64,000 nt of DNA from Candidatus Terraquivivens tengchongensis (GCA_023261845.1 JALNJZ010000002.1:96001-160000), one strand, 5' to 3'. Positions 1-64,000 are shown, numbered from the stretch's first letter. Made by a program: numbers and translations. The notes: a model not told the origin generated them from the sequence alone.

Positions 1-2
1 AA

Positions 3-368
3 GAAAGGCTTGATGAAATAGAGGCAGCAATATCTCGAGAAGAAATAAAACGGCTAATAGAGGATGGCGCGATCTACAAAATTCAGGAAAAAGGTATAAG
101 CAAAGGGAGGTTACGCGAGCGGAAAAAGCGCAAAGGGCCAGGCAGTAGAAAGGGCGGAAAATACTCCATAATCCCAAGAAAAACGCAATGGATATTAAAG
201 GTTAGAGCGCAAAGGAAAGCCCTGAAAAAACTCAGGGATTCGAAGATGCTCGTGGAAGGAGCTTACAGAAAAGTTTACAAGATGGTGAAGAGCGGAGCCT
301 TCAAATCTGTGAGCGCTATGATGGAATACCTAAAGCAGAACAAGCTGTTGAGGAGGGTTTTCGCATAA
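3..368 (+). CDS. rpl19e: 50S ribosomal protein L19e (5'-truncated by window edge)
   Basis: Own translation from base 3: ERLDEIEAAISREEIKRLIEDGAI...GISKGR...KGPGSRKG...WILKVRAQRKALKKLRD, TAA at 366-368; precedes L18-S5-L30 as in the archaeal spc-like cluster. Confidence 0.93.
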   Translation, partial: ERLDEIEAAISREEIKRLIEDGAIYKIQEKGISKGRLRERKKRKGPGSRKGGKYSIIPRKTQWILKVRAQRKALKKLRDSKMLVEGAYRKVYKMVKSGAFKSVSAMMEYLKQNKLLRRVFA

Positions 369-947
369 ATGTGCGGATGTGTAGCCTTACTTAAACGTAC
401 ACCTCCAAAAAGAAGGCGCATGGGTCTAACGAACTACAGGAAAAGATTAAAGCTGATAAAGTCCGGCCTGCCGAGGTTAGTCATTAGAAGGACAAACAGG
501 TACGTAATAGTTCAAGCAATACAAAGCCTAGCCGGCGGCGATAGGACCTTAACGGCAACAGTGTCTAAAGAGCTCAGGAAGTTAGGTTGGAACGGAGGAT
601 TAAAGAACACACCTGCAGCTTACCTTACAGGACTCCTTGCAGGCATGAAGATGAGGAGGCTAGGCATAAAGAAGCTTGTAGCTGATTTGGGTCTATTTTC
701 AAAAGCATCTAGATTATATGCTGTTATAAAAGGCATAATAGATGCTGGTATAGAGGTACCGGTCAGTGAAGATGTACTTCCCTCAGAGGAACGACTCAAA
801 GGCACGCATATAAGAGAGTATTTTGAAAAAGTTTCCCAGGAACCTTTTGTGAAGATTTTTACAAAAGTTGACAAGGAAGCTTATTCAAAGCTTGAAGAAC
901 ATGTAGAAGAGGTTAAACAAAAAATTCTCTCGGAGGTGTCAAAGTGA
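369..947 (+). CDS. rpl18: 50S ribosomal protein uL18
   Basis: RRRMGLTNYRKRLKL, RLVIRRTNR, NTPAAYLTGLL motifs; gene order. Confidence 0.95.
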   Translation: MCGCVALLKRTPPKRRRMGLTNYRKRLKLIKSGLPRLVIRRTNRYVIVQAIQSLAGGDRTLTATVSKELRKLGWNGGLKNTPAAYLTGLLAGMKMRRLGIKKLVADLGLFSKASRLYAVIKGIIDAGIEVPVSEDVLPSEERLKGTHIREYFEKVSQEPFVKIFTKVDKEAYSKLEEHVEEVKQKILSEVSK

Positions 948-1564
948 GCGAGACAGAATGGGTACCTAAAACAGAATTAGGTAGGCTTGTAAGAGATGGA
1001 AAAATAACATCCATAGACGAAATCTTTTCGAACCATTATAAGATAACAGAGCCCCAGATAGTTGATATACTTTTACCAAACCTCGAGCAGGAGGTCCTAG
1101 ACATAAAGCTTGTCCAGAAACAGACGGATGCAGGTGAGAAAAGAAGGTACAAAGCAATCGTTGTAGTCGGTAATAGAGACGGTTATGTTGGAATAGGAAC
1201 GGGGAAGTCCGTTCATATCGTACCAGCCATAGAGAAGGCGATAAACCAAGCAAAACTCAATATAATCCCGGTAAAAAGAGGTTGTGGGAGCTGGGAATGT
1301 GCATGTAATGAACCACACAGTCTCGTAACAAAAGTTGAAGGAAAGTATGGGAGTGTGAAGATGGTATTGATTCCAGCTCCAAAAGGCTTAGGCATCGTGG
1401 CGGGCGATATGCAGAAAGCTGTCCTGGAGATGGCGGGCATAAAAGACTGCTGGACTAGGAGTTTTGGGGAGACGAGGACCACGCTTTCAGTAGTCGGAGC
1501 AACCTACATGGCCCTTAAGAATACGAATAAAGTAGTTCTACCATCCCTCTGGAAGACTGTTTAG
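944..1564 (+). CDS. rps5: 30S ribosomal protein uS5
   Basis: WVPKTELGRLV, VQKQTDAG, RGCGSWEC, PAPKGLG motifs. Confidence 0.97.
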   Translation: MSETEWVPKTELGRLVRDGKITSIDEIFSNHYKITEPQIVDILLPNLEQEVLDIKLVQKQTDAGEKRRYKAIVVVGNRDGYVGIGTGKSVHIVPAIEKAINQAKLNIIPVKRGCGSWECACNEPHSLVTKVEGKYGSVKMVLIPAPKGLGIVAGDMQKAVLEMAGIKDCWTRSFGETRTTLSVVGATYMALKNTNKVVLPSLWKTV

Positions 1565-1576
1565 GGGGATGTAATT

Positions 1577-2062
1577 TTGGAGGTGAGTACGAACACGTTT
1601 TTAGTGGTGAGGATAAAAGGCTCAGTTGGCGCGAGTGAGGAGGAACGGTCAACGCTTAAGTTGCTGAACCTACCAAGGGCCAACTACGCCACGGTAGTTA
1701 AGAATACGCCAAGTTATCTCGGTATGTTAAGGAAAGTTCAACATTACGTGACTTGGGGCGAGCCCACGTTAAAGACTATAAAAAGGCTCTTGGCGAAAAG
1801 GGGCGAACTGAATGGTGGGAAAAAGCTTAATGAAGAACTGATTAAAACCCTAGGTTTCAACTCGATCGATGAATTGGCAGAGAAGATATTCTCTGGAGAA
1901 GTCACACTATCGCAACTAAAAGAAAAGGGACTGAAGCCTTTCTTCAGACTACACCCACCAAGAAAGGGCTTTAAGCACAGCATTAAGAGACCGTTCAAAG
2001 ACAAGGGAGAATACGGGTATAGGGGCCAGGAAATAAACGAACTAGTAGTAAGGATGTCCTAA
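1577..2062 (+). CDS. rpl30: 50S ribosomal protein uL30 (archaeal long form)
   Basis: VVRIKG, GMLRKVQHYVTWGE, FRLHPPRKG, GYRGQEINELVVRM. Confidence 0.95.
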   Translation: MEVSTNTFLVVRIKGSVGASEEERSTLKLLNLPRANYATVVKNTPSYLGMLRKVQHYVTWGEPTLKTIKRLLAKRGELNGGKKLNEELIKTLGFNSIDELAEKIFSGEVTLSQLKEKGLKPFFRLHPPRKGFKHSIKRPFKDKGEYGYRGQEINELVVRMS

Positions 2063-2080
2063 AGTGTTAAAACGGCAGCC

Positions 2081-2100
2081 TTTTTCGTTCATATTTTTCT
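2081..2100 (+). terminator. Putative oligo-T terminator after rpl30
   Basis: TTTTTCGTTCATATTTTTCT about 20 nt after the stop, typical of archaeal T-rich terminators. Confidence 0.4.
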
Positions 2101-2181
2101 ACAAAAGTGTTGCTAGCTAAACTTAACATCGCGAGGAATTTTATAAAAGGCTTAAATAGATTTGAAGGCTTTATAAAAATC

Positions 2182-2781
2182 ATGGCTAAAAAATACACCC
2201 TTCCGGAATTACCGTACCCCTACAACGCTCTCGAGCCTTATCTCTCAGAAGAAATTTTGAGAGTTCACCATGACAAACATCACCTAGCTTATGTGAATGG
2301 CGCAAACGCCGCTATCGAAAAGTTGGAGAAAGCAAGGACGACTGGTGAGGTAGTAGACTTCAAGGCTGTAGCACGCGATCTGTCGTTCAACCTGTCGGGC
2401 CACATACTCCACTCAATCTACTGGGAGAACATGAGTCCAAAGGGTGGTGGAAAGCCTGGCGGAATCTTGGCGGACAGGATTGATAAAGATTTAGGCGGTT
2501 TCGAGAACTTTAAAGCACAGCTAAGCTCCGTTGCCGCAACCGTCGAGGGGTCGGGCTGGGGCCTCTTGGCTTACGACCCTGAGGGCGATAGGTTGATAAT
2601 CCTGCAGATTGAGAAGCACAACAACCAGCTAGTTCCTGGTGCAGTCCCGCTCTTGGTTCTCGACACGTTCGAACATGCTTACTACCTTCAGTATAAGAAC
2701 GACAGGAAGGCATACATAGATGCATGGTGGAACGTAGTAAACTGGAGCGATGTGGAGAGAAGACTGACTAAAGTTTTGTAG
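2182..2781 (+). CDS. sod: Fe/Mn superoxide dismutase
   Basis: LPELPYPYNALEP, HHDKHH, DTFEHAYYLQY; ATG 2182 preferred over 2107 because it follows a TTTATAAA box. Confidence 0.96.
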   Translation: MAKKYTLPELPYPYNALEPYLSEEILRVHHDKHHLAYVNGANAAIEKLEKARTTGEVVDFKAVARDLSFNLSGHILHSIYWENMSPKGGGKPGGILADRIDKDLGGFENFKAQLSSVAATVEGSGWGLLAYDPEGDRLIILQIEKHNNQLVPGAVPLLVLDTFEHAYYLQYKNDRKAYIDAWWNVVNWSDVERRLTKVL

Positions 2782-2813
2782 CGTGCAGCATTTCCTACGA
2801 TTTTTACATCATC

Positions 2814-3350
2814 CTAAACTTTTTTTGTTTTAACCTCCTCCAGCACTTTCTCGAATATTCTATATGTTTCTTCATCATAAAGGCAGAAGACAACCTTCTT
2901 GAGGCTCTTTGCCTCTTTTTCCAAGAACTCAGCTACTGTCGGCACCATGATCCTGGCGCACCTGTCCTTCGGGAAGCCAAATATTCCCGTCGATATGGCC
3001 GGAAAGGCTATACTCTTCAGACCGTACCGTTCTGCCAACCTGAGGCTGTTGAGTGTTGCATCTTTTAGTTTCCTGTCTTCGTCACCCTCACCGTATCTCG
3101 GACCGACAGCATGTATCACGTACTTAGCCTTCAACTTACCCGCTCCCGTAATGACCGCACCGCCTACAGGACAATAACCCATCTTATCGCACTCTTTTTG
3201 AATTTCATAACCTCCTTTCCTTAGTATGGCGCCAGCCACTCCGCCCCCCATCTTTAGGCTACTGTTGGCAGCGTTAACTATAGCATCTGTGTCTAAATCT
3301 GTTATATCACCCTTAACTAGCTCTATGCGCGGCTCAGCTTCCGACCCCAT
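2814..3350 (-). CDS. Macro-domain (MacroD-type) ADP-ribose-binding/hydrolase protein
   Basis: [36 protein letters not shown]. Confidence 0.92.
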
Positions 3351-3408
3351 ACAACACCTAAACATTTGGAATGATGTTTAGGACAAAAGGTTTTCGGAAC
3401 ATTAGGCT

Positions 3409-3894
3409 CTAATTGTACCCCCTTGCTCTGTAGATGGCTTTTTTTATGGCTTTCATGGCATCGGACTTCCTCTTGAAGTAATGTAAATGTGATGGACAGT
3501 CGCAGTCAGTCGAGCCGACACCAACCAAACTGTAATCTGCCATCAAGGATACACAACGCGAAAGAACGCATTCCGTTTTCCTCTTAGAAGGCAGGACACC
3601 TATCGTTATAACTCTTGCAGTCCTTTTATTCAGAAGCCTGTCTATGTGCCAATGGGGTCTTCTTCTGAATGGGCCTACGTGACGAAGCAACCTCCATCCA
3701 GCTTTTCCGATGGCCGAGCCAGCATAGACGTAGTAACCCGGTTTCAGGAGTAGCGTGCCCGCAGAGCCGAAGGCCACTCTGGCCGCTCTAGACAGTTTGA
3801 TAAGCAACAAATAACCGCCAGAGAAATCCCTCGAAATCTCCTTGACCTTTTCAGGGTCGTACAGCCTCGGGGCAACCTTGAATTTCAACAACAA
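3409..3894 (-). CDS. DUF123 / GIY-YIG (Uri superfamily) nuclease
   Basis: GGYLLLI...GYYVYAGSA...RH...HWHIDRL...E C...GSTDCDCPSHL. Confidence 0.8.
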   Translation of the reverse strand: MLLKFKVAPRLYDPEKVKEISRDFSGGYLLLIKLSRAARVAFGSAGTLLLKPGYYVYAGSAIGKAGWRLLRHVGPFRRRPHWHIDRLLNKRTARVITIGVLPSKRKTECVLSRCVSLMADYSLVGVGSTDCDCPSHLHYFKRKSDAMKAIKKAIYRARGYN

Positions 3895-3971
3895 GTTTTT
3901 GGTGGAATGTTGCCTATTTTAGTTTTGAGATAGATTAATATAATAGTTAACGGCGTTATAACTGGACAGGT

Positions 3972-4538
3972 ATGATTGCACCAACAGAGGTATTAAAAAG
4001 CGAGCACAGGGTGATAGAGAAAGTAATAACAACGATGGATTGGGTCGGGCGGACACTCTTAAGAGGCAAAAGAGTTGACCCATCCCTTATAGAGGAGATA
4101 ACGGACTTCATGGAAAAATTCGCCGACAAGTGCCATCATGGAAAAGAGGAAAATGTGCTCTTCGAGTGGATGGAGCGCATGGGTGTCCCTAAAGAAGGTG
4201 GGCCGATAGGCGTTATGCTATATGAACATGAGCTGGGCAGGAGCTACAGGAAGGCCATAGTTGAGGCGCTTCCGAGCTACAAAGAAGGGTCGCTCGAGGC
4301 GGCGAAGGTTATAGCCGAAAATGTTCAGGCTTATGCAACTATGCTGAGCCAGCATATAATGAAAGAGGACAACATACTATTCAAGATAGCTGATGAGCTC
4401 ATAGCCGAAAAGGACGATGAGACATACCTTATGGAAAACTTCGAGAAGGTTGAGAGGAAAATCATGGGAAAGGGCGAACATGAAAGATTACTAAAGCTGG
4501 CGGACAAGATAGCTAGCGCATTAAAGGAGCAAACATAG
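3972..4538 (+). CDS. Hemerythrin/HHE cation-binding domain protein
   Basis: EHRVI, CHHGKEENVLF, EHELGR, QHIMKEDNILF. Confidence 0.9.
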   Translation: MIAPTEVLKSEHRVIEKVITTMDWVGRTLLRGKRVDPSLIEEITDFMEKFADKCHHGKEENVLFEWMERMGVPKEGGPIGVMLYEHELGRSYRKAIVEALPSYKEGSLEAAKVIAENVQAYATMLSQHIMKEDNILFKIADELIAEKDDETYLMENFEKVERKIMGKGEHERLLKLADKIASALKEQT

Positions 4539-4539
4539 C

Positions 4540-5610
4540 TTAGCTGTCGGTAGCTTTGGGTTTAAGTCTCCCGAATCTCCTAACGTAAGATAACGGATTC
4601 TTTATTCCACCACAAAGCCTGCCTTGTTCAATGCATAAACCATGCGTCTGCATTGTGCTGCAAGAAGGTGACGTGTACTTCGTTCTGCTACCCCTCATAC
4701 CTGCTATATGCTCAATCTGGTATCTCGCGATTTTCTCATCAAAGTCGCTCCTGTTAGCATAGATACTCACGATGTCTTCCACGTTCATACCGATGTTAAT
4801 TAGAAACGATGCGAGCGCAAAGTTGGCAAAGTGGGATAAAGCCTCACCTTTGATAAGGTTTTTATGGAGTACTTTCATGCATGGTGGCCAACTGTTTGGC
4901 GATATGCCGGAGGCTAGCGACTCTATCTTATACTTTCTTGCAAGCAGCTTATCCTTCTGCTCTTTGATGAAGTCTCGCATATAATCTGGCGGTCTGACGC
5001 TACCGATTGCTTTTACCCTCGCTACTATATACCGCTCGATCGAGCTCCTCATCAGTCTTGCCAGTTCTCTTTGGGTTATGTAGACGTAGCCGTTCTCCAA
5101 GCATCTATTAACGAGTTTCCATTCGTTTGCGTTAAACCTAGACGCTTCTCTAAGGTAATCCGTAAAATGTATCGCAAGCTCGTAATCTTTGTCAAGCTTT
5201 TTTCTTACCCTCTTTAAGTTAAAGCCCAGCTCTTCTTTAGCTAAAACCTCGACTACTTCTAACCGTTCCCTTGAAATGAGTACTTCTGCCCTTATGGCCT
5301 CTGCCAGCCCAAACCTTCTCGATGCAAAATCTTCATCAAGGGCCGCGACCATGAACAAGGCCAATGGAAACGACAAAAGCTCGACCTCTAAGTCCTTATC
5401 CATGATAGTCCTCGCATCACCAACCCCGTACGACCTCCCGCCCCTTTCTAATGCTTCTTCAACTCTAAATTTCGCCCTTTCATAGACGCGAGCGAACTCG
5501 GGGCTTCCTAAACTTTCTATGTCTATGCGGAGAGATGAGACGTAATCTTTGGCGGCCTTCGTGAATGGGTACTTCGCTATCATCTCAAGGCTTAGCAGTA
5601 TGCTCATCAT
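4540..5610 (-). CDS. priL: DNA primase large subunit
   Basis: AKYPFT, WKLVNR..GYV, PPCM, YQIEHIAG..G..TKY..PSC..M...GLC (Fe-S domain cysteines). Confidence 0.93.
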   Translation of the reverse strand: MMSILLSLEMIAKYPFTKAAKDYVSSLRIDIESLGSPEFARVYERAKFRVEEALERGGRSYGVGDARTIMDKDLEVELLSFPLALFMVAALDEDFASRRFGLAEAIRAEVLISRERLEVVEVLAKEELGFNLKRVRKKLDKDYELAIHFTDYLREASRFNANEWKLVNRCLENGYVYITQRELARLMRSSIERYIVARVKAIGSVRPPDYMRDFIKEQKDKLLARKYKIESLASGISPNSWPPCMKVLHKNLIKGEALSHFANFALASFLINIGMNVEDIVSIYANRSDFDEKIARYQIEHIAGMRGSRTKYTSPSCSTMQTHGLCIEQGRLCGGIKNPLSYVRRFGRLKPKATDS

Positions 5611-5677
5611 ATTATTCTGGTTCGAAGGACGTATTTAAGTTCCCTTAAACCCTAAGGAAAGTGCAGAAATGCATACA

Positions 5678-6250
5678 TTACTTTTGAGTCTCGATAGCAT
5701 ACTGTAATATGGCGTATAAAGATCTGTCCTGCGAGGTTTTTAGGAACTCTTCCCAGAAGTGCTTTAAGACCTTCTTGAGACGTTTATTCTTTGCATATTT
5801 GACAGCCTGTAGGGCCCTTTCAAAGCGGTCCAGCTCTTTTATGAGTCTTGCCTCAGCTGTAGACCCTGTTTTATATTCCTTCCATAAATTAAGATATTTT
5901 TTGGCGAGTGCCGGCGGTAAGAACGATAGGATGTACTCCATCGCTTTATGTTCTTCTTCCATTGATTTTTCGATGCCGAATTTGGCCCTATCTTTTGGTG
6001 TTAAATCGCCGACTATCGATTCGCAAAGGTCATGTAGCAACGCCATCCCAACAGACCTTTCTACATTAAGACCTCTCAGGTCGGTTATCACCATGGATAA
6101 TAGAGCAAGGTTGAAAGAATGGTCCGCAACCGATTCAATCCTTGAGATTTTCTTCCTCATCCAGCCCCGCCTCTTTATTCTCTTTAAAGCGTAAGCATGC
6201 TCGAGGAATTCCAGAAATCGCTTCGGCTCAAGTTCCGATAAGTCCATCAC
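5678..6250 (-). CDS. HD-domain hydrolase (YfbR/HDDC2-like)
   Basis: LKRIKRRGW, ESVADHSF, MALLHDLCESIVGDLTP, KELDRFE. Confidence 0.9.
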   Translation of the reverse strand: MMDLSELEPKRFLEFLEHAYALKRIKRRGWMRKKISRIESVADHSFNLALLSMVITDLRGLNVERSVGMALLHDLCESIVGDLTPKDRAKFGIEKSMEEEHKAMEYILSFLPPALAKKYLNLWKEYKTGSTAEARLIKELDRFERALQAVKYAKNKRLKKVLKHFWEEFLKTSQDRSLYAILQYAIETQK

Positions 6251-6325
6251 TTATCACTCATTACCCAACCTTTGGTTTCATTAAGATTTTTATAATTAAC
6301 GGGAATTAGAATTTTAGACGCATGC

Positions 6326-6781
6326 ATGCTAGACGAGATGGATTTAGCAATAATACGCGAGTTGATTAAAGACGGCAGGGCATCTTATAGGAGCATAGCA
6401 AAAAAACTCGGAATATCGGTCGCGACTGTGGCTTCAAGGGTGGCGGCTTTGGAAAAAGACGGCATTATCAAAGGGTACGCAGCCCTCGTTGATTACGAGA
6501 AATTGGGCTATGAGATAACGGCCATAATAGAGCTAACTATCTCTAAGGGAAAGCTGATAGAGGTTCAACATCAAGTGGCTGAGAAGCCTAATGTGAGCAG
6601 CGTATACGACGTAACGGGTGAAACCGACTCCATAATCATTGCAAGGTTCAAGAATAGGGATGAGCTTAATAGGTTCGTGAAGTGGCTCCTGTCAATGCCT
6701 TACATCGAAAGGACCCTCACACATTTGGTGCTGGGCATAGTCAAAGAAGACCCTAGGTATCCCCTGAAGGCTGAAGGCTGA
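6326..6781 (+). CDS. Lrp/AsnC family transcriptional regulator
   Basis: LDEMDLAIIREL..DGR.S...IAKKLG HTH; YDVTGETD. Confidence 0.93.
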   Translation: MLDEMDLAIIRELIKDGRASYRSIAKKLGISVATVASRVAALEKDGIIKGYAALVDYEKLGYEITAIIELTISKGKLIEVQHQVAEKPNVSSVYDVTGETDSIIIARFKNRDELNRFVKWLLSMPYIERTLTHLVLGIVKEDPRYPLKAEG

Positions 6782-6853
6782 TAGAAAGTATTTATCTTGC
6801 CCCTTTTGATGGGTTATCGATAAAATTCCTCAACAGATGACTGGTGCTAGGGA

Positions 6854-7837
6854 ATGGGTCATAGAAAGTACTCTGCACCAAGGAGGGGTTCGTTGGCATT
6901 CTTACCTAGGGGCAGGGCCAGTCGTCTAGTGCCTAGAGTAAAGTACTGGCCTGAATACAAAGGAGAGCCGAGGCCCTTGGGTTTTTTGGCATACAAGGCC
7001 GGCGTAACGTCGGTCTACTATGTAGATACGACACCCAACTCTCCAACGCAAGGGGTTGAAGTGCAGAAACTTGCAACGATACTCTCAGCACCGCCCGTGA
7101 TCGTCGCAGGCATAGTCCTTTACAAAGACGAGGGAGGAAAGCTGGTCGAGCTGACAAAGATATGGAGTAAGAACCTCCCTCCTGATATTAAGAGAAAGAT
7201 ACCCACGTTAAGGTCAAACGAAGACGAAATGCTGGCACGTATAGAGGAGTTCAGGAAGAGCGTGTCTGAGGTCAGGTTAATAATAGCATCCCAACCTAAA
7301 CTCGTCAGACTTCCTAAGAAAAAACCCGACATACTAGAGGTGAAGGTCGGCGGTGGTGACGTGCAAAAATGTTTGGATTATGCCCTCTCTAAGCTCGGTA
7401 AGGAGTTGTCACCTACTGAGGTATTCCGAGAGGGGGAGTTTGTTGACGTTATTGCAGTTACCACTGGACATGGATTTCAAGGCGTAGTTAAGCGGTATGG
7501 TGTTAAGATACTACCTAGGAAGTCTAGGAAGACGAAAAGGGGTGTTGGCGCTATCGGACCCTGGAAGCCATCATACGTTATGTATACCGTTCCTAGAGCT
7601 GGACAGATGGGCTTTCACCGTAGGACGGAGTTCAACAAAAGGATACTCAAGCTGGAAAGTGATGGAGCAAAGCTCGTACCAAAAAGCGGATTTCATAAGT
7701 TTGGAGTACTGCGTAGTAGTGCAACAGTATTAGAGGGGAGCGTTCCTGGTACGCCGAAAAGACCTGTTGTATTAAGGATTGCAGCAAGACCTCCTACTCA
7801 TCAGGAACCTCCGCGCATCACGCTAATACAGGTGTAA
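6854..7837 (+). CDS. rpl3: 50S ribosomal protein uL3
   Basis: MGHRKYSAPRRGSL, YKAG, GHGFQGVVKR, GQMGFHRRTE. Confidence 0.97.
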   Translation: MGHRKYSAPRRGSLAFLPRGRASRLVPRVKYWPEYKGEPRPLGFLAYKAGVTSVYYVDTTPNSPTQGVEVQKLATILSAPPVIVAGIVLYKDEGGKLVELTKIWSKNLPPDIKRKIPTLRSNEDEMLARIEEFRKSVSEVRLIIASQPKLVRLPKKKPDILEVKVGGGDVQKCLDYALSKLGKELSPTEVFREGEFVDVIAVTTGHGFQGVVKRYGVKILPRKSRKTKRGVGAIGPWKPSYVMYTVPRAGQMGFHRRTEFNKRILKLESDGAKLVPKSGFHKFGVLRSSATVLEGSVPGTPKRPVVLRIAARPPTHQEPPRITLIQV

Positions 7838-7841
7838 GTAC

Positions 7842-8675
7842 ATGAGTGTCACGTCTTCTTTATTAACATCCCAGAAGGAACAAAGACCTAAGGTTCCGGT
7901 ACTTAACCTTGAGTGTAAAGAGGTTGAGCTTGTAGAGTTACCGAGAGTTTTCGATACACCACTACGTGAAGATCTTATCAAAAGAGCATACATTCATCTG
8001 ATGACACACATCCTTCAACCGAAGGGCGCTTCAAAGGCTTCTGCCCACAAGTACTCCGTAGAATCATGGGGAGCGGGCTATGGTATGGCGAGGGTATCAA
8101 GGATTAAGGGCGGTGGTACAGGAAAAGCCATGGCAGGCGGTTTTGTACCTTCCGCTGTTGGTGGCAGACCCACACATCCGCCAAAACCTGAGAAGAAAAT
8201 CCATAAGAAGTTAAATAAGAAAGAAAAGCTTGCATCCCTGCTCTCGGCGATTGCTTTTACCGCTGTACCGAGTGCAGTAAGATTAAGGGGCCACAAGCTT
8301 CCCGATAATTTGAAGCTCCCCATAGTTGTTACGGACGATATCGAAGGCGTTAGTAAAGCGAAAGAATTGAAAGTGTTCTTAGAACGGTTAGGCCTTAAAG
8401 AGGAGCTAGAAAGGTGTGAAGAAAAGAAAATCAGGGCCGGAAAAGGAAAGATGCGGGGCAGGAGGTACAAACGTAGAGTCGGCCCATTAATAGTGTGTAT
8501 GAATGACAAGGGCATCAAAAAAGCAGCTTCAAGCATTCCTGGTGTTGATTTTACTAAGTTGAGCGAATTGAGCGTGCTACACTTAGCACCTGGGGCAAAA
8601 CCCGCAAGGCTTGTGATATGGTCAAAATCAGCGTTACTATCTCTTGACTCAAAATTAGAAAAACTCTTAGCTTAA
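7842..8675 (+). CDS. rpl4: 50S ribosomal protein uL4
   Basis: ESWGAGYGMARV, GGRPTHPP, RAGKGKMRGRRY, LAPG. Confidence 0.96.
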   Translation: MSVTSSLLTSQKEQRPKVPVLNLECKEVELVELPRVFDTPLREDLIKRAYIHLMTHILQPKGASKASAHKYSVESWGAGYGMARVSRIKGGGTGKAMAGGFVPSAVGGRPTHPPKPEKKIHKKLNKKEKLASLLSAIAFTAVPSAVRLRGHKLPDNLKLPIVVTDDIEGVSKAKELKVFLERLGLKEELERCEEKKIRAGKGKMRGRRYKRRVGPLIVCMNDKGIKKAASSIPGVDFTKLSELSVLHLAPGAKPARLVIWSKSALLSLDSKLEKLLA

Positions 8676-8708
8676 AACCCAAGGACAACGATAGAAGGAG
8701 TTGAATAC

Positions 8709-9902
8709 GTGGAGCAACTAGCAATCCTGATCGGAACGCTTATAGCTATACTTATCGCGATTGTCATATTTAAGATAAATATTGGCATATCTCTGTTTTT
8801 AGGCACCCTATTCTTTGGTCTTATGACCCAGCCGCTTCATAATATGCCCAGTACATTATTTTCAACACTTACTAACGAAACGACTATTTTACTAATAGTA
8901 ATCTCGATAGAGATTGTTTTCTTCGTGAACATTTACTCTACTACAAAAATGATTGATGAAGCTCAATCTTATATAATGACAAAAGTCCGAAAACCTAAAC
9001 TTATTACTGTGACCATTCCTTCATTTCTGGGTCTCCTACCCATAGCAGGTGGTGCCCTTCTATCCGCACCTTTCGTCGACAAGATCGGTAACGACCTTGG
9101 ACTAAATAAAGGCGAAAAAGTTTTCATAAATGTATGGTACAGACATACGTTGCTTTTTGCTTGTCCAATCAACGATGCCCTTGTACTTACTGTTGCATTA
9201 ACTTCTATTAAACTCTCGGACTTAATATCAGGTCTACTTCCATCAATGTTCATAATGTTTACATGCGGATATCCATTGCTTATGAAAAGGAAGAGACATA
9301 TAACTACAGAGTTTGTTGAACAGCATTCTAGCGGCATGTCACTTGTCCCATTCTTGTCAGCAGTTATAGTTGCCACAATTTTATCAGTAGTCCTTAACAT
9401 GGGGCTCTATGGAATAGTCTTGGGAACTGCGACGGGCATAATTAGCGTGTTATTGATAAGTAAGCCAAAGGGCGTGAGTATTTTAAGATCGTTTATGGAT
9501 AAGAGAACGTTAACAATAACACTCGTGCTTTATTCTGCTATGTTGCTAAGAGGACTTATCATAAACACAAGCATACCGGCATCGATTAATACGTTCAGCC
9601 TTGTACTTCCACCGCTCATTATTGAAATTTTGCTCCCATTCTTTTTGGGCTATATGTTAGCCTCGATATCCGGAGCAATTGCCCTCTCATTCGCCACCTT
9701 CGCGTCCGGAATTGCATCAACCATACATGATGTTGCTTTAATTTACGGTTCCGCATTTATAGGTTACACAGTTTCACCGTTCCATCTTTGTCTTGTTTTC
9801 ACAGCAGAATACCTAAAAACCAACGTCATGAGTGCTTACAAATACATGCTACCTGCAGCTACCGTAACAATAGCCTCTCTAATCGCCTTAACGTTTGTTT
9901 GA
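8709..9902 (+). CDS. DUF401-family multi-pass membrane protein (putative transporter)
   Basis: Many TM segments; GLLPIAGGALLSAP, NVWYRH, SPFHLCL. Confidence 0.75.
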   Translation: MEQLAILIGTLIAILIAIVIFKINIGISLFLGTLFFGLMTQPLHNMPSTLFSTLTNETTILLIVISIEIVFFVNIYSTTKMIDEAQSYIMTKVRKPKLITVTIPSFLGLLPIAGGALLSAPFVDKIGNDLGLNKGEKVFINVWYRHTLLFACPINDALVLTVALTSIKLSDLISGLLPSMFIMFTCGYPLLMKRKRHITTEFVEQHSSGMSLVPFLSAVIVATILSVVLNMGLYGIVLGTATGIISVLLISKPKGVSILRSFMDKRTLTITLVLYSAMLLRGLIINTSIPASINTFSLVLPPLIIEILLPFFLGYMLASISGAIALSFATFASGIASTIHDVALIYGSAFIGYTVSPFHLCLVFTAEYLKTNVMSAYKYMLPAATVTIASLIALTFV

Positions 9903-9904
9903 TG

Positions 9905-10474
9905 CTACTGTTCTCGTGCATTTAACATCCTAACCGACATGATAACGACCAATGCTGAAATCGTTAAGGATGCTATCAATTCCGGAATGGCCACACCTCT
10001 CCACGGAAAGAGCCAAACCACTATCGCTATAGCAGATAGAAGCAACAACGCAGTGCCCAATACTACTGAGCGCGGAGGATAGATTAAATTGTATGCTCCA
10101 AAGATTATCAGCGTTAGCGCTACGAATACGAAGAACGCGACCGAGACGTAATAATGTATTATTCCTGCAGTTTCCGGAAAGAATCCTATCATGAAGAGCG
10201 AGATCGTGCTTAGTGCGTAGAGCGTGACGCCGACCGTGCCCAAAGCACCCTTGTGAAGTCTTCTCAGACCTATGAGAAAGAAAAAAGCTAAGACGGCTGA
10301 TAACATCAATCCTAGATTGAATATAACGTTTGAAGGTTGTCTTGCGCCCAGATCACTTAGAGCATTTTCCATCCAGCTAAACCAAGGAGATATAGAGATG
10401 CTCAGCGCTATAGAAGAGTACGCCACCACGAGGCTCAATAGTCCAACTATTCCTATTAACTTCAGGCGAGGCAT
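9905..10474 (-). CDS. DUF998-family membrane protein
   Basis: SPWFSW..NALSDLG, FNLGL, HYYVS, AIPE; start placed at MPRLKL. Confidence 0.75.
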   Translation of the reverse strand: MPRLKLIGIVGLLSLVVAYSSIALSISISPWFSWMENALSDLGARQPSNVIFNLGLMLSAVLAFFFLIGLRRLHKGALGTVGVTLYALSTISLFMIGFFPETAGIIHYYVSVAFFVFVALTLIIFGAYNLIYPPRSVVLGTALLLLSAIAIVVWLFPWRGVAIPELIASLTISALVVIMSVRMLNAREQ

Positions 10475-10628
10475 GTAATGATGAAAAAGAATGCAAGAAA
10501 TAAATTTAATTAAGTCAGACCGCATTTTGTTGCTGTCAAGTTATCATCAACCATTACCTCTAAGTTTAAGTAGGTCGCTTTTTTGAGAATCAAGTTATTT
10601 AATTAGCGCTGTATTTTTCAAAATAAGC

Positions 10629-11606
10629 ATGGAATACGTTGAGTTAGGTAAAAGTGGTTTTAAAGTTTCTGTGATAGGACTCGGCACTTGGCAAATAGGG
10701 ACAAGGCTCTGGGGATGGGGTACAGATTACAATGAGTCTGATGCTATCGCTACTATTCATCAAGCTATAGATTTAGGAATCAACTTTATAGATACTGCAG
10801 AAATTTATGGTGGAGGGAGGTCTGAAGAGATTATTGGCAAGGCCATAGCCGGTAGAAGGGATGAAGTCTTTTTAGCCACAAAAGTTTGGCTCACTAACCT
10901 TTCCTACGACAAAGTTATCAAAGCTGCCGAAAGAAGCATTAGGAGGTTAGGCGTTGATGTAATAGACCTTTATCAAGTACACTGGCCTAATCCCTTCATT
11001 CCTATAGAGCAAACGATGAGGGGTATGGAAAAACTGGTCAAGGAAGGAAAGGTGAGGTGTATAGGCGTTAGCAACTTCTCTGTTAATCAACTGAAAAGGG
11101 CACAAGAGGCGCTTTCCTCAGAAGAAATCGTCTCGAACCAGGTCGAGTACAATTTGCTGAACAGAAAAATCGAAAGGGACCTGCTACCCTATGCTAGACA
11201 AGAAAAGGTTACGATCATAGCTTATAGTCCTTTGGCTAAGGGCATATTGACTGGAAAGTATGCTCCTGGAAACGTTCCTAGAGACCTTCTGAGAAAAGTT
11301 GATATTTTGTTTTCCTCTGAGAATCTAAGAAGGGCAAATAAAATCCTTGAGGTTTTGCGCGAAATTGCTGAGCGGCGGGGGAAAGATGTATCACAAGTGG
11401 CCCTAAATTGGTTAATAAAGGAACCTACCATTCTTGCAATACCTGGTGCAAAGAGGCCGCAACATGTGAAGGTAAACGTTGGTGCTACCGGATGGAGGTT
11501 AACTGATGAAGAAGTAAAGAAAATAGATGAGGTTTCGAGTTCATTCAAACCCGAAAGACTAAAAAGTTATGCCTCTATACCCTTTAGATTGCTTAGATTT
11601 TGGTAA
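10629..11606 (+). CDS. Aldo/keto reductase
   Basis: IGLGTW, DTAEIYG, DLYQVHWP, IGVSNF, AYSPLAKG, IPGA. Confidence 0.95.
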   Translation: MEYVELGKSGFKVSVIGLGTWQIGTRLWGWGTDYNESDAIATIHQAIDLGINFIDTAEIYGGGRSEEIIGKAIAGRRDEVFLATKVWLTNLSYDKVIKAAERSIRRLGVDVIDLYQVHWPNPFIPIEQTMRGMEKLVKEGKVRCIGVSNFSVNQLKRAQEALSSEEIVSNQVEYNLLNRKIERDLLPYARQEKVTIIAYSPLAKGILTGKYAPGNVPRDLLRKVDILFSSENLRRANKILEVLREIAERRGKDVSQVALNWLIKEPTILAIPGAKRPQHVKVNVGATGWRLTDEEVKKIDEVSSSFKPERLKSYASIPFRLLRFW

Positions 11607-11654
11607 TTTAAACAGTTAAATATGGTTATCCGGCTGTATTTGTCGGAGTAAGGC

Positions 11655-12017
11655 ATGAGTATAAAGGATGAGGACGTACAGCGTATGTCCCAAGCCCTAA
11701 AGTCTGGGGCAAAACTGACATCTGAAGTATGCCCTGTATGTTCGAGTCCGATTTTTGAAATAAAAGGGGAACTTTGGTGCTTAAAATGTAATAAAAAGGT
11801 TGTTAAGATAAGAGAAGAGTCAGAGATAGCGGATGCCGTATTGCCCTACACTTTAAATAATTTAAGCGCTGTTGTTGTTGAGAAGTTAGAACAACTTTCC
11901 ATAACTCTCTCAAAACTTACGGATCCTTCTGATATAAAAAACGTGGCTGATACAATTTCTGCCCTTTTAGAGGTCCTTTCACAAAGTGAAAGTTTAAAGG
12001 AGAAATTGCGAAAATAA
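11655..12017 (+). CDS. UPF0148 / autoantigen-p27-like Zn-ribbon protein
   Basis: MSQALKSGAKL..EVCPVCSSPIF...GELWCLKC. Confidence 0.8.
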   Translation: MSIKDEDVQRMSQALKSGAKLTSEVCPVCSSPIFEIKGELWCLKCNKKVVKIREESEIADAVLPYTLNNLSAVVVEKLEQLSITLSKLTDPSDIKNVADTISALLEVLSQSESLKEKLRK

Positions 12018-12326
12018 ATGTGAAGTCACCAGACCTCTGCATCCTCGTTTTGTAATACATAAGTAATCGTCTTATGTCTAAGGCTTGAATATGTGATAAT
12101 ATATGTTAACATTATGTGAAGTGACTTTGTTAAGAATTTGTGATATGTTGGGTAACCCCACTCAATCATTTTTTGACAATTTCGGAATCATTATTAACTA
12201 ATATTACTTATTTTTTGAAAAATGTTTGTTATTGGTTGCATGAAGAATTTGTTAAATAAGCATAATTCATATTTCACAACATTATTCACAAGCTCTCATA
12301 GATGCATCCTCTATATTCCTTTATCC

Positions 12327-12354
12327 ATTTTCCATAGGAAATGCAGGGGTGTTT
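12327..12354 (+). promoter_or_regulatory. Origin recognition box ORB1
   Basis: ATTTTCCATAGGAAATGCAGGGGTGTTT: TTCC-N3-GGAA dyad plus G-string. Confidence 0.92.
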
Positions 12355-12499
12355 GATTTTTAATTGTTAACTGTGAATAACAAATATATGGGGTTTTTCG
12401 TAAAAAATCGCCAAGGAAGTAGGCTTATTGGTCATCTAAGCTCTTATTCATTCTCAATTTGTGAAGCTTTCATTTTTTGTTGAATTTTGGTGGTAAGAG

Positions 12500-12527
12500 A
12501 AACACCCCTGCATTTCCTATGGAAAAT
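12500..12527 (-). promoter_or_regulatory. Origin recognition box ORB2 (perfect 28-bp inverted copy of ORB1)
   Basis: AAACACCCCTGCATTTCCTATGGAAAAT is the exact reverse complement of 12327-12354; both G-strings face the spacer. Confidence 0.92.
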
Positions 12528-12676
12528 AGGATTTTCTATTGTTCCTTTTTATTGTGCTCTGTTTTTAATAAAAATAGAAGTTTTTGTTGAAAAAAGTAAA
12601 CCAAGAAATTTTTTCATGTAATCTATAATGACCGTACAGAGAGTAACATTCTGTTCAAAAGAAAAAGTGAGAAACA

Positions 12677-13948
12677 ATGAACAGAGAGTCAGATTTCCAA
12701 TGGAAAGTATGGGGTGCCCGGCTAGATCCGCTATCTGACCTCTTATCCACCTCATCCAAAAAAACAATATTCAAAAACAGAAATGTTTTGAGGTCGGATT
12801 ATTTACCCAATAACCTACCACATAGGTGGGAGCATATTAGACAGTTAGGTGAAATACTCGCACCAACGCTTAATAATACTAGACCTTCAAACGTCTTTAT
12901 ATATGGAAAGACAGGTACAGGTAAAACGGCTGTAGTTAAGTACACATTCAAGCGTTTTAATGAAGAAACAATCCGTAACAATTTACCGTTGAAGTTTATA
13001 TACATCAACTGTCGGATGGCCGGTACAGAGTATCGAGTATTAACGGAGCTTTGTTCATCAATAGGGCAAAAAGTACCCTTCACGGGTTTATCTAAAGCTG
13101 AGGTATTCAACAGATTCGTATCTGGTCTTTCCTCGTCTAACTTAATGGTGGTGGTTTGCTTAGATGAGGTTGACATTCTTGTTAAAAATTTTGGCGATGA
13201 TTTGCTTTATGAGCTTACAAGAGTTAACGAGTCCCTTAATAACGGACAGGTTGCCCTTGTCGGAGTTTCAAATGACTTAATGTTCAAAAATATGTTAGAC
13301 CCTAGAGTGTTAAGTAGTCTAAGCGAAGAAGAAATAGTCTTCCATCCATACACAGCATCCGAACTTATGGATATATTGAGCGAAAGGGCCGCTCTCGCAT
13401 TTAATGAGGGTACGATCTCTCAAGATATAATAGCGTTATGTGCAGCGCTTGCGGCGGCAGAACATGGCGATGCTAGGAGGGCTTTAGACTTGCTAAGGGT
13501 AGCTGGTGAGGTAGCGGAAAGGGCTGGAGCACAAAAAGTCGAGGAAAAGCACGTAAGGATGGCCCAAGGAATAATCGAAAGGGGAAGAGTCTTTGAAGCA
13601 TTATCGTCCCTTCCCTTACATAGCAAGCTGGTTTTGCTTTCTGTAGTGCTAGCGATAAAAAACGGGAATGAAATAACTTCAGGGACCTTATATACGGTCT
13701 ATAAAGAGCTATGTGAACTGCTTGGTATAGAACCCTTGACAGACAGAAGAACTAGTAGTTTGTTATCAGAACTGAACATGCTAGGGGTATTAGACTGTGA
13801 ACTCGTAAGTCTCGGAAGATATGGCAGGACCAGAAAGGTGTTCCTTACGCTACCTTTAGACGAAGTCATTGGTGTTTTTGAGAAAGATGATGTGCTTTCG
13901 AACATGTTAGGTTATGTGCCCACCTCTCTCAAAAAACGCAATACATAA
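12677..13948 (+). CDS. cdc6: Orc1/Cdc6 replication initiator
   Basis: LPHR, Walker A YGKTGTGKT, YINC, Walker B LDEVD, GDARRALDLL, C-terminal wHTH with GRYGRT. Confidence 0.97.
   Translation: MNRESDFQWKVWGARLDPLSDLLSTSSKKTIFKNRNVLRSDYLPNNLPHRWEHIRQLGEILAPTLNNTRPSNVFIYGKTGTGKTAVVKYTFKRFNEETIRNNLPLKFIYINCRMAGTEYRVLTELCSSIGQKVPFTGLSKAEVFNRFVSGLSSSNLMVVVCLDEVDILVKNFGDDLLYELTRVNESLNNGQVALVGVSNDLMFKNMLDPRVLSSLSEEEIVFHPYTASELMDILSERAALAFNEGTISQDIIALCAALAAAEHGDARRALDLLRVAGEVAERAGAQKVEEKHVRMAQGIIERGRVFEALSSLPLHSKLVLLSVVLAIKNGNEITSGTLYTVYKELCELLGIEPLTDRRTSSLLSELNMLGVLDCELVSLGRYGRTRKVFLTLPLDEVIGVFEKDDVLSNMLGYVPTSLKKRNT
12694..12716 (+). promoter_or_regulatory. Origin recognition box ORB3 (inside the 5' end of the cdc6 ORF)
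   Basis: TTTCCAATGGAAAGTATGGGGTG aligns without gaps to ORB1 core TTTCCATAGGAAATGCAGGGGTG (17/23 identical). Confidence 0.8.
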
Positions 13949-13982
13949 AAACTCTCTTTAGCTAATAAGGGCAGAAGCTTAG

Positions 13983-15458
13983 TTGTCCTCAAATAATGAT
14001 AGAAAAATAATCCTAGCGGCTTTAAAGAACGGTTACCATTTAACTGAGGACGCCTTGGAAATTTTAAGAAGATCAGAAGATCCCGTCAGAACGTTAAATA
14101 TGGTGATAGAGCATGTGAGAAAAGCAGACCCAAGCTGTATAGTGCTCAATGCCAAACTTATTGAAGCACTCGTCCAACAAACAACGAAGCCGCAGGAATC
14201 AAAGCCTGTACATGAACACGAAGAGGAGCCTCTAATATGCCCTGAGATTCAAATTATTCGATATTATCCTGAGGATGCTATAATCGAAGGCCATCTCGAA
14301 GAATTTTACAGACACTTCCACAGCCGCTATATAAAACTCAGGAAAATACTCGAAGAAAGGGGCATTAAATTCGTGCCTTTATCTGAAATTATGAGGATGA
14401 GAAAAGACCAAGACGCTATCGCCGCGGTTATGGTACTGGACAAAAAGGACACGGAGAAGGCTCTAATATTTGAATGCGAGGACCCTTCAGCAAACACAAC
14501 GGTTTTCGTTCCAAAGAAAGCCAGCGATATCTTCACAAAGGCTGAGATGGTGTTGGTTGACTGTGTAGTTGGCATGAAGCTTAGAAAGGTTGACGATACG
14601 CTTCTCGTTCAAGACATCATCCAACCGGACGTTCCAATAAACCAAAAACACCCATCAACAGGGCCCGATATGTACGTGTGTTTCATATCTGACGTCCACA
14701 TTGGGAGTAAAAATTTCCGGAAAGATTTGTTTGAATCGTTTCTCGATTGGATAAATAGGAGCAGGGATGGTGAGGTTAAAAGAACGGGATATGTGGTTTT
14801 GTGTGGGGATTTAGTTGACGGTGTAGGTGTATATCCTGGACAGGAAAAGGAACTCGAAGTCGTTTCAATAAATGAACAATTTAGCATGGCTGCTAAATTT
14901 TTATCGGAAATTCCTGAACGTATTGAATTAATATATCTGCCTGGTAATCATGAACCTGTTAGAAAAGCTTTACCTCAACCTTCAGTACCAGAAGTTTACA
15001 AAAAAATATTAGAGAGTAAGCGTAAAATAACGTTCATCAGCAACCCAGCAAAAATTTTGATCGGGAACAAGCTCATATATCTATATCACGGCCAAAGTCT
15101 TGACGATTTAATTCAAACATTGCCAAACGTCTCATACAGCACATTACACGAAAGCATAGGCAAGATACTCGAGGTTATGCTACAGGTTAGACACCTTGCA
15201 CCATGTTACGGTCAGAACACGCCTATCTTACCGCTTGATAGTGACCCCTTGGTTATTGATGATGTGCCCGACATACTTTGCACAGGTCATGTACATGTAG
15301 CCGGTGTTAAGTCCTATAAGGGTGTGCTGCTTATAAACTCAGGTTGCTGGCAAGAACAAACATCATTTCAGCAAAGTTCTGGCCTTAAACCAACAGTCGG
15401 AACCGCTGTGCTTGTAAACTTGGCTGATATGTCAACGAAGATAAAGCTTTTCAGTTAA
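13983..15458 (+). CDS. DNA polymerase D small (proofreading) subunit DP1
   Basis: OB-fold region then metallophosphoesterase motifs SDVHIGS, GDLVDGVGVYPGQ, PGNHE, YHG, RHLAP, GHVH, NSGCWQEQT. Confidence 0.95.
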   Translation: MSSNNDRKIILAALKNGYHLTEDALEILRRSEDPVRTLNMVIEHVRKADPSCIVLNAKLIEALVQQTTKPQESKPVHEHEEEPLICPEIQIIRYYPEDAIIEGHLEEFYRHFHSRYIKLRKILEERGIKFVPLSEIMRMRKDQDAIAAVMVLDKKDTEKALIFECEDPSANTTVFVPKKASDIFTKAEMVLVDCVVGMKLRKVDDTLLVQDIIQPDVPINQKHPSTGPDMYVCFISDVHIGSKNFRKDLFESFLDWINRSRDGEVKRTGYVVLCGDLVDGVGVYPGQEKELEVVSINEQFSMAAKFLSEIPERIELIYLPGNHEPVRKALPQPSVPEVYKKILESKRKITFISNPAKILIGNKLIYLYHGQSLDDLIQTLPNVSYSTLHESIGKILEVMLQVRHLAPCYGQNTPILPLDSDPLVIDDVPDILCTGHVHVAGVKSYKGVLLINSGCWQEQTSFQQSSGLKPTVGTAVLVNLADMSTKIKLFS

Positions 15459-15496
15459 AAAATAATTTTTAGGTTACCTTAATGTTTGCTGGAAGT

Positions 15497-16306
15497 ATGC
15501 TCATAGGTTTTATGAATAATCCTTGGCTACCGGTGTTAGGCGAAGTCAAATTCGCTGTGGATAACAAATTCGATTTTATAGAGATGACGATAGAATATCC
15601 TGAGGCTATGCCAGAAAGGCTGCTACCTCTTTGCAAAGATATAAGGGACACACTCAGGAAAAGTGGGTTGGACATTATATGTCACGTGCCTTGGTATTTT
15701 CACATAGCTCACCCCTATTCAAGCGTGAGGATGCGTTATGTCTCAGAAACATTAAACGTCATGGAAGTGGCAAGGGCTTTAGGTGCAACCAAGATAGTCA
15801 TCCATACAGAATTTGCTGAAGGACTTCCATCAAAATATTTCTCAGAGAACCGGAACGAGATGCTCGAAAACTTCTCATCAAGCTTGGACAAGATAAAAGA
15901 GAAAGCAAACGAGTATGGTATGATGATTATGTTGGAAAATACAGACGATAAGGCTGCAACACTTGAAGAGTTGATTTGCTTACTCGATTCAAAGAATATT
16001 AAGGCAACGCTTGATGTAGGCCATGCGTTCTCGAATTACCATGGCAACAATAAATCATTAACAGACTTCATAAAGATGCTTGGTAGTAGGATAACTCATG
16101 TCCACTTAAGTGATAACTTCGGGGCTGGGGATTTGCACTTACCGATAGGTGTTGGTAGGATATGCTGGCGAGAAGTTATGTCCGAACTAAAAGATTTGGG
16201 GTATGATGGAACCATCACTTTAGAAGTTCACTCACCAGATAGGGATTACCTGCTGCTGAGCAGGGATAAGGTTTTAAAGATTTTACAGGATTTGAACTCT
16301 GTGTAA
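15497..16306 (+). CDS. Sugar phosphate isomerase/epimerase (AP endonuclease 2 TIM-barrel family)
   Basis: LEN, LDVGHA, HVHLSDN.G..DLHLPIG.G, GYDG.ITLEV. Confidence 0.85.
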   Translation: MLIGFMNNPWLPVLGEVKFAVDNKFDFIEMTIEYPEAMPERLLPLCKDIRDTLRKSGLDIICHVPWYFHIAHPYSSVRMRYVSETLNVMEVARALGATKIVIHTEFAEGLPSKYFSENRNEMLENFSSSLDKIKEKANEYGMMIMLENTDDKAATLEELICLLDSKNIKATLDVGHAFSNYHGNNKSLTDFIKMLGSRITHVHLSDNFGAGDLHLPIGVGRICWREVMSELKDLGYDGTITLEVHSPDRDYLLLSRDKVLKILQDLNSV

Positions 16307-16476
16307 TTTTGAACATGCTGATGTGTTTTTATGCAGACGCACTGTTGACAACGAGTGCGGCAATCTGACATCTGTCTTGTCGTTATTCCGTCTTTATGAG
16401 GTCAGGGAATAGATGGACTTGTTGCTAGATGTTTTAAATAGAATGTATAGACCTAGGCTGACCAGAGTAATGCCCC

Positions 16477-17112
16477 TCATCGCTTGCGATACCTTTCGCT
16501 AGTTACGATATACTCCACGGATTCACCAATGTATGTAGCATGGTCAGCTATCCTCTCTAAATACCGCAAAATCAGCGTTGTAGCCATGTCACATTTCTTT
16601 CCAGATGTCGGATTTCCGATGGCTTGTTTAACAAATCCTATATACGCCTTATCAACTTCGTCGTCCATTAATTCTAATTTTTTAGCCAACTCGACATCTT
16701 TGTTCTTGAAAGCAGTTACACTTATTTGTATCATTTCACATACCTTTTTACCCGTTTTCTGGACTATTTCTTTATTACATTCGCTCAAATCGCCGAACAT
16801 GCTGAGAACCTGAGATATGTCATAAGCATATCTTCCATATCTAAAGAAACCATATGCAATTTCCATACAGGAACGGATGTAGCGAAGGTCGCTTGCAACG
16901 GGTTGGTACCTAGCAATTAACTCCATACTCAACTCTGCCACCTCGTCCTCCAAGATGCGCAGTTGGTTAGATGTCTGAAACACTTCTTTGGAAACATCGC
17001 GTCCGTTCACATACCCCTCGATGGCCATTTCAACGACCTTGCTGCTGATCGATGCCATGTCCAATATCATGTTAGTAAGCTTTTCCAACCCTTCATCCAA
17101 AAGCCTCTTCAA
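16477..17112 (-). CDS. phoU: Phosphate transport regulator PhoU
   Basis: ARYQPVASDLR, DDEVD, LERIADHA; last gene of the pst operon. Confidence 0.92.
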   Translation of the reverse strand: MKRLLDEGLEKLTNMILDMASISSKVVEMAIEGYVNGRDVSKEVFQTSNQLRILEDEVAELSMELIARYQPVASDLRYIRSCMEIAYGFFRYGRYAYDISQVLSMFGDLSECNKEIVQKTGKKVCEMIQISVTAFKNKDVELAKKLELMDDEVDKAYIGFVKQAIGNPTSGKKCDMATTLILRYLERIADHATYIGESVEYIVTSERYRKR

Positions 17113-17906
17113 ACTTTTACACCATCCAGAACTCTGCCTGTTATGAATAATTCCGTCAACTCATTAGCTGGAGACTTGAGTACGGATGCGGCCGAGCCAA
17201 ACTCTATCAGCTTACCGTTGTAAATAAAGGCTATGAAGTCTGCTATCCTGCCTGCTTGGTCAACGCTATGTGTAACGGCTATAACCGTGTATTTCTCCTT
17301 CAATCGAACCATAAGTTCCTCTATTTTTTTTGTGTTATATAAGTCGAGACCGGTTGTCGGCTCATCAAATAATATAATCTCTGGCTCGAGTGCAAGGGCC
17401 CTTGCGATACAGAGTCTTTGTTGCTGGCCACCGCTTAACCTCCATGCCGCATCATTCAACCTGTCCTTCACCTCATCCCATAAACCGGCCTCTTTTAGTT
17501 TTTCTTCTGCTAACCTCTCCAAGTTTTTCTTACCTTTAGCTATGCCGTTCAGCATGGGTCCTATTGTCATGTTCTTTAAGATTGAGAGATGAGGGAACGG
17601 GTTTGGTTTCTGAAATACGTATCCTACCTTCCGTCTAAGGTAAGATGGATCGAGTGTATAAGCATCATGGAGTTCGTCTCCTATCCTAACCCAGATTTTT
17701 CCTGAAACCTTCACATCCGGTATTAACTCAACAAGCCTGTTGATGCTTCTTAACAACATGGTTTTCCCACTACCTGACGGTCCTATTATGGCGGTAACAG
17801 CATATCTCGGGAAGTCTATGCTGATACCCCTGATTATCTCCTTGTTATTTATGCTAACGCGCAGGTCCCTTACGCTGACGGCTACATTATCCAACAAACT
17901 CTGCAC
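17109..17906 (-). CDS. pstB: Phosphate ABC transporter ATPase
   Basis: GPSGSGKT, VFQKPNPFP, LSGGQQQRLCIARAL, DEPT. Confidence 0.95.
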   Translation of the reverse strand: MQSLLDNVAVSVRDLRVSINNKEIIRGISIDFPRYAVTAIIGPSGSGKTMLLRSINRLVELIPDVKVSGKIWVRIGDELHDAYTLDPSYLRRKVGYVFQKPNPFPHLSILKNMTIGPMLNGIAKGKKNLERLAEEKLKEAGLWDEVKDRLNDAAWRLSGGQQQRLCIARALALEPEIILFDEPTTGLDLYNTKKIEELMVRLKEKYTVIAVTHSVDQAGRIADFIAFIYNGKLIEFGSAASVLKSPANELTELFITGRVLDGVKV

Positions 17907-17912
17907 TCCCGT

Positions 17913-18761
17913 CTACAATAATTTCTTAGTAAGTCGCCTGGCTAAAAATCCAACCCCCATTACTAGTAGTAAAAGAAACAAGGATGCGGCCCATGCCTGG
18001 GTTTGCCACTCCTTAAATGGTGACGATCCATAGACGTATATAAGGACTGGTATGGACGGTGCTGGCTCGGTCCACTTACTGAACCAGAAGTTGCTGATAC
18101 CGTTGCTGACTATTACGGGTGCGGATTCCCCAATGATCTTCGCAAACCCTATTAGCACGGCGGTAACAACACCGGCCTTAACAGCGGGTAGAAGTATTCG
18201 GAAGATGACTTGGCCGCTAGAAAAGCCAAGAGCATACGCCCCCTCTCTAATTTCGCTAGGTATTGTTAAGAACGTTGCCTCGACACTCCTAGCGACTATT
18301 GGTATCATGATTAAAGCTAGTGCAAGTGATGCAGCGAAGGCTGCCGGACCTGTTGCCAGTATGCCGGTAACTTTTGATGCTAAGAATATGTAGGTAACGA
18401 TTCCGACGAGTATCGTAGGAAACTCAACTAAGATATCGCTCACAAAACGGGCCGCCTTGGCTATGGGGCTGTTCCTGCGTTCAGCCAAATATATGCCAGC
18501 GAACATGCCGGTTGGCACACCTATCAAAAGTGCCAGGCCCAACATGTAAAGAGAGCCTTGGATTGCATGCCCTATGCCCCCGCCTTCAACGCCCGGCGGT
18601 CTGCCTATGTCCGTGAAGAACTCAAGAGGTCTGCTGACGATGTAGTATCCTCCTCTTATGATACATTCAAAAATTATCCAGGCTAGTGGAATGATCAATA
18701 ATAGGAGGGACAGGTATGCTAAACCTGTATAAACAACGTCCCTGAGCTTTTTCAAACTCAT
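17913..18761 (-). CDS. pstA: Phosphate ABC transporter permease PstA
   Basis: GGGIGHAIQGS, FPTILVG, REGAYALG, GESAP; ATG at 18761 overlaps the pstC stop (ATGA). Confidence 0.93.
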   Translation of the reverse strand: MSLKKLRDVVYTGLAYLSLLLLIIPLAWIIFECIIRGGYYIVSRPLEFFTDIGRPPGVEGGGIGHAIQGSLYMLGLALLIGVPTGMFAGIYLAERRNSPIAKAARFVSDILVEFPTILVGIVTYIFLASKVTGILATGPAAFAASLALALIMIPIVARSVEATFLTIPSEIREGAYALGFSSGQVIFRILLPAVKAGVVTAVLIGFAKIIGESAPVIVSNGISNFWFSKWTEPAPSIPVLIYVYGSSPFKEWQTQAWAASLFLLLLVMGVGFLARRLTKKLL

Positions 18762-19675
18762 CTCATGTACCCTCCAAGAAGCTTGCCGTATATTAACCTG
18801 GATACGAGGACCATTAAGATCGAAATCACGAAAAGGACCAAACCAAGTCCTATAAGGGCCGCAGCCTCGATACCCGTCGCCTCGGCAAAGTTGTTGATTA
18901 TAAGTGTCGTTAAGGTGCACGCTGGCTCTAAGAGGGATACTGAGAAGCTACACGTGTTACCTATTACCATGGAAACGGCCACGGCCTCCGCCACCGCTCT
19001 TCCAAGTGCCAACATTAGCGCCGCGAATATTCCTGGCTTAATGTAGCTTAATGTAATGCGTATGACTTCCCATTTGGTGAGCCCAAGCGCGTATGCCGCC
19101 TCCTTTATCTCCATAGGCACTAGGCGTAGATTCTCTTTTATGACCGATACGGCAAAAGGTGTTATCATATAGCCGAGCATTAGTGCCGCGGTCAGCTTGT
19201 TATACGCCGTAAGGGTCGTAGTTTGGAATATTGGTATAAAGCCCAAATTTTCTACTAAGAACTTGTAAAGGGTATCGGAGAGGAATGGCCCTAAGCTCGC
19301 AATTCCCCAAAGCCCCATGACGACGCTCGGAACAGCTGCTATCACATCAACAATTATTCCTAATTTCTCCGATAACCATTCGGGTAGCAACTCTGTCATA
19401 GCTACTGCCGCCGCTATACTTACGGGCATGGTGATCAGCAGTGCCAAGCCTGCCGTTGTCAGGGTACCATAAATGGCCGGAAGCGCACCGTATTTCTGTT
19501 CAGATAAGCTCCACTCCCGACCCAAAATGAAATCCAGAAAAGAGAATTTTGAGAAGAACTCAGAAGCACCATAAAGTTCACCAAAGAAGTATAGTGGCAA
19601 GATGAGGGCTAAAAATAAGGCGAAACCTCCTAAAAAAATAAAAATAGATTTTCTTACGATTGTCATACGAACCAA
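18758..19675 (-). CDS. pstC: Phosphate ABC transporter permease PstC
   Basis: YGALPAIYGT, AAVPSVVMGLWG, KEAAYALG, LGRAVAE..AV.MVIGN. Confidence 0.93.
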   Translation of the reverse strand: MVRMTIVRKSIFIFLGGFALFLALILPLYFFGELYGASEFFSKFSFLDFILGREWSLSEQKYGALPAIYGTLTTAGLALLITMPVSIAAAVAMTELLPEWLSEKLGIIVDVIAAVPSVVMGLWGIASLGPFLSDTLYKFLVENLGFIPIFQTTTLTAYNKLTAALMLGYMITPFAVSVIKENLRLVPMEIKEAAYALGLTKWEVIRITLSYIKPGIFAALMLALGRAVAEAVAVSMVIGNTCSFSVSLLEPACTLTTLIINNFAEATGIEAAALIGLGLVLFVISILMVLVSRLIYGKLLGGYMR

Positions 19676-19681
19676 CCAACC

Positions 19682-20833
19682 TCATGTCAACCTTATATAA
19701 GATACTCCCTTCAGACCTATCTGCGCAGCGTTATCTGGTAGGGGGGCGTAGCCAGGTACATCGGCGACGTATTTCTGTCCTTTTTGGTATGCCCATGCTA
19801 GGAACTCACGTAGGGCTGCCGCCTTTTCGGGTGAGTTCTCGACATACAGCATAACGTAGCTGAAGCTCACGATGGGGTACGCGTTCGGACTTGGAGGCTC
19901 GAGCTTAATTAATGAAACAGTACTCCAGTCATCAAGGGGGTCTGGCAATTTCAAATGTTCAATAATCGACCTTACTGCCTCCACTACGCTTTCTGTGGAT
20001 GCCTTTACGAAGTTGCCCGCCTTGTTCTGTACCGCAGCATGATTCAGCCCACTCAGCACAGCATACGAGAGTTCTACATAACCTATGCTGTACCGCGTAT
20101 TCTTCACAACTTCAGTGACACCTTCGTTGCCCTTAGCGCCTATGAAGCGTGCCTTTTCAACTTCTTCGTCCGGAAGCTTAAATGATAGGTCCCTCGGAAA
20201 CTTCCCCTTACTAACCTTCTCCAAAAAGTCCGTCCAGATGAACGTCGTTCCGCTCCTGTCCGCCCTGTATACGACGATTATGCCCTTATCCACGTTCTCA
20301 AGTTGCGGATTGAGCTCCACCAATTGGGGATCGTTCCACTTCTTTATGCTCCCATCGAAGATCTTTAGAAGAACCTCCTGCGAGAGCTTAAGCTCGTCCA
20401 AGCCTGGTATGTTGAATATCGCGACAACCGAACCTATAGTTATGGGCATTTGTATGACGCCTCCTCTGACATTCTTCAGTCCCTCCCAATCACTCCTCGT
20501 TAATGGAGCATCGCTGGCCGCGAAATCCACGGCTTGCTCCTTAAGTTTCGCTATTCCCTGCCCGCTGCCTATGCTTTGATAGTCAACGCCGAAAAGACCT
20601 TTTTCTCGCTTGAATTCATAGGCCCATTTCTGCATCAACGGATTAACGAAAGTGGCTCCACCGCCTAAGAGCTTTTCTGGCCACTGGATGGTTGGTGTTG
20701 GGCTAGGAGAGTGCGTAGATGTCGGTGCCGGCTGTTGCCCTCCCAACGTGATCAGGGCCGCTACAGCAACAATCACGACGACCGCGATTATGGTGCCTAA
20801 AACTGCAATCTTTGAGATGCCTTGTTTGTACAC
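19682..20833 (-). CDS. pstS: Phosphate ABC transporter substrate-binding protein
   Basis: N-terminal TM anchor and Pro/Thr linker; GGATF, YQSIGSGQG, DFAASDAPL, RADRSGTT, YPIVSF. Confidence 0.95.
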   Translation of the reverse strand: MYKQGISKIAVLGTIIAVVVIVAVAALITLGGQQPAPTSTHSPSPTPTIQWPEKLLGGGATFVNPLMQKWAYEFKREKGLFGVDYQSIGSGQGIAKLKEQAVDFAASDAPLTRSDWEGLKNVRGGVIQMPITIGSVVAIFNIPGLDELKLSQEVLLKIFDGSIKKWNDPQLVELNPQLENVDKGIIVVYRADRSGTTFIWTDFLEKVSKGKFPRDLSFKLPDEEVEKARFIGAKGNEGVTEVVKNTRYSIGYVELSYAVLSGLNHAAVQNKAGNFVKASTESVVEAVRSIIEHLKLPDPLDDWSTVSLIKLEPPSPNAYPIVSFSYVMLYVENSPEKAAALREFLAWAYQKGQKYVADVPGYAPLPDNAAQIGLKGVSYIRLT

Positions 20834-20942
20834 GTCCTTTTTACCTCAACGGCCAACACAGGTTTTGCCATATATATAGATTATGATCCAAAAATATATT
20901 GAGGTAAAGATATATATAGCGAAATATAGTTGCACCTGTAGT

Positions 20943-21980
20943 ATGGAGCAAGCATACCTCAGAAAAATTCAAATGTCTGGAGGCTCAACATTAATAGTTT
21001 CGCTACCAAAGGAGTGGGTAAGAGCAGTCAATTTGAAAAAGCTTGATGAGGTACTCATGGTGCCGCAACCCGACGGCACGCTCTTCGTTATGCCTTATAA
21101 AAAAGGTGTTGCTAATGAGGCATGTATAGAACCTTCTTCTCAAACCACGGCAGATGAAATCATCAGGGCCTATATATCTTACTACTTGGCGGGTTATGAC
21201 GCCATCAGGATAAAGTTTGAGAGACCGTCGCCCGAGCTTGTTCAAAAGGTCAAAGAAAGCATCAGACGGTGGATTGTTGGTGCAGAGATAGTAGAGGAAT
21301 CTTCGATAGATGTGCTCACAATATGTCTTCCTATACATACAAACCTTCCGTTAAAAAATGCAATCGAAAGGATGGGCAAGATAGCTTCTGCCATGCAAAA
21401 AGAGTCGCTTACGGCATTTATAGAGGGCGATAAGTCTTTGGCACAAGAGATAATTATAAGAGATGACGAAGTTGACAGATTGTACCATTTTGTAGTAAGA
21501 CAACTAAACCTAGCAATTTCCAACCCACTTACGCACCTCTCTTTAGGACTTTCCAGCAGACAAGACTGTCTTGGATACATGCTTGTTGCCAAGAGTATAG
21601 AGAGGGCAGCGGATCATGCGTTGGCTATAGCAGAATCGGTAGGCACCTTAAAAATTAACAATTCCAACATTATGGAGACTATCGAAAATATTGGTAAACT
21701 TTCCAATGAGTTATTTGAAGACGCCCTTTCAGCCCTATTGAAAGGGGATACTAAGCTTGCGAACGATGTTATAGTTAGGACCTATGACTTAGTGAAGAAA
21801 ATAGAGGACATCGAGGTACGGTTGTTATATCCAAAGTACAACGTGCCGTTCGTGATTCTAATAAGGTCGGTACTCAGCAACGTGAAAAGAATATCAGAGT
21901 ATAGTGCGGACATTTCTGAGGTAGCAGTTAACATATCCGTCACGAAGCCTAGGGTAACAATCGACTCCATTTCACACTAG
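20943..21980 (+). CDS. Archaeal phosphate uptake regulator (AbrB/SpoVT N-domain plus tandem PhoU domains)
   Basis: RKIQMSGGSTLIVSLPKEW, RDDEVDRLY, IERAADHA; divergent from pstS. Confidence 0.9.
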   Translation: MEQAYLRKIQMSGGSTLIVSLPKEWVRAVNLKKLDEVLMVPQPDGTLFVMPYKKGVANEACIEPSSQTTADEIIRAYISYYLAGYDAIRIKFERPSPELVQKVKESIRRWIVGAEIVEESSIDVLTICLPIHTNLPLKNAIERMGKIASAMQKESLTAFIEGDKSLAQEIIIRDDEVDRLYHFVVRQLNLAISNPLTHLSLGLSSRQDCLGYMLVAKSIERAADHALAIAESVGTLKINNSNIMETIENIGKLSNELFEDALSALLKGDTKLANDVIVRTYDLVKKIEDIEVRLLYPKYNVPFVILIRSVLSNVKRISEYSADISEVAVNISVTKPRVTIDSISH

Positions 21981-22837
21981 ACTTCTGCAACGACTCTGTT
22001 TCTGATGGTTCCTATGTTCTCTATCGATACCTCGACGACATCCCCGACTGATAACAGCTTAGGCTCGGGCTTCATGAAATATCCAACACCAGCCGGTGTG
22101 CCCGTTGATATCATATCGCCCGGCTCAAGGGTCATGACCATGCTCATAGAGGACACTATCCGAGGTATCTTAAACACCATGTTGTTAGTTGACGAGTTTT
22201 GCCTTAACTCGTTGTTCACTTTTGTGAATATCTTAAGCCTATGTGGGTCAGGGATTTCGTCTTTAGTTACAATCCAAGGGCCGCACGGAGCAAAAGTGTC
22301 AAAGCTTTTTCCGCGAGTCCATTGCTTATCGCCAAACTGTATATCTCTCGCTGAAACATCGTTCATTATAGTATAGCCGAAGACATATTCTATCGCATCT
22401 TCTTCACGAATATTCTTGCCACGTTTGCCTATGATGATGACCAACTCGCCCTCGTAGTCAAGCTGCTTAACAATCTTCGGGTAAACAATATCATCGTACG
22501 GTCCTGTAAGGCTAGTCCTTGGCTTAAAGAATATTATTGGCTCAGCAGGTGGTTTTACGCCCTGTTCTTCGGCATGGTCGATGTAGTTTAAACCTAAGCA
22601 GATAATCTTGCCCGGTTTTAAAATTGGTGGTAGAAGATGGAATTTATCCAAAGGCTCGGCATATCTTTGAAATCTTTGCAGATCCTTTCTAAGCACCTCC
22701 ATAAATGCTCTTTCAGCTATGAAATCGATGATGTCATCCGGAAGTTTGGTACCTGTTGTAACCCTTCTCACAAGCTTGCCGTCTAAAACTATGCCATAAT
22801 CTACTTCGTCACCTATCTTGTAACTTGCAATTTTCAT
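21977..22837 (-). CDS. Fumarylacetoacetate hydrolase family protein
   Basis: KIICLGLNY..H, DYEGEL, NDVSARD, KSFDTF, TGTPAGVG. Confidence 0.93.
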   Translation of the reverse strand: MKIASYKIGDEVDYGIVLDGKLVRRVTTGTKLPDDIIDFIAERAFMEVLRKDLQRFQRYAEPLDKFHLLPPILKPGKIICLGLNYIDHAEEQGVKPPAEPIIFFKPRTSLTGPYDDIVYPKIVKQLDYEGELVIIIGKRGKNIREEDAIEYVFGYTIMNDVSARDIQFGDKQWTRGKSFDTFAPCGPWIVTKDEIPDPHRLKIFTKVNNELRQNSSTNNMVFKIPRIVSSMSMVMTLEPGDMISTGTPAGVGYFMKPEPKLLSVGDVVEVSIENIGTIRNRVVAEV

Positions 22838-22869
22838 GAATTTAACACCGTGACCTAAGATTAAAACAG

Positions 22870-25787
<2,918 letters not shown>

Positions 25788-25818
25788 CCAACTTAACCTC
25801 AAAACTCTTAAAATACAA

Positions 25819-26529
25819 TTATGCTCTTAAAAACTTTTTGAAATTTTCCGCCACTACTTCTTCAATAACTTCCTTGCTCATGTTTTTTACTTCAGCTATT
25901 ATGTTCAGTGAGCTCTCTACCATCGGTGGCTCGAGCTTCACGCCCCTATATACATATGGACCATCGCTCTCCGTTAATACCGAGCGCACGTCTACTGCCT
26001 TGGCAACTTCCTTATGCCTCTTTTGAATAGCACACATTGGGTTTATCGATACAAAATAACCGACAGACGATATCTTTTCCAACAAATCCAGCGGACCAGT
26101 ATACCAGTGGAAAAGCGCTCTAGGTACGTCATTTTTTAGGAGTATGTCTAAAGCTTTCTGCCAAGCGTCAAGACAGTGCAAGTTCATCGGTAGTGAATAC
26201 TCGTATGCTAGCTTAGTAAAAGTATCAAAGACTTCAAGCTGTCTCTCAAAAGAATCTCTGGCATAACGTCTATCAAGACCGACCTCACCGATGCATTTGA
26301 CATCATGTCTACTAATTAACGTGCAAACGTTTCTAACTTCTTCGTCATTAACTTTTGAAAGCTTCCAAGGATGAACTCCTACAGAGGGGAACACATTATC
26401 GAATTTTTCGCCTAACCTTAGCGCTTCCAAACTCGTATGGTAATCTTCTGCGACAACGATTATGGCTATCGTTCTAAACTTTTCTGGTTTTTCAAACTCG
26501 TAAAGATGAGCATGAGCGTCCACTAACAA
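25819..26529 (-). CDS. tatD: TatD-family hydrolase
   Basis: DAHAHL, GVHPW, IGEVGLD, LHC, FHWY, TESDGPY. Confidence 0.92.
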   Translation of the reverse strand: MLVDAHAHLYEFEKPEKFRTIAIIVVAEDYHTSLEALRLGEKFDNVFPSVGVHPWKLSKVNDEEVRNVCTLISRHDVKCIGEVGLDRRYARDSFERQLEVFDTFTKLAYEYSLPMNLHCLDAWQKALDILLKNDVPRALFHWYTGPLDLLEKISSVGYFVSINPMCAIQKRHKEVAKAVDVRSVLTESDGPYVYRGVKLEPPMVESSLNIIAEVKNMSKEVIEEVVAENFKKFLRA

Positions 26530-26600
26530 TTTTTTCTCGACAAGTCTTCACAATAAACCTGTATTTATATTATTGCAGTCAATGTTTTATTGTGAAAGCC

Positions 26601-27197
26601 TCAACGGTAGGATAATGGTTCGTTCAAGTCTTCGATAATTTTTTCATTCTTTAATCTTTGAGCTGCAACTTCGCTAGCTTCCATCAGTATTTTTCTAACT
26701 TCTTCATCATTAACAGTCGGCTCAACGATCGTATCGCTAACGGTTCCTATGCCGTATATGGCGTCCTCTACTGCTTCCTCTACCTCGCGTATGCTCCTCG
26801 AAGCATTTGGCAATATTCCTGAGAGCTGACCCTTAAGCTCGTCAAGCACGCCCTTGATCGGCGATATGGCCTCACGGAGCTCAGCTACATCGTTAATCGT
26901 CTGAAGCCTATTAATCAGCCCCTCGATAGAAAACTGGCTCTTCATAACAGTGCTCATCGTTTTTCTCATGTTTGATAGTTCATTTGCGTACACTATTGCC
27001 TTATCTTTTTCACTACTCATTAAAGCCTTAACACACGCCTCAAACAGTTCTCTACTCCTAGCTGAGTATTGATTTTGCCTCTGCCGGATTCTCTCGCTTA
27101 TTAGCGTAAGTTTCGTAGTAACCTCATTTAGCTTATCCCTTAGGGGTTTTGGGGGAGATTGTGGTTTTTTACGTCTGAACAAATTAATCAAGTTCAC
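26601..27197 (-). CDS. ESCRT-III / Snf7-domain protein (CdvB paralog)
   Basis: LFEACVKA...KAIVYANEL..MRK...IE....RLQTI and EEVRKILMEASEVA match archaeal CdvB-like proteins; basic amphipathic N-terminus. Confidence 0.82.
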   Translation of the reverse strand: MNLINLFRRKKPQSPPKPLRDKLNEVTTKLTLISERIRQRQNQYSARSRELFEACVKALMSSEKDKAIVYANELSNMRKTMSTVMKSQFSIEGLINRLQTINDVAELREAISPIKGVLDELKGQLSGILPNASRSIREVEEAVEDAIYGIGTVSDTIVEPTVNDEEVRKILMEASEVAAQRLKNEKIIEDLNEPLSYR

Positions 27198-27289
27198 GGA
27201 CGCTTATGTTTTAATGCGAGATTTAACGGTTTGCACGTCATCCACTATACATCTTATTCATGAATATACGCTAAGAATTCACAGATATT

Positions 27290-28660
27290 CTAATGCCGCA
27301 TCTTATCTAATATCCGTCTCACTACCTTCCAAACGCCGGAACCATACTGAACCGCTAATTTTGGTGCGTTGACAACTTCATCGGGCATGCCAAGTAGCTT
27401 AGCTGCAACTCTCAAGATATGCTTCCGCGAATAACCCGTAACTTCTCTCTTGAGTTTTTCTTCGACGGGTATTCTGAAGGCACATTTAACGACTGTAGTA
27501 TCAAGATACGGATAGGCCGGTTCAATGGAGTTCGCAAGATATACGTTATAATCACGTTCTAAATTCTTTTCATGTAAATGTGAAAAGTCTTTCAATAATT
27601 CGCCCTTAAGAAGCTCATAGCCACCCATTTCTAATGTCCTTTCGTACCTTTTATAGCCTGCGAATATTTCATCAGCACCTTGGCCTACTAAAACATAACT
27701 CAACTTCACCTCTTTAGCTTTGTTTAAAGCAAAGTACAACGGCATGCTAATAGAAACATCAAGCGGGTTACATCTCTCTATAATCTGGGCGATATGCGGT
27801 AACGTTTCTTCAATCTCTTTCTCATTTAATTCGCGTATGTTGATGCGCAACCCAAGCAACTCAGCAATCCTTTTAGCTCTTAAAACGTCCTTGGATGCTA
27901 AAAGACCGGCGCATAGAAGCTCAGGCTCCGCACCTAAATCATCCAATAACTTTGCTATGATAGAGCTATCGAGCCCACCCGAAAACAGGACACCTATGTC
28001 TTTTCTCTTTGTCAGTTTTACGAGTGCACACCTTAATGTTTCCAACAAAATTGATGCAATTTCCTGAGACGATCCAGTGAAGGGTTGAAGTGTTTGAAGC
28101 TCTTCTAAGAGACTGTAAACCTCAAATTCCAGTAAACCATCTTCATCTATAATGGCAACGTGGCATGGTTTAAGCGACTTGACCTCCCGAAAGCCCGCTG
28201 CTAGTAGCACCTTCTGTTCGCTTGCAAAAGCATAACCTCTGCTATCCGATGCAATATAAAGCGGCCTAGTCCCTATAGGATCTCTCATTAGTACGATGTT
28301 TCCATCATATATTATCGCAAACGCGTAACTTCCATCCAAATTTTTCATTTTGCTTATGTCCTGAGCGTTTATCAAGGTGAAGAGCTTTGCGATTTTATGA
28401 GAATCTTCAAGGTTGTATATTTCTCCGTCAAGCGCTATGACAGAACCTTGAAAAATTGATAGTTTGTTTGAACACAAGCAGGTCTTTCCCTTCAGCGCTA
28501 ATTGGTTTAGCCCCTCAATTCCTTTTACATGAAAGAGTTCACCATCCATCCATAAGCTTAGGTTCGACCATTGATAACAACTTGCACTCAACATCCTTAA
28601 GATTATCTTTAAAACATCAACATCCTTTTTGCTCACAAAACCCACAAAAGGGTTAAGCAA
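27290..28660 (-). CDS. Asparagine synthetase B-like protein
   Basis: DGEIYN, LDGSYAF, RDPIGTRPL, FASE, PP-loop FSGGLDSS, GQGADEIFAGY. Confidence 0.85.
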   Translation of the reverse strand: MLNPFVGFVSKKDVDVLKIILRMLSASCYQWSNLSLWMDGELFHVKGIEGLNQLALKGKTCLCSNKLSIFQGSVIALDGEIYNLEDSHKIAKLFTLINAQDISKMKNLDGSYAFAIIYDGNIVLMRDPIGTRPLYIASDSRGYAFASEQKVLLAAGFREVKSLKPCHVAIIDEDGLLEFEVYSLLEELQTLQPFTGSSQEIASILLETLRCALVKLTKRKDIGVLFSGGLDSSIIAKLLDDLGAEPELLCAGLLASKDVLRAKRIAELLGLRINIRELNEKEIEETLPHIAQIIERCNPLDVSISMPLYFALNKAKEVKLSYVLVGQGADEIFAGYKRYERTLEMGGYELLKGELLKDFSHLHEKNLERDYNVYLANSIEPAYPYLDTTVVKCAFRIPVEEKLKREVTGYSRKHILRVAAKLLGMPDEVVNAPKLAVQYGSGVWKVVRRILDKMRH

Positions 28661-28699
28661 ACATCATTCCCTCCAAAACATGGCCTTTATCACTTGCAG

Positions 28700-29107
28700 T
28701 TAATAGATACCTATGACACCGAGTGTTTGGTACCTTCTAAGAAACTCTATGACAAACGATCTATATGTATAATAACCTTCAGCTGATTTGTGTATGCTGG
28801 ATAAACCTAATACTAACCTGAATGCCTCTGCCTCGTTCTTCTCGCCCTTAATTATATAAACTCCCTCTCCTAACTCTTTCCGCTTGATGAAAATTAGCGG
28901 AAGGGAAACATCAAACCCTTTAGGAAGGTTTTTCTTGAATTCTTCCAATTCCCGTTTGTCAAAATAATGCATCGTCCCACCTACAGTCCTGACGCAAGGC
29001 TCATCTAAGCTCAAAAGAACACTAAGAGGAACGGTATAGGCGGGCAACGTCATGTTGATCATCTTGAGTTCATGCTTAAGCCATTCGTCTAATTCATTAG
29101 GGAACAT
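28700..29107 (-). CDS. DUF61-family archaeal protein
   Basis: EL..IN..LP....PL..LL..DEP...T..G..HYFDKREL pattern. Confidence 0.65.
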   Translation of the reverse strand: MFPNELDEWLKHELKMINMTLPAYTVPLSVLLSLDEPCVRTVGGTMHYFDKRELEEFKKNLPKGFDVSLPLIFIKRKELGEGVYIIKGEKNEAEAFRLVLGLSSIHKSAEGYYTYRSFVIEFLRRYQTLGVIGIY

Positions 29108-29163
29108 GTGCTTATATGTTTAGTTTGTGTCGCTTGTTATAAGCTTATTACATAACATGTTAG

Positions 29164-29237
29164 TGGGGCCGCTGGGATTCGAACCCAGGACCTCGCGGGC
29201 CCGAGCCGCGAATCATACCATGCTAGACTACGGCCCC
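29164..29237 (-). tRNA. tRNA-Pro(CGG), intronless, CCA not encoded
   Basis: Reverse complement GGGGCCG acceptor, anticodon arm CGCGG-CT CGG GC-CCGCG, T-arm CTGGG-TTCGAAT-CCCAG, CGGCCCC-A. Confidence 0.95.
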
Positions 29238-29282
29238 TTACCAACACGATCAGCTTACCAAAAGTTAAGCTTTCTGCCAGAT

Positions 29283-29789
29283 TTAGACCTTGAGTGTAAA
29301 GCATGTATACGTTGACGTAAGGTTAACCTCAGTAAGTAGCCAAAGCCTTTTGAAGACCCTCTCAAAATATTCTTCCCTTGCTTCTTCCCTAACAGAAATC
29401 ACAACATCATACATGCCAAAGAGTTGATGCGCCTCCGTTACATCTTCTATACTTTTTAAGAAAGTATCCCAGAGCCTTGGTGCTGCTGGTCTCCTTAATT
29501 TTATAAATATATAGGCGCATTTCTTTATCTTATCAACATCTTTTACTTCAAACGTCAGCCCGCCCTCTTCATTAACTATTAGCGTGTTAGTATCAATGAC
29601 CTCGCTATCATGAAGCAAATCTAACACAGTGTTCAGCTGACCTAATGAAGAAACCTCTACCTTGCAAAGCATATCATAAGGTCCCCATATCAAATAGGCC
29701 TCCTTCACGAGACCCGAATCCCTTATTGCCTTTAAGCTGTCTATAAGTGCGCTTCTCGTGCTTACGGACCCCAAAATGAATGCTTTCAT
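29283..29789 (-). CDS. Tandem Lrp/AsnC ligand-binding (RAM) domain protein without HTH
   Basis: Two repeats: KAFIL...EAYLIWGPYDML...T.TL and AYIFI...EAHQLFGMYDVV...TYT. Confidence 0.75.
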   Translation of the reverse strand: MKAFILGSVSTRSALIDSLKAIRDSGLVKEAYLIWGPYDMLCKVEVSSLGQLNTVLDLLHDSEVIDTNTLIVNEEGGLTFEVKDVDKIKKCAYIFIKLRRPAAPRLWDTFLKSIEDVTEAHQLFGMYDVVISVREEAREEYFERVFKRLWLLTEVNLTSTYTCFTLKV

Positions 29790-29881
29790 GATAATTTATG
29801 ATTATGAAGTATTATTTAATCTTCGCCTAATTAATGCGCCCCTATAATCTTATTAATTACGTATATTAATATCAATATTTT

Positions 29882-30343
29882 GTGGAAAAGGAAGAGCGCT
29901 CCCTTCACGAAACTCTATACATAGAGACTACGCCAAGGGAACATGCAGAAATGTATCTTAAGGCTATAAAACTTCTAAATGAGTTTGGTGAAGACCCTGT
30001 AAGGGTAGTAAGCTTGGCGAAAAAGCTCGGGGTTGCGTCATCGAGTGTAGTTCAGATGTTGTCAAAGCTTGAACATGAAGGATACGTGTCTTACGAAAGA
30101 AGGTCCGGGGTTAAGCTGACCAAGTTGGGCGATGGTGTTGCGACTAAGATTTTAAGAAATGCTAGGCTACTCGAAGTCTTGATGGAGAAACACCTTGGAA
30201 TAGTGGCTGACGAAAGAGTAGTATGCGGTGTGGAACATCACATGACAGAGAAACTGGCCGAAGCCTTATGCAAGTTCTTAAATCATCCAAGGAAATGTCC
30301 TCACGGCATCGATATACCGCCAGGAAAATGTTGCAAAGTTTAA
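29882..30343 (+). CDS. DtxR/MntR-family metal-dependent repressor
   Basis: EMYLKAI, LAKKLGV..SSV.QML.KL, RLLE, CGVEHH, CPHG. Confidence 0.9.
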   Translation: MEKEERSLHETLYIETTPREHAEMYLKAIKLLNEFGEDPVRVVSLAKKLGVASSSVVQMLSKLEHEGYVSYERRSGVKLTKLGDGVATKILRNARLLEVLMEKHLGIVADERVVCGVEHHMTEKLAEALCKFLNHPRKCPHGIDIPPGKCCKV

Positions 30344-30400
30344 ACAAAGAGCAGTAATATCTTAACCGTAGATAAGTTTGAGATAGTCGTTAAATTGTGA

Positions 30401-31165
30401 CTATGCGGTCTCTATCCTAGGAGCTACTAGGTAGCCTAGCTTTCCTGATGGAATAGGGAAGCTAAATCTGATAGGTTTATTTGTCGAGAGCTCAATAGTA
30501 AGCTCTTCAGAGAGTGTTTTGGCGGCTTTAATGATTTTCTCGACATAATTTATGCTGAAATTAGCCCATACCTCTTTATCAGCCTTTACCTCGTATACAG
30601 CAGCGCCGGTCTTGCTCAATTTTATTTGAACTGCTCCAACTTCGCCTTTGGCAGAAAGTATGACAGCATCAGGACTTATAGTGAACTTAACATAATCGCT
30701 TACTAAACTACTGTCCTCTATCGCATCAGCCAGCGCATCCGTGTTAATTCTTGCAGCTGCCTCGAAGGTAAGATTTGGAACGGCCGTTCTGGAGATTACT
30801 GGTTCCAAGGCATTGATGGTGAAGCTTCTCTCTTTCGAGCTAGCAACATCGCTCAGTATAATCGTTAGTTTCTTTTTGTCACTCTCGTACGCTATCGTTA
30901 TACTTTCGCTTTTCTTACCCCTCTTCAAGAATTTTAAAAGCTCAGTTATGCTAACGGTTATGTTCATGGGCTCTGAGCATACGTACTCTTCGGCCGCACT
31001 CTTATCCAATTCAAAGTCAACTAGCGATATGTGCGCAGGGTCCATCGATACCATCTTTATGGAGTTCTCATCTACTACAAACGTCCCCTCCTCGACGACT
31101 GCAGATATCGCCTTGATAAGGTCCGCGAAGTACTCTGCGTTGGGCAAACGCATTCTAAACGACAT
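30401..31165 (-). CDS. pcn: DNA polymerase sliding clamp PCNA
   Basis: MDPAHISLVDF, NFSINY, C-terminal YLVAPRIE. Confidence 0.95.
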   Translation of the reverse strand: MSFRMRLPNAEYFADLIKAISAVVEEGTFVVDENSIKMVSMDPAHISLVDFELDKSAAEEYVCSEPMNITVSITELLKFLKRGKKSESITIAYESDKKKLTIILSDVASSKERSFTINALEPVISRTAVPNLTFEAAARINTDALADAIEDSSLVSDYVKFTISPDAVILSAKGEVGAVQIKLSKTGAAVYEVKADKEVWANFSINYVEKIIKAAKTLSEELTIELSTNKPIRFSFPIPSGKLGYLVAPRIETA

Positions 31166-31336
31166 CAAATAAATTCAATATGTTGTTATGTATAAGGATT
31201 TCTTGCAGTTCAAAGTTTAAGCATTATGTACATAATACTGGCGGAAAAAGTATGGGGTACGTTTTCTTCAAAACGATTGACTCCAAAAAGCTGATGGTTG
31301 CAAAAGATTTAAATCAAAAAATCTTTTTCAAAACCT

Positions 31337-32410
31337 ATGAAGCAGATGAACAAACAGCACCATCTTCATGAACCCATTAAACCCATCAGACTTGATGAGA
31401 ACATTAATCTTGTGGGTTTAGTCGAACAATTCAGATACACGTCTTACCAAAGTAGGAATCTTTACAACGCTTTTCATGTGATGGAGCTTATGCAAACGGA
31501 CCCAGATAGACCAATAATCTTTTTGACACTTGCGGGCGCGATGATTCCAGCTGGCATGAAGGGCGTGCTGAACGAGATGATGAAGAGAAAGATGGTGGAC
31601 GTAATAATATCAACCGGTGCGAACGTAACGCATGATGTGGTCGAGAGTCTCGGCTTTCCCCACTATAAAGGGTCACCGTATGCTGATGACGAAGAGTTAA
31701 GAAAAGCTGGGATATGTAGGATTTATGACACGTTCCTTCAGGAGGATGGTTTTTGGAAGGAAGAGGAAGTCGTCCTTAAAGTTGCGGATAGAATCGGAGA
31801 TAAAACTTGTTCCAGTCGAGAATTTATTTACGAACTTGGAAAGGAACTCAGAAACCATGAGTCGTTTGTAGGCTTAGCGGCGGAGCTTGGTGTACCCATA
31901 TTCTGCCCAGCGTTAAATGATAGCGATATAGGCATAGCACTCACAAAATACTACGAACAAAAACGTGGCAAAGATAGATGCAGGATAGACCCTATCAGAG
32001 ACAACTATGAAATATTTCAAATATTCGTAAAAGCAAAGAAGACTGGTATAATAATAGTCGGTGGGGGAGTTCCGAGAAATTATGGGCAACAAATACCGGT
32101 CATAGCAGAGGTTTTGCTAAAAAAGCCGGCCAGGGTTGACATGAGGCTTGGACACGAATACGGCATACTCATAACGACCGATGACCCAAAGTGGGGTGGA
32201 CTTAGCGGTAGCACATTCTCAGAAGCAATATCATGGGGTAAATATTCAACTGAAGCACGTAAGGCAGAAGTTTATTGTGATGCAACGATAGCTCTTCCAC
32301 TCATAGTAGGCGCTACCATTCAGAAGATCGGCAAGCAGTTGGATGCGAAACCAAGATGTAAATTTATTTGGGAAGGCGATGTACTAAAGGAGATAAAACT
32401 TGAGAAATAA
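31337..32410 (+). CDS. dys: Deoxyhypusine synthase family protein
   Basis: STGANVTHD, RIYD, GGGVPRN, GGLSGST.SEAISWGK (active-site Lys), DATIALP. Confidence 0.9.
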   Translation: MKQMNKQHHLHEPIKPIRLDENINLVGLVEQFRYTSYQSRNLYNAFHVMELMQTDPDRPIIFLTLAGAMIPAGMKGVLNEMMKRKMVDVIISTGANVTHDVVESLGFPHYKGSPYADDEELRKAGICRIYDTFLQEDGFWKEEEVVLKVADRIGDKTCSSREFIYELGKELRNHESFVGLAAELGVPIFCPALNDSDIGIALTKYYEQKRGKDRCRIDPIRDNYEIFQIFVKAKKTGIIIVGGGVPRNYGQQIPVIAEVLLKKPARVDMRLGHEYGILITTDDPKWGGLSGSTFSEAISWGKYSTEARKAEVYCDATIALPLIVGATIQKIGKQLDAKPRCKFIWEGDVLKEIKLEK

Positions 32411-32565
32411 TTGAAGAATGGCCAAGCATTGTAAGGGACGTCTCGGTAATTTTCAGACATTATTGATATAAGTATTATGATAATTCCACAGTATGATGAA
32501 TGATTTTGTGTAGAGTGTTTATGACGAAGGGTTATTACCATCTGCACGATTAAATAACCTGCCTC

Positions 32566-32988
32566 ATGAGCTTCAACAGGCGTAGGGTTAGGCTGGAGCT
32601 GTTTGACGAGAATGGCGATAAGGTTACGTTGATATTTGAGGGCAGACTGACAAGAGATAAGATAATACAGCTCGCCGACTTTATCGAACTCTATGGTGGT
32701 GCTGAGGTTACTCAACCACAGGTCGTTGAAGGAAGCAAACTTGTCAAGGTTTTGAAACTCGTTGAGCGGTACTTCCCGTTCAGCTACTTCTCTTCAAAAG
32801 AGGTCCAAAGGCTTTATGAGGCTGAGTACAGAGAGCCCATAAGTCTGAGCACGGTCTCAACATACCTTTCACGTTTAGCTAACAGAGGTGTGCTTGAAAG
32901 GACCGGAGGAGGAAGTCAAGTTAAGTACAGGCTACTCAGACCTTTACACTCAGAGATAGGTGACGTTGAAGCCGAAGGATCTCCATAA
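32566..32988 (+). CDS. Conserved hypothetical protein with C-terminal winged HTH
   Basis: FSSKEVQRLYE...EPISLSTVSTYLSRL..RG.L wHTH pattern. Confidence 0.7.
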   Translation: MSFNRRRVRLELFDENGDKVTLIFEGRLTRDKIIQLADFIELYGGAEVTQPQVVEGSKLVKVLKLVERYFPFSYFSSKEVQRLYEAEYREPISLSTVSTYLSRLANRGVLERTGGGSQVKYRLLRPLHSEIGDVEAEGSP

Positions 32989-32993
32989 TGTTA

Positions 32994-33674
32994 TTACGAG
33001 GCTTTAGATACAACTTCCCTACAGAACGTTATCAGCTCTGTTAAAGATTCAAAGGCCCTTCCTACGTCGCTTGGCTTTATCACAATTATAGTATCCGTAT
33101 AGCAGCTGATTATCTCATCGATGTTTATGCCCCTCCTCGATATCTGTTGTAGGATCGTCGCTATGCATCCAGGGGTACTAGAGACTTCTTTCGGACTTTT
33201 TACTATTATTGCGGCCATGTTCGCATCCTCATAGATTATGTCTTTCGAAAGGAATTTGGAGACTATCTTTTCATGCAGGCTACTATCATAAACTAAAGTA
33301 ACCGTGGACAACCCCTCGAGAACCTGAACAAAGCCCCTTTGATACCTGGATACGATATTCCTTGAAGCTTTAAGGATTTTTGCACTCCTTCTTAGCGAGA
33401 GTCTCGCGACATCTGTCCTGACGTTAACAGTACTTTTTGCAATAACATATGCGACGTTAAACGGTATCGTACTGTAGGTTCCCCTTAACCTTTTTAAAGC
33501 CGTAACTATAGTGTCCAAGCTAACTCTATCCCCAACCAACCTTTCAACGGTAGGTCTCAGAAACCTTGCGATTGCTGACAGGTTTACATAACCTCTCTGA
33601 AGACCGTCCTGGAGCGGGGCATCAACATCAATCAAGTGTCTAACAATTTGGGTTATTGACCTATTTTGGTACAT
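32994..33674 (-). CDS. ACT-domain protein with N-terminal HTH-like region (putative amino-acid-sensing regulator)
   Basis: GYVNLSAIARFL...AL.R N-domain; TPGCIA...GINI.EIISCYTDT ACT domain; start set at MYQNRS. Confidence 0.75.
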   Translation of the reverse strand: MYQNRSITQIVRHLIDVDAPLQDGLQRGYVNLSAIARFLRPTVERLVGDRVSLDTIVTALKRLRGTYSTIPFNVAYVIAKSTVNVRTDVARLSLRRSAKILKASRNIVSRYQRGFVQVLEGLSTVTLVYDSSLHEKIVSKFLSKDIIYEDANMAAIIVKSPKEVSSTPGCIATILQQISRRGINIDEIISCYTDTIIVIKPSDVGRAFESLTELITFCREVVSKAS

Positions 33675-33681
33675 TTTTGTC

Positions 33682-33718
33682 CCAATTTTACCAAAATTGG
33701 ACATAATATATATTATGT
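33682..33718. promoter_or_regulatory. Two abutting palindromes in the divergent ACT-protein/carAB promoter
   Basis: CCAATTTT-ACC-AAAATTGG (33682-33700) and the perfect 18-bp ACATAATATATATTATGT (33701-33718). Confidence 0.6.
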
Positions 33719-33797
33719 GCCGTCCCATCAGAATAATATGGAATGATCCAAACGAACCAACAACATGTCTCCTTAGACTTCTTTTCTGGGGTGGAGG

Positions 33798-34904
33798 GTG
33801 ATGTCTCACAATAAGAAGAAGGCTCTGCTGGTGCTCGAGGATGGGACCGTCGTACACGGTGAGGGGTTTGGGGCTTTAGGCGAAGCGATGGGTGAGTTGG
33901 TTTTTAATACTGGAATGACAGGTTACGTGGAGGCATTAACTGATCCATCGTATGCTGGACAGATTTTAATGATGACTTATCCACTTATCGGGAATTATGG
34001 TGTTTGTAGTGAAGACTACGAATCTGATGGAATAAAAGTAGAGGGTTTCGTGGTTAGGGAGTTATGTGAGACGCCGAGTAACTGGCGTTCAGAGAAATCT
34101 CTATCGGAATTTTTAGAGGAATACGGCATTCCAGGAATTCAAGGCGTCGATACACGAATGCTCACGAGAAAAATCAGAATTTATGGAACGATGAAAAGTA
34201 CGCTTATAGTCTACGAGGGGAACGACGAGCCTGACATCGATGAAGTAATTGAGAGGACGAAAGCACAACCAGCAATAACCGAGTTGGACCTCGTAAACAA
34301 AGTTTCAGTTTCTAAACCGACGTTTATAGAGGGCGGTGGAGACTTAAACGTTGTTTTAATCGATTGTGGAGTTAAGTGGAGTATAATCAGGCTTCTCAGA
34401 GAAAATGCAAACATAACCCTCGTACCTTACAACACTCCAGCCAAAAATATACTTGAATATGACCCTGATGGTGTTTTGATATCGAATGGTCCTGGAGACC
34501 CAGTTAGGGTCAAAGAAACCATAAACACCGCGAAAGAACTTGTAGGTAAGGTGCCTCTTTTCGGCATCTGCCTTGGGCATCAGATAATATCGTTAGCCCT
34601 TGGTGCAAAGACGTTCAAGTTAAAGTTCGGTCATAGGGGAGCAAACCAGCCAGTAAAGGATTTCGAGACTGGAAGGGTCTTCATATCAACCCAAAACCAT
34701 GGTTTCGCAGTTACCAAAGAATCCCTCAAGGATGCTGGGCTAATCCTTACGCAGATTAACCTAAACGATCACACGGTCGAAGGTGTGAAACATAAAGAGC
34801 TACCAATAAAGTCCGTTCAGTATCATCCTGAAGGAGGACCTGGACCCCATGACACGTACTTCTTCTTTGATGATTTTGTAAAAACGATGAAGGAGTATAG
34901 ATAA
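33798..34904 (+). CDS. carA: Carbamoyl-phosphate synthase small subunit
   Basis: VFNTGMTGY...[27 protein letters not shown]. Confidence 0.97.
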
Positions 34905-34906
34905 AC

Positions 34907-37900
34907 ATGCCAAAGCGTGAAGATATACGTAAAATCATGATTATCGGCTCCGGCCCTATTGTGATCGGACAGGCATGTGAGTTTGATTATTCAGGGAGCC
35001 AAGCCTGCAAAGCGCTTAAAGAAGAAGGTTACGAAGTCGTATTGGTAAACTCGAACCCAGCAACGATAATGACGGACCCTGAGATGGCTGATAGAATATA
35101 CATCGAACCGTTGACCCCTGAAGTGGTTGCAGAAATAATTAAAAAAGAACTACCTGACGCTCTGCTCCCAACACTTGGAGGCCAGACCGGCCTGAACATA
35201 GCGGCAGAGCTTGCAGAAAGAGGCATTTTGGATGAATACGGTGTCGAACTCATTGGAGCAAAACTGGAAGCCATAAAGAAGGGAGAGGATCGAATACTTT
35301 TCAAAGAGGCTATGGAAAGAATAGGCCTTCCCGTTCCGAGAAGCTTTCCAGCATACTCCGTTGATGAAGCAGTCGAGATAGCCAATGAGCTAGGATATCC
35401 CGTCATCGTTAGACCTGCATACACCTTGGGCGGGACTGGTGGTGGAGTGGCTTACAACAGGGAAGAGCTGGAGCGGATAGTTGCCAGGGGCTTGACTCAT
35501 AGTCGTATAGGGCAAGTTATAATTGACGAATCCCTTATCGGGTGGAAGGAGTACGAGCTTGAAGTTATGAGGGACTTGGCTGATAACGTCGTAATTATTT
35601 GCTCTATAGAGAACATGGACCCGATGGGCATACATACAGGTGACAGCATAACAGTCGCGCCAGCTCAAACGTTAACAGATAAGGAATACCAAACTTTAAG
35701 GAACGCAGCCATAAAAATCATACGCGAGATAGGTGTCGAAACAGGCGGCTCGAACATACAGTTCGCAGTACATCCAGAAAACGGTCATTTTAAGGTCATA
35801 GAGATAAACCCAAGGGTTTCTAGGAGCTCAGCTTTGGCATCAAAGGCAACGGGATATCCTATAGCGAAGGTAGCTGCGAAACTTGCCATCGGCCTGTTAC
35901 TTGACGAAATTCCAAACGACATAACTAAGAAGACACCAGCATCCTTTGAACCAACGATAGACTACGTGGTAGTTAAAGTTCCTAGATGGCCTTTCGACAA
36001 GTTTCCCGAGGCCGATAAAACGCTAACAACACAGATGAAATCCGTCGGTGAGGTGATGGCAATAGGTCGCACCTTTGAGGAGGCTCTACAGAAGGCAATA
36101 AGGTCTCTGGAGATTGGAAGATACGGTTTGGGAGCCGATGGGAAAGATGAGGAAATGCCGGATGTGAAGACTCTTCGTGATTATCTCAGGATTCCTACAC
36201 ATAAGCGGGTATTTTACATCAGGCATGCAATAAAGCTCGGTATGAGCATCGATGAGATTTACGAGCTTACAAAAATCGATAGATGGTTCATTCGGAAGAT
36301 TAAGAACATAGTTGATATGGAGAACGAACTATCAAAGTATACGATTGAAACTATTCCAAAAGAGGTGCTTCGCAAAGCCAAGAAACTTGGCTTCTCGGAC
36401 AAACAAATAGCGTATCTATTGGGAACTGACGAGCTCACGGTCAGGGAGCTTAGAAAGAGAATGGGTATAATGCCTGTCTATAAGATGGTAGATACATGCG
36501 CGGCAGAATTCGAGGCAGAAACGCCGTACTACTACTCATGCTATGATGATGAGGACGAGATACGGAAGACTGAAAAGAAGAAGGTAGTCATACTTGGTTC
36601 AGGGCCCAACAGAATCGGACAGGGTATTGAATTTGACTATTGCTGCGTACACGCTGTTAAGGCATTAAAAGAGGAGGGTTACGAAGTTATAATGGTGAAC
36701 TGTAACCCTGAAACTGTAAGCACAGACTTCGACATTTCAGACAAGCTGTATTTCGAGCCCCTGACGTTCGAAGACGTGATGAACATAATTGAAAAAGAAC
36801 AGCCTGAAGGTGTCATTGTTCAGCTCGGAGGTCAAACTCCTCTGAACTTAGCTATACCTCTAGAGAAGCAGGGTGTAAAGATTCTTGGAACGACTCCAGA
36901 TAACATAGATAGGGCAGAGGACAGGAAGAGGTTTACTGAAGTTTTAGAAAAACTCGGGATACCCCAGCCACCTTATGGAACAGCCATGAACATAGAAGAG
37001 GCAAAGGAAGTTGCTAGAAAGCTTGGCTATCCTGTGCTGGTGAGACCGTCCTACGTCCTCGGGGGAAGAGCCATGGAAATAGTATACGACGAGGAATCCT
37101 TAATCAAGTATGTGAAAGAAGCGATAAAGGTATCGCCGGAACATCCAGTTTTGATAGACAAGTTCCTAGAAGACGCCATAGAAGCCGAAATCGACGCGAT
37201 TTCTGACGGAGAAAATGTGTACATAGGCGACATCATGGAGCACATAGAGGAGGCAGGAGTACATTCAGGAGATGCTGCATGTGTCCTACCACCTTACAGC
37301 CTTAGCAAAGAGGTGATCGAGACGATGAAGGATTACACGCGCAGAATAGCGAAGGAGCTCCACGTGGTAGGTTTAATAAATGTTCAGTTTGCGATAAAGG
37401 ACGGTAAAGTATACGTGTTTGAGGTCAATCCCCGTGCTTCTAGGACTGTACCATTCGTCAGCAAGGCTACCGGTGTGCCGCTGGCAAAGATTGCAGCGAA
37501 ACTTATGGTAGGTCATAGCCTCAGCGAATTTGGTTTGGGAGAGGAACCGGAGGTAAACCATGTAGCTGTGAAAGAAGCAGTTTTTCCCTTTGCAAAGTTG
37601 CCCGGTGTGGATGTTGTACTTGGACCCGAGATGAAGTCTACAGGTGAGGTAATGGGTATTGACAAAGATTTTGGAATAGCGTATTATAAGGCTGAATTGG
37701 CAGCGGATACGCGCTTACCAACCAAAGGGAACGTCTTTATAAGCGTGAGGGATGACGAAAAGATGCGCATAATACCGGTGGCTAAGAAATTAAAGGAATT
37801 AGGCCTAAACATTTTAGCGACAAAGGGGACCGCGGACGTGTTGATTGCCGCTAACATAGACGTTAAAGTAGTCCCAAAAATTGGCGAAGGTCGTCCAGAC

Positions 37901-38149
37901 ATACTTGACTACATAAAATCCGACAAAATAGACCTAATCATAAACGTCCCGAAAGGTAAGGGTTCCAAAGATGACGAGTTCCAAATAAGAAGGGCTGCAG
38001 TAGATCGTAAAATACCATACATAACGACGGTGGCAGCAGCTCAAGCTGCTGTTAAAGCTATTGAGAAAATAAAGAAGGAAGGCTCCTTTACCGTTAAGCC
38101 ATTGCAAGAATATCACACTAGGCTAATTGTAAAGAAAGCAAAAGCGTAA
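34907..38149 (+). CDS. carB: Carbamoyl-phosphate synthase large subunit
   Basis: [17 protein letters not shown], duplicated ATP-grasp domains, [17 protein letters not shown]-terminal MGS domain. Confidence 0.98.
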
Positions 38150-38162
38150 ATTATCTACTTAC

Positions 38163-38882
38163 TTAGGCGGTCCGGTATAACTTTCTGAACGCCTTGTAAA
38201 GTGGTATCGCGATTGCTGTTCCTATTATCGACTGTCCAAGGTTCACGGGTATCTCGGCCAAAGCATAGACGCCCAAGAAGAACTGTTCATAAACGAAGTA
38301 CCCCGAAACCATAAGAAGTCCGCCAAGGAGTAAAGAAAGTATTAACCAGCCTTCGTATCCTTTCTCTTTAACGATGAAGTAAATCGGTGTAGCTACAGCC
38401 GCAGCCGCCAGACCGATCCATGAATAAGGCATGATTGTGAAAATGAATGATTGCGCCCCCCCACCGACCGGGAGTATAGAAACCTCCACTTCGCCGACGA
38501 ATAATGTGATGCCTATCAGAAGTATGAGCACAAAATATCCAGCGACGAGCGTATAGGATGCTACTGCAAGTTGCCATCCGCCCTTTTTCGGAACTTTCTT
38601 AATAAGGTAGCCTACAAGTGCACCTTCTGCTGCTTTTATTAGGAGTGTTGCAGGAGCATAGTAATAGTAGCCTAATGCTAAGTCAGCTAACATGGAACCC
38701 ACGCCGCCAGCAAATGCGGCTATTCCAGGCCCCATCGTAAGTGCCGTAAAGTATATCATCGTTTCACCTAGATTGAAGTAACCTCTGGTGGCTGGTACGT
38801 AAATCGATAGGACCATCGTGGCAACGGCTACCAGCGACGTAAAGACCGCGAGCTTTGCTACGATTATGCTGTAACGTTGCAT
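38163..38882 (-). CDS. ECF transporter S component
   Basis: PATRGYFNLGE, GGVGSMLADL..GY..YAPATL.IK, EIPVNLGQ. Confidence 0.85.
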   Translation of the reverse strand: MQRYSIIVAKLAVFTSLVAVATMVLSIYVPATRGYFNLGETMIYFTALTMGPGIAAFAGGVGSMLADLALGYYYYAPATLLIKAAEGALVGYLIKKVPKKGGWQLAVASYTLVAGYFVLILLIGITLFVGEVEVSILPVGGGAQSFIFTIMPYSWIGLAAAAVATPIYFIVKEKGYEGWLILSLLLGGLLMVSGYFVYEQFFLGVYALAEIPVNLGQSIIGTAIAIPLYKAFRKLYRTA

Positions 38883-38934
38883 AGCGAATTTTTGAGAAAC
38901 AAAATATATAAGTTTCAACCTATATATAGGCTAC

Positions 38935-40404
38935 ATGGTATTTAGGCTTTCATGCATAAAATGCGGAAAACATCTGGAAGAGAAAGAAAACCCGATACGT
39001 TGCCCAAGCTGCGGCGGTCAAGTACTCATCGATTACGATTATGAGCAGCTCTCATCCACTGCAAGCAAGGAGAAACTTGCAAAAACACCTCCGAATATGT
39101 GGAAGTACTCATTCCTTCTACCGCTTGTTGAGAACAGCTTTGTCGTATCCTTAGGCGAGGGCGGTACTTTTCTTCAGAAGGCTGAAAGGTTAGGAGAGGA
39201 GCTTGGAATTAAGAATGTGTATCTGAAGAACGAGACAGTAAACCCCACTGGTTCTTTCTTAGACAGGGGGGTTTCCATAGAGGTCACGAGGGCAAAGAAC
39301 AAGGGTTACAGCAGCGTCAAGTGCGCGAGCAGGGGAAACTTAGGTGCTTCAGCAGCTGCATACTCGGCTAAGGCCGGTTTAGGTTGCACGATTTACACGA
39401 CATTAGGCATCGAGTTAGGTAAGCTTTATCAGGCCATTGTTTGCGGTGCTGAGATAAGCTTTGTCAAGACATGCGACAATGCCATCAGAATGCTGGAACG
39501 TCCATATAAAGGAGAGTATGTAATATCCGTAACGAATCCGTTCTTTCTCGAAGGAATAAAAACTACTGGGTACGAGGTTTGCGAACAACTTGGATGGGCC
39601 CCTCCTGAATTTTTTATCGTACCTGTCGGTGAGGGTGGGCACTTATCAATGATATGGAAAGCTCTGAAGGAGCTAAGTTATGTTGGACTTATAAATGATA
39701 CACACTCAAAGATGCTAGGCGTTCAGGCTAAAAGCTGCTCGCCCATAGTTGATGCATTCGCAAAGAACCTTGACAAACCTGCAAAATCTAAGGATTTTGG
39801 GATGACGTTCCACGACATAGCGGTTAGACAACCCATGCTGGGGGAACTTTGCTTGAAAGCTCTGAGAGAATCGAACGGTTATGCCTTGGCAGTATCCGAG
39901 AGGAGAATACTTGAAGCCACGAGGCTTTTAGCCAAGTGCGAAGGAATTTTTGCTGAACCAGCAGCAGCCTCAACTATAGCAGCCCTTAAGATTGCTTTGG
40001 AAGATAGAATAATAGAAAGGTCCGATAAAGTTGTATGCATAATAACGGGTGCAGGTTTAAAGGATCCAGCAGCCGTCAAGAATCTGATAAAGTGCTCGAG
40101 CATGGGTGCTCCTATAACACTCATGCTCACATCCTCATTAGATAGCCGGTTAGGAAAGACGAAGCGCTTAATACTAAAAATTTTACAAAGACGTCCGAAT
40201 CATGGATATCTTTTATGGAAAACTCTTACGCAAGAATTCGGTTTGACAATCACGCTCCCCTCACTGTATCAACATTTACAGGAGCTTATGGTCGCTGGCT
40301 TGGTAACGGTCACACATGAAGGGGGGCCATCAGAAAGGAAAAAGAAGGTTTACGTTCTGACGAAGAAGGGAGAAGCAATTCTATCATCAAAACTCACGAG
40401 ATAA
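38935..40404 (+). CDS. Threonine synthase-like protein lacking the PLP Lys, fused to a C-terminal PadR-type wHTH
   Basis: Zn ribbon, SLGEGGT, NPTGSFLDRG (L where K is expected), EGIFAEPA, TGAGLKDP; then KRLILKIL...HGY.LWK.L...LYQHLQEL...GLV...KKVY.LT.KG. Confidence 0.85.
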   Translation: MVFRLSCIKCGKHLEEKENPIRCPSCGGQVLIDYDYEQLSSTASKEKLAKTPPNMWKYSFLLPLVENSFVVSLGEGGTFLQKAERLGEELGIKNVYLKNETVNPTGSFLDRGVSIEVTRAKNKGYSSVKCASRGNLGASAAAYSAKAGLGCTIYTTLGIELGKLYQAIVCGAEISFVKTCDNAIRMLERPYKGEYVISVTNPFFLEGIKTTGYEVCEQLGWAPPEFFIVPVGEGGHLSMIWKALKELSYVGLINDTHSKMLGVQAKSCSPIVDAFAKNLDKPAKSKDFGMTFHDIAVRQPMLGELCLKALRESNGYALAVSERRILEATRLLAKCEGIFAEPAAASTIAALKIALEDRIIERSDKVVCIITGAGLKDPAAVKNLIKCSSMGAPITLMLTSSLDSRLGKTKRLILKILQRRPNHGYLLWKTLTQEFGLTITLPSLYQHLQELMVAGLVTVTHEGGPSERKKKVYVLTKKGEAILSSKLTR

Positions 40405-40447
40405 GCTTTATCAGATTTATTAACTGCTTTCCGTCGAGAATAACTGC

Positions 40448-40996
40448 ATGAAGATCGTCGTTGCGATAACAGGAGCCTCAGGCGCACCTATAGCTGAGAG
40501 GTTGTTAGAGGTCCTAAAAGCGGGTAAACACAAGGTCTACTTGATTCTTTCTAAGAAGGGTGAGGCACTCGTTCGGGCCGAAGCGAATTTGGAGAAGGTA
40601 AACTCGTATGCGGATAGAATTTTCTGGGAGGACGAACTCGAAGCCCCACTTTCAAGCGGCTCTTTTCCCATCGATGCTATGGTGGTCGTACCATGTTCCA
40701 TGAAGACGCTTGCAGCAATTGCCAACGGTATTGAGGAAAACTTGATCATAAGGGCAGCACTCGTTTCCCTCAAGCAGAAAAGGAAATTGGTCTTAGTGCC
40801 ACGTGAAACGCCTTTAGCCGAGCCGCACATCATCAACATGCTTAAGGCAGTCAGAGCAGGAGCTGTCATTTTACCGCCAGTTCTAACGTTCTACCATTCG
40901 CCGAAGTCCGTCCAAGACCTTATAGACTTTATAGTCGGGAGGGTGCTAGAAATCCTCGAAATCGAGCACAATTTATACAAAAGGTGGGGAGAATGA
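40448..40996 (+). CDS. ubiX: Flavin prenyltransferase
   Basis: ITGASG, SSGS, PCSMKTLA, VPRETP, PP..TFY..P. Confidence 0.95.
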   Translation: MKIVVAITGASGAPIAERLLEVLKAGKHKVYLILSKKGEALVRAEANLEKVNSYADRIFWEDELEAPLSSGSFPIDAMVVVPCSMKTLAAIANGIEENLIIRAALVSLKQKRKLVLVPRETPLAEPHIINMLKAVRAGAVILPPVLTFYHSPKSVQDLIDFIVGRVLEILEIEHNLYKRWGE

Positions 40997-42291
40997 GGGA
41001 TTTCCTGAATGAGCTTGAGAAGGAAGGAGAACTCATTAACATCGTAAGGCCGGTCTCGACGAAGTTTGAGGCAGCTGCGATAATGAAGAAGCTCGATGGG
41101 AAGCCCGTACTCTTCCACAAGCTCAAGGAGTGCGAAGGATTTAAATTGGTTGCAAACGTCTGCGGCAATAGGAGAATTCTTGCAAAAGCCCTAGGTGTAA
41201 GTGAAAACGCTATACTCAGGAAGTTGAATGATGCCATAGAAAACCCAAGTAAGGGTGAAATCGTTGAGGATGCACCGTGCCAGCAAGTGGTTGATCGAAA
41301 ACCTGACTTGAGAAAGTTACCTTTCCTGATCTTTGGCGAGCATGATGGTGGGCCCTACGCTACTGCCAGCATAATCATTGCTTATGACAGGGAGTATGGC
41401 TTTAACGCCAGCTTCCATAGATTGATGCTCATAGATAGGAATAAGGTTGTTGCTAGAATACTTCCAAGACATCTTGATGAGTTTATACGTAGAGGCAACA
41501 GAAATGTTGCGATAACTTTCGGGAACCATCCTGCTTTCATGATAGCGGCGGCCGTTAGTTGGAAGATAGGTATTAGCGAGTTGGACATAGCAAACTCGTT
41601 AAGAAAGATGAGGTATGCGAGGTGTGTGACGAATGAACTACTCGTGCCCGCAGACTGTGAGGTTGTGATGGAGGGTGTTGTGACGGATGAATTGGCTGAT
41701 GAGGGTCCAATATTCGACATAACGGGTACGTACGATGTTGTAAGGAAGCAAAGGGTCATCGAGATAGAGTGCGTAACGATGAGACGCGACCCAATATTTC
41801 AAGCAATATTGCTGGCGGGTAGCGAGCACAAAACTTTGATGGGTACGCCGAGGGAGGCGACGATCTATAAGGAGGTCGGGAAGGTCTGCGAGTGCCTAGA
41901 CGTCAGACTAACACCTGGTGGTTGTAAGTGGCTTCACGCTGTCGTAAAGATAAAGAAAAGACATGATGATGACGGTAGAAAAGCTATAGAGGCGGCATTT
42001 AGGGGGCATGGTAGCTTAAAACATGTGATCGTAGTTGACGAGGACATAAATATCGATGACCCGGTTGAGTTAGAATGGGCATTAGCAACGAGGGTGCAAC
42101 TGGACAAGCGCTTGGTGCTTAAGCCTAATGAGTACGGCTCCTCTTTAGACCCATCCGCTGACCAATACACCCGGAAGACATGTAAGGCTGGAATAGATGC
42201 TACGCTGCCTTTGGGTGCTGACTTGAAGCTCTTCAAAAAGGCTACAATACCCGGAGAGGAAAGTATAAAGATTGAAGATTACATAAAGTAG
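40993..42291 (+). CDS. UbiD-family prFMN decarboxylase, probably anhydromevalonate phosphate decarboxylase
   Basis: UbiD motifs (N.SFHRL, EGP..D.TG.YD, VVDEDI.I.DP..LEWALATR, SLDPS); adjacent to aconitase X genes. Confidence 0.88.
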   Translation: MRDFLNELEKEGELINIVRPVSTKFEAAAIMKKLDGKPVLFHKLKECEGFKLVANVCGNRRILAKALGVSENAILRKLNDAIENPSKGEIVEDAPCQQVVDRKPDLRKLPFLIFGEHDGGPYATASIIIAYDREYGFNASFHRLMLIDRNKVVARILPRHLDEFIRRGNRNVAITFGNHPAFMIAAAVSWKIGISELDIANSLRKMRYARCVTNELLVPADCEVVMEGVVTDELADEGPIFDITGTYDVVRKQRVIEIECVTMRRDPIFQAILLAGSEHKTLMGTPREATIYKEVGKVCECLDVRLTPGGCKWLHAVVKIKKRHDDDGRKAIEAAFRGHGSLKHVIVVDEDINIDDPVELEWALATRVQLDKRLVLKPNEYGSSLDPSADQYTRKTCKAGIDATLPLGADLKLFKKATIPGEESIKIEDYIK

Positions 42292-42323
42292 CTAAAGACA
42301 GTAAAACCAATGGTGCAATCAAA

Positions 42324-43505
42324 ATGTATCTTTCAAAAGATGAAGAACGCATGCTGGTTGGCGAATTCGGATACGCCATGCAAAAGGCTATGGAGATACT
42401 CATAGCGCTTGGAAAAATTTACGACGCCGAGAAGCTAATTCCCATAACGAGCGCCCACATATCAGGCGTATCTTATGCCAACGTGGGCGAAGATGGACTA
42501 GAGTTTTTAGAAGAACTCGCATCTGATGGTAAAGTTCTCGTAAAGACGACACTCAATCCTGCAGGCATGGATTTGGACAGATGGAGCTTAATGGGTATTG
42601 ATAGAGAATTCGCGGAGAATCAGCTAAGGGTGATAGACGTCTACAGAAAGATGGGTGTAGAGGTAACCTGCACGTGTACGCCATACCTTGTCAACAACAT
42701 GCCCAAACTAGGCGACCACGTCGCATGGAGTGAAAGTTCGGCAGTAGTTTACGCAAATTCCGTCATAGGTGCTAGGACAAATAGGGAGAGCGGAATGAGC
42801 GCTTTGGCGGCAGCAATAACTGGTAGGACACCTCTTTATGGTCTACACATTAAGGATAACCGTCAACCGACTGTAGAGGTTAGGGTACCGCAGCCAGATG
42901 GAGAGTTCGGGTTTGCTTGTCTCGGTATGGTCATTGGAAGGCTTGTTGGCGATGGTATGCCCTTCATCAAGGGTATGTTTCATGCTGAGCCGGATGAATT
43001 AAAGGCGTTGGGCGCTGCGTTGGCTAGTGTCGGTGGTGTGCCCATGTTTCACATAGAGGGCATAACACCCGAGGCTAATGAATACACAGATCAGTCTATG
43101 GAGAAGCTCGTCGTTACAGAGGCTGACATAATGAGCATCAAGAAGGAGTATACAAGCGAGGCGGATCCGGACTTAATATTTCTTGGATGCCCTCATCTCT
43201 CACTTACAGAGCTTAAGAAGATCGCATCGGTTTTGATTGGAAAAAAGGTCAGAAAAAAACTCTGGTTATGTTGCTCTAAACACGTCAAATTGGAGGCGGA
43301 CAAGTTGGGCATAACACGGGCCTTAGAGGCTGCTGGTGCTACAATTGTATGTGATACTTGCCCGATAGTTGCACCCGTAAGGGATTTGGGCATATCAGTC
43401 GTTGCTACAAACTCGGCTAAAGGAGCATGGTACTCAAGAAACTTAAACAATTTTTCTGTGAAATTGCTCTCGACGGAAGAATGCCTCAGGGAAGCGACCG
43501 AATGA
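42324..43505 (+). CDS. Aconitase X catalytic subunit, probably phosphomevalonate dehydratase large subunit
   Basis: HISGVSY, TCTCTPY, WSESSAV..ANSV.GARTNRE, GCPH, DTC, TNSAK. Confidence 0.9.
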   Translation: MYLSKDEERMLVGEFGYAMQKAMEILIALGKIYDAEKLIPITSAHISGVSYANVGEDGLEFLEELASDGKVLVKTTLNPAGMDLDRWSLMGIDREFAENQLRVIDVYRKMGVEVTCTCTPYLVNNMPKLGDHVAWSESSAVVYANSVIGARTNRESGMSALAAAITGRTPLYGLHIKDNRQPTVEVRVPQPDGEFGFACLGMVIGRLVGDGMPFIKGMFHAEPDELKALGAALASVGGVPMFHIEGITPEANEYTDQSMEKLVVTEADIMSIKKEYTSEADPDLIFLGCPHLSLTELKKIASVLIGKKVRKKLWLCCSKHVKLEADKLGITRALEAAGATIVCDTCPIVAPVRDLGISVVATNSAKGAWYSRNLNNFSVKLLSTEECLREATE

Positions 43506-43903
43506 ACGCTATTCTAGAGTTAAGGGGCAGGGTTATAAAAGGAGGAAGGGCCGAAGGCGAAGCATTGGTCTCATCGCAACCGATATCCTTCTACGGAGGC
43601 ATTGACCCTGACACGGGAATAGTTAGGGAAAAGGGGCATGAGTTGGAAGGCAAGAGCGTAGCCGGAAAGGTTTTAATCTTTCCGCATGGGAAAGGTTCAA
43701 CTGTCGGTTCCTACATAATTTACAGGTTGAAGAAAAAGGGCGTAGCACCGAGCGCGATAATAAATCAGAGATGCGAGCCTATAGTTGCCGTTGGTGCGAT
43801 AATAAGTGATATACCTACGATTGATTGTGTTGACATCAGCAATTTTAAGAGTGGTGATTGGATAAAAATAGAGGACGGAAAAATAATTGTAGAACGGCGC
43901 TAG
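43502..43903 (+). CDS. Aconitase X swivel subunit (DUF126), probably phosphomevalonate dehydratase small subunit
   Basis: ISFYGGIDPDTG, GKGSTVGSY, AVGAIISDIP; ATG 43502 overlaps the upstream stop. Confidence 0.9.
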   Translation: MNAILELRGRVIKGGRAEGEALVSSQPISFYGGIDPDTGIVREKGHELEGKSVAGKVLIFPHGKGSTVGSYIIYRLKKKGVAPSAIINQRCEPIVAVGAIISDIPTIDCVDISNFKSGDWIKIEDGKIIVERR

Positions 43904-45036
43904 AGATCACCTATGAAGAACTCTCTGATCTTTTCAGCTATATAGCGTAAGTCATCAGTGGTTACTTTAGGATGTACTGGCAGGGAGAGCACTTCATCAG
44001 AAGCCTCTTCGGACACAGGTAATGAACCTCTCTGGTAGCCGTAAAGTCCCATGTAGAGTGGGTGCAGATGAACTGGGTTTGGCCAATAAATTGCCGCTTC
44101 TATACCGTTTTCCGTGAGATATTTTTGGAGCATGTCTCTCGACTTTTTAGACCCACCACCCCTAACTCTTATTGTGTAAACATAATGTGATGGTTTGACG
44201 TAGGAAGGAAAAGTTGGGGTGATGATGCTAGGTATGCCTTCGAGGTAATCCTTCAGGACTTCCGCATTCCTTGCCCTAATGGCATTTAGCTTCTCGAGCT
44301 TCGAAAGTTGTACAAGACCGATCGCGGCCTCAAATTCTGTCATCCTATAGTTCAGCCCGGGTATCACGGCCATATGCGCCTCTTCCTGACCATGTGTCCT
44401 GAAGAGCCTACACTTCCTGGCATACTCGGCGTCATTTGTAGTTATAATTCCGCCCTCGCCAGTAGTCATGTTCTTGCTGGCGAAGAAACTAAAGCATCCC
44501 ATATGACCGATGCTGCCGATCTTTTTACCTTTGTAAAGCGCTCCATGTGCCTGGGCAGCATCTTCGATAACTATCAGCCCTTTATCCTCAGCGATCTCCA
44601 TTATAGCATCCATTTCGGCAGGACATCCGTAGACATGCACAGGTATTACCGCCTTCGTGTTATCCGTTATAGCGTCTTGAAACTTTTCAGGATCCATGCA
44701 TAGCGTTTCAGGGTCTACGTCCACGAATACAGGTTTTGCGCCCTGGATAAGTACAACGTTTGCCGTAGCCACAAAAGTCATTGCAGGTATTATGACCTCA
44801 TCACCGTGTCCTATGCCACATGCTGCGAGGGCCGTGTGGAGGGCAGCAGTCCCAGAATTTACAGCAATTGCATACTCAACGCCGATGTATGATGCGAAAC
44901 TCCTCTCAAACTCACTAACTCTTTCACCGCTACCGTGCCATGTAGTGAGCATACCCGTCCTGAGAACCTTAGAAACTTCCTCTATCTCTGCTTCATCGAT
45001 TACAGGTTGGTTTATTCGAATCTTTTTATTGACCAA
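43900..45036 (-). CDS. DegT/DnrJ/EryC1/StrS-family PLP aminotransferase
   Basis: NSGTAALH, TFVATAN, EDAAQAHG, SFFASKNMTTGEGG, LSLPVHP. Confidence 0.93.
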   Translation of the reverse strand: MVNKKIRINQPVIDEAEIEEVSKVLRTGMLTTWHGSGERVSEFERSFASYIGVEYAIAVNSGTAALHTALAACGIGHGDEVIIPAMTFVATANVVLIQGAKPVFVDVDPETLCMDPEKFQDAITDNTKAVIPVHVYGCPAEMDAIMEIAEDKGLIVIEDAAQAHGALYKGKKIGSIGHMGCFSFFASKNMTTGEGGIITTNDAEYARKCRLFRTHGQEEAHMAVIPGLNYRMTEFEAAIGLVQLSKLEKLNAIRARNAEVLKDYLEGIPSIITPTFPSYVKPSHYVYTIRVRGGGSKKSRDMLQKYLTENGIEAAIYWPNPVHLHPLYMGLYGYQRGSLPVSEEASDEVLSLPVHPKVTTDDLRYIAEKIREFFIGDL

Positions 45037-45376
45037 GTTCTCTTACACGCCCCAGACAACCTAGTCTAGAGATAGAGTTTCCCCAAATAAATTTAAGATG
45101 AAGCTTGGTTTACAAAATTGTCAATCACAGCGCCGTAGCTCTCGAGAGGTTTTCTGGGCGAAATCAATAATATGTAGGTATGTCCTGCATGTTGTCTAAG
45201 TATTTTAACCTCGACCTGATTGGTTAAATGTAACTAGTACCATCCATAACCTCAAAATTAGATGGGTTATCAAGATTGCGACCATAAATGGTACCAAAGC
45301 GATACAATTTCGATATCCCAAAAATGAGTAACGACAGCAATATCGAGAAGTCCACCTAGACACGTTGAGAAATTGT

Positions 45377-46080
45377 TGTGATATCACATAATGTTATCCA
45401 TATGTTACATGATCACAAATTCCACGGTTTACTGTTTTGTATTAAAAAACGAGTTAAACAAAGGAGTAAGATGACGTCACATAGCGTCAAGGTGCGTAAT
45501 ACAAAAAGACTATCGGAGCAACTCTCACAAGAAAATTATTAATTGTACACAATAATTCCAGTTTACAAAAGTGTAGACTAGGGTGATGCAATTTGGATGC
45601 TACGCTCCTTGATGAGATGAAGCAGTATTGGGAGAATGACGTCATATTCAAGCTACTCAGCGAAAGGTGCTCTCTTACTAAGAAGCAACTCGAGACATTA
45701 TTGATAGATCTATTCTTGGAAAGCAAGGGCATAAAGCTTCCAGTAGAGGAGAAGGCAAAGCTTCGTGGGGTCTCGAAGGGCTCTTTTTTAAGAACCAAGA
45801 AACAAGCAATAGATAACATAACTAGGTCACTTTACACAGTATTGCTGCTGGGCTATCTTGGTCTTTTTGAATTGCCAACATACTCTTGGTTCTTGGAAGC
45901 CTCTGAGACCCTAAACGGCAGAAATCCCGAAGTAATAGCTAGCCTGCTACTTAGGCTTACGGAGGCGAAAAAGTAAAAATGGACACATCAACGGCTGTCT
46001 TTATTGCATTGTTTTTTACACAAACAGCGATATTCTATATGCTATTACGTAGAGCTAGTACGCATACGAGAATGACGTCA
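45377..46080. repeat. Cluster of TGAYRTCA palindromes
   Basis: TGTGATATCACA 45377-45388; TGACGTCA at 45472, 45637 and 46073; first two both continue CATA. Confidence 0.55.
45593..45976 (+). CDS. Conserved archaeal hypothetical protein with HTH-like core
   Basis: SLTKKQLETLLID...EEKAKLRGVSKGSF.RT..QA..NI.RSLYT.LLLGYLG; SD-like GGGTGA before TTG. Confidence 0.65.
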   Translation: MDATLLDEMKQYWENDVIFKLLSERCSLTKKQLETLLIDLFLESKGIKLPVEEKAKLRGVSKGSFLRTKKQAIDNITRSLYTVLLLGYLGLFELPTYSWFLEASETLNGRNPEVIASLLLRLTEAKK

Positions 46081-46410
46081 AATGATGCAATCACAGATGA
46101 GCTGGTAAAGATAAAAGAAGCGCTCAGCAATATAGAGAATAGACTAAGTGCATCAAATTGCACGTTTAATGTTCCTGAAAAAGTAACGGAAGATGACTTT
46201 AACCAAACGTGTTATAGGGTGTTAGAACTTCTAAAAACAGAAGGCCCGTCCTCATCCTCAGAGCTTAGCGTTAAACTCAACCGAAGTCGTGAGCATGTTT
46301 CCAGAATTTTAAAGAACCTCTATACAAAGGGACTCGTCACAAGGACGGGTAAGCCCTTTAAGTATAGAATAACAGACAAAGGCCTTTTATTTCTGGAAAA
46401 CGCTGCATAA
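45979..46410 (+). CDS. Membrane-anchored winged-helix protein (TM - short coiled coil - wHTH)
   Basis: AVFIALFFTQTAIFYMLLRR TM; ELVKIKEALSNIENRL coil; VLELLKTEGP.SSSEL..KL.RSREHVSRILK.LY..GLV.R..KPF.Y.IT.KG. Confidence 0.78.
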   Translation: MDTSTAVFIALFFTQTAIFYMLLRRASTHTRMTSNDAITDELVKIKEALSNIENRLSASNCTFNVPEKVTEDDFNQTCYRVLELLKTEGPSSSSELSVKLNRSREHVSRILKNLYTKGLVTRTGKPFKYRITDKGLLFLENAA

Positions 46411-46443
46411 GATTTTTTAGAAAGGGTTTAGCAAGATAAAGTC

Positions 46444-46564
46444 GGCTTGCCGGCCATAGATGGGGGGAAACGCCCGGACCCATTCCGAACCCGGAAGCTA
46501 AGCCCCCATCGCGTGGAAGTAGTCTGGTGCGAGAGCCCAGGCGAGAGCCACGTGCTGGCAAGCC
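46444..46564 (+). rRNA. rrf: 5S rRNA (stand-alone)
   Basis: Terminal helix GGCTTGCC/GGCAAGCC, GGCCATAG, CCCATTCCGAACCCGGAAGCTAAGC, 121 nt. Confidence 0.95.
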
Positions 46565-46579
46565 ATTGTCCATTATATT

Positions 46580-48076
46580 TTAACGTTTCATGACCTGTAA
46601 CTGTAATGCATAAATCTGTTTTTCGTAAACCCTTCTAATACAGCCTGGGTCTGGCATTAGGTAATCTCCGAAATACCTGTAGGCCCTGGCCCTACAGCCG
46701 CCGCAAATGAACTTATATGAACATATCCCACACCCACCCTTCAGTTTATTCCTGTCCCTAAGCTCGTTAAGAACGCTTGAATTGAGCCATATCTTTTCGA
46801 ATCTTTCATGCCTTAGGTTGCCGAGCTTTATTGGCATGAAGACACACGGCTGTACGTCACCCTCAGGACTTATCGCCGCATAAACTCTGCCTGCGCCGCA
46901 ACCGCCAATGAACTCTGCAACTTCTGGTGTTATGCCAGGAATATTCGCATAGTGGGTCGTGGGAATTACGGGTTCAATACATGGAATTGTTAGGTTAGCT
47001 GCGCAAATCTCCTTCATAATTTCCTCTTTCATCTCCAGTCCAACTCTAGCAAACTGGGGCGCTGTTGTATAGATTTTTAACTTCTTGTTTTGAAGCATGT
47101 TGAAAACTAACCTCTTATACAAGTATCTCATAAGTTCTTCCCTTTCATACGGTGACGGGTCATTGTCTAAGATTCCCGTGGCCCTACCAGTCGGTATAAA
47201 ATTAAAACATATGAAATAGTCGGCCCCAAGTTCCTCGACAAAGTCAACCATTTTTTGTACCTCTTGTATGTTATGTTTGGTTACAGTTGTGGCAACGCCT
47301 ACCGTAACGCCCTCTTCTGCCAAGTATTTAATTGCAGAAACCGCTCTGTCCCAGCTATTAGGAATCCCCCTAAACTCGTCGTGCGTTTTTGGGTTTATCC
47401 CGTCTAGGCTTATTTCTGCATAGTGAATGGTTTTGGCGAGCCTCTTAGCGACATCCTTCGTTATGAGTGTACCATTTGAGGCAATCGTTACATACATACC
47501 ATGATCTCTTGCACTGCTTGCAACCTCGAAGAAATCTTGCCTAACAAGTGGCTCCCCTCCTGAAAATGCAATAGAAGTGACGTCTGCATCTGAAAGTTCA
47601 TTAACAACACGAAGCGCCTCGTTTGTCGTAAGCTCCGTTGGTAAGCTTACACTGGCGTTTTGATAACAATGTTTGCATCTAAGGTTGCATCTGTTCGTAA
47701 AGTTCCAAACGACAAAGAGCGGCGCACCTGTGACGAAAGGTTTCGTTGCACCAAACCAGGCCAAACCCTTTATAGTTGACGTCAGCCCCTTTCTCCAGTA
47801 CGATACGCTTAAAGCCTTGACCAATGCGTCTTGGTTAGCATTTAGTGCTTTCAAAGTGACAAAAGTAAAAAATTTAAGCGCAGAAACGATTGACGTACAT
47901 ACGATGCACTTCTTTTGTTTAATCCCTAAGCATTCATCGAAAAATATGTCTATGGGTCTCTTACCACACCTATTGCATTTTTCTAGACTCTTCTTTATTA
48001 ATGCTCTTGGCTGTGAACTTGAAAGAATAATGCGTATGGCATTGAAGCCAAGCGAAATCGGTACGCTACTCATCAA
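46580..48076 (-). CDS. Radical SAM protein with SPASM domain
   Basis: CNLRCKHC, FSGGEP, CGAGR..., CGICSYKFICGGCRARA, DPGC; extra N-terminal CxxC...CxxC. Confidence 0.9.
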   Translation of the reverse strand: MMSSVPISLGFNAIRIILSSSQPRALIKKSLEKCNRCGKRPIDIFFDECLGIKQKKCIVCTSIVSALKFFTFVTLKALNANQDALVKALSVSYWRKGLTSTIKGLAWFGATKPFVTGAPLFVVWNFTNRCNLRCKHCYQNASVSLPTELTTNEALRVVNELSDADVTSIAFSGGEPLVRQDFFEVASSARDHGMYVTIASNGTLITKDVAKRLAKTIHYAEISLDGINPKTHDEFRGIPNSWDRAVSAIKYLAEEGVTVGVATTVTKHNIQEVQKMVDFVEELGADYFICFNFIPTGRATGILDNDPSPYEREELMRYLYKRLVFNMLQNKKLKIYTTAPQFARVGLEMKEEIMKEICAANLTIPCIEPVIPTTHYANIPGITPEVAEFIGGCGAGRVYAAISPEGDVQPCVFMPIKLGNLRHERFEKIWLNSSVLNELRDRNKLKGGCGICSYKFICGGCRARAYRYFGDYLMPDPGCIRRVYEKQIYALQLQVMKR

Positions 48077-48156
48077 GTTATTACAGGTTTTAGGAGTAAA
48101 AATAAGTTTTCCATATTTTTTAACGGTGAAAAATCTAATTAAAAAATAGAATGAAA

Positions 48157-48579
48157 TTAAATGATGGTTACGCTCTCTTCACGAAACTCCTTGTTTTTCT
48201 CATCAAAAATCCATGCAGTAACCTCTTTAGCCCCCTTATTATATATGGACACGATAAGGTAGCTCATGGAGGGCCAGGCGACTTCTGCATCGTAGGCCGA
48301 CGGTCTTGCGGGGTAGTCAGGATGGGAGTGATACACTCCGATGAGCATCAGTCCGTGCTTTTCAGCATCTTTCTCCACATTGTATATATCTAATGGGTCA
48401 ACCACATATCTCCTTCTCCTATCCCCCATGTAAACGTTTTTACTCCTGACAACTTTAGCAATAACTTTTCTTTCGTCTTCCTTTCTTCCTACCAGAAGCC
48501 CACAACACTCTTCAGGATAGGTCTCTAAAGCGTGCCTGATAACCTCATCCAGATCGGCTTTGCTTATTACGAGTGTCAA
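48157..48579 (-). CDS. JAMM/MPN+ metallopeptidase (Mec-like, M67 family)
   Basis: YPEECCGLL, GVYHSHPD.PARPS.YD. Confidence 0.9.
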   Translation of the reverse strand: MTLVISKADLDEVIRHALETYPEECCGLLVGRKEDERKVIAKVVRSKNVYMGDRRRRYVVDPLDIYNVEKDAEKHGLMLIGVYHSHPDYPARPSAYDAEVAWPSMSYLIVSIYNKGAKEVTAWIFDEKNKEFREESVTII

Positions 48580-48623
48580 CCCTTTAACGGAATGCTACAG
48601 TAATATATATTCTAAAATGTGGG

Positions 48624-49604
48624 TTATGTCTGGAACTCTTCCCTCCAGAAGCGCTCCTCAACATATCTCTCGCCTCCGTCAGGAAAGATGACTACCAACG
48701 TCCCCTCCTCTAACTCTCTGGCTATTTTTATACCGGCGGCGAGCGCGGCACCAGACGATATGCCGACAAGCATCCCTTCGACCCTTGCAAGCTTTTTGAC
48801 CATCTCATAAGCCTCACTCGTGGATACGCTTATACACATGTCGCTGAAGTTTTCATCATATATCTTCGGTTTGATACTCGTAGCCATATGTTTCAACCCC
48901 TCAATTCCATGAAAACCTGAATCTGGTTGAACCTCCACGAGCTTTATACCCGGATTAAATTCTTTTAACCTCCTTCCAACCCCCATGAGCGTTCCAGACG
49001 TCCCAACACCAGCAACAAAATGTGTCAACCTTCCATTAGTTTGCTTTATGATCTCAGGACCCGTCGTTGTGTAGTGAGCCAACCAGTTTGCTTCGTTGTC
49101 ATATTGATTCGCATAAAAGTATGCTTTTGGATCTTGTTCGTATAGTTCATGGGCTTTTTTAATTGCACCGTTTAACCCGTCAACAGGGTTTGTAAATATG
49201 ACTTCGGCTCCATAGGTCTTCATAATAGCGACCTTCTTAGTGTTAGCGTTCGCTGGAACCAGCATCTTGCATCTATAGCCGAGGGTCGCAGCAATCATCG
49301 AATAAGAAATTCCCATGTTGCCGGAAGTGGCATCGAGGATTGTTTTGTCAGGTGTTAGAGCCCCGTCCTTTATGGCACTTAAAATTATGTTCAGCGCAGC
49401 CCTGTCCTTGACGGAGCCTCCTGGGTTGAAAAACTCGAGCTTAGCGTAAATCTTAACACGATCCTTTACACCATATTGCGCTGGTAATTTTTCAATCCTA
49501 CAAAGTGGTGTATTGCCGACGAGTTTTAGAGGTTTATCATAAACCCTAAGATGATGCGTATTGTAATCGGCTTGGACCCATGAATTGAGTCGTTTAACCG
49601 ACAC
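48624..49604 (-). CDS. PLP-dependent cysteine synthase (CysM-like)
   Basis: VGNTPL, NPGGSVKDRAA, ATSGNMG, NQY.N, GTSGTLMG, GISSGAA. Confidence 0.9.
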   Translation of the reverse strand: MSVKRLNSWVQADYNTHHLRVYDKPLKLVGNTPLCRIEKLPAQYGVKDRVKIYAKLEFFNPGGSVKDRAALNIILSAIKDGALTPDKTILDATSGNMGISYSMIAATLGYRCKMLVPANANTKKVAIMKTYGAEVIFTNPVDGLNGAIKKAHELYEQDPKAYFYANQYDNEANWLAHYTTTGPEIIKQTNGRLTHFVAGVGTSGTLMGVGRRLKEFNPGIKLVEVQPDSGFHGIEGLKHMATSIKPKIYDENFSDMCISVSTSEAYEMVKKLARVEGMLVGISSGAALAAGIKIARELEEGTLVVIFPDGGERYVEERFWREEFQT

Positions 49605-49684
49605 AAAAGACCAGTCGCCTCCTCTTTCATTGAGCCTTTAGCTCTCTGCCTAATAAACATACATTTGACCGAGTTCTGGTCAAT

Positions 49685-49993
49685 TCACCGCTTTTCAGTA
49701 GCTTTTTTCGCTTTCATTTTCATCTCTATGTTGGCAATCTTCTTCTCACACTCAGCTACAACAAACCTCTTTCGCGAGAAGACAAAGTGAAAGGCGAGTC
49801 CTATGCCCCAACCGAATAAAGGCCATACGAACCATATTGTCGCAGGAGATGTATAAAGGTTAATGAATACCAAGAAAACGTTAACTATTATATAGGAAGC
49901 TAAATGGGATAAAAAACCCCGATTGGCCTCCTCTAACTCGAACTCTATCCAAGCTTTCTTAAAATCTTCTAATGCCTCTTCGGATGCGTTCAT
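49685..49993 (-). CDS. 2TM-domain membrane protein
   Basis: GFLSHLASYIIVNVFLVFINL...WFVWPLFGWGIGLAFH. Confidence 0.85.
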   Translation of the reverse strand: MNASEEALEDFKKAWIEFELEEANRGFLSHLASYIIVNVFLVFINLYTSPATIWFVWPLFGWGIGLAFHFVFSRKRFVVAECEKKIANIEMKMKAKKATEKR

Positions 49994-50065
49994 GAAATCT
50001 AACAGGAATTAATCGGATAAAAGCCTTCTTGTTTTTATGGGGTATACAAATATTGCCTCCCACCC

Positions 50066-50698
50066 TTACTCATAACCAAATTGATAAAGTATCATAGAAG
50101 AGCTTAGGATTTTTGTTCGCATCTGAGAAGGGAGCAGGAAAGAATCTCCCGGTTTTATGTCACAACTCCTGCCTTCAACTTCGATTGTGCCGTTACCTTC
50201 GACAACAAAGCATATTAGCTCTTTATCCTGATTGGACGGTATGTATTCTCCGTTAAACTTAACAATATCGTGGAACAAGCGCATATAGTTCGGCGAGAGC
50301 CTCCCATAGAAATTTTGTCCGAGACTCCTGACCCCTTCAAGAGTCTTATACAAATCTCTTCCACCAATCTCATCGATATTGTTAAAGGTTTCTTCAGGAA
50401 AATCTTTCTCGATCAACTCTATGTCTTGGACAAAATCCCATGGTCCAGTCTCTTCAGAGCCGCATACGAATAGGAATTCAACTTCGCACCCCTCTTTATT
50501 TTTGAACCCATGGACCTGCCCTCTCTTTATATAAAGGATATCGGTCTGCGTGGTTCTAGATACTTTACCGTCAAGATAATGTAGCCCGTCTATGTATTCC
50601 GGTAAAAAGTGGTGCTCATCAAGAAAACGGTGGTAATGAAGTGGAGCTCTATCCTTTACCTTAACAACGTAAAGACCTATGAATTCGCTAGCAATCAT
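50066..50698 (-). CDS. Cupin-fold protein (two cupin-like motifs)
   Basis: PLHYH..LDEHH...GQVHGF; ELICFVVEGNG.I.V......IKPGDSFLLP. Confidence 0.65.
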   Translation of the reverse strand: MIASEFIGLYVVKVKDRAPLHYHRFLDEHHFLPEYIDGLHYLDGKVSRTTQTDILYIKRGQVHGFKNKEGCEVEFLFVCGSEETGPWDFVQDIELIEKDFPEETFNNIDEIGGRDLYKTLEGVRSLGQNFYGRLSPNYMRLFHDIVKFNGEYIPSNQDKELICFVVEGNGTIEVEGRSCDIKPGDSFLLPSQMRTKILSSSMILYQFGYE

Positions 50699-51197
50699 TT
50701 TGGTAAAGTGTGAAATGGTGTTCTGGGACGTTTTTCCAGTTAACTATATATGTGCCGTTTCCTAATGTAATTTGTTCGACCGAACTCAGAAAGTTTTCAT
50801 GGATGTTTTTTAAGACCGCATGGTCGTCCTTTACAGAAGATAAATCATCCTCAACGAGGTTTAGGGCTTGAACGTATTGATGGAGCATTGGGAAAACTCT
50901 ATGATCTTTATACGCTTGGTGGTATCTTGCAGAGTGTAGCAAGGCAAGCCCCCTGAGAACGGTTTCGATGTCTCGTTTGTGAGCTTGTATCTCGCCTGCC
51001 TCTACCATCTTTTGGATTAGACTCATTATAGGTCTATAAACGTCCAAACTCCTAAAAGCGCTCACATAAAGCCTGGCATATTGAATTTGGTTTTTTACAG
51101 GCTTTAAGGTCCTAGAATTTACGAATTCTTCCGCAGCCTTTACGACATCCTTAAACTCTGCAGAACCCCTCATCAACGTTAGAATATTTATTGCCAA
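50688..51197 (-). CDS. Hypothetical protein (possibly the N-terminal part of the downstream cupin gene)
   Basis: 169-codon ORF overlapping the next gene by 11 nt; no recognised motif. Confidence 0.55.
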   Translation of the reverse strand: MAINILTLMRGSAEFKDVVKAAEEFVNSRTLKPVKNQIQYARLYVSAFRSLDVYRPIMSLIQKMVEAGEIQAHKRDIETVLRGLALLHSARYHQAYKDHRVFPMLHQYVQALNLVEDDLSSVKDDHAVLKNIHENFLSSVEQITLGNGTYIVNWKNVPEHHFTLYQNDC

Positions 51198-51236
51198 TTA
51201 AAAGTGTTTCATGAAAAACAATATAAAAAGAGATAA

Positions 51237-52127
51237 TCAATCAAACTGAACCCTTACGCCCTCTTTTCCACTTCTTATGATTTTCTCGAACTCTTGCATG
51301 ATCTTTTTAGTTATCGGTCCTGGTACCCCGTCCCCAATTTGTATTCCGTTTATTTTAACGACTGGCAGTATCTCAGCGCCAGTTCCTGTCAAGAAGACTT
51401 CCTCTGCAGTAATTAATTCAAAAGGTGTTATGTCCCTTTCTACAATCTCCATTCCGAGTTCACGTATCAACTTCATAACCCTCCTTCTTGTTACGCCGTC
51501 TAGGATGCCCGCTGTTGGTGGCGGTGTAGCTATAGCGCCGTTCTTAACGATGAAAAGGTTTGCCGCCTCTGCCTCCGAAACAAACCCTCTACTATCAAGC
51601 ATGATAGCCATATCGGCACCAGCCTCGATTGCCTCTAACTTCGCGAGTATGCTGTTGAGGTAGTTTAACGACTTAACTTCGTGTGTAGTCGCCGAGACTG
51701 AATCCCTTCTCGTTGATGTTATGATCGCGGATATGCCCCTCTCTTTAGCGACTCCACCTACCAACTGTATCTGCTCAACTATAATTATTATGCTTGGTTT
51801 GGAGCATTTTCTAGGGTCTAGGCCTAAGTCACCTACGCCTCTGGTCACGACGAGTCTAATGTAAGAATCCTTAACACGGTTCCTCTTAACGGTCTCGACA
51901 ACGGCAGCTATCATTTCCTCCTTCGAAATGGGTATGTTAAGTTTGATGAACTTTGCTGAGTTGTACAACCTGTCTATGTGTTCCTTTAACAGAAATATTG
52001 TGCCATCGTAAACTCTTATACCCTCAAAGACACCGTCCCCATAAAGTAACCCATGGTCGTATACGGAAATTTTTGCCTCAGATTTCGGATAAAACTTCCC
52101 ATCAATATAAACTAATGGCTCGCTCAC
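51237..52127 (-). CDS. ilvE: Branched-chain amino acid aminotransferase (class IV PLP)
   Basis: DHGLLYGDGVFEG, YIRLVVTRG, KSLNYLNS, ILDGVTR, FLTGT.AEI.PV. Confidence 0.93.
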   Translation of the reverse strand: MSEPLVYIDGKFYPKSEAKISVYDHGLLYGDGVFEGIRVYDGTIFLLKEHIDRLYNSAKFIKLNIPISKEEMIAAVVETVKRNRVKDSYIRLVVTRGVGDLGLDPRKCSKPSIIIIVEQIQLVGGVAKERGISAIITSTRRDSVSATTHEVKSLNYLNSILAKLEAIEAGADMAIMLDSRGFVSEAEAANLFIVKNGAIATPPPTAGILDGVTRRRVMKLIRELGMEIVERDITPFELITAEEVFLTGTGAEILPVVKINGIQIGDGVPGPITKKIMQEFEKIIRSGKEGVRVQFD

Positions 52128-52255
52128 ATCCGCTCACATATGCTGTTCTTACTTCATGTTATATAAATTGTTACATAACTTTACTACTCGGCCTTAGTGC
52201 AACTTGCATGATGTGCACTTTAAGACTTTTTAAATAATCGTGACAATAAAACGTT

Positions 52256-52993
52256 TTACATAACGCCTGGCGGTACGTCTGTTCTAGTTCTCGGTTGCTT
52301 GAATTCTTCAACTCTCTTAAGCGAGCTAATGTAGAACTCAACCTTCTTTACCTGCTCCTCGAGCCTTGTGTAGTCTAGATGTTCAATCCTCAAAGCGGCG
52401 GAGAGTCTTTTCAACACTTCTATTGAAGCCCTAGGTTGTGCTATATCAGGTCTTTCTATCTCTCCAAGAAAACACACGCCTTCGATATTGCGCTGTGCTG
52501 CCAAACCTAACAATAGGCCGTTAAAGCCAGTTATGTACCCTTCGCCCCTCATTTGTTGTGCCCCATAAGATTCTACCTCCTCGTTAAGCCTAGCGTCTGT
52601 TACAGCATAAAAAACCCTTGGCTCTGGTGCTGATACGCCGGTGTGTGCCGCTCCTAATGTGTATATTCTTCTAACACCTAAACTGACTGCTAAATCTAAC
52701 AAATCGTCACACAATTCATACAATACATGGGGGTCCTGAGGCTGATAAAATCCTGTAAAAACAGCAAAATCTCTTCCGCCCCAATACAGTTTGAAAGAAA
52801 ACCTTTCAAACTGTATAAGAGAATTTTTGTGAAGGACATATGGTGGCATATAATCTAGTATCTCTGCTATTGGTTCCATCTTCAATTCCTCTATGAGATA
52901 TGCTGCTGCAATACCGCCTACGTTGCCCATCCCAGGAAGCGCTGCGACTAACGATTTGACAGTGACTCCCTTTTTCAATACGTTCACTTCCAA
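52256..52993 (-). CDS. PAC2-family (proteasome assembly chaperone-like) protein
   Basis: LPGMGNVG.IA..YL, QP, YTLG, G.ITGFNGLLLG, C.LGE; start uncertain (TTG 52993 chosen). Confidence 0.8.
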   Translation of the reverse strand: MEVNVLKKGVTVKSLVAALPGMGNVGGIAAAYLIEELKMEPIAEILDYMPPYVLHKNSLIQFERFSFKLYWGGRDFAVFTGFYQPQDPHVLYELCDDLLDLAVSLGVRRIYTLGAAHTGVSAPEPRVFYAVTDARLNEEVESYGAQQMRGEGYITGFNGLLLGLAAQRNIEGVCFLGEIERPDIAQPRASIEVLKRLSAALRIEHLDYTRLEEQVKKVEFYISSLKRVEEFKQPRTRTDVPPGVM

Positions 52994-53099
52994 GCCTATC
53001 TCGCGCCCTTTAGTAGGAACAACACGCGCTCCTAATAGAGTTTGCCTAAGAACCACTCAGCTAACGTTTATTAGACCCTTAACCTAGAAAAATGATGAT

Positions 53100-53432
53100 A
53101 TGGGGAAAAGGAAAATAGTGTCTGAATCTGACGTCTTGGAAGAGCCGGTGACCCCAGGGCCTGGAGACGTTTATGGTGTTGTCGTAAAGATGTATGGATA
53201 TGATAGGGCTTTAGTAGAATGCTCAGATGGAAAGCAAAGGTTATGCAGGATAAAGGGACAACTGAAAAGGAGAATATGGATTAAGGAAGGAGATTTGGTG
53301 TTGGTAAGCCCTTGGGAATTTCAACAAGATAGGGGAGACATTTTTTGGAGGTTTACTAAGAATCAAGCTATAGAATTAGCCAAGCAAGGTGCCTTGCCTG
53401 ACTTCCTTAAAGCCAAGATAGAGGCTGGTTAA
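53100..53432 (+). CDS. eif1A: Translation initiation factor aIF-1A
   Basis: C.DG..RLCRI.G.LKRRIWIKEGDLVLVSPW. Confidence 0.95.
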   Translation: MGKRKIVSESDVLEEPVTPGPGDVYGVVVKMYGYDRALVECSDGKQRLCRIKGQLKRRIWIKEGDLVLVSPWEFQQDRGDIFWRFTKNQAIELAKQGALPDFLKAKIEAG

Positions 53433-53456
53433 AAGCTTACGTATGGTGAAGCTTTT

Positions 53457-54245
53457 CTGAACTCTGATAAAATTGAGAAAAAGCTCAGGAGAAAAGAATT
53501 CAAGGCAGATAGGGAACAAAGATATCTGCATAAAAGGTCAGAACTTGATGAGGTTCTGGAAGAGGTTTTTGATAGACTTACGCTCATGACGATTTATGAT
53601 TTGATGAATGCCGGCGCGCTGTTAGAGTTTTATGGTGTAATTAGCGCTGGAAAGGAGTCGAGGATATATCTAGCAAAAGGTCCTGAGGGTTTCATAGCCG
53701 TAAAGATCTACCTGATAACTAGCGCGGAGTTCAAGAAAACTAGGATGACTTACGTGGCACATGACCCGAGGTTTAAAAGAATTCCGAGCGACTTTAGGGA
53801 CTTCATTTATCTTTGGGCAAAGCGCGAATTTGGAAACTTGAAAAAAGCATATGAGGCTGAGGTTCCAGTACCTAAACCATACTTCGTGGAAAATAACGTT
53901 CTGGGCATGCAATTTCTAGGAAAGAACGGAACAAGGTATCCAACATTGGAAGAGGTTGAATTGGAGCCTAACGATTATGAGAAGATTTATCCGCTGATTC
54001 TTGAGAATATGAAAAAGCTTTACCAAAAAGCAGACCTGATACATGCAGATATGAGCCAATATAACGTATTTGTTACGGATACCTTATCGATCTACTTCAT
54101 AGATTTGTCCCAGGCGGTCCACACTTCGCACCCCTTAGCCGAAGTGTTTTTGGAAAGAGATGTAAAGAACATCACAAAATTTTTCGAGAAAAAAGGGATT
54201 AATGTCAAACCTCCAGAAGAGGTCATTAAGTGGATAAAATCCTAA
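53457..54245 (+). CDS. rio1: Rio1 serine/threonine kinase
   Basis: ISAGKESRIY, AVKIY, WAKREF.NL, LIHADMSQYNV, IDLSQAV; frame open upstream of ATG 53586 with EEVFD..TL; probable CTG start 53457. Confidence 0.93.
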   Translation: MNSDKIEKKLRRKEFKADREQRYLHKRSELDEVLEEVFDRLTLMTIYDLMNAGALLEFYGVISAGKESRIYLAKGPEGFIAVKIYLITSAEFKKTRMTYVAHDPRFKRIPSDFRDFIYLWAKREFGNLKKAYEAEVPVPKPYFVENNVLGMQFLGKNGTRYPTLEEVELEPNDYEKIYPLILENMKKLYQKADLIHADMSQYNVFVTDTLSIYFIDLSQAVHTSHPLAEVFLERDVKNITKFFEKKGINVKPPEEVIKWIKS

Positions 54246-54250
54246 AACCT

Positions 54251-55822
54251 TTACGTAAAGCTTTCCTGTTCTTCTAATTTTATCTTTTCCATAATGTCAG
54301 GGGTCACGCCCATCTTTTTCAGAAGCTTCGTAACGTCTGGAGGCTCCTTCCTATCTATGAGCTCTGCTGAAAATTTTGCTATCTTTGGAAGGTATTTAGC
54401 GTATATGCTCAACCTCTTTATTGCGACGGTACGTTTCTCAACTTTTATTAGATAACGCTTAAGCTCTCTGGCACATTCCCTTATTGCGATTATAAGCTCG
54501 CGCTCAATTTCCGGTCTATCGGCTATTGCCTCCTTGCCTACGGTCTTGTAAGGAATTTTCAGAGAACATATATGCGTGACAACAACAAGTGGTGCAACTT
54601 TTGGGACATTATAATTATTCCAATCAATTCTTTCAGATACTACTTTCCATACAACGTCAGCTCTTTCATCGTAGAGGAGCGGTATTTTATTCGCAAACCT
54701 GTATATTTGTATATTCTCGCTTGGCGGTATCTTGCCACCATATGCTATTGCAACTTCTACTATGAACGGAAAGCCAGAATAGGACTGTGGTGGTCTTTGG
54801 ACAACGTAGAGGAACTCCGGCATCAGTATTGCCCTAATGCCCGCCTCAAGCAAATCCTTGCCTATTGGACTGAGGGGGGTCGGGTCTGGTGCCCTGAACT
54901 TTTTATACCTTTTGATGGCCTCTACGAGCGCAGTAAGCTGATCATGATTTAATTCCTTTGGGTTTGCTGTGTGCGCGAGGCCAGCCAGCTCTAGAACTTC
55001 TCTTGCAGTTTTAGGGCCAACGCGCTGGAAGCTGGACGTCAAAAAGGATAAAAGAGTTTCAGACTTTGTTGCGGATATCAGCCGCTTCATGGTTTCTACA
55101 TCAACTCCTACTGGATGCGGTAGCGCCTCTTTTGGAGGTTCTGGTACCTTTTCGGCAACCCTTGGGAAGTAGTATAACCTGCCCTTAGGGTCGATGAACG
55201 TCAACGAAGCATTCGGGTTTGCAATGGCAGTATTTCTGAAGTACTCGACTATCTTCGCCTTGCTATTGGTGTAATCCGTCTCGAGATAATAATCTATTAT
55301 CGTGCCCCTCCAATTATCGTTATTTTTATGAACTTTATGATCGAGCACTATAGGTTTATTCTCAACGATGTCAATTCTCAAAACGAACTCATGTATGTCC
55401 CCATCTTTACAGGATATAACAGTCACTGGTCTGTTGGTTGTAATTTGGCCGTACAATAACGCCATTGTACCACCAAGCCCAAAAGTTCCACGCGATTGAC
55501 GGTATCCGTACTTGCTTCCGTAAAATACGGTTGCAAAGGCGTGTGGTATGTGTTCCGCATCAACACCTATCCCGTTATCTTTAACCCTCAACCTGAAAAT
55601 TTTAACGTCTTCAGAGCTGCCCTCACCCACCTCTTGTAGCTCAACGATTACCTCAGGTAAAATCCTTCCTACTTCACAGGCATCAAGCGAATTTTCTACG
55701 AGTTCTCTGATTGATGTATAAAGAGAACGGCTAGGATTTGTGAATCCAGCAATATCTCTATTACGGTAAAAGAAATCAGCGGGCGATATTTTCTCGAATT
55801 TTACCTCTGCCAATTTTATCAC
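54251..55822 (-). CDS. top6B: DNA topoisomerase VI subunit B
   Basis: SPADFFYRN..IAGF, ELVENSLDA, DNGIG, QSRGTFGLG, RFANKIPLLY, GKEAIA. Confidence 0.97.
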   Translation of the reverse strand: MIKLAEVKFEKISPADFFYRNRDIAGFTNPSRSLYTSIRELVENSLDACEVGRILPEVIVELQEVGEGSSEDVKIFRLRVKDNGIGVDAEHIPHAFATVFYGSKYGYRQSRGTFGLGGTMALLYGQITTNRPVTVISCKDGDIHEFVLRIDIVENKPIVLDHKVHKNNDNWRGTIIDYYLETDYTNSKAKIVEYFRNTAIANPNASLTFIDPKGRLYYFPRVAEKVPEPPKEALPHPVGVDVETMKRLISATKSETLLSFLTSSFQRVGPKTAREVLELAGLAHTANPKELNHDQLTALVEAIKRYKKFRAPDPTPLSPIGKDLLEAGIRAILMPEFLYVVQRPPQSYSGFPFIVEVAIAYGGKIPPSENIQIYRFANKIPLLYDERADVVWKVVSERIDWNNYNVPKVAPLVVVTHICSLKIPYKTVGKEAIADRPEIERELIIAIRECARELKRYLIKVEKRTVAIKRLSIYAKYLPKIAKFSAELIDRKEPPDVTKLLKKMGVTPDIMEKIKLEEQESFT

Positions 55823-55909
55823 CGTTCTTGGATTTGTATCACGAATATTGTTATAGACTGCTACGCAATTTGTGCACAGCGCCTATTTTATCTTTCCCTA
55901 GGAATAACC

Positions 55910-56506
55910 CTATAGTTTAAATCCAGGCATAAACTTCCCCGCTTTTCTCTTCCGGGCATATTCGTCAAGCATCTTATATGCCACGCTGTGCGGTGAGCCG
56001 GTTATCAGCCTTATCACGGCCTCTTTAGCAGCTTCAACATCCTGAGGATCTCCTATTATCGCTACTGTATCTCCGTATATTGACACTAATGCGTGAGCAT
56101 TTTCTTCGATTATTTTTCTCGTCTTTCCTTCAGTTCCTATAAGTCTGGCCCTAACCCTAACCAGGTCATTCACATTCTTGCCGATGAAATCTTCTAAATG
56201 CACGATGTCTAGCACCACATTATCTTCAAAAAGTTTGAATGCCCTTTCTGGTGAAAAGCCTCTTCCTATTGCAACTACAACGTCACGGGCTTTAAACATG
56301 GCTGCCGGATCTCCTCCTTCGTTTGGGGACTTCGCAAGTTCTATTGATACGACACCATATTTGCTATCAATCGTGAGCTTCACGCCTAGCTTTTCCTCTA
56401 TTGTCTTCTTCACAGAACCGTTAACTCCTATCAGTACGCCTATTCGGTCTTTAGGTATGGTTACCGTAAGGATTCCATGCTTCAATTCTGAATTATCGGA
56501 ATACAT
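55910..56506 (-). CDS. Tandem KH-domain rRNA-processing protein (Dim2/Pno1-like)
   Basis: RIGVLIG.NG, AIGRGFSPE, RLIGTEGKTR, G.PH..AY. Confidence 0.9.
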   Translation of the reverse strand: MYSDNSELKHGILTVTIPKDRIGVLIGVNGSVKKTIEEKLGVKLTIDSKYGVVSIELAKSPNEGGDPAAMFKARDVVVAIGRGFSPERAFKLFEDNVVLDIVHLEDFIGKNVNDLVRVRARLIGTEGKTRKIIEENAHALVSIYGDTVAIIGDPQDVEAAKEAVIRLITGSPHSVAYKMLDEYARKRKAGKFMPGFKL

Positions 56507-56559
56507 TCCGTCATGTTTCCAAGAAATTTAGTATTATATAAACAACAACTTGATTTCCT

Positions 56560-57318
56560 TCAGAAAACGACTTCTGAAGGAAATACGGTTATTCCGTTTT
56601 GTGTTATCTTAAACGGCCTAGGTTGTATGTCATGGTTCACACCTCTCATTTTCTCAATCATTAAAACATAAATGACGCCGCCGACTCTAATAAACCTCTG
56701 TAAAAGTATTACACCATGAGCGACATATTCTTCGATCTGATACTTCCTCTCAATTGACGATTGTGCAAGTTCCGAAATCACCAGTGTCGTGCACTCAAGT
56801 GGAGCGATACCCTGGATTAAGTTAAGTATGCTCTCTCTCCTTTCCACTTCGTCTGGATATTGTAATATGAATGTCGAGAGGGAATCTATAACGAGTCTTT
56901 TAGCATTTACCCTTCTGCATTCCTTTTTTATCTTTTCTATCAAAGATATGAGTTGGAATTCTTTGCTTCCAATCGGTACCTCACCCATCTTGATACTCTT
57001 CGATATGAAACGTACTGGCGAAGCATCAATTATAGCAATTTTACCCTCTCTCTCCAATTTATCTAAATCCCAACCAAACCTCAGCATGTTAGACTTAATC
57101 ATTTCAGGATCTTCTTCAAGAAGCACTAAGACACCATTTTCACCAAATTTAACGGCACCGTTATAAAGGAACTGGACACCAAGTGTCGTCTTACCACAAC
57201 CCGGTGAACCAAGGACTAGCACCATGTATCCTTTTGGTATGCCCTGCCCTTCCAACATAGCATCGATGCCATCTATACCTGTACGGGTGTATGCTCGCAA
57301 ACTAATCACCATATACAT
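56560..57318 (-). CDS. KaiC/RAD55-like RecA-superfamily ATPase (single domain)
   Basis: TGIDGID.ML, GSPGCGKT, RLVIDSLS, EEYVAHGVI.L, IEKMRG..H. Confidence 0.9.
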   Translation of the reverse strand: MYMVISLRAYTRTGIDGIDAMLEGQGIPKGYMVLVLGSPGCGKTTLGVQFLYNGAVKFGENGVLVLLEEDPEMIKSNMLRFGWDLDKLEREGKIAIIDASPVRFISKSIKMGEVPIGSKEFQLISLIEKIKKECRRVNAKRLVIDSLSTFILQYPDEVERRESILNLIQGIAPLECTTLVISELAQSSIERKYQIEEYVAHGVILLQRFIRVGGVIYVLMIEKMRGVNHDIQPRPFKITQNGITVFPSEVVF

Positions 57319-57424
57319 ATAAAAGTTATTTTTAAATTTAGCTATTTAACACTACCTCCGCCTAGTCTTTCTTGTGGGCGCTTTTCACACTCATCAATAT
57401 GTTCCTTCTCAAATGGGTACATCT

Positions 57425-57595
57425 CTACCCCTTCGGACGACCCTCAAGCTCTTTTAATGCATCCGAATTGTCCACTTCAATCACCACTGGCCCGATGTAG
57501 TCACACGAAGAGCACTGATACAACATTCCTGCATATCCGCCCAAGTATAAATTAATCCTATCGCTTTTGCAGATAGGGCATATTAGGGTTTTCAT
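57425..57595 (-). CDS. Small Zn-ribbon protein, 56 aa (absent from ORF track)
   Basis: Own translation MKTLICPICKSDRINLYLGGYAGMLYQCSSCDYIGPVVIEVDNSDALKELEGRPKG*; starts 4 nt after the Lrp stop. Confidence 0.8.
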   Translation of the reverse strand: MKTLICPICKSDRINLYLGGYAGMLYQCSSCDYIGPVVIEVDNSDALKELEGRPKG

Positions 57596-57598
57596 ACA

Positions 57599-58042
57599 TC
57601 AGAACTCCTCTTTGATCGTAAGAAATGATGCGCATGTCATGCTCTTCCCAACACCTTCAATAGCCCTGAGCTTGTCTATAACGAGCTCGCCTATCGATTG
57701 TATTGACTCCCCTCTTACCTTCAAAAGTATGTCCCACTCACCGGATATCAGATGAACCTCATGAACGTCGGGCAGTGTTGCTATATATTCACCAAGCTTT
57801 TTTTGAGAAATGTTCGCTCCTGGAAGAAAGGATATTAACACGAACGCCGTCGCTGGCTTGCCGAGCTTCGAGTAATCCGGCATTATGGTGAATTTTTTAA
57901 TTATCCCTTTACTCCTTAGCTTCTTTATCCTCTCCTGAACAGTCGTCCTCGGCATGTTGAGCTTCATTGCAAGCTCCGAGACGCTCTGGCTTGCATCCTC
58001 AATAAGCTCATTTAATATCTTCCAATCTTTTTCGTCCATCAT
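57599..58042 (-). CDS. Lrp/AsnC family transcriptional regulator
   Basis: DEKDWKILNEL..DA.QS..ELA, GIIKKFT, HLISGEWDILLKV. Confidence 0.92.
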   Translation of the reverse strand: MMDEKDWKILNELIEDASQSVSELAMKLNMPRTTVQERIKKLRSKGIIKKFTIMPDYSKLGKPATAFVLISFLPGANISQKKLGEYIATLPDVHEVHLISGEWDILLKVRGESIQSIGELVIDKLRAIEGVGKSMTCASFLTIKEEF

Positions 58043-58130
58043 GTCATTATAAAATAATGTTAACGGTTGCTTTTGGTTCTTACTCTTATGATGTTTATTC
58101 GTTAAGAACTGAATTAAAAGTAAAGGAAGT

Positions 58131-58931
58131 TTAGCTGACGCTGGAGGCCTGTGCCTCCTTCCAGATAAGTATTATTGCATACTCTCTAGGTATGCCCTTA
58201 GACTGCATAATGGTCTCTATATTCCTCTGCAAGGATTCATCAACCCTTGGGCCAAACTTCGCTCCATGCTCTTCTTTTAACTCTTCGTAGAGTTTGTCAG
58301 CAAGCTCGGTGTACGTTGTTAAAGAATAAATTTTTTTCGGCAACTCAGAAATCGTTCTAGCCATTTCTTCCAGTTCTCTAATCTTCTTTTTCTTCTCAGA
58401 AAGTTCTTGCCTAAGGATTGTGACCTTTGCCTCTAAGCTTGCTTTAAGCTCTTGAGGCACGGACACGTTCGAGCTTTCCTTATATTTCAGCGTATCTAAC
58501 TCAACGATCGAGATACATAATTCCGTCTCAATATTCGAAAATTCAGTCTCCAATTTGCTCTTAGCCGCATTAATTTTTTCAACTAAAGACGCCGACTCAC
58601 CAACTATTTGCTCCCTCATCGCGTTCCATCTTGCCAAAACCTCTCTAATGGTTGCAATACTGATGTCCTGTTCCAGAAGCATCTTTTGGAATATTTGCTC
58701 CCGTATCTTTACTTCTTGTATCTTTGACATGAGAGCGTCATACCTATCAAAAGCTTCTTTAACTATTGAAACCTCAAGGTCCTTAGGTGGTACGATACTC
58801 TCAGGTGGTTTTTCTTGCAACTTTGCTTCTGTTTCTATAGTGCTTACTTCAGGCTCTAGCTGAGGAACTTCCTCTACTATGTCCTTCGGCATTTTTTCTT
58901 CTTTAAACTTTATAACTATCTTTTTTGGCAT
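58131..58931 (-). CDS. Coiled-coil hypothetical protein (weak CdvA-like coil pattern)
   Basis: Acidic/Pro-rich N-terminus then long heptad helices; co-oriented just downstream of the JAMM gene. Confidence 0.7.
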   Translation of the reverse strand: MPKKIVIKFKEEKMPKDIVEEVPQLEPEVSTIETEAKLQEKPPESIVPPKDLEVSIVKEAFDRYDALMSKIQEVKIREQIFQKMLLEQDISIATIREVLARWNAMREQIVGESASLVEKINAAKSKLETEFSNIETELCISIVELDTLKYKESSNVSVPQELKASLEAKVTILRQELSEKKKKIRELEEMARTISELPKKIYSLTTYTELADKLYEELKEEHGAKFGPRVDESLQRNIETIMQSKGIPREYAIILIWKEAQASSVS

Positions 58932-58981
58932 TATAGAACCTCCCAATCAAATCCCAGTTTTTTAAGAATCCACATATAATT

Positions 58982-59611
58982 TCATCCCTTCTTATTTGGT
59001 AGAAGTTTCTTGGTTTTGCTAAAAAACTTTACTATAGAGTCAATATCAAGCATTTTGGTGGTGCTGCCCTTCGCATCTTCGTTAGTAGCGGGTTTTTTGG
59101 GAATCAAATCAATCATTTGGAGACCGATTAGTGTGCTTTCAAGGACTTTATGCCGCTGTAAACCGAGTGTGAACCTTACGGGCACAACTTTTTCATTTTT
59201 ATCTATTCTAAATACGCCGATCTTGAGGTCCGAAACTTTCCAGCTGGCACTAAATTGCACAGGGTCTATGACCAACGCTATGGCCTTAGGAAACATAGCC
59301 TGGTAGGCTTTTTGTGTCTCAATATCTATGGGTGACATAAAGACGTTTAAACCGGGATGCGAATGGTACCAGCCAACTATATACAGGTCTGGAATATTCT
59401 CTACCAAGACTTCGGCAACCAGGGCCATAACGCTCTCCTCAAGCTTAACGTATGCGGGTGAGCTTTGTTGAAGACCCGTAACAGCATCCCAGACTTCAAC
59501 AACGTCCGATACGACTTTTCCTACCATTAACCCTGCGACTTCTTGATTAAGGTTGCTAATGGAGTGATGAAGTATCTTACCAAGAGCTAAGGGATAAATA
59601 CGTGCCCTCAT
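58982..59611 (-). CDS. Rpn11-like JAMM/MPN+ deubiquitinase
   Basis: EVAGLMVG, IVGWYHSHPGL.VFMS.IDI.TQ, ALVIDP; divergent from ubiquitin as in Caldiarchaeum subterraneum. Confidence 0.92.
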   Translation of the reverse strand: MRARIYPLALGKILHHSISNLNQEVAGLMVGKVVSDVVEVWDAVTGLQQSSPAYVKLEESVMALVAEVLVENIPDLYIVGWYHSHPGLNVFMSPIDIETQKAYQAMFPKAIALVIDPVQFSASWKVSDLKIGVFRIDKNEKVVPVRFTLGLQRHKVLESTLIGLQMIDLIPKKPATNEDAKGSTTKMLDIDSIVKFFSKTKKLLPNKKG

Positions 59612-59805
59612 GGAACCTGCATATTAATGCTTAACCATATTAATTAACGTTTGAAACGACCAATGAGGTTGCCAAATAGCCCTTAGCGTAATGCGCCCAA
59701 AATATATGGGAATTCCCGGCGTTGTTTGCACGTAACCCCCAATCGCTTTAAAAAGTTAATACTTAAATACGTTACAAGTAAAGTGCCGATGGGGGTTAAC
59801 GACTT

Positions 59806-60087
59806 ATGAAAATCAAAGTTATACCTGCGGTTGGTGGCGGTAGCCCTCTAGAATTGGAGGTATCACCAAACGCAACAATAGGGGCAGTTAAGGCGAAAAT
59901 TTGCGCGATTAAGAAACTTCCACCAGACACCACGTACCTAACCTACAAGGGTAGGGCCTTAAAAGAAACGGAAACACTCGCAAACATAGGCATATCAGAA
60001 GGCGACAAATTGGTCATCATAACGAGAACAGTGGGGGGTGACGCTTCTGGAGACCTACTCAGAATTACCCGAACCTCTGTGGAATAA
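59806..60087 (+). CDS. Eukaryote-like ubiquitin precursor (78-aa mature form ending TRTVGG plus 15-aa propeptide)
   Basis: Beta-grasp pattern; strongly resembles Caldiarchaeum ubiquitin as recalled (MKIKIVPAVGGGSPLELEV...LITRTVGG); di-Gly at 60034-60039. Confidence 0.95.
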   Translation: MKIKVIPAVGGGSPLELEVSPNATIGAVKAKICAIKKLPPDTTYLTYKGRALKETETLANIGISEGDKLVIITRTVGGDASGDLLRITRTSVE

Positions 60088-60553
60088 AAGACTGGCCGTA
60101 GAGTATAGGTTAATGCAGGAGCGTGACCCTCCGTTATTCGATATAGTTGATGGTGATCTGACACACTATACGGGCGTGATAGTAGGCTCCGGATACTACG
60201 AGGGTGGGTACTTTAAGGTAGAGATAAAAATACCAAGGGCATACCCATACGTGCCGCCTGATGTTGTCTGGCATACAAGGATATGGCATCCCAATTTCAC
60301 AGACGAAGTCCCTGCTAGGATATGCGAATCCATTTTCAAAGATGATTGGAGACCTGGATTGTACCTCGTGAACATCATCGAAGCTCTCCAAAATCTGTTA
60401 GCCAACCCAAACCCGGATGATCCGCTCAATTCGATAGCCGCTTATGAAATGAAGTATAGACCTGATGTTTTTTTAAATAGGGTTAGGTACTACATACAGT
60501 TATACGCAACCCCAGAAAAGCTCTTTGAGAAAAAGTTAAAGTGGCGAATATAG
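60038..60553 (+). CDS. Ubiquitin-conjugating enzyme E2
   Basis: YEGGYF...IP..YP..PP.V...T.IWHPN...RICES (catalytic Cys)...W.P...NPNPDDPLN..AA. Confidence 0.95.
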   Translation: MTLLETYSELPEPLWNKRLAVEYRLMQERDPPLFDIVDGDLTHYTGVIVGSGYYEGGYFKVEIKIPRAYPYVPPDVVWHTRIWHPNFTDEVPARICESIFKDDWRPGLYLVNIIEALQNLLANPNPDDPLNSIAAYEMKYRPDVFLNRVRYYIQLYATPEKLFEKKLKWRI

Positions 60554-60713
60554 CTAAAATTTCGTTTTCCACAATCTCGTGGAGCGTAAGATACAGGAGA
60601 GTAGAATTCCTAAAATACATCTACAATGGATATGCACTAAAAGGGTTTACAAGACCCTATTCTAGAGGATAATAAACATTATTATATCGTTTTAGCAGAC
60701 TTTCGAGCTGTAA

Positions 60714-61901
60714 ATGGAGCCGTATCTGCTGGAAAGATATGATAGACAGATAAGAATCAGCGGATGGGATCAGTGGAAAGTATCGAACTCAACGGTCTTA
60801 ATAGCAGGCGTAGGCGCAACGGGTTGCGAGTTAGCAAAGAACCTTTGCCTTGCAGGAATAGGTAAGCTGATCTTAGTTGACAACGATGTGATCGAGCTCT
60901 CGAACCTTAACCGCCAAATGCTTTTTGACGATTCTGATATAGGTTCACCGAAAGCTATAATTGCCAAAGAGAAGCTCCAGAAGATAAACCCCTATGTTAA
61001 GGTTGATGCTTACTATGAGGACATAAGAAAGTTTGACGAATCTATGTTAAAGAACGTGGATGTGTTTTGTTCTTGTCTAGACAACTGGGCAACGAGAAGG
61101 TGGCTCAACTCGCTTGCCGTCGAGCTTAAGAAACCACTCGTGGATACAGCGATCGAAGGTCTTTATGGGAATGTACAGGTTGTAATACCAGGAGAAACCG
61201 CATGTCTTGAATGTCATGGTGATGCCTTAATCCCTAAGGACACACAATTGGCTGAATGTACACTTAGAAGGCGTAAGCCAGAGGACTTGGCTGAGGACTT
61301 AAGGAAAAACAAAATCGAGATGCCCTTTGAACTTGTTAAAGAGCTGTTCTCTATGGGTATAAAAACGATTTATGACCTGAAATATACGCCAATAGAAAGG
61401 TTTCAAAAAGAAGGTAGTAAGATTTCCGAGGAGATACTCAGGATAAGGGATCTTCTAAAGCCCAAGCTACCGGCAATTCAAGGAGGAGCATCGGTCATAG
61501 CAGGTGTGGCATCTTTAGAGGTACTGAAAATAATACATGGTGGAAGCATTGGAAAGGTAGCGAAGCACCTAATAGTCTACGATGGCGTATCACAAAGGTT
61601 AACTAAGGTCACTCTAAAAAGAAGAGAAGACTGCTTTGTTTGTGGCGATATTATGCAAGGAAAACCAATCGAGATAACGGTTAGTCCTGACGACTATATA
61701 TGGAACTTAAAGGAAAAGATAAGTACGTTATTCAGCATACCAGATCCCGAAATCCAGTATAAAAAGTGGATATTAAAAGACGAACAAAAGTTATCGGAGA
61801 TAAACATTAAAAGCGACGACATACTATATATCCACACGAGTAGGCGGTACGTGCCAATACCCATAAAGGTGAGCCTTATTGAAAATAGTAGTGGGACATG
61901 A
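60714..61901 (+). CDS. Ubiquitin-activating enzyme E1 with C-terminal ubiquitin-fold domain
   Basis: RYDRQIR, GVGATGCE, D.DVIELSNLNRQ, CLDN, CLEC, AECT (likely catalytic Cys), CFVC, then a Ubl-like ITVSPDDYIWNLKEKI...L.EINIK..D. Confidence 0.95.
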   Translation: MEPYLLERYDRQIRISGWDQWKVSNSTVLIAGVGATGCELAKNLCLAGIGKLILVDNDVIELSNLNRQMLFDDSDIGSPKAIIAKEKLQKINPYVKVDAYYEDIRKFDESMLKNVDVFCSCLDNWATRRWLNSLAVELKKPLVDTAIEGLYGNVQVVIPGETACLECHGDALIPKDTQLAECTLRRRKPEDLAEDLRKNKIEMPFELVKELFSMGIKTIYDLKYTPIERFQKEGSKISEEILRIRDLLKPKLPAIQGGASVIAGVASLEVLKIIHGGSIGKVAKHLIVYDGVSQRLTKVTLKRREDCFVCGDIMQGKPIEITVSPDDYIWNLKEKISTLFSIPDPEIQYKKWILKDEQKLSEINIKSDDILYIHTSRRYVPIPIKVSLIENSSGT

Positions 61902-62109
61902 GGTTTGTGTGGGCAAGTGGATCTGGACAAAGGTTAAGACTGTGAATAGGGTGTGCCCGGTTTGCACTTCCGAAATTGATGAAGGTGCGGCTACAACAAC
62001 GTGCCCCCATTGTGGTTCCGTGGGTCATAAGGCGTGTTTTGATAGTTGGTTAAGTATAAGGAATGCGTGCCCGATATGTAAGAGACCAGTATTGGAGATG
62101 GTGTTATGA
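61879..62109 (+). CDS. Small RING-finger protein (E3, srfp-like)
   Basis: CPVC-x12-CPHC-x4-H-x2-C-x3-W-x6-CPIC. Confidence 0.9.
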   Translation: MKIVVGHEVCVGKWIWTKVKTVNRVCPVCTSEIDEGAATTTCPHCGSVGHKACFDSWLSIRNACPICKRPVLEMVL

Positions 62110-62417
62110 GCGAGGAAGAAGAGTTTGTAATAGATCTCGAGTATGTCGATACGCCTAGCGGAAAAGTGGCATCACTCAACACCGTCAAGAAATTGGCTGA
62201 AGCAATTTCTATAGTTCACGAAGAAGCTGAAAAACTATCAACCAAAGTCCTTTCTCTCGAAAGTAAAATACCTGGTGCTGATTTATTAAATAGGTTAGAG
62301 AGTAGGTTAGCGGCTTTGGAGAAGGGCCAAGATCAGATACTTGCACATATAGACTCGTTAATAGAGGCCTTTAACAGTCTCATAGAAACTTTAGAGAAAA
62401 CATTGAGAAAGGATTAA
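62106..62417 (+). CDS. Small coiled-coil hypothetical protein, coupled to the RING gene
   Basis: ATGA overlap with the RING stop; heptad helices after an acidic N-terminus. Confidence 0.75.
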   Translation: MSEEEEFVIDLEYVDTPSGKVASLNTVKKLAEAISIVHEEAEKLSTKVLSLESKIPGADLLNRLESRLAALEKGQDQILAHIDSLIEAFNSLIETLEKTLRKD

Positions 62418-63253
62418 GGAGTAAGTATAGCTTTCCTGAATTCTCCTACCAACTTCTCCAGACTCGCCTTCCGCTCCGTAAGCTCGTTTATATCGTTTAA
62501 CAGCTCTGCTTTCTTTACCTCTAACCTAGAAATTTCTTCGCTCATCTCCCGCATCCTATTTTCTAACTCACGTGTCATCTCTTCGCGCTCCTTTATTTTC
62601 ATAAGAGCGTCCGATAACTCCCTCTCCCTTTTTGCGATCCTTTCAAGTCTTATCTCTTTTAGCTTAAACATGCGGTTTATCTTATTTACCTCTTCGTCAA
62701 TCTTATGTAGCATTCCCTCTAACGATACCAAGTAACGCTGGGATAGGTCTTTAAGTTCCGCCTCTATTCTGTTTTTCTTCTCTTCGAGCTCCCTAACATA
62801 CGCGTCAAAGTTTGATAATTTATGCTCCTTCTCTTCAAGGTCCGCCTTCCACTTCTTCAACTCGTTTTTGAGAATCTCGAGCTCACTCTTTTCTTTAATT
62901 AACTTCTCTACATCTTCTCTAAGCATTGCTCTTTCTCGTGAGAGCAGCTCTAAAACATCATTAAGACCTTCTTTGATGGAATCGAACCATTCTTTATATT
63001 CCTTTATAACTTTCAACTCCTTAACGATACTTTCTGCGCTTTCTGCTGCTTCGCTTACTCTTGCTAAGAATTCCTCCGGGAATGTTCTTTCTCGTGAAAG
63101 TTCCTTAACATTTTCTGAAATTTCGATAAGTGTTCTCTCAAGCGAACTAACCCTTCTATCCATTTTCTCTTCGAGTTGGAGCCTAAGTTCCTCTAACTCT
63201 CTTCTAAACTCATTAAGGATCTCTTCTTTGGACTTTCCTCCAAGAAAACCCAT
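62414..63253 (-). CDS. Long coiled-coil hypothetical protein
   Basis: E/K/R/L-rich heptads over nearly all 279 aa; N-terminal MGFLGGKSK. Confidence 0.8.
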   Translation of the reverse strand: MGFLGGKSKEEILNEFRRELEELRLQLEEKMDRRVSSLERTLIEISENVKELSRERTFPEEFLARVSEAAESAESIVKELKVIKEYKEWFDSIKEGLNDVLELLSRERAMLREDVEKLIKEKSELEILKNELKKWKADLEEKEHKLSNFDAYVRELEEKKNRIEAELKDLSQRYLVSLEGMLHKIDEEVNKINRMFKLKEIRLERIAKRERELSDALMKIKEREEMTRELENRMREMSEEISRLEVKKAELLNDINELTERKASLEKLVGEFRKAILTP

Positions 63254-63387
63254 TTTGGTTCACGAAAGTTTGTATAAAGCTCATATAAAAGCATACAGGG
63301 CATAAGCGAGGGTTAATTTTAAAATTAAGGTTACAATTAAAATATTTAATAAACAAGAAAAACTAACAAGAAGGTTGAGTGGTGGGT

Positions 63388-64000
63388 TTGGCGGTTTCAT
63401 CCCAAGCAGTATTGGGGCGGTTTTTTAAGCTAGCGTTGATTGTGACAGGAATAGGTGCGATCCATATCCTCACGCTATTCATGTCTTGGTACACGGTCGT
63501 GTCAGATACGATAACCACAACCACCATACAGGGATATGCCATCGCTGAGTCTCTTTACATGTCAATCGCAGGGGGTATAGTTTGCGGAATTGCTCTTATA
63601 CTGTCCTCCACTTCATCGAATATAATAACTGCGAAGTGGCTCGTCGGAGCTACTGCACTTGTCGGAGCTCTTCTCGCAATAACATCACCAGCTTATACGC
63701 ACTTCATAGTAATACCTGCGCTACAGGCAAAGGGGTATTTAGAAATAGGAATATTCATGTCATACTTTTCAGCAATAGCGATGTTTGTCCCTGCCGCCAC
63801 TATAATAGCAACACCCATTAGGGTCGAAGTAGCACCTCACGTCGGGCCTCCTTATCTTGGGACTTCAGCCCCGATTGTTGAGGAAGCTGTTGAACTGACA
63901 CATGTAATCGATATACCTCCCGGTGCTATTTGCGGGATATGTTACCAAGAATTGGACCCAGAAACCACCATGATGTGTAGCAATTGCCAGACGATGTTTC
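63388..64000 (+). CDS. Four-TM membrane protein with C-terminal RING-type Zn finger (3'-truncated; absent from ORF track)
   Basis: Open frame from TTG 63388 (after GGTGGG) to window end, 204 codons: four hydrophobic segments, Pro-rich linker, then CGICYQELDPETTMMCSNCQTMF; the next codon begins with C, compatible with His. Confidence 0.8.
   Translation, partial: MAVSSQAVLGRFFKLALIVTGIGAIHILTLFMSWYTVVSDTITTTTIQGYAIAESLYMSIAGGIVCGIALILSSTSSNIITAKWLVGATALVGALLAITSPAYTHFIVIPALQAKGYLEIGIFMSYFSAIAMFVPAATIIATPIRVEVAPHVGPPYLGTSAPIVEEAVELTHVIDIPPGAICGICYQELDPETTMMCSNCQTMF

Follow-up and report, generated by a model that had tools for sequence, protein, structure and literature searches.

Organization of the locus

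The window analyzed, a 64,000-nt stretch of Candidatus Terraquivivens tengchongensis (GCA_023261845.1, JALNJZ010000002.1:96001-160000), carries five adjacent genes of a ubiquitin cascade at 58982-62109, with ORF ends exactly as in the preliminary description. The gene of an Rpn11-like JAMM metalloprotease lies on the minus strand, and the genes of pro-ubiquitin, E2, E1 and a small RING finger protein (srfp) follow on the plus strand, which confirms that the protease gene is divergent from Ub-E2-E1-RING. All five proteins score above the curated Pfam cut-offs and keep their catalytic residues, and the earlier claim of five components with intact catalytic motifs stands. Five consecutive above-threshold matches to one pathway are far beyond chance, and the Pfam E2 model matched none of 14 control genomes. 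The only fresh point is the larger conserved block around the cluster, which includes a second, membrane-anchored RING protein. The order in this block is a coiled-coil gene, JAMM, Ub-E2-E1-srfp, CC103, convergent CC279 and TM_RING, the last encoding a membrane protein of four helices that carries a RING at its C-terminus.

Core components of the cascade

The JAMM protease (58982-59611, minus strand, 209 aa) matches Pfam JAB with 70.9 bits (cut-off 22.5). Residues 1-170 match CsRpn11 (PDB entry 6FJU) with an E value of 3.9e-59; for yeast Rpn11 the E value is 6e-19. Glu24, His83-x-His85, Ser93 and Asp96 show no change in 19 of 19 sequences, taken from translations and alignments of relatives. 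The protease is predicted to trim the pro-ubiquitin tail and to strip ubiquitin from conjugates. Its gene is juxtaposed to that of Ub on the opposite strand and adjoins it in 18 of 20 related loci.

Pro-ubiquitin (59806-60087, plus strand, 93 aa) matches Pfam ubiquitin with 47.0 bits (cut-off 25.4), and residues 1-78/79 match the CsUb structures 2MQJ (E 7.5e-39) and 6FJ7 (E 2.1e-38). The mature part comprises residues 1-78 (59806-60039) with Gly77-Gly78 at its end, and is followed by the 15-residue tail DASGDLLRITRTSVE at 60040-60084. The TRTVGG sequence preceding the tail is invariant in 21 of 21 sequences. Because TR|TVGG is unchanged throughout, the trypsin remnant would be TVGG and not the di-Gly remnant proposed previously as the proteomics target; proteomics on this system should search for TVGG rather than GG. 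The same TVGG remnant was detected by Hennell James et al. (PMC5654768). The GTG start of E2 (60038-60040) overlaps the codon of Ub Gly78 (60037-60039) in the +1 frame. The tail is the 5' coding region of E2 read in the Ub frame, and its length varies among relatives from 0 to 20 residues. The Ub pro-peptide is a variable by-product of the Ub/E2 gene overlap.

E2 (60038-60553, plus strand, 171 aa) matches UQ_con over model positions 1-139 with 98.0 bits (cut-off 27) and is the sole UQ_con match in the genome. Among solved proteins human UBE2K is nearest to it (E 4.2e-26), and Cys96 aligns with the UBE2K active-site Cys. The HPN motif (His84-Pro85-Asn86) is identical in 21 of 21 sequences.

E1 (60714-61901, plus strand, 395 aa) is built of an adenylation domain, a catalytic-Cys loop, a zinc site of four Cys and, at the C-terminus, a ubiquitin-fold domain. 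It matches ThiF with 211.1 bits (cut-off 28.1), and the ubiquitin-fold domain (residues 314-377) matches Pfam ubiquitin with 30.9 bits, also above the cut-off of that family. The ATP-binding loop Gly32-x-Gly34-x-x-Gly37 is present, and the zinc site, Cys164/Cys167 with Cys307/Cys310, is conserved among relatives. Cys182 lies in ECTLR, which aligns with LCTLR of yeast Uba1. Yeast Uba1 is also the best solved relative (E 8.7e-41), followed by ThiF (E 4e-28) and MoeB (E 9e-26).

The srfp gene (61879-62109, plus strand, 76 aa) has a TTG start and overlaps the 3' end of E1 by 23 nt. The protein matches zf-RING_2 with 41.0 bits (cut-off 27.3). Its eight ligands are Cys26, Cys29, Cys42, Cys45, His50, Cys53, Cys64 and Cys67, a C4HC3 set; together with Trp57 and Pro65 they are invariant in 16 of 16 sequences, and a conserved Gly12-x-Trp14 motif lies ahead of the RING. 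Hennell James et al. 2017 (PMC5654768) class srfp as RING-H2 (C3H2C3), a class marked by His at ligand position 4. In srfp, Cys45 is invariant, and position 44 varies between His, Phe, Tyr and Asn, with His replaced in 6 of 17 sequences; TM_RING has Ser-Asn-Cys at the equivalent place. By its aligned ligands the srfp RING is C4HC3 and not RING-H2, and this set agrees with the RING motif given by Nunoura et al. (PMC3082918).

Flanking genes of the conserved block

CC271 (58131-58946, minus strand, 271 aa) lies immediately 3' of the JAMM gene and in the same orientation. It directly adjoins JAMM in 10 of 20 related loci and lies elsewhere in the locus in 3 more. A K-I-V-I-K-like motif is conserved at the N-terminus of the protein; the acidic linker that follows (about residues 11-57) is disordered and leads into a long helical bundle. 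It matches no Pfam family at E≤0.01. The AF2 model (mean pLDDT 82.7) has helices over residues 55-270, and its fold search gives nothing at E≤0.001, just generic long helical bundles.

CC103 (62106-62417, plus strand, 103 aa) shares an ATGA with srfp, in which its own ATG and the srfp stop overlap. Its N-terminal motif Y-x-[DE]-T-P-x-G is conserved, with Thr16, Pro17 and Gly19 invariant in 15 of 15 sequences, and a helical region comes after it; no Pfam family matches at its cut-off. CC103 comes after srfp in 14 of 20 related loci, and it remains with srfp where srfp has left Ub-E2-E1. It is a candidate partner of srfp. A complex prediction for the two proteins scores 0.13 against a mark of 0.32, with controls not run, and counts neither for nor against binding.

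CC279 (62414-63253, minus strand, 279 aa) is a coiled-coil protein convergent with CC103, and the 3' ends of the two genes overlap by 4 nt. It adjoins CC103 in 15 of 20 loci and is present in all six rearranged loci that hold srfp. Profile searches return weak coiled-coil-type matches only. In the protein Atlas it falls in its own 'hypothetical protein' cluster of 77 members (0.94; other rows ≤0.86), and its relation to CC271 is nil (probability 4.5%). The N-terminus MGFLGGKS prompted a comparison with ESCRT-III/Snf7. This assignment is rejected: hhalign against the genome's Snf7/CdvB gives a probability of 0.06%, and there is no Pfam Snf7 match. The two Snf7-like genes of the genome are located elsewhere, outside the block.

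TM_RING (63379-64000, plus strand, 231 aa) is cut by the window end; its gene extends to position 64074 (L010:7379-8074). In the protein, four transmembrane helices and short strands that face outward are joined by a disordered linker (residues 151-167) to a C-terminal C4HC3 RING (Cys185...Cys225). Hydrophobicity shows four peaks, and the AF2 model (mean pLDDT 84.3) places helices at 8-34, 56-78, 82-115 and 123-144. Residues 185-226 match zf-RING_2 with 37.8 bits, and the eight RING ligands are invariant in 13 of 13 sequences. TM_RING and srfp are the only RING matches of the genome, and their genes lie 1.4 kb apart. Within the order, 40 of 41 genomes have a match to the transmembrane domain. 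A word-based search finds 9 close relatives, annotated 'RING finger (domain-containing) protein' or unnamed, and among 1.84 billion proteins there are 13 cluster representatives at E≤1e-30. In Foldseek, the transmembrane domain matches claudin/PMP22/TARP tetraspans weakly (best E 1.4e-3; TM-score 0.39-0.44 by query and 0.5-0.59 by target; rmsd 4.6-6.1), with no sequence similarity to them. TM_RING is a candidate second, membrane-anchored E3. Archaeal RINGs are described as 'small RING finger proteins' in Supplementary Note 6 of Hennell James et al. and in section 15 of Fuchs et al. 2018, and a transmembrane RING is not mentioned in the texts searched; literature searches for one in Aigarchaeota or Asgard archaea, by titles and the opening of abstracts, give nothing relevant.

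Intergenic regions and expression

The divergent intergenic region between JAMM and Ub (59612-59805, 194 bp) is A+T-rich, and TATA-like boxes, read by eye, face both ways. One, TTTAAAAA, lies about 55 nt before the Ub ATG; the other, TTAATTAATA, is on the opposite strand, some 30 nt ahead of the JAMM start codon. We infer that JAMM and Ub-E2 each have a putative promoter in this region. The 160-bp spacer between E2 and E1 (60554-60713), also A+T-rich, has the TATA-like box ATTATTATA some 35 nt ahead of the E1 start codon, and probably holds its own promoter for E1-srfp-CC103. At the same E2-E1 junction, two species of the same genus have unrelated opposite-strand genes. A third putative promoter is placed at 63254-63378, between CC279 and TM_RING.

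RNA support for expression is weak. Contigs of one metatranscriptome, all with at least 99% likeness, reach 28 of the 30 bins into which 58100-64000 was divided and break at the three intergenic regions; as assembled contigs of one run, they cannot show strand or exclude DNA carry-over. Word depth is 2.1-2.5 in 59612-59805 against 5-13 on either side, and zero in bin 60464-60660. Of three raw-read metatranscriptome runs, two gave 0 reads and one gave 8, too few for strand or transcript ends.

Distribution and gene order among relatives

E2 is found in 41 of 41 near relatives, in 75 of the 76 genomes of the class, and in all 45 genomes of its own order versus 5 of the 256 sampled from elsewhere in the phylum. 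The presence of the cluster in nearly the whole class (75/76) argues for vertical descent. The locus is very probably a vertically inherited working copy of the eukaryote-like ubiquitylation system of Aigarchaeota (Caldarchaeales) type. The cascade had been called known but rare, which is correct for prokaryotes generally but not within this class.

The srfp and TM_RING genes share a contig and are no more than 2.5 kb apart in 34 of 41 genomes. In genus g6, srfp-CC103, CC279 and TM_RING have been relocated together away from Ub-E2-E1 in all four loci examined, by about 85 kb as measured in G025. In G034 the srfp-CC103-CC279 trio is kept together, and TM_RING is separated from srfp but still lies beside GlyRS. 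CC103 and CC279 stay beside srfp in every rearranged locus examined, and CC271 usually follows the protease gene.

The five core genes may be the ubiquitin cascade, with CC271, CC103, CC279 and TM_RING as unrelated neighbours held there by slow genome rearrangement; we consider this quite possible, if short of probable. The conserved block also reaches clearly unrelated housekeeping genes, namely GlyRS, a PhoU-like gene and the tRNA-splicing endonuclease gene (EndA). Together with the behaviour of TM_RING in G034, which leaves srfp and stays with GlyRS, this means that TM_RING may owe its linkage to synteny alone. No family or fold is matched by the coiled-coil proteins, which fits unrelated neighbours as well. 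However, the RING of TM_RING has the ligand spacing of the proven E3 type and is one of only two RINGs in a genome with one E2. The srfp-CC103-CC279 trio is intact through two independent rearrangements, and the CC103 start overlaps the srfp stop.

The other reading, a conserved nine-gene, two-E3 machine across the class rather than a five-gene cassette, is tentative, and we find it rather doubtful as a whole. With less certainty than for the core, we infer that one cascade may serve two E3s, the soluble srfp and the four-helix membrane RING protein. In the soluble arm, the translationally coupled coiled-coil protein CC103 and CC279 would be adaptors or first substrates of srfp. In the membrane arm, the tetraspan TM_RING ligase would ubiquitylate membrane or envelope-associated proteins. 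CC271 would act with the Rpn11-like protease.

Predicted reaction path and alternative assignments

For this organism, the enzymatic steps are drawn by orthology from the reconstituted C. subterraneum system. Pro-ubiquitin would be made with its 15-residue tail, and the Rpn11-like JAMM protease would cleave after Gly78. E1 would adenylate Gly78 and then load ubiquitin on Cys182. The C-terminal ubiquitin-fold domain of E1 would recruit E2, and ubiquitin would pass to Cys96. The small RING protein would then activate E2~Ub for transfer to substrate lysines, and the same JAMM protease could reverse the modification. ATP-dependent E1~Ub and E2~Ub thioesters and RING-stimulated transfer are reported for the C. 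subterraneum proteins only (PMC5654768). Native substrates and substrate selection are stated as open questions by Fuchs et al. 2018 (section 15), in agreement with the preliminary description, and our literature search, by titles and the opening of abstracts, gives no later report of native substrates.

A sulfur-carrier or SAMP-type Ubl system, serving cofactor synthesis or sampylation and not true ubiquitylation, is highly improbable. The E1 adenylation domain does match ThiF, MoeB and SAMP-activating E1 models (NCBIfam, 101-144 bits), but all of these scores are far below the cut-offs. SAMP systems need no E2 or E3, and both are intact here; E1 has the Uba1-type Cys loop and the ubiquitin-fold domain, and the Ubl is nearest to CsUb and ubiquitin, not to ThiS or MoaD. 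According to Fuchs et al., CsRpn11 leaves SAMP precursors unprocessed. An anti-phage system of bacterial style for Ubl conjugation, CBASS Cap2/Cap3-like or Bil-like and gained by transfer, can hardly be credited either: PADLOC matches E1 to 'E1-E2' models (≤69.9 bits) and JAMM to 'JAB' (22.5 bits), but weakly, and the E1 matches span the shared adenylation domain only, E2, Ub and RING have no PADLOC match, no cyclic-nucleotide synthase partner is encoded nearby, and core archaeal genes (Top6B, KH protein, KaiC-like, Lrp, GlyRS, EndA) surround the cluster, which, as noted, occurs in 75 of the 76 genomes of the class.

Comparison with known systems

The cluster is an intact copy of an already described and reconstituted type of ubiquitin tagging. 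The C. subterraneum operon (rpn11l / ubl-e2l-e1l-srfp) has the same five genes in the same order and orientation, its Rpn11-like gene being divergent from Ub-E2-E1-srfp (Nunoura et al. 2011, PMC3082918). In its reconstitution Rpn11 cleaves the tail, E1 and E2 ubiquitylate themselves, and substrate modification depends on srfp (Hennell James et al. 2017, PMC5654768); that the system has been reconstituted was stated in the preliminary description. JAMM and Ub of this locus are the closest relatives of the solved CsRpn11 (6FJU) and CsUb (6FJ7, 2MQJ). C. subterraneum also has the same Ub-like domain at the E1 C-terminus, and its Ub likewise ends in TRTVGG once Rpn11 has taken off the tail. The ligand spacing of its RING is the same save one residue, x12 here and x11 there. 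The present organism belongs to the same order but a different family and has a smaller genome (1.22 Mb). Its Ub tail has 15 residues rather than 9 and is unrelated in sequence; the E2 GTG start is laid over the Ub Gly78 codon, and a 160-bp spacer separates E2 from E1. The same extended block occurs in G030, a complete single-contig genome of family f4, with protein identity to this locus of 40-77% among the core five and 32-38% among the flanking genes.

The core cascade adds nothing new in kind, being one more genome of a system near-universal in the class. The conserved neighbours, namely the membrane-anchored RING protein, CC103/CC279 and CC271, are candidates for the open substrate questions.

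Asgard ubiquitin clusters (E1, E2, RING E3 and Ub, often beside ESCRT genes) likewise combine eukaryote-like E1, E2 and RING proteins with a pro-ubiquitin. The Helarchaeial E3 has a conserved N-terminal element before the RING that is used in substrate recognition (preprint 10.1101/2023.07.25.550441), and srfp here similarly has a conserved element (G-x-W) at that place. Unlike the Asgard clusters, the block here is without ESCRT-I/II, UEV and Vps23 genes, and CC279 is not ESCRT-III-like.

Membrane-embedded RING ligases of eukaryotes include the PA-TM-RING protein RNF13 and the MARCH and Hrd1 types. Like them, TM_RING is predicted to combine a multi-pass membrane domain with a cytoplasmic C-terminal RING, and the Foldseek rows for its RING domain include the RINGs of RNF13, RNF165 and RNF38. 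Outside the RING there is no sequence relation, and the ligase role is putative. If the nine-gene, two-E3 reading is true, TM_RING would be a prokaryotic forerunner of the eukaryotic membrane-embedded RING ligases.

The five core genes and their catalytic residues

The 1.22-Mb archaeal genome (99% complete) carries the cluster in two divergent parts. The Rpn11-like JAMM protease gene (209 aa, 58982-59611) lies on the minus strand. An A+T-rich gap of 194 bp, between 59611 and 59806, separates it from the plus-strand genes for pro-ubiquitin (Ub, 93 aa, 59806-60087), E2 (171 aa, 60038-60553), E1 (395 aa, 60714-61901) and the small RING finger protein srfp (76 aa, 61879-62109). All five ORFs score well above the curated Pfam cut-offs: JAB 70.9 bits for JAMM, ubiquitin 47.0 bits for Ub, UQ_con 98.0 bits for E2, ThiF 211.1 bits plus a C-terminal ubiquitin-family domain at 30.9 bits for E1, and zf-RING_2 41.0 bits for srfp.

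Orthologues for the alignments were taken from 20 loci of related genomes. JAMM residues Glu24, His83, His85, Ser93 and Asp96 are invariant in all 19 sequences aligned, and the HPN triad of E2 (84-86) is kept in 21 of 21. E2 Cys96 aligns with the active-site cysteine of UBE2K (human), which scores best among relatives of solved structure (E 4.2e-26). E1 has the G-x-G-x-x-G loop, C-x-x-C pairs at 164/167 and 307/310, and Cys182 within 'ECTLR'. HMMER aligns this motif to 'LCTLR' of yeast Uba1, whose cysteine we take to be the catalytic one. Among solved structures Uba1 is the best relative of E1 (E 8.7e-41), followed by the NEDD8-E1 UBA3 (1e-33), ThiF (4e-28) and MoeB (9e-26). The preliminary description had claimed five components with intact catalytic motifs and a JAMM gene divergent from Ub-E2-E1-RING; the ORFs, Pfam scores and aligned residues confirm both in full.

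Residues Cys26, Cys29, Cys42, Cys45, His50, Cys53, Cys64 and Cys67 of srfp are invariant in 16 of 16 full-length sequences, while His44 is replaced by Phe, Tyr or Asn in 6 of 17. Hennell James et al. 2017 (PMC5654768) assign His44 as ligand 4 of a RING-H2 and remark on an 'extra C3B'. With eight invariant ligands and a variable His44, the alignment indicates that the ligand set is C4HC3, not RING-H2, in agreement with that 'extra C3B' and with the RING motif as written by Nunoura et al. 2011 (PMC3082918).

Elsewhere in the window, a second JAB/MPN gene (48280-48579, minus strand; open frame 145 aa, 30.7 bits) probably corresponds to the SAMP-type JAMM protease that Fuchs et al. treat as a separate enzyme. 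The ESCRT-III family is represented by two Snf7/CdvB-like genes, at 26682-27113 (minus strand) and on another contig of this genome (G000:C5:57870-58361), both distant from the ubiquitin block.

Overlap of the ubiquitin and E2 genes

Ub ends in ...TRTVGG (Gly77-Gly78) followed by 15 extra residues, and E2 starts with a GTG (60038-60040) that overlies, in the +1 frame, the codon for Gly78 (60037-39). Judging from the reading frames, the tail is the 5' coding region of E2 translated in the ubiquitin frame up to the first stop. Among 21 sequences compared, the tail is absent in 8, spans 2-9 residues in 9 and 10-20 residues in the four species of this genus, with no sequence conservation. The sequence ...TR/TVGG is invariant, so trypsin would leave TVGG on modified lysines, the remnant employed by Hennell James et al. 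2017 (PMC5654768); a di-Gly proteomic workflow would overlook it.

Two congeneric species (G005, locus L012 9788-10336; G006, locus L013 9512-10153) have the E2 frame one base off relative to this genome. ATG, GTG and TTG are absent until about residue 26-49, although the frame continues to encode the N-terminal helix; a CTG aligns with Leu4 of E2 here. A non-canonical start or some coupling to ubiquitin translation would be needed for E2 in both.

Transcription units

The E2/E1 spacer is A+T-rich, 160 bases long, and contains a TATA-like word. The same two species carry unrelated opposite-strand insertions at this junction: in G005 (L012 8931-9788) a gene for a 223-aa protein, and in G006 (L013 10153-12159) a permease-like gene that is split into 322 + 159 aa. 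With such inserts, E1-srfp would have to possess its own promoter in this genus, and the 'operon' is not one obligatory transcript.

Assembled contigs of one sediment metatranscriptome, all with at least 99% likeness, match in 28 of the 30 bins into which 58100-64000 was divided. The pieces are separate (CC271-JAMM, Ub, E2, parts of E1, srfp-CC103-CC279 and TM_RING; the flanking genes are described below), word depth is highest over srfp-CC103-CC279, and the dips or gaps fall at three intergenic regions. This pattern fits RNA better than DNA, but the contigs reveal neither strand nor transcript ends and may include DNA carry-over. Three raw-read runs gave no reads in two cases and 8 reads in one.

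Flanking genes and a membrane-anchored RING protein

Three helical proteins of no family flank the core. The start of CC103 (62106-62417) overlaps the stop of srfp, CC279 (62414-63253) is convergent to CC103, and CC271 (58131-58946) follows the JAMM gene. A 56-aa zinc-ribbon-like protein with two C-x-x-C pairs (57425-57595, minus strand) is conserved in the genus; its gene comes immediately after that of an Lrp/AsnC regulator (57599-58042).

TM_RING (231 aa, 63379 to 64074, crossing the window end) lies 1.3 kb downstream of srfp, and the two are the only RING-finger genes of the genome, which has one E2 and one free ubiquitin. Its AF2 model has a mean pLDDT of 84.3. The protein contains four hydrophobic helices, then a disordered linker and, at the C-terminus, a RING with the spacing C-x2-C-x11-C-x2-C-x4-H-x2-C-x10-C-x2-C, the eight ligands being invariant in 13 of 13 sequences. 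The even number of helices puts both ends on one side, and a zinc-Cys domain would be expected to face the cytoplasm. Three positions that contact the E2 in eukaryotic RINGs are kept: ligand 1 is followed by a hydrophobic residue, the helix has its Trp (Tyr in the three sequences of family f4), and ligand 7 is followed by Pro. Foldseek gives RNF13, RNF165 and RNF38 RINGs among the rows for the RING domain, and weak claudin/TARP-like matches only (E about 1e-3) for the membrane part. When 1.84 billion representatives were searched with a profile, 13 proteins matched at E<=1e-30; among the matches listed, those covering the membrane part are at the top and most lower ones cover the RING part only. 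The membrane domain is matched in 40 of 41 genomes, the miss (G007) being at a contig end. The word 'transmembrane' is absent from the main texts of Nunoura et al. 2011 and Hennell James et al. 2017 and from the 2017 supplement, 'membrane' is absent from the text of Fuchs et al. 2018, and a search of full texts, figures excluded and few subscription journals included, found no membrane-anchored RING described in these archaea.

Across 20 related loci, in which the end of a contig or locus accounts for several misses, JAMM adjoins Ub in 18, Ub-E2-E1 are contiguous in 19, srfp follows E1 in 16, CC103 is present in 14, CC279 in 15 and TM_RING in 12, and CC271 adjoins JAMM in 10. Of 41 genomes, 34 have srfp and TM_RING on the same contig no more than 2.5 kb apart; in 4 the two are on separate contigs, in 1 they are widely separated, and in 2 one partner was undetected. 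All four loci examined in genus g6 keep srfp-CC103, CC279, TM_RING and GlyRS intact yet detached from Ub-E2-E1; in one genome (G025) the srfp-to-GlyRS unit is about 85 kb away. Genome G034, of genus g9, keeps the srfp-CC103-CC279 trio together, with TM_RING elsewhere beside GlyRS. Local rearrangements or assembly breaks also occur in G032 (L026), with TM_RING on another contig though the locus runs on, and in G014 (L018, L043), broken between E2 and E1.

The genes around the core may be no more than neighbours, an alternative that touches this extension of the cluster only. GlyRS, a PhoU-like gene and a tRNA-splicing endonuclease share the conserved block, so conserved order argues only weakly for a functional link, above all for TM_RING. 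We consider a two-E3 model, with srfp and TM_RING, tentative and rather unlikely. Further study might be rewarding only for the conserved membrane-anchored RING and for the coiled-coil proteins that accompany srfp.

Distribution and relation to the C. subterraneum system

The E2 model matches 41 of 41 nearest genomes and 75 of 76 genomes of the class (the single miss is 59% complete). In the phylum sample it matches 45/45 genomes of the same order and 5/256 outside it, all partially, and it matches none of 14 control genomes. The five partial carriers (G107, G135, G274, G279, G299) belong to other families of the phylum; their matches (59-67 bits, model positions 47-121, frames of 185-212 aa) represent a different E2-like type. 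Five listed genomes of genus g9 (G034:C2:193699-193947; similar in G057-G059 and G061) show one more UQ_con-like match, a weak one (about 31-33 bits, model positions 47-119, inside 274-288-aa frames), perhaps from an additional E2- or UEV-like protein.

A SAMP or sulfur-carrier system, in which a ubiquitin-like protein and an E1 might also be found together, fails against the intact E2 and RING and the Uba1-type E1. A defence system fails as well, since PADLOC has no model that matches Ub, E2 or RING, and since the cluster occurs throughout the class in the company of core genes.

The preliminary description had likened the organisation to that described and reconstituted for Candidatus Caldiarchaeum subterraneum, and this is supported. 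JAMM matches CsRpn11 (PDB 6FJU) with E 3.9e-59 over residues 1-170, eukaryotic Rpn11 being next at about 6e-19, and residues 1-78 of Ub match CsUb (6FJ7, 2MQJ) with E about 1e-38; Fuchs et al. 2018 attribute these structures to C. subterraneum. There, as in this locus, rpn11l on the reverse strand adjoins ubl-e2l-e1l-srfp (Nunoura et al. 2011, PMC3082918). According to Hennell James et al. 2017 (PMC5654768), Rpn11 takes off a nine-residue pro-peptide, E1 activates the cut ubiquitin form only, auto-ubiquitylation of E1 and of E2 was demonstrated, and modification of a test substrate requires srfp. Hua et al. 2018 report this system in six of six Aigarchaeota bins studied. The core finding is real and its reading correct: the five-gene cluster is supported as one more example of a system already known and characterised by experiment, in the expected lineage, like the C. 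subterraneum operon in gene order and unlike it in pro-peptide length, 15 residues here against nine.
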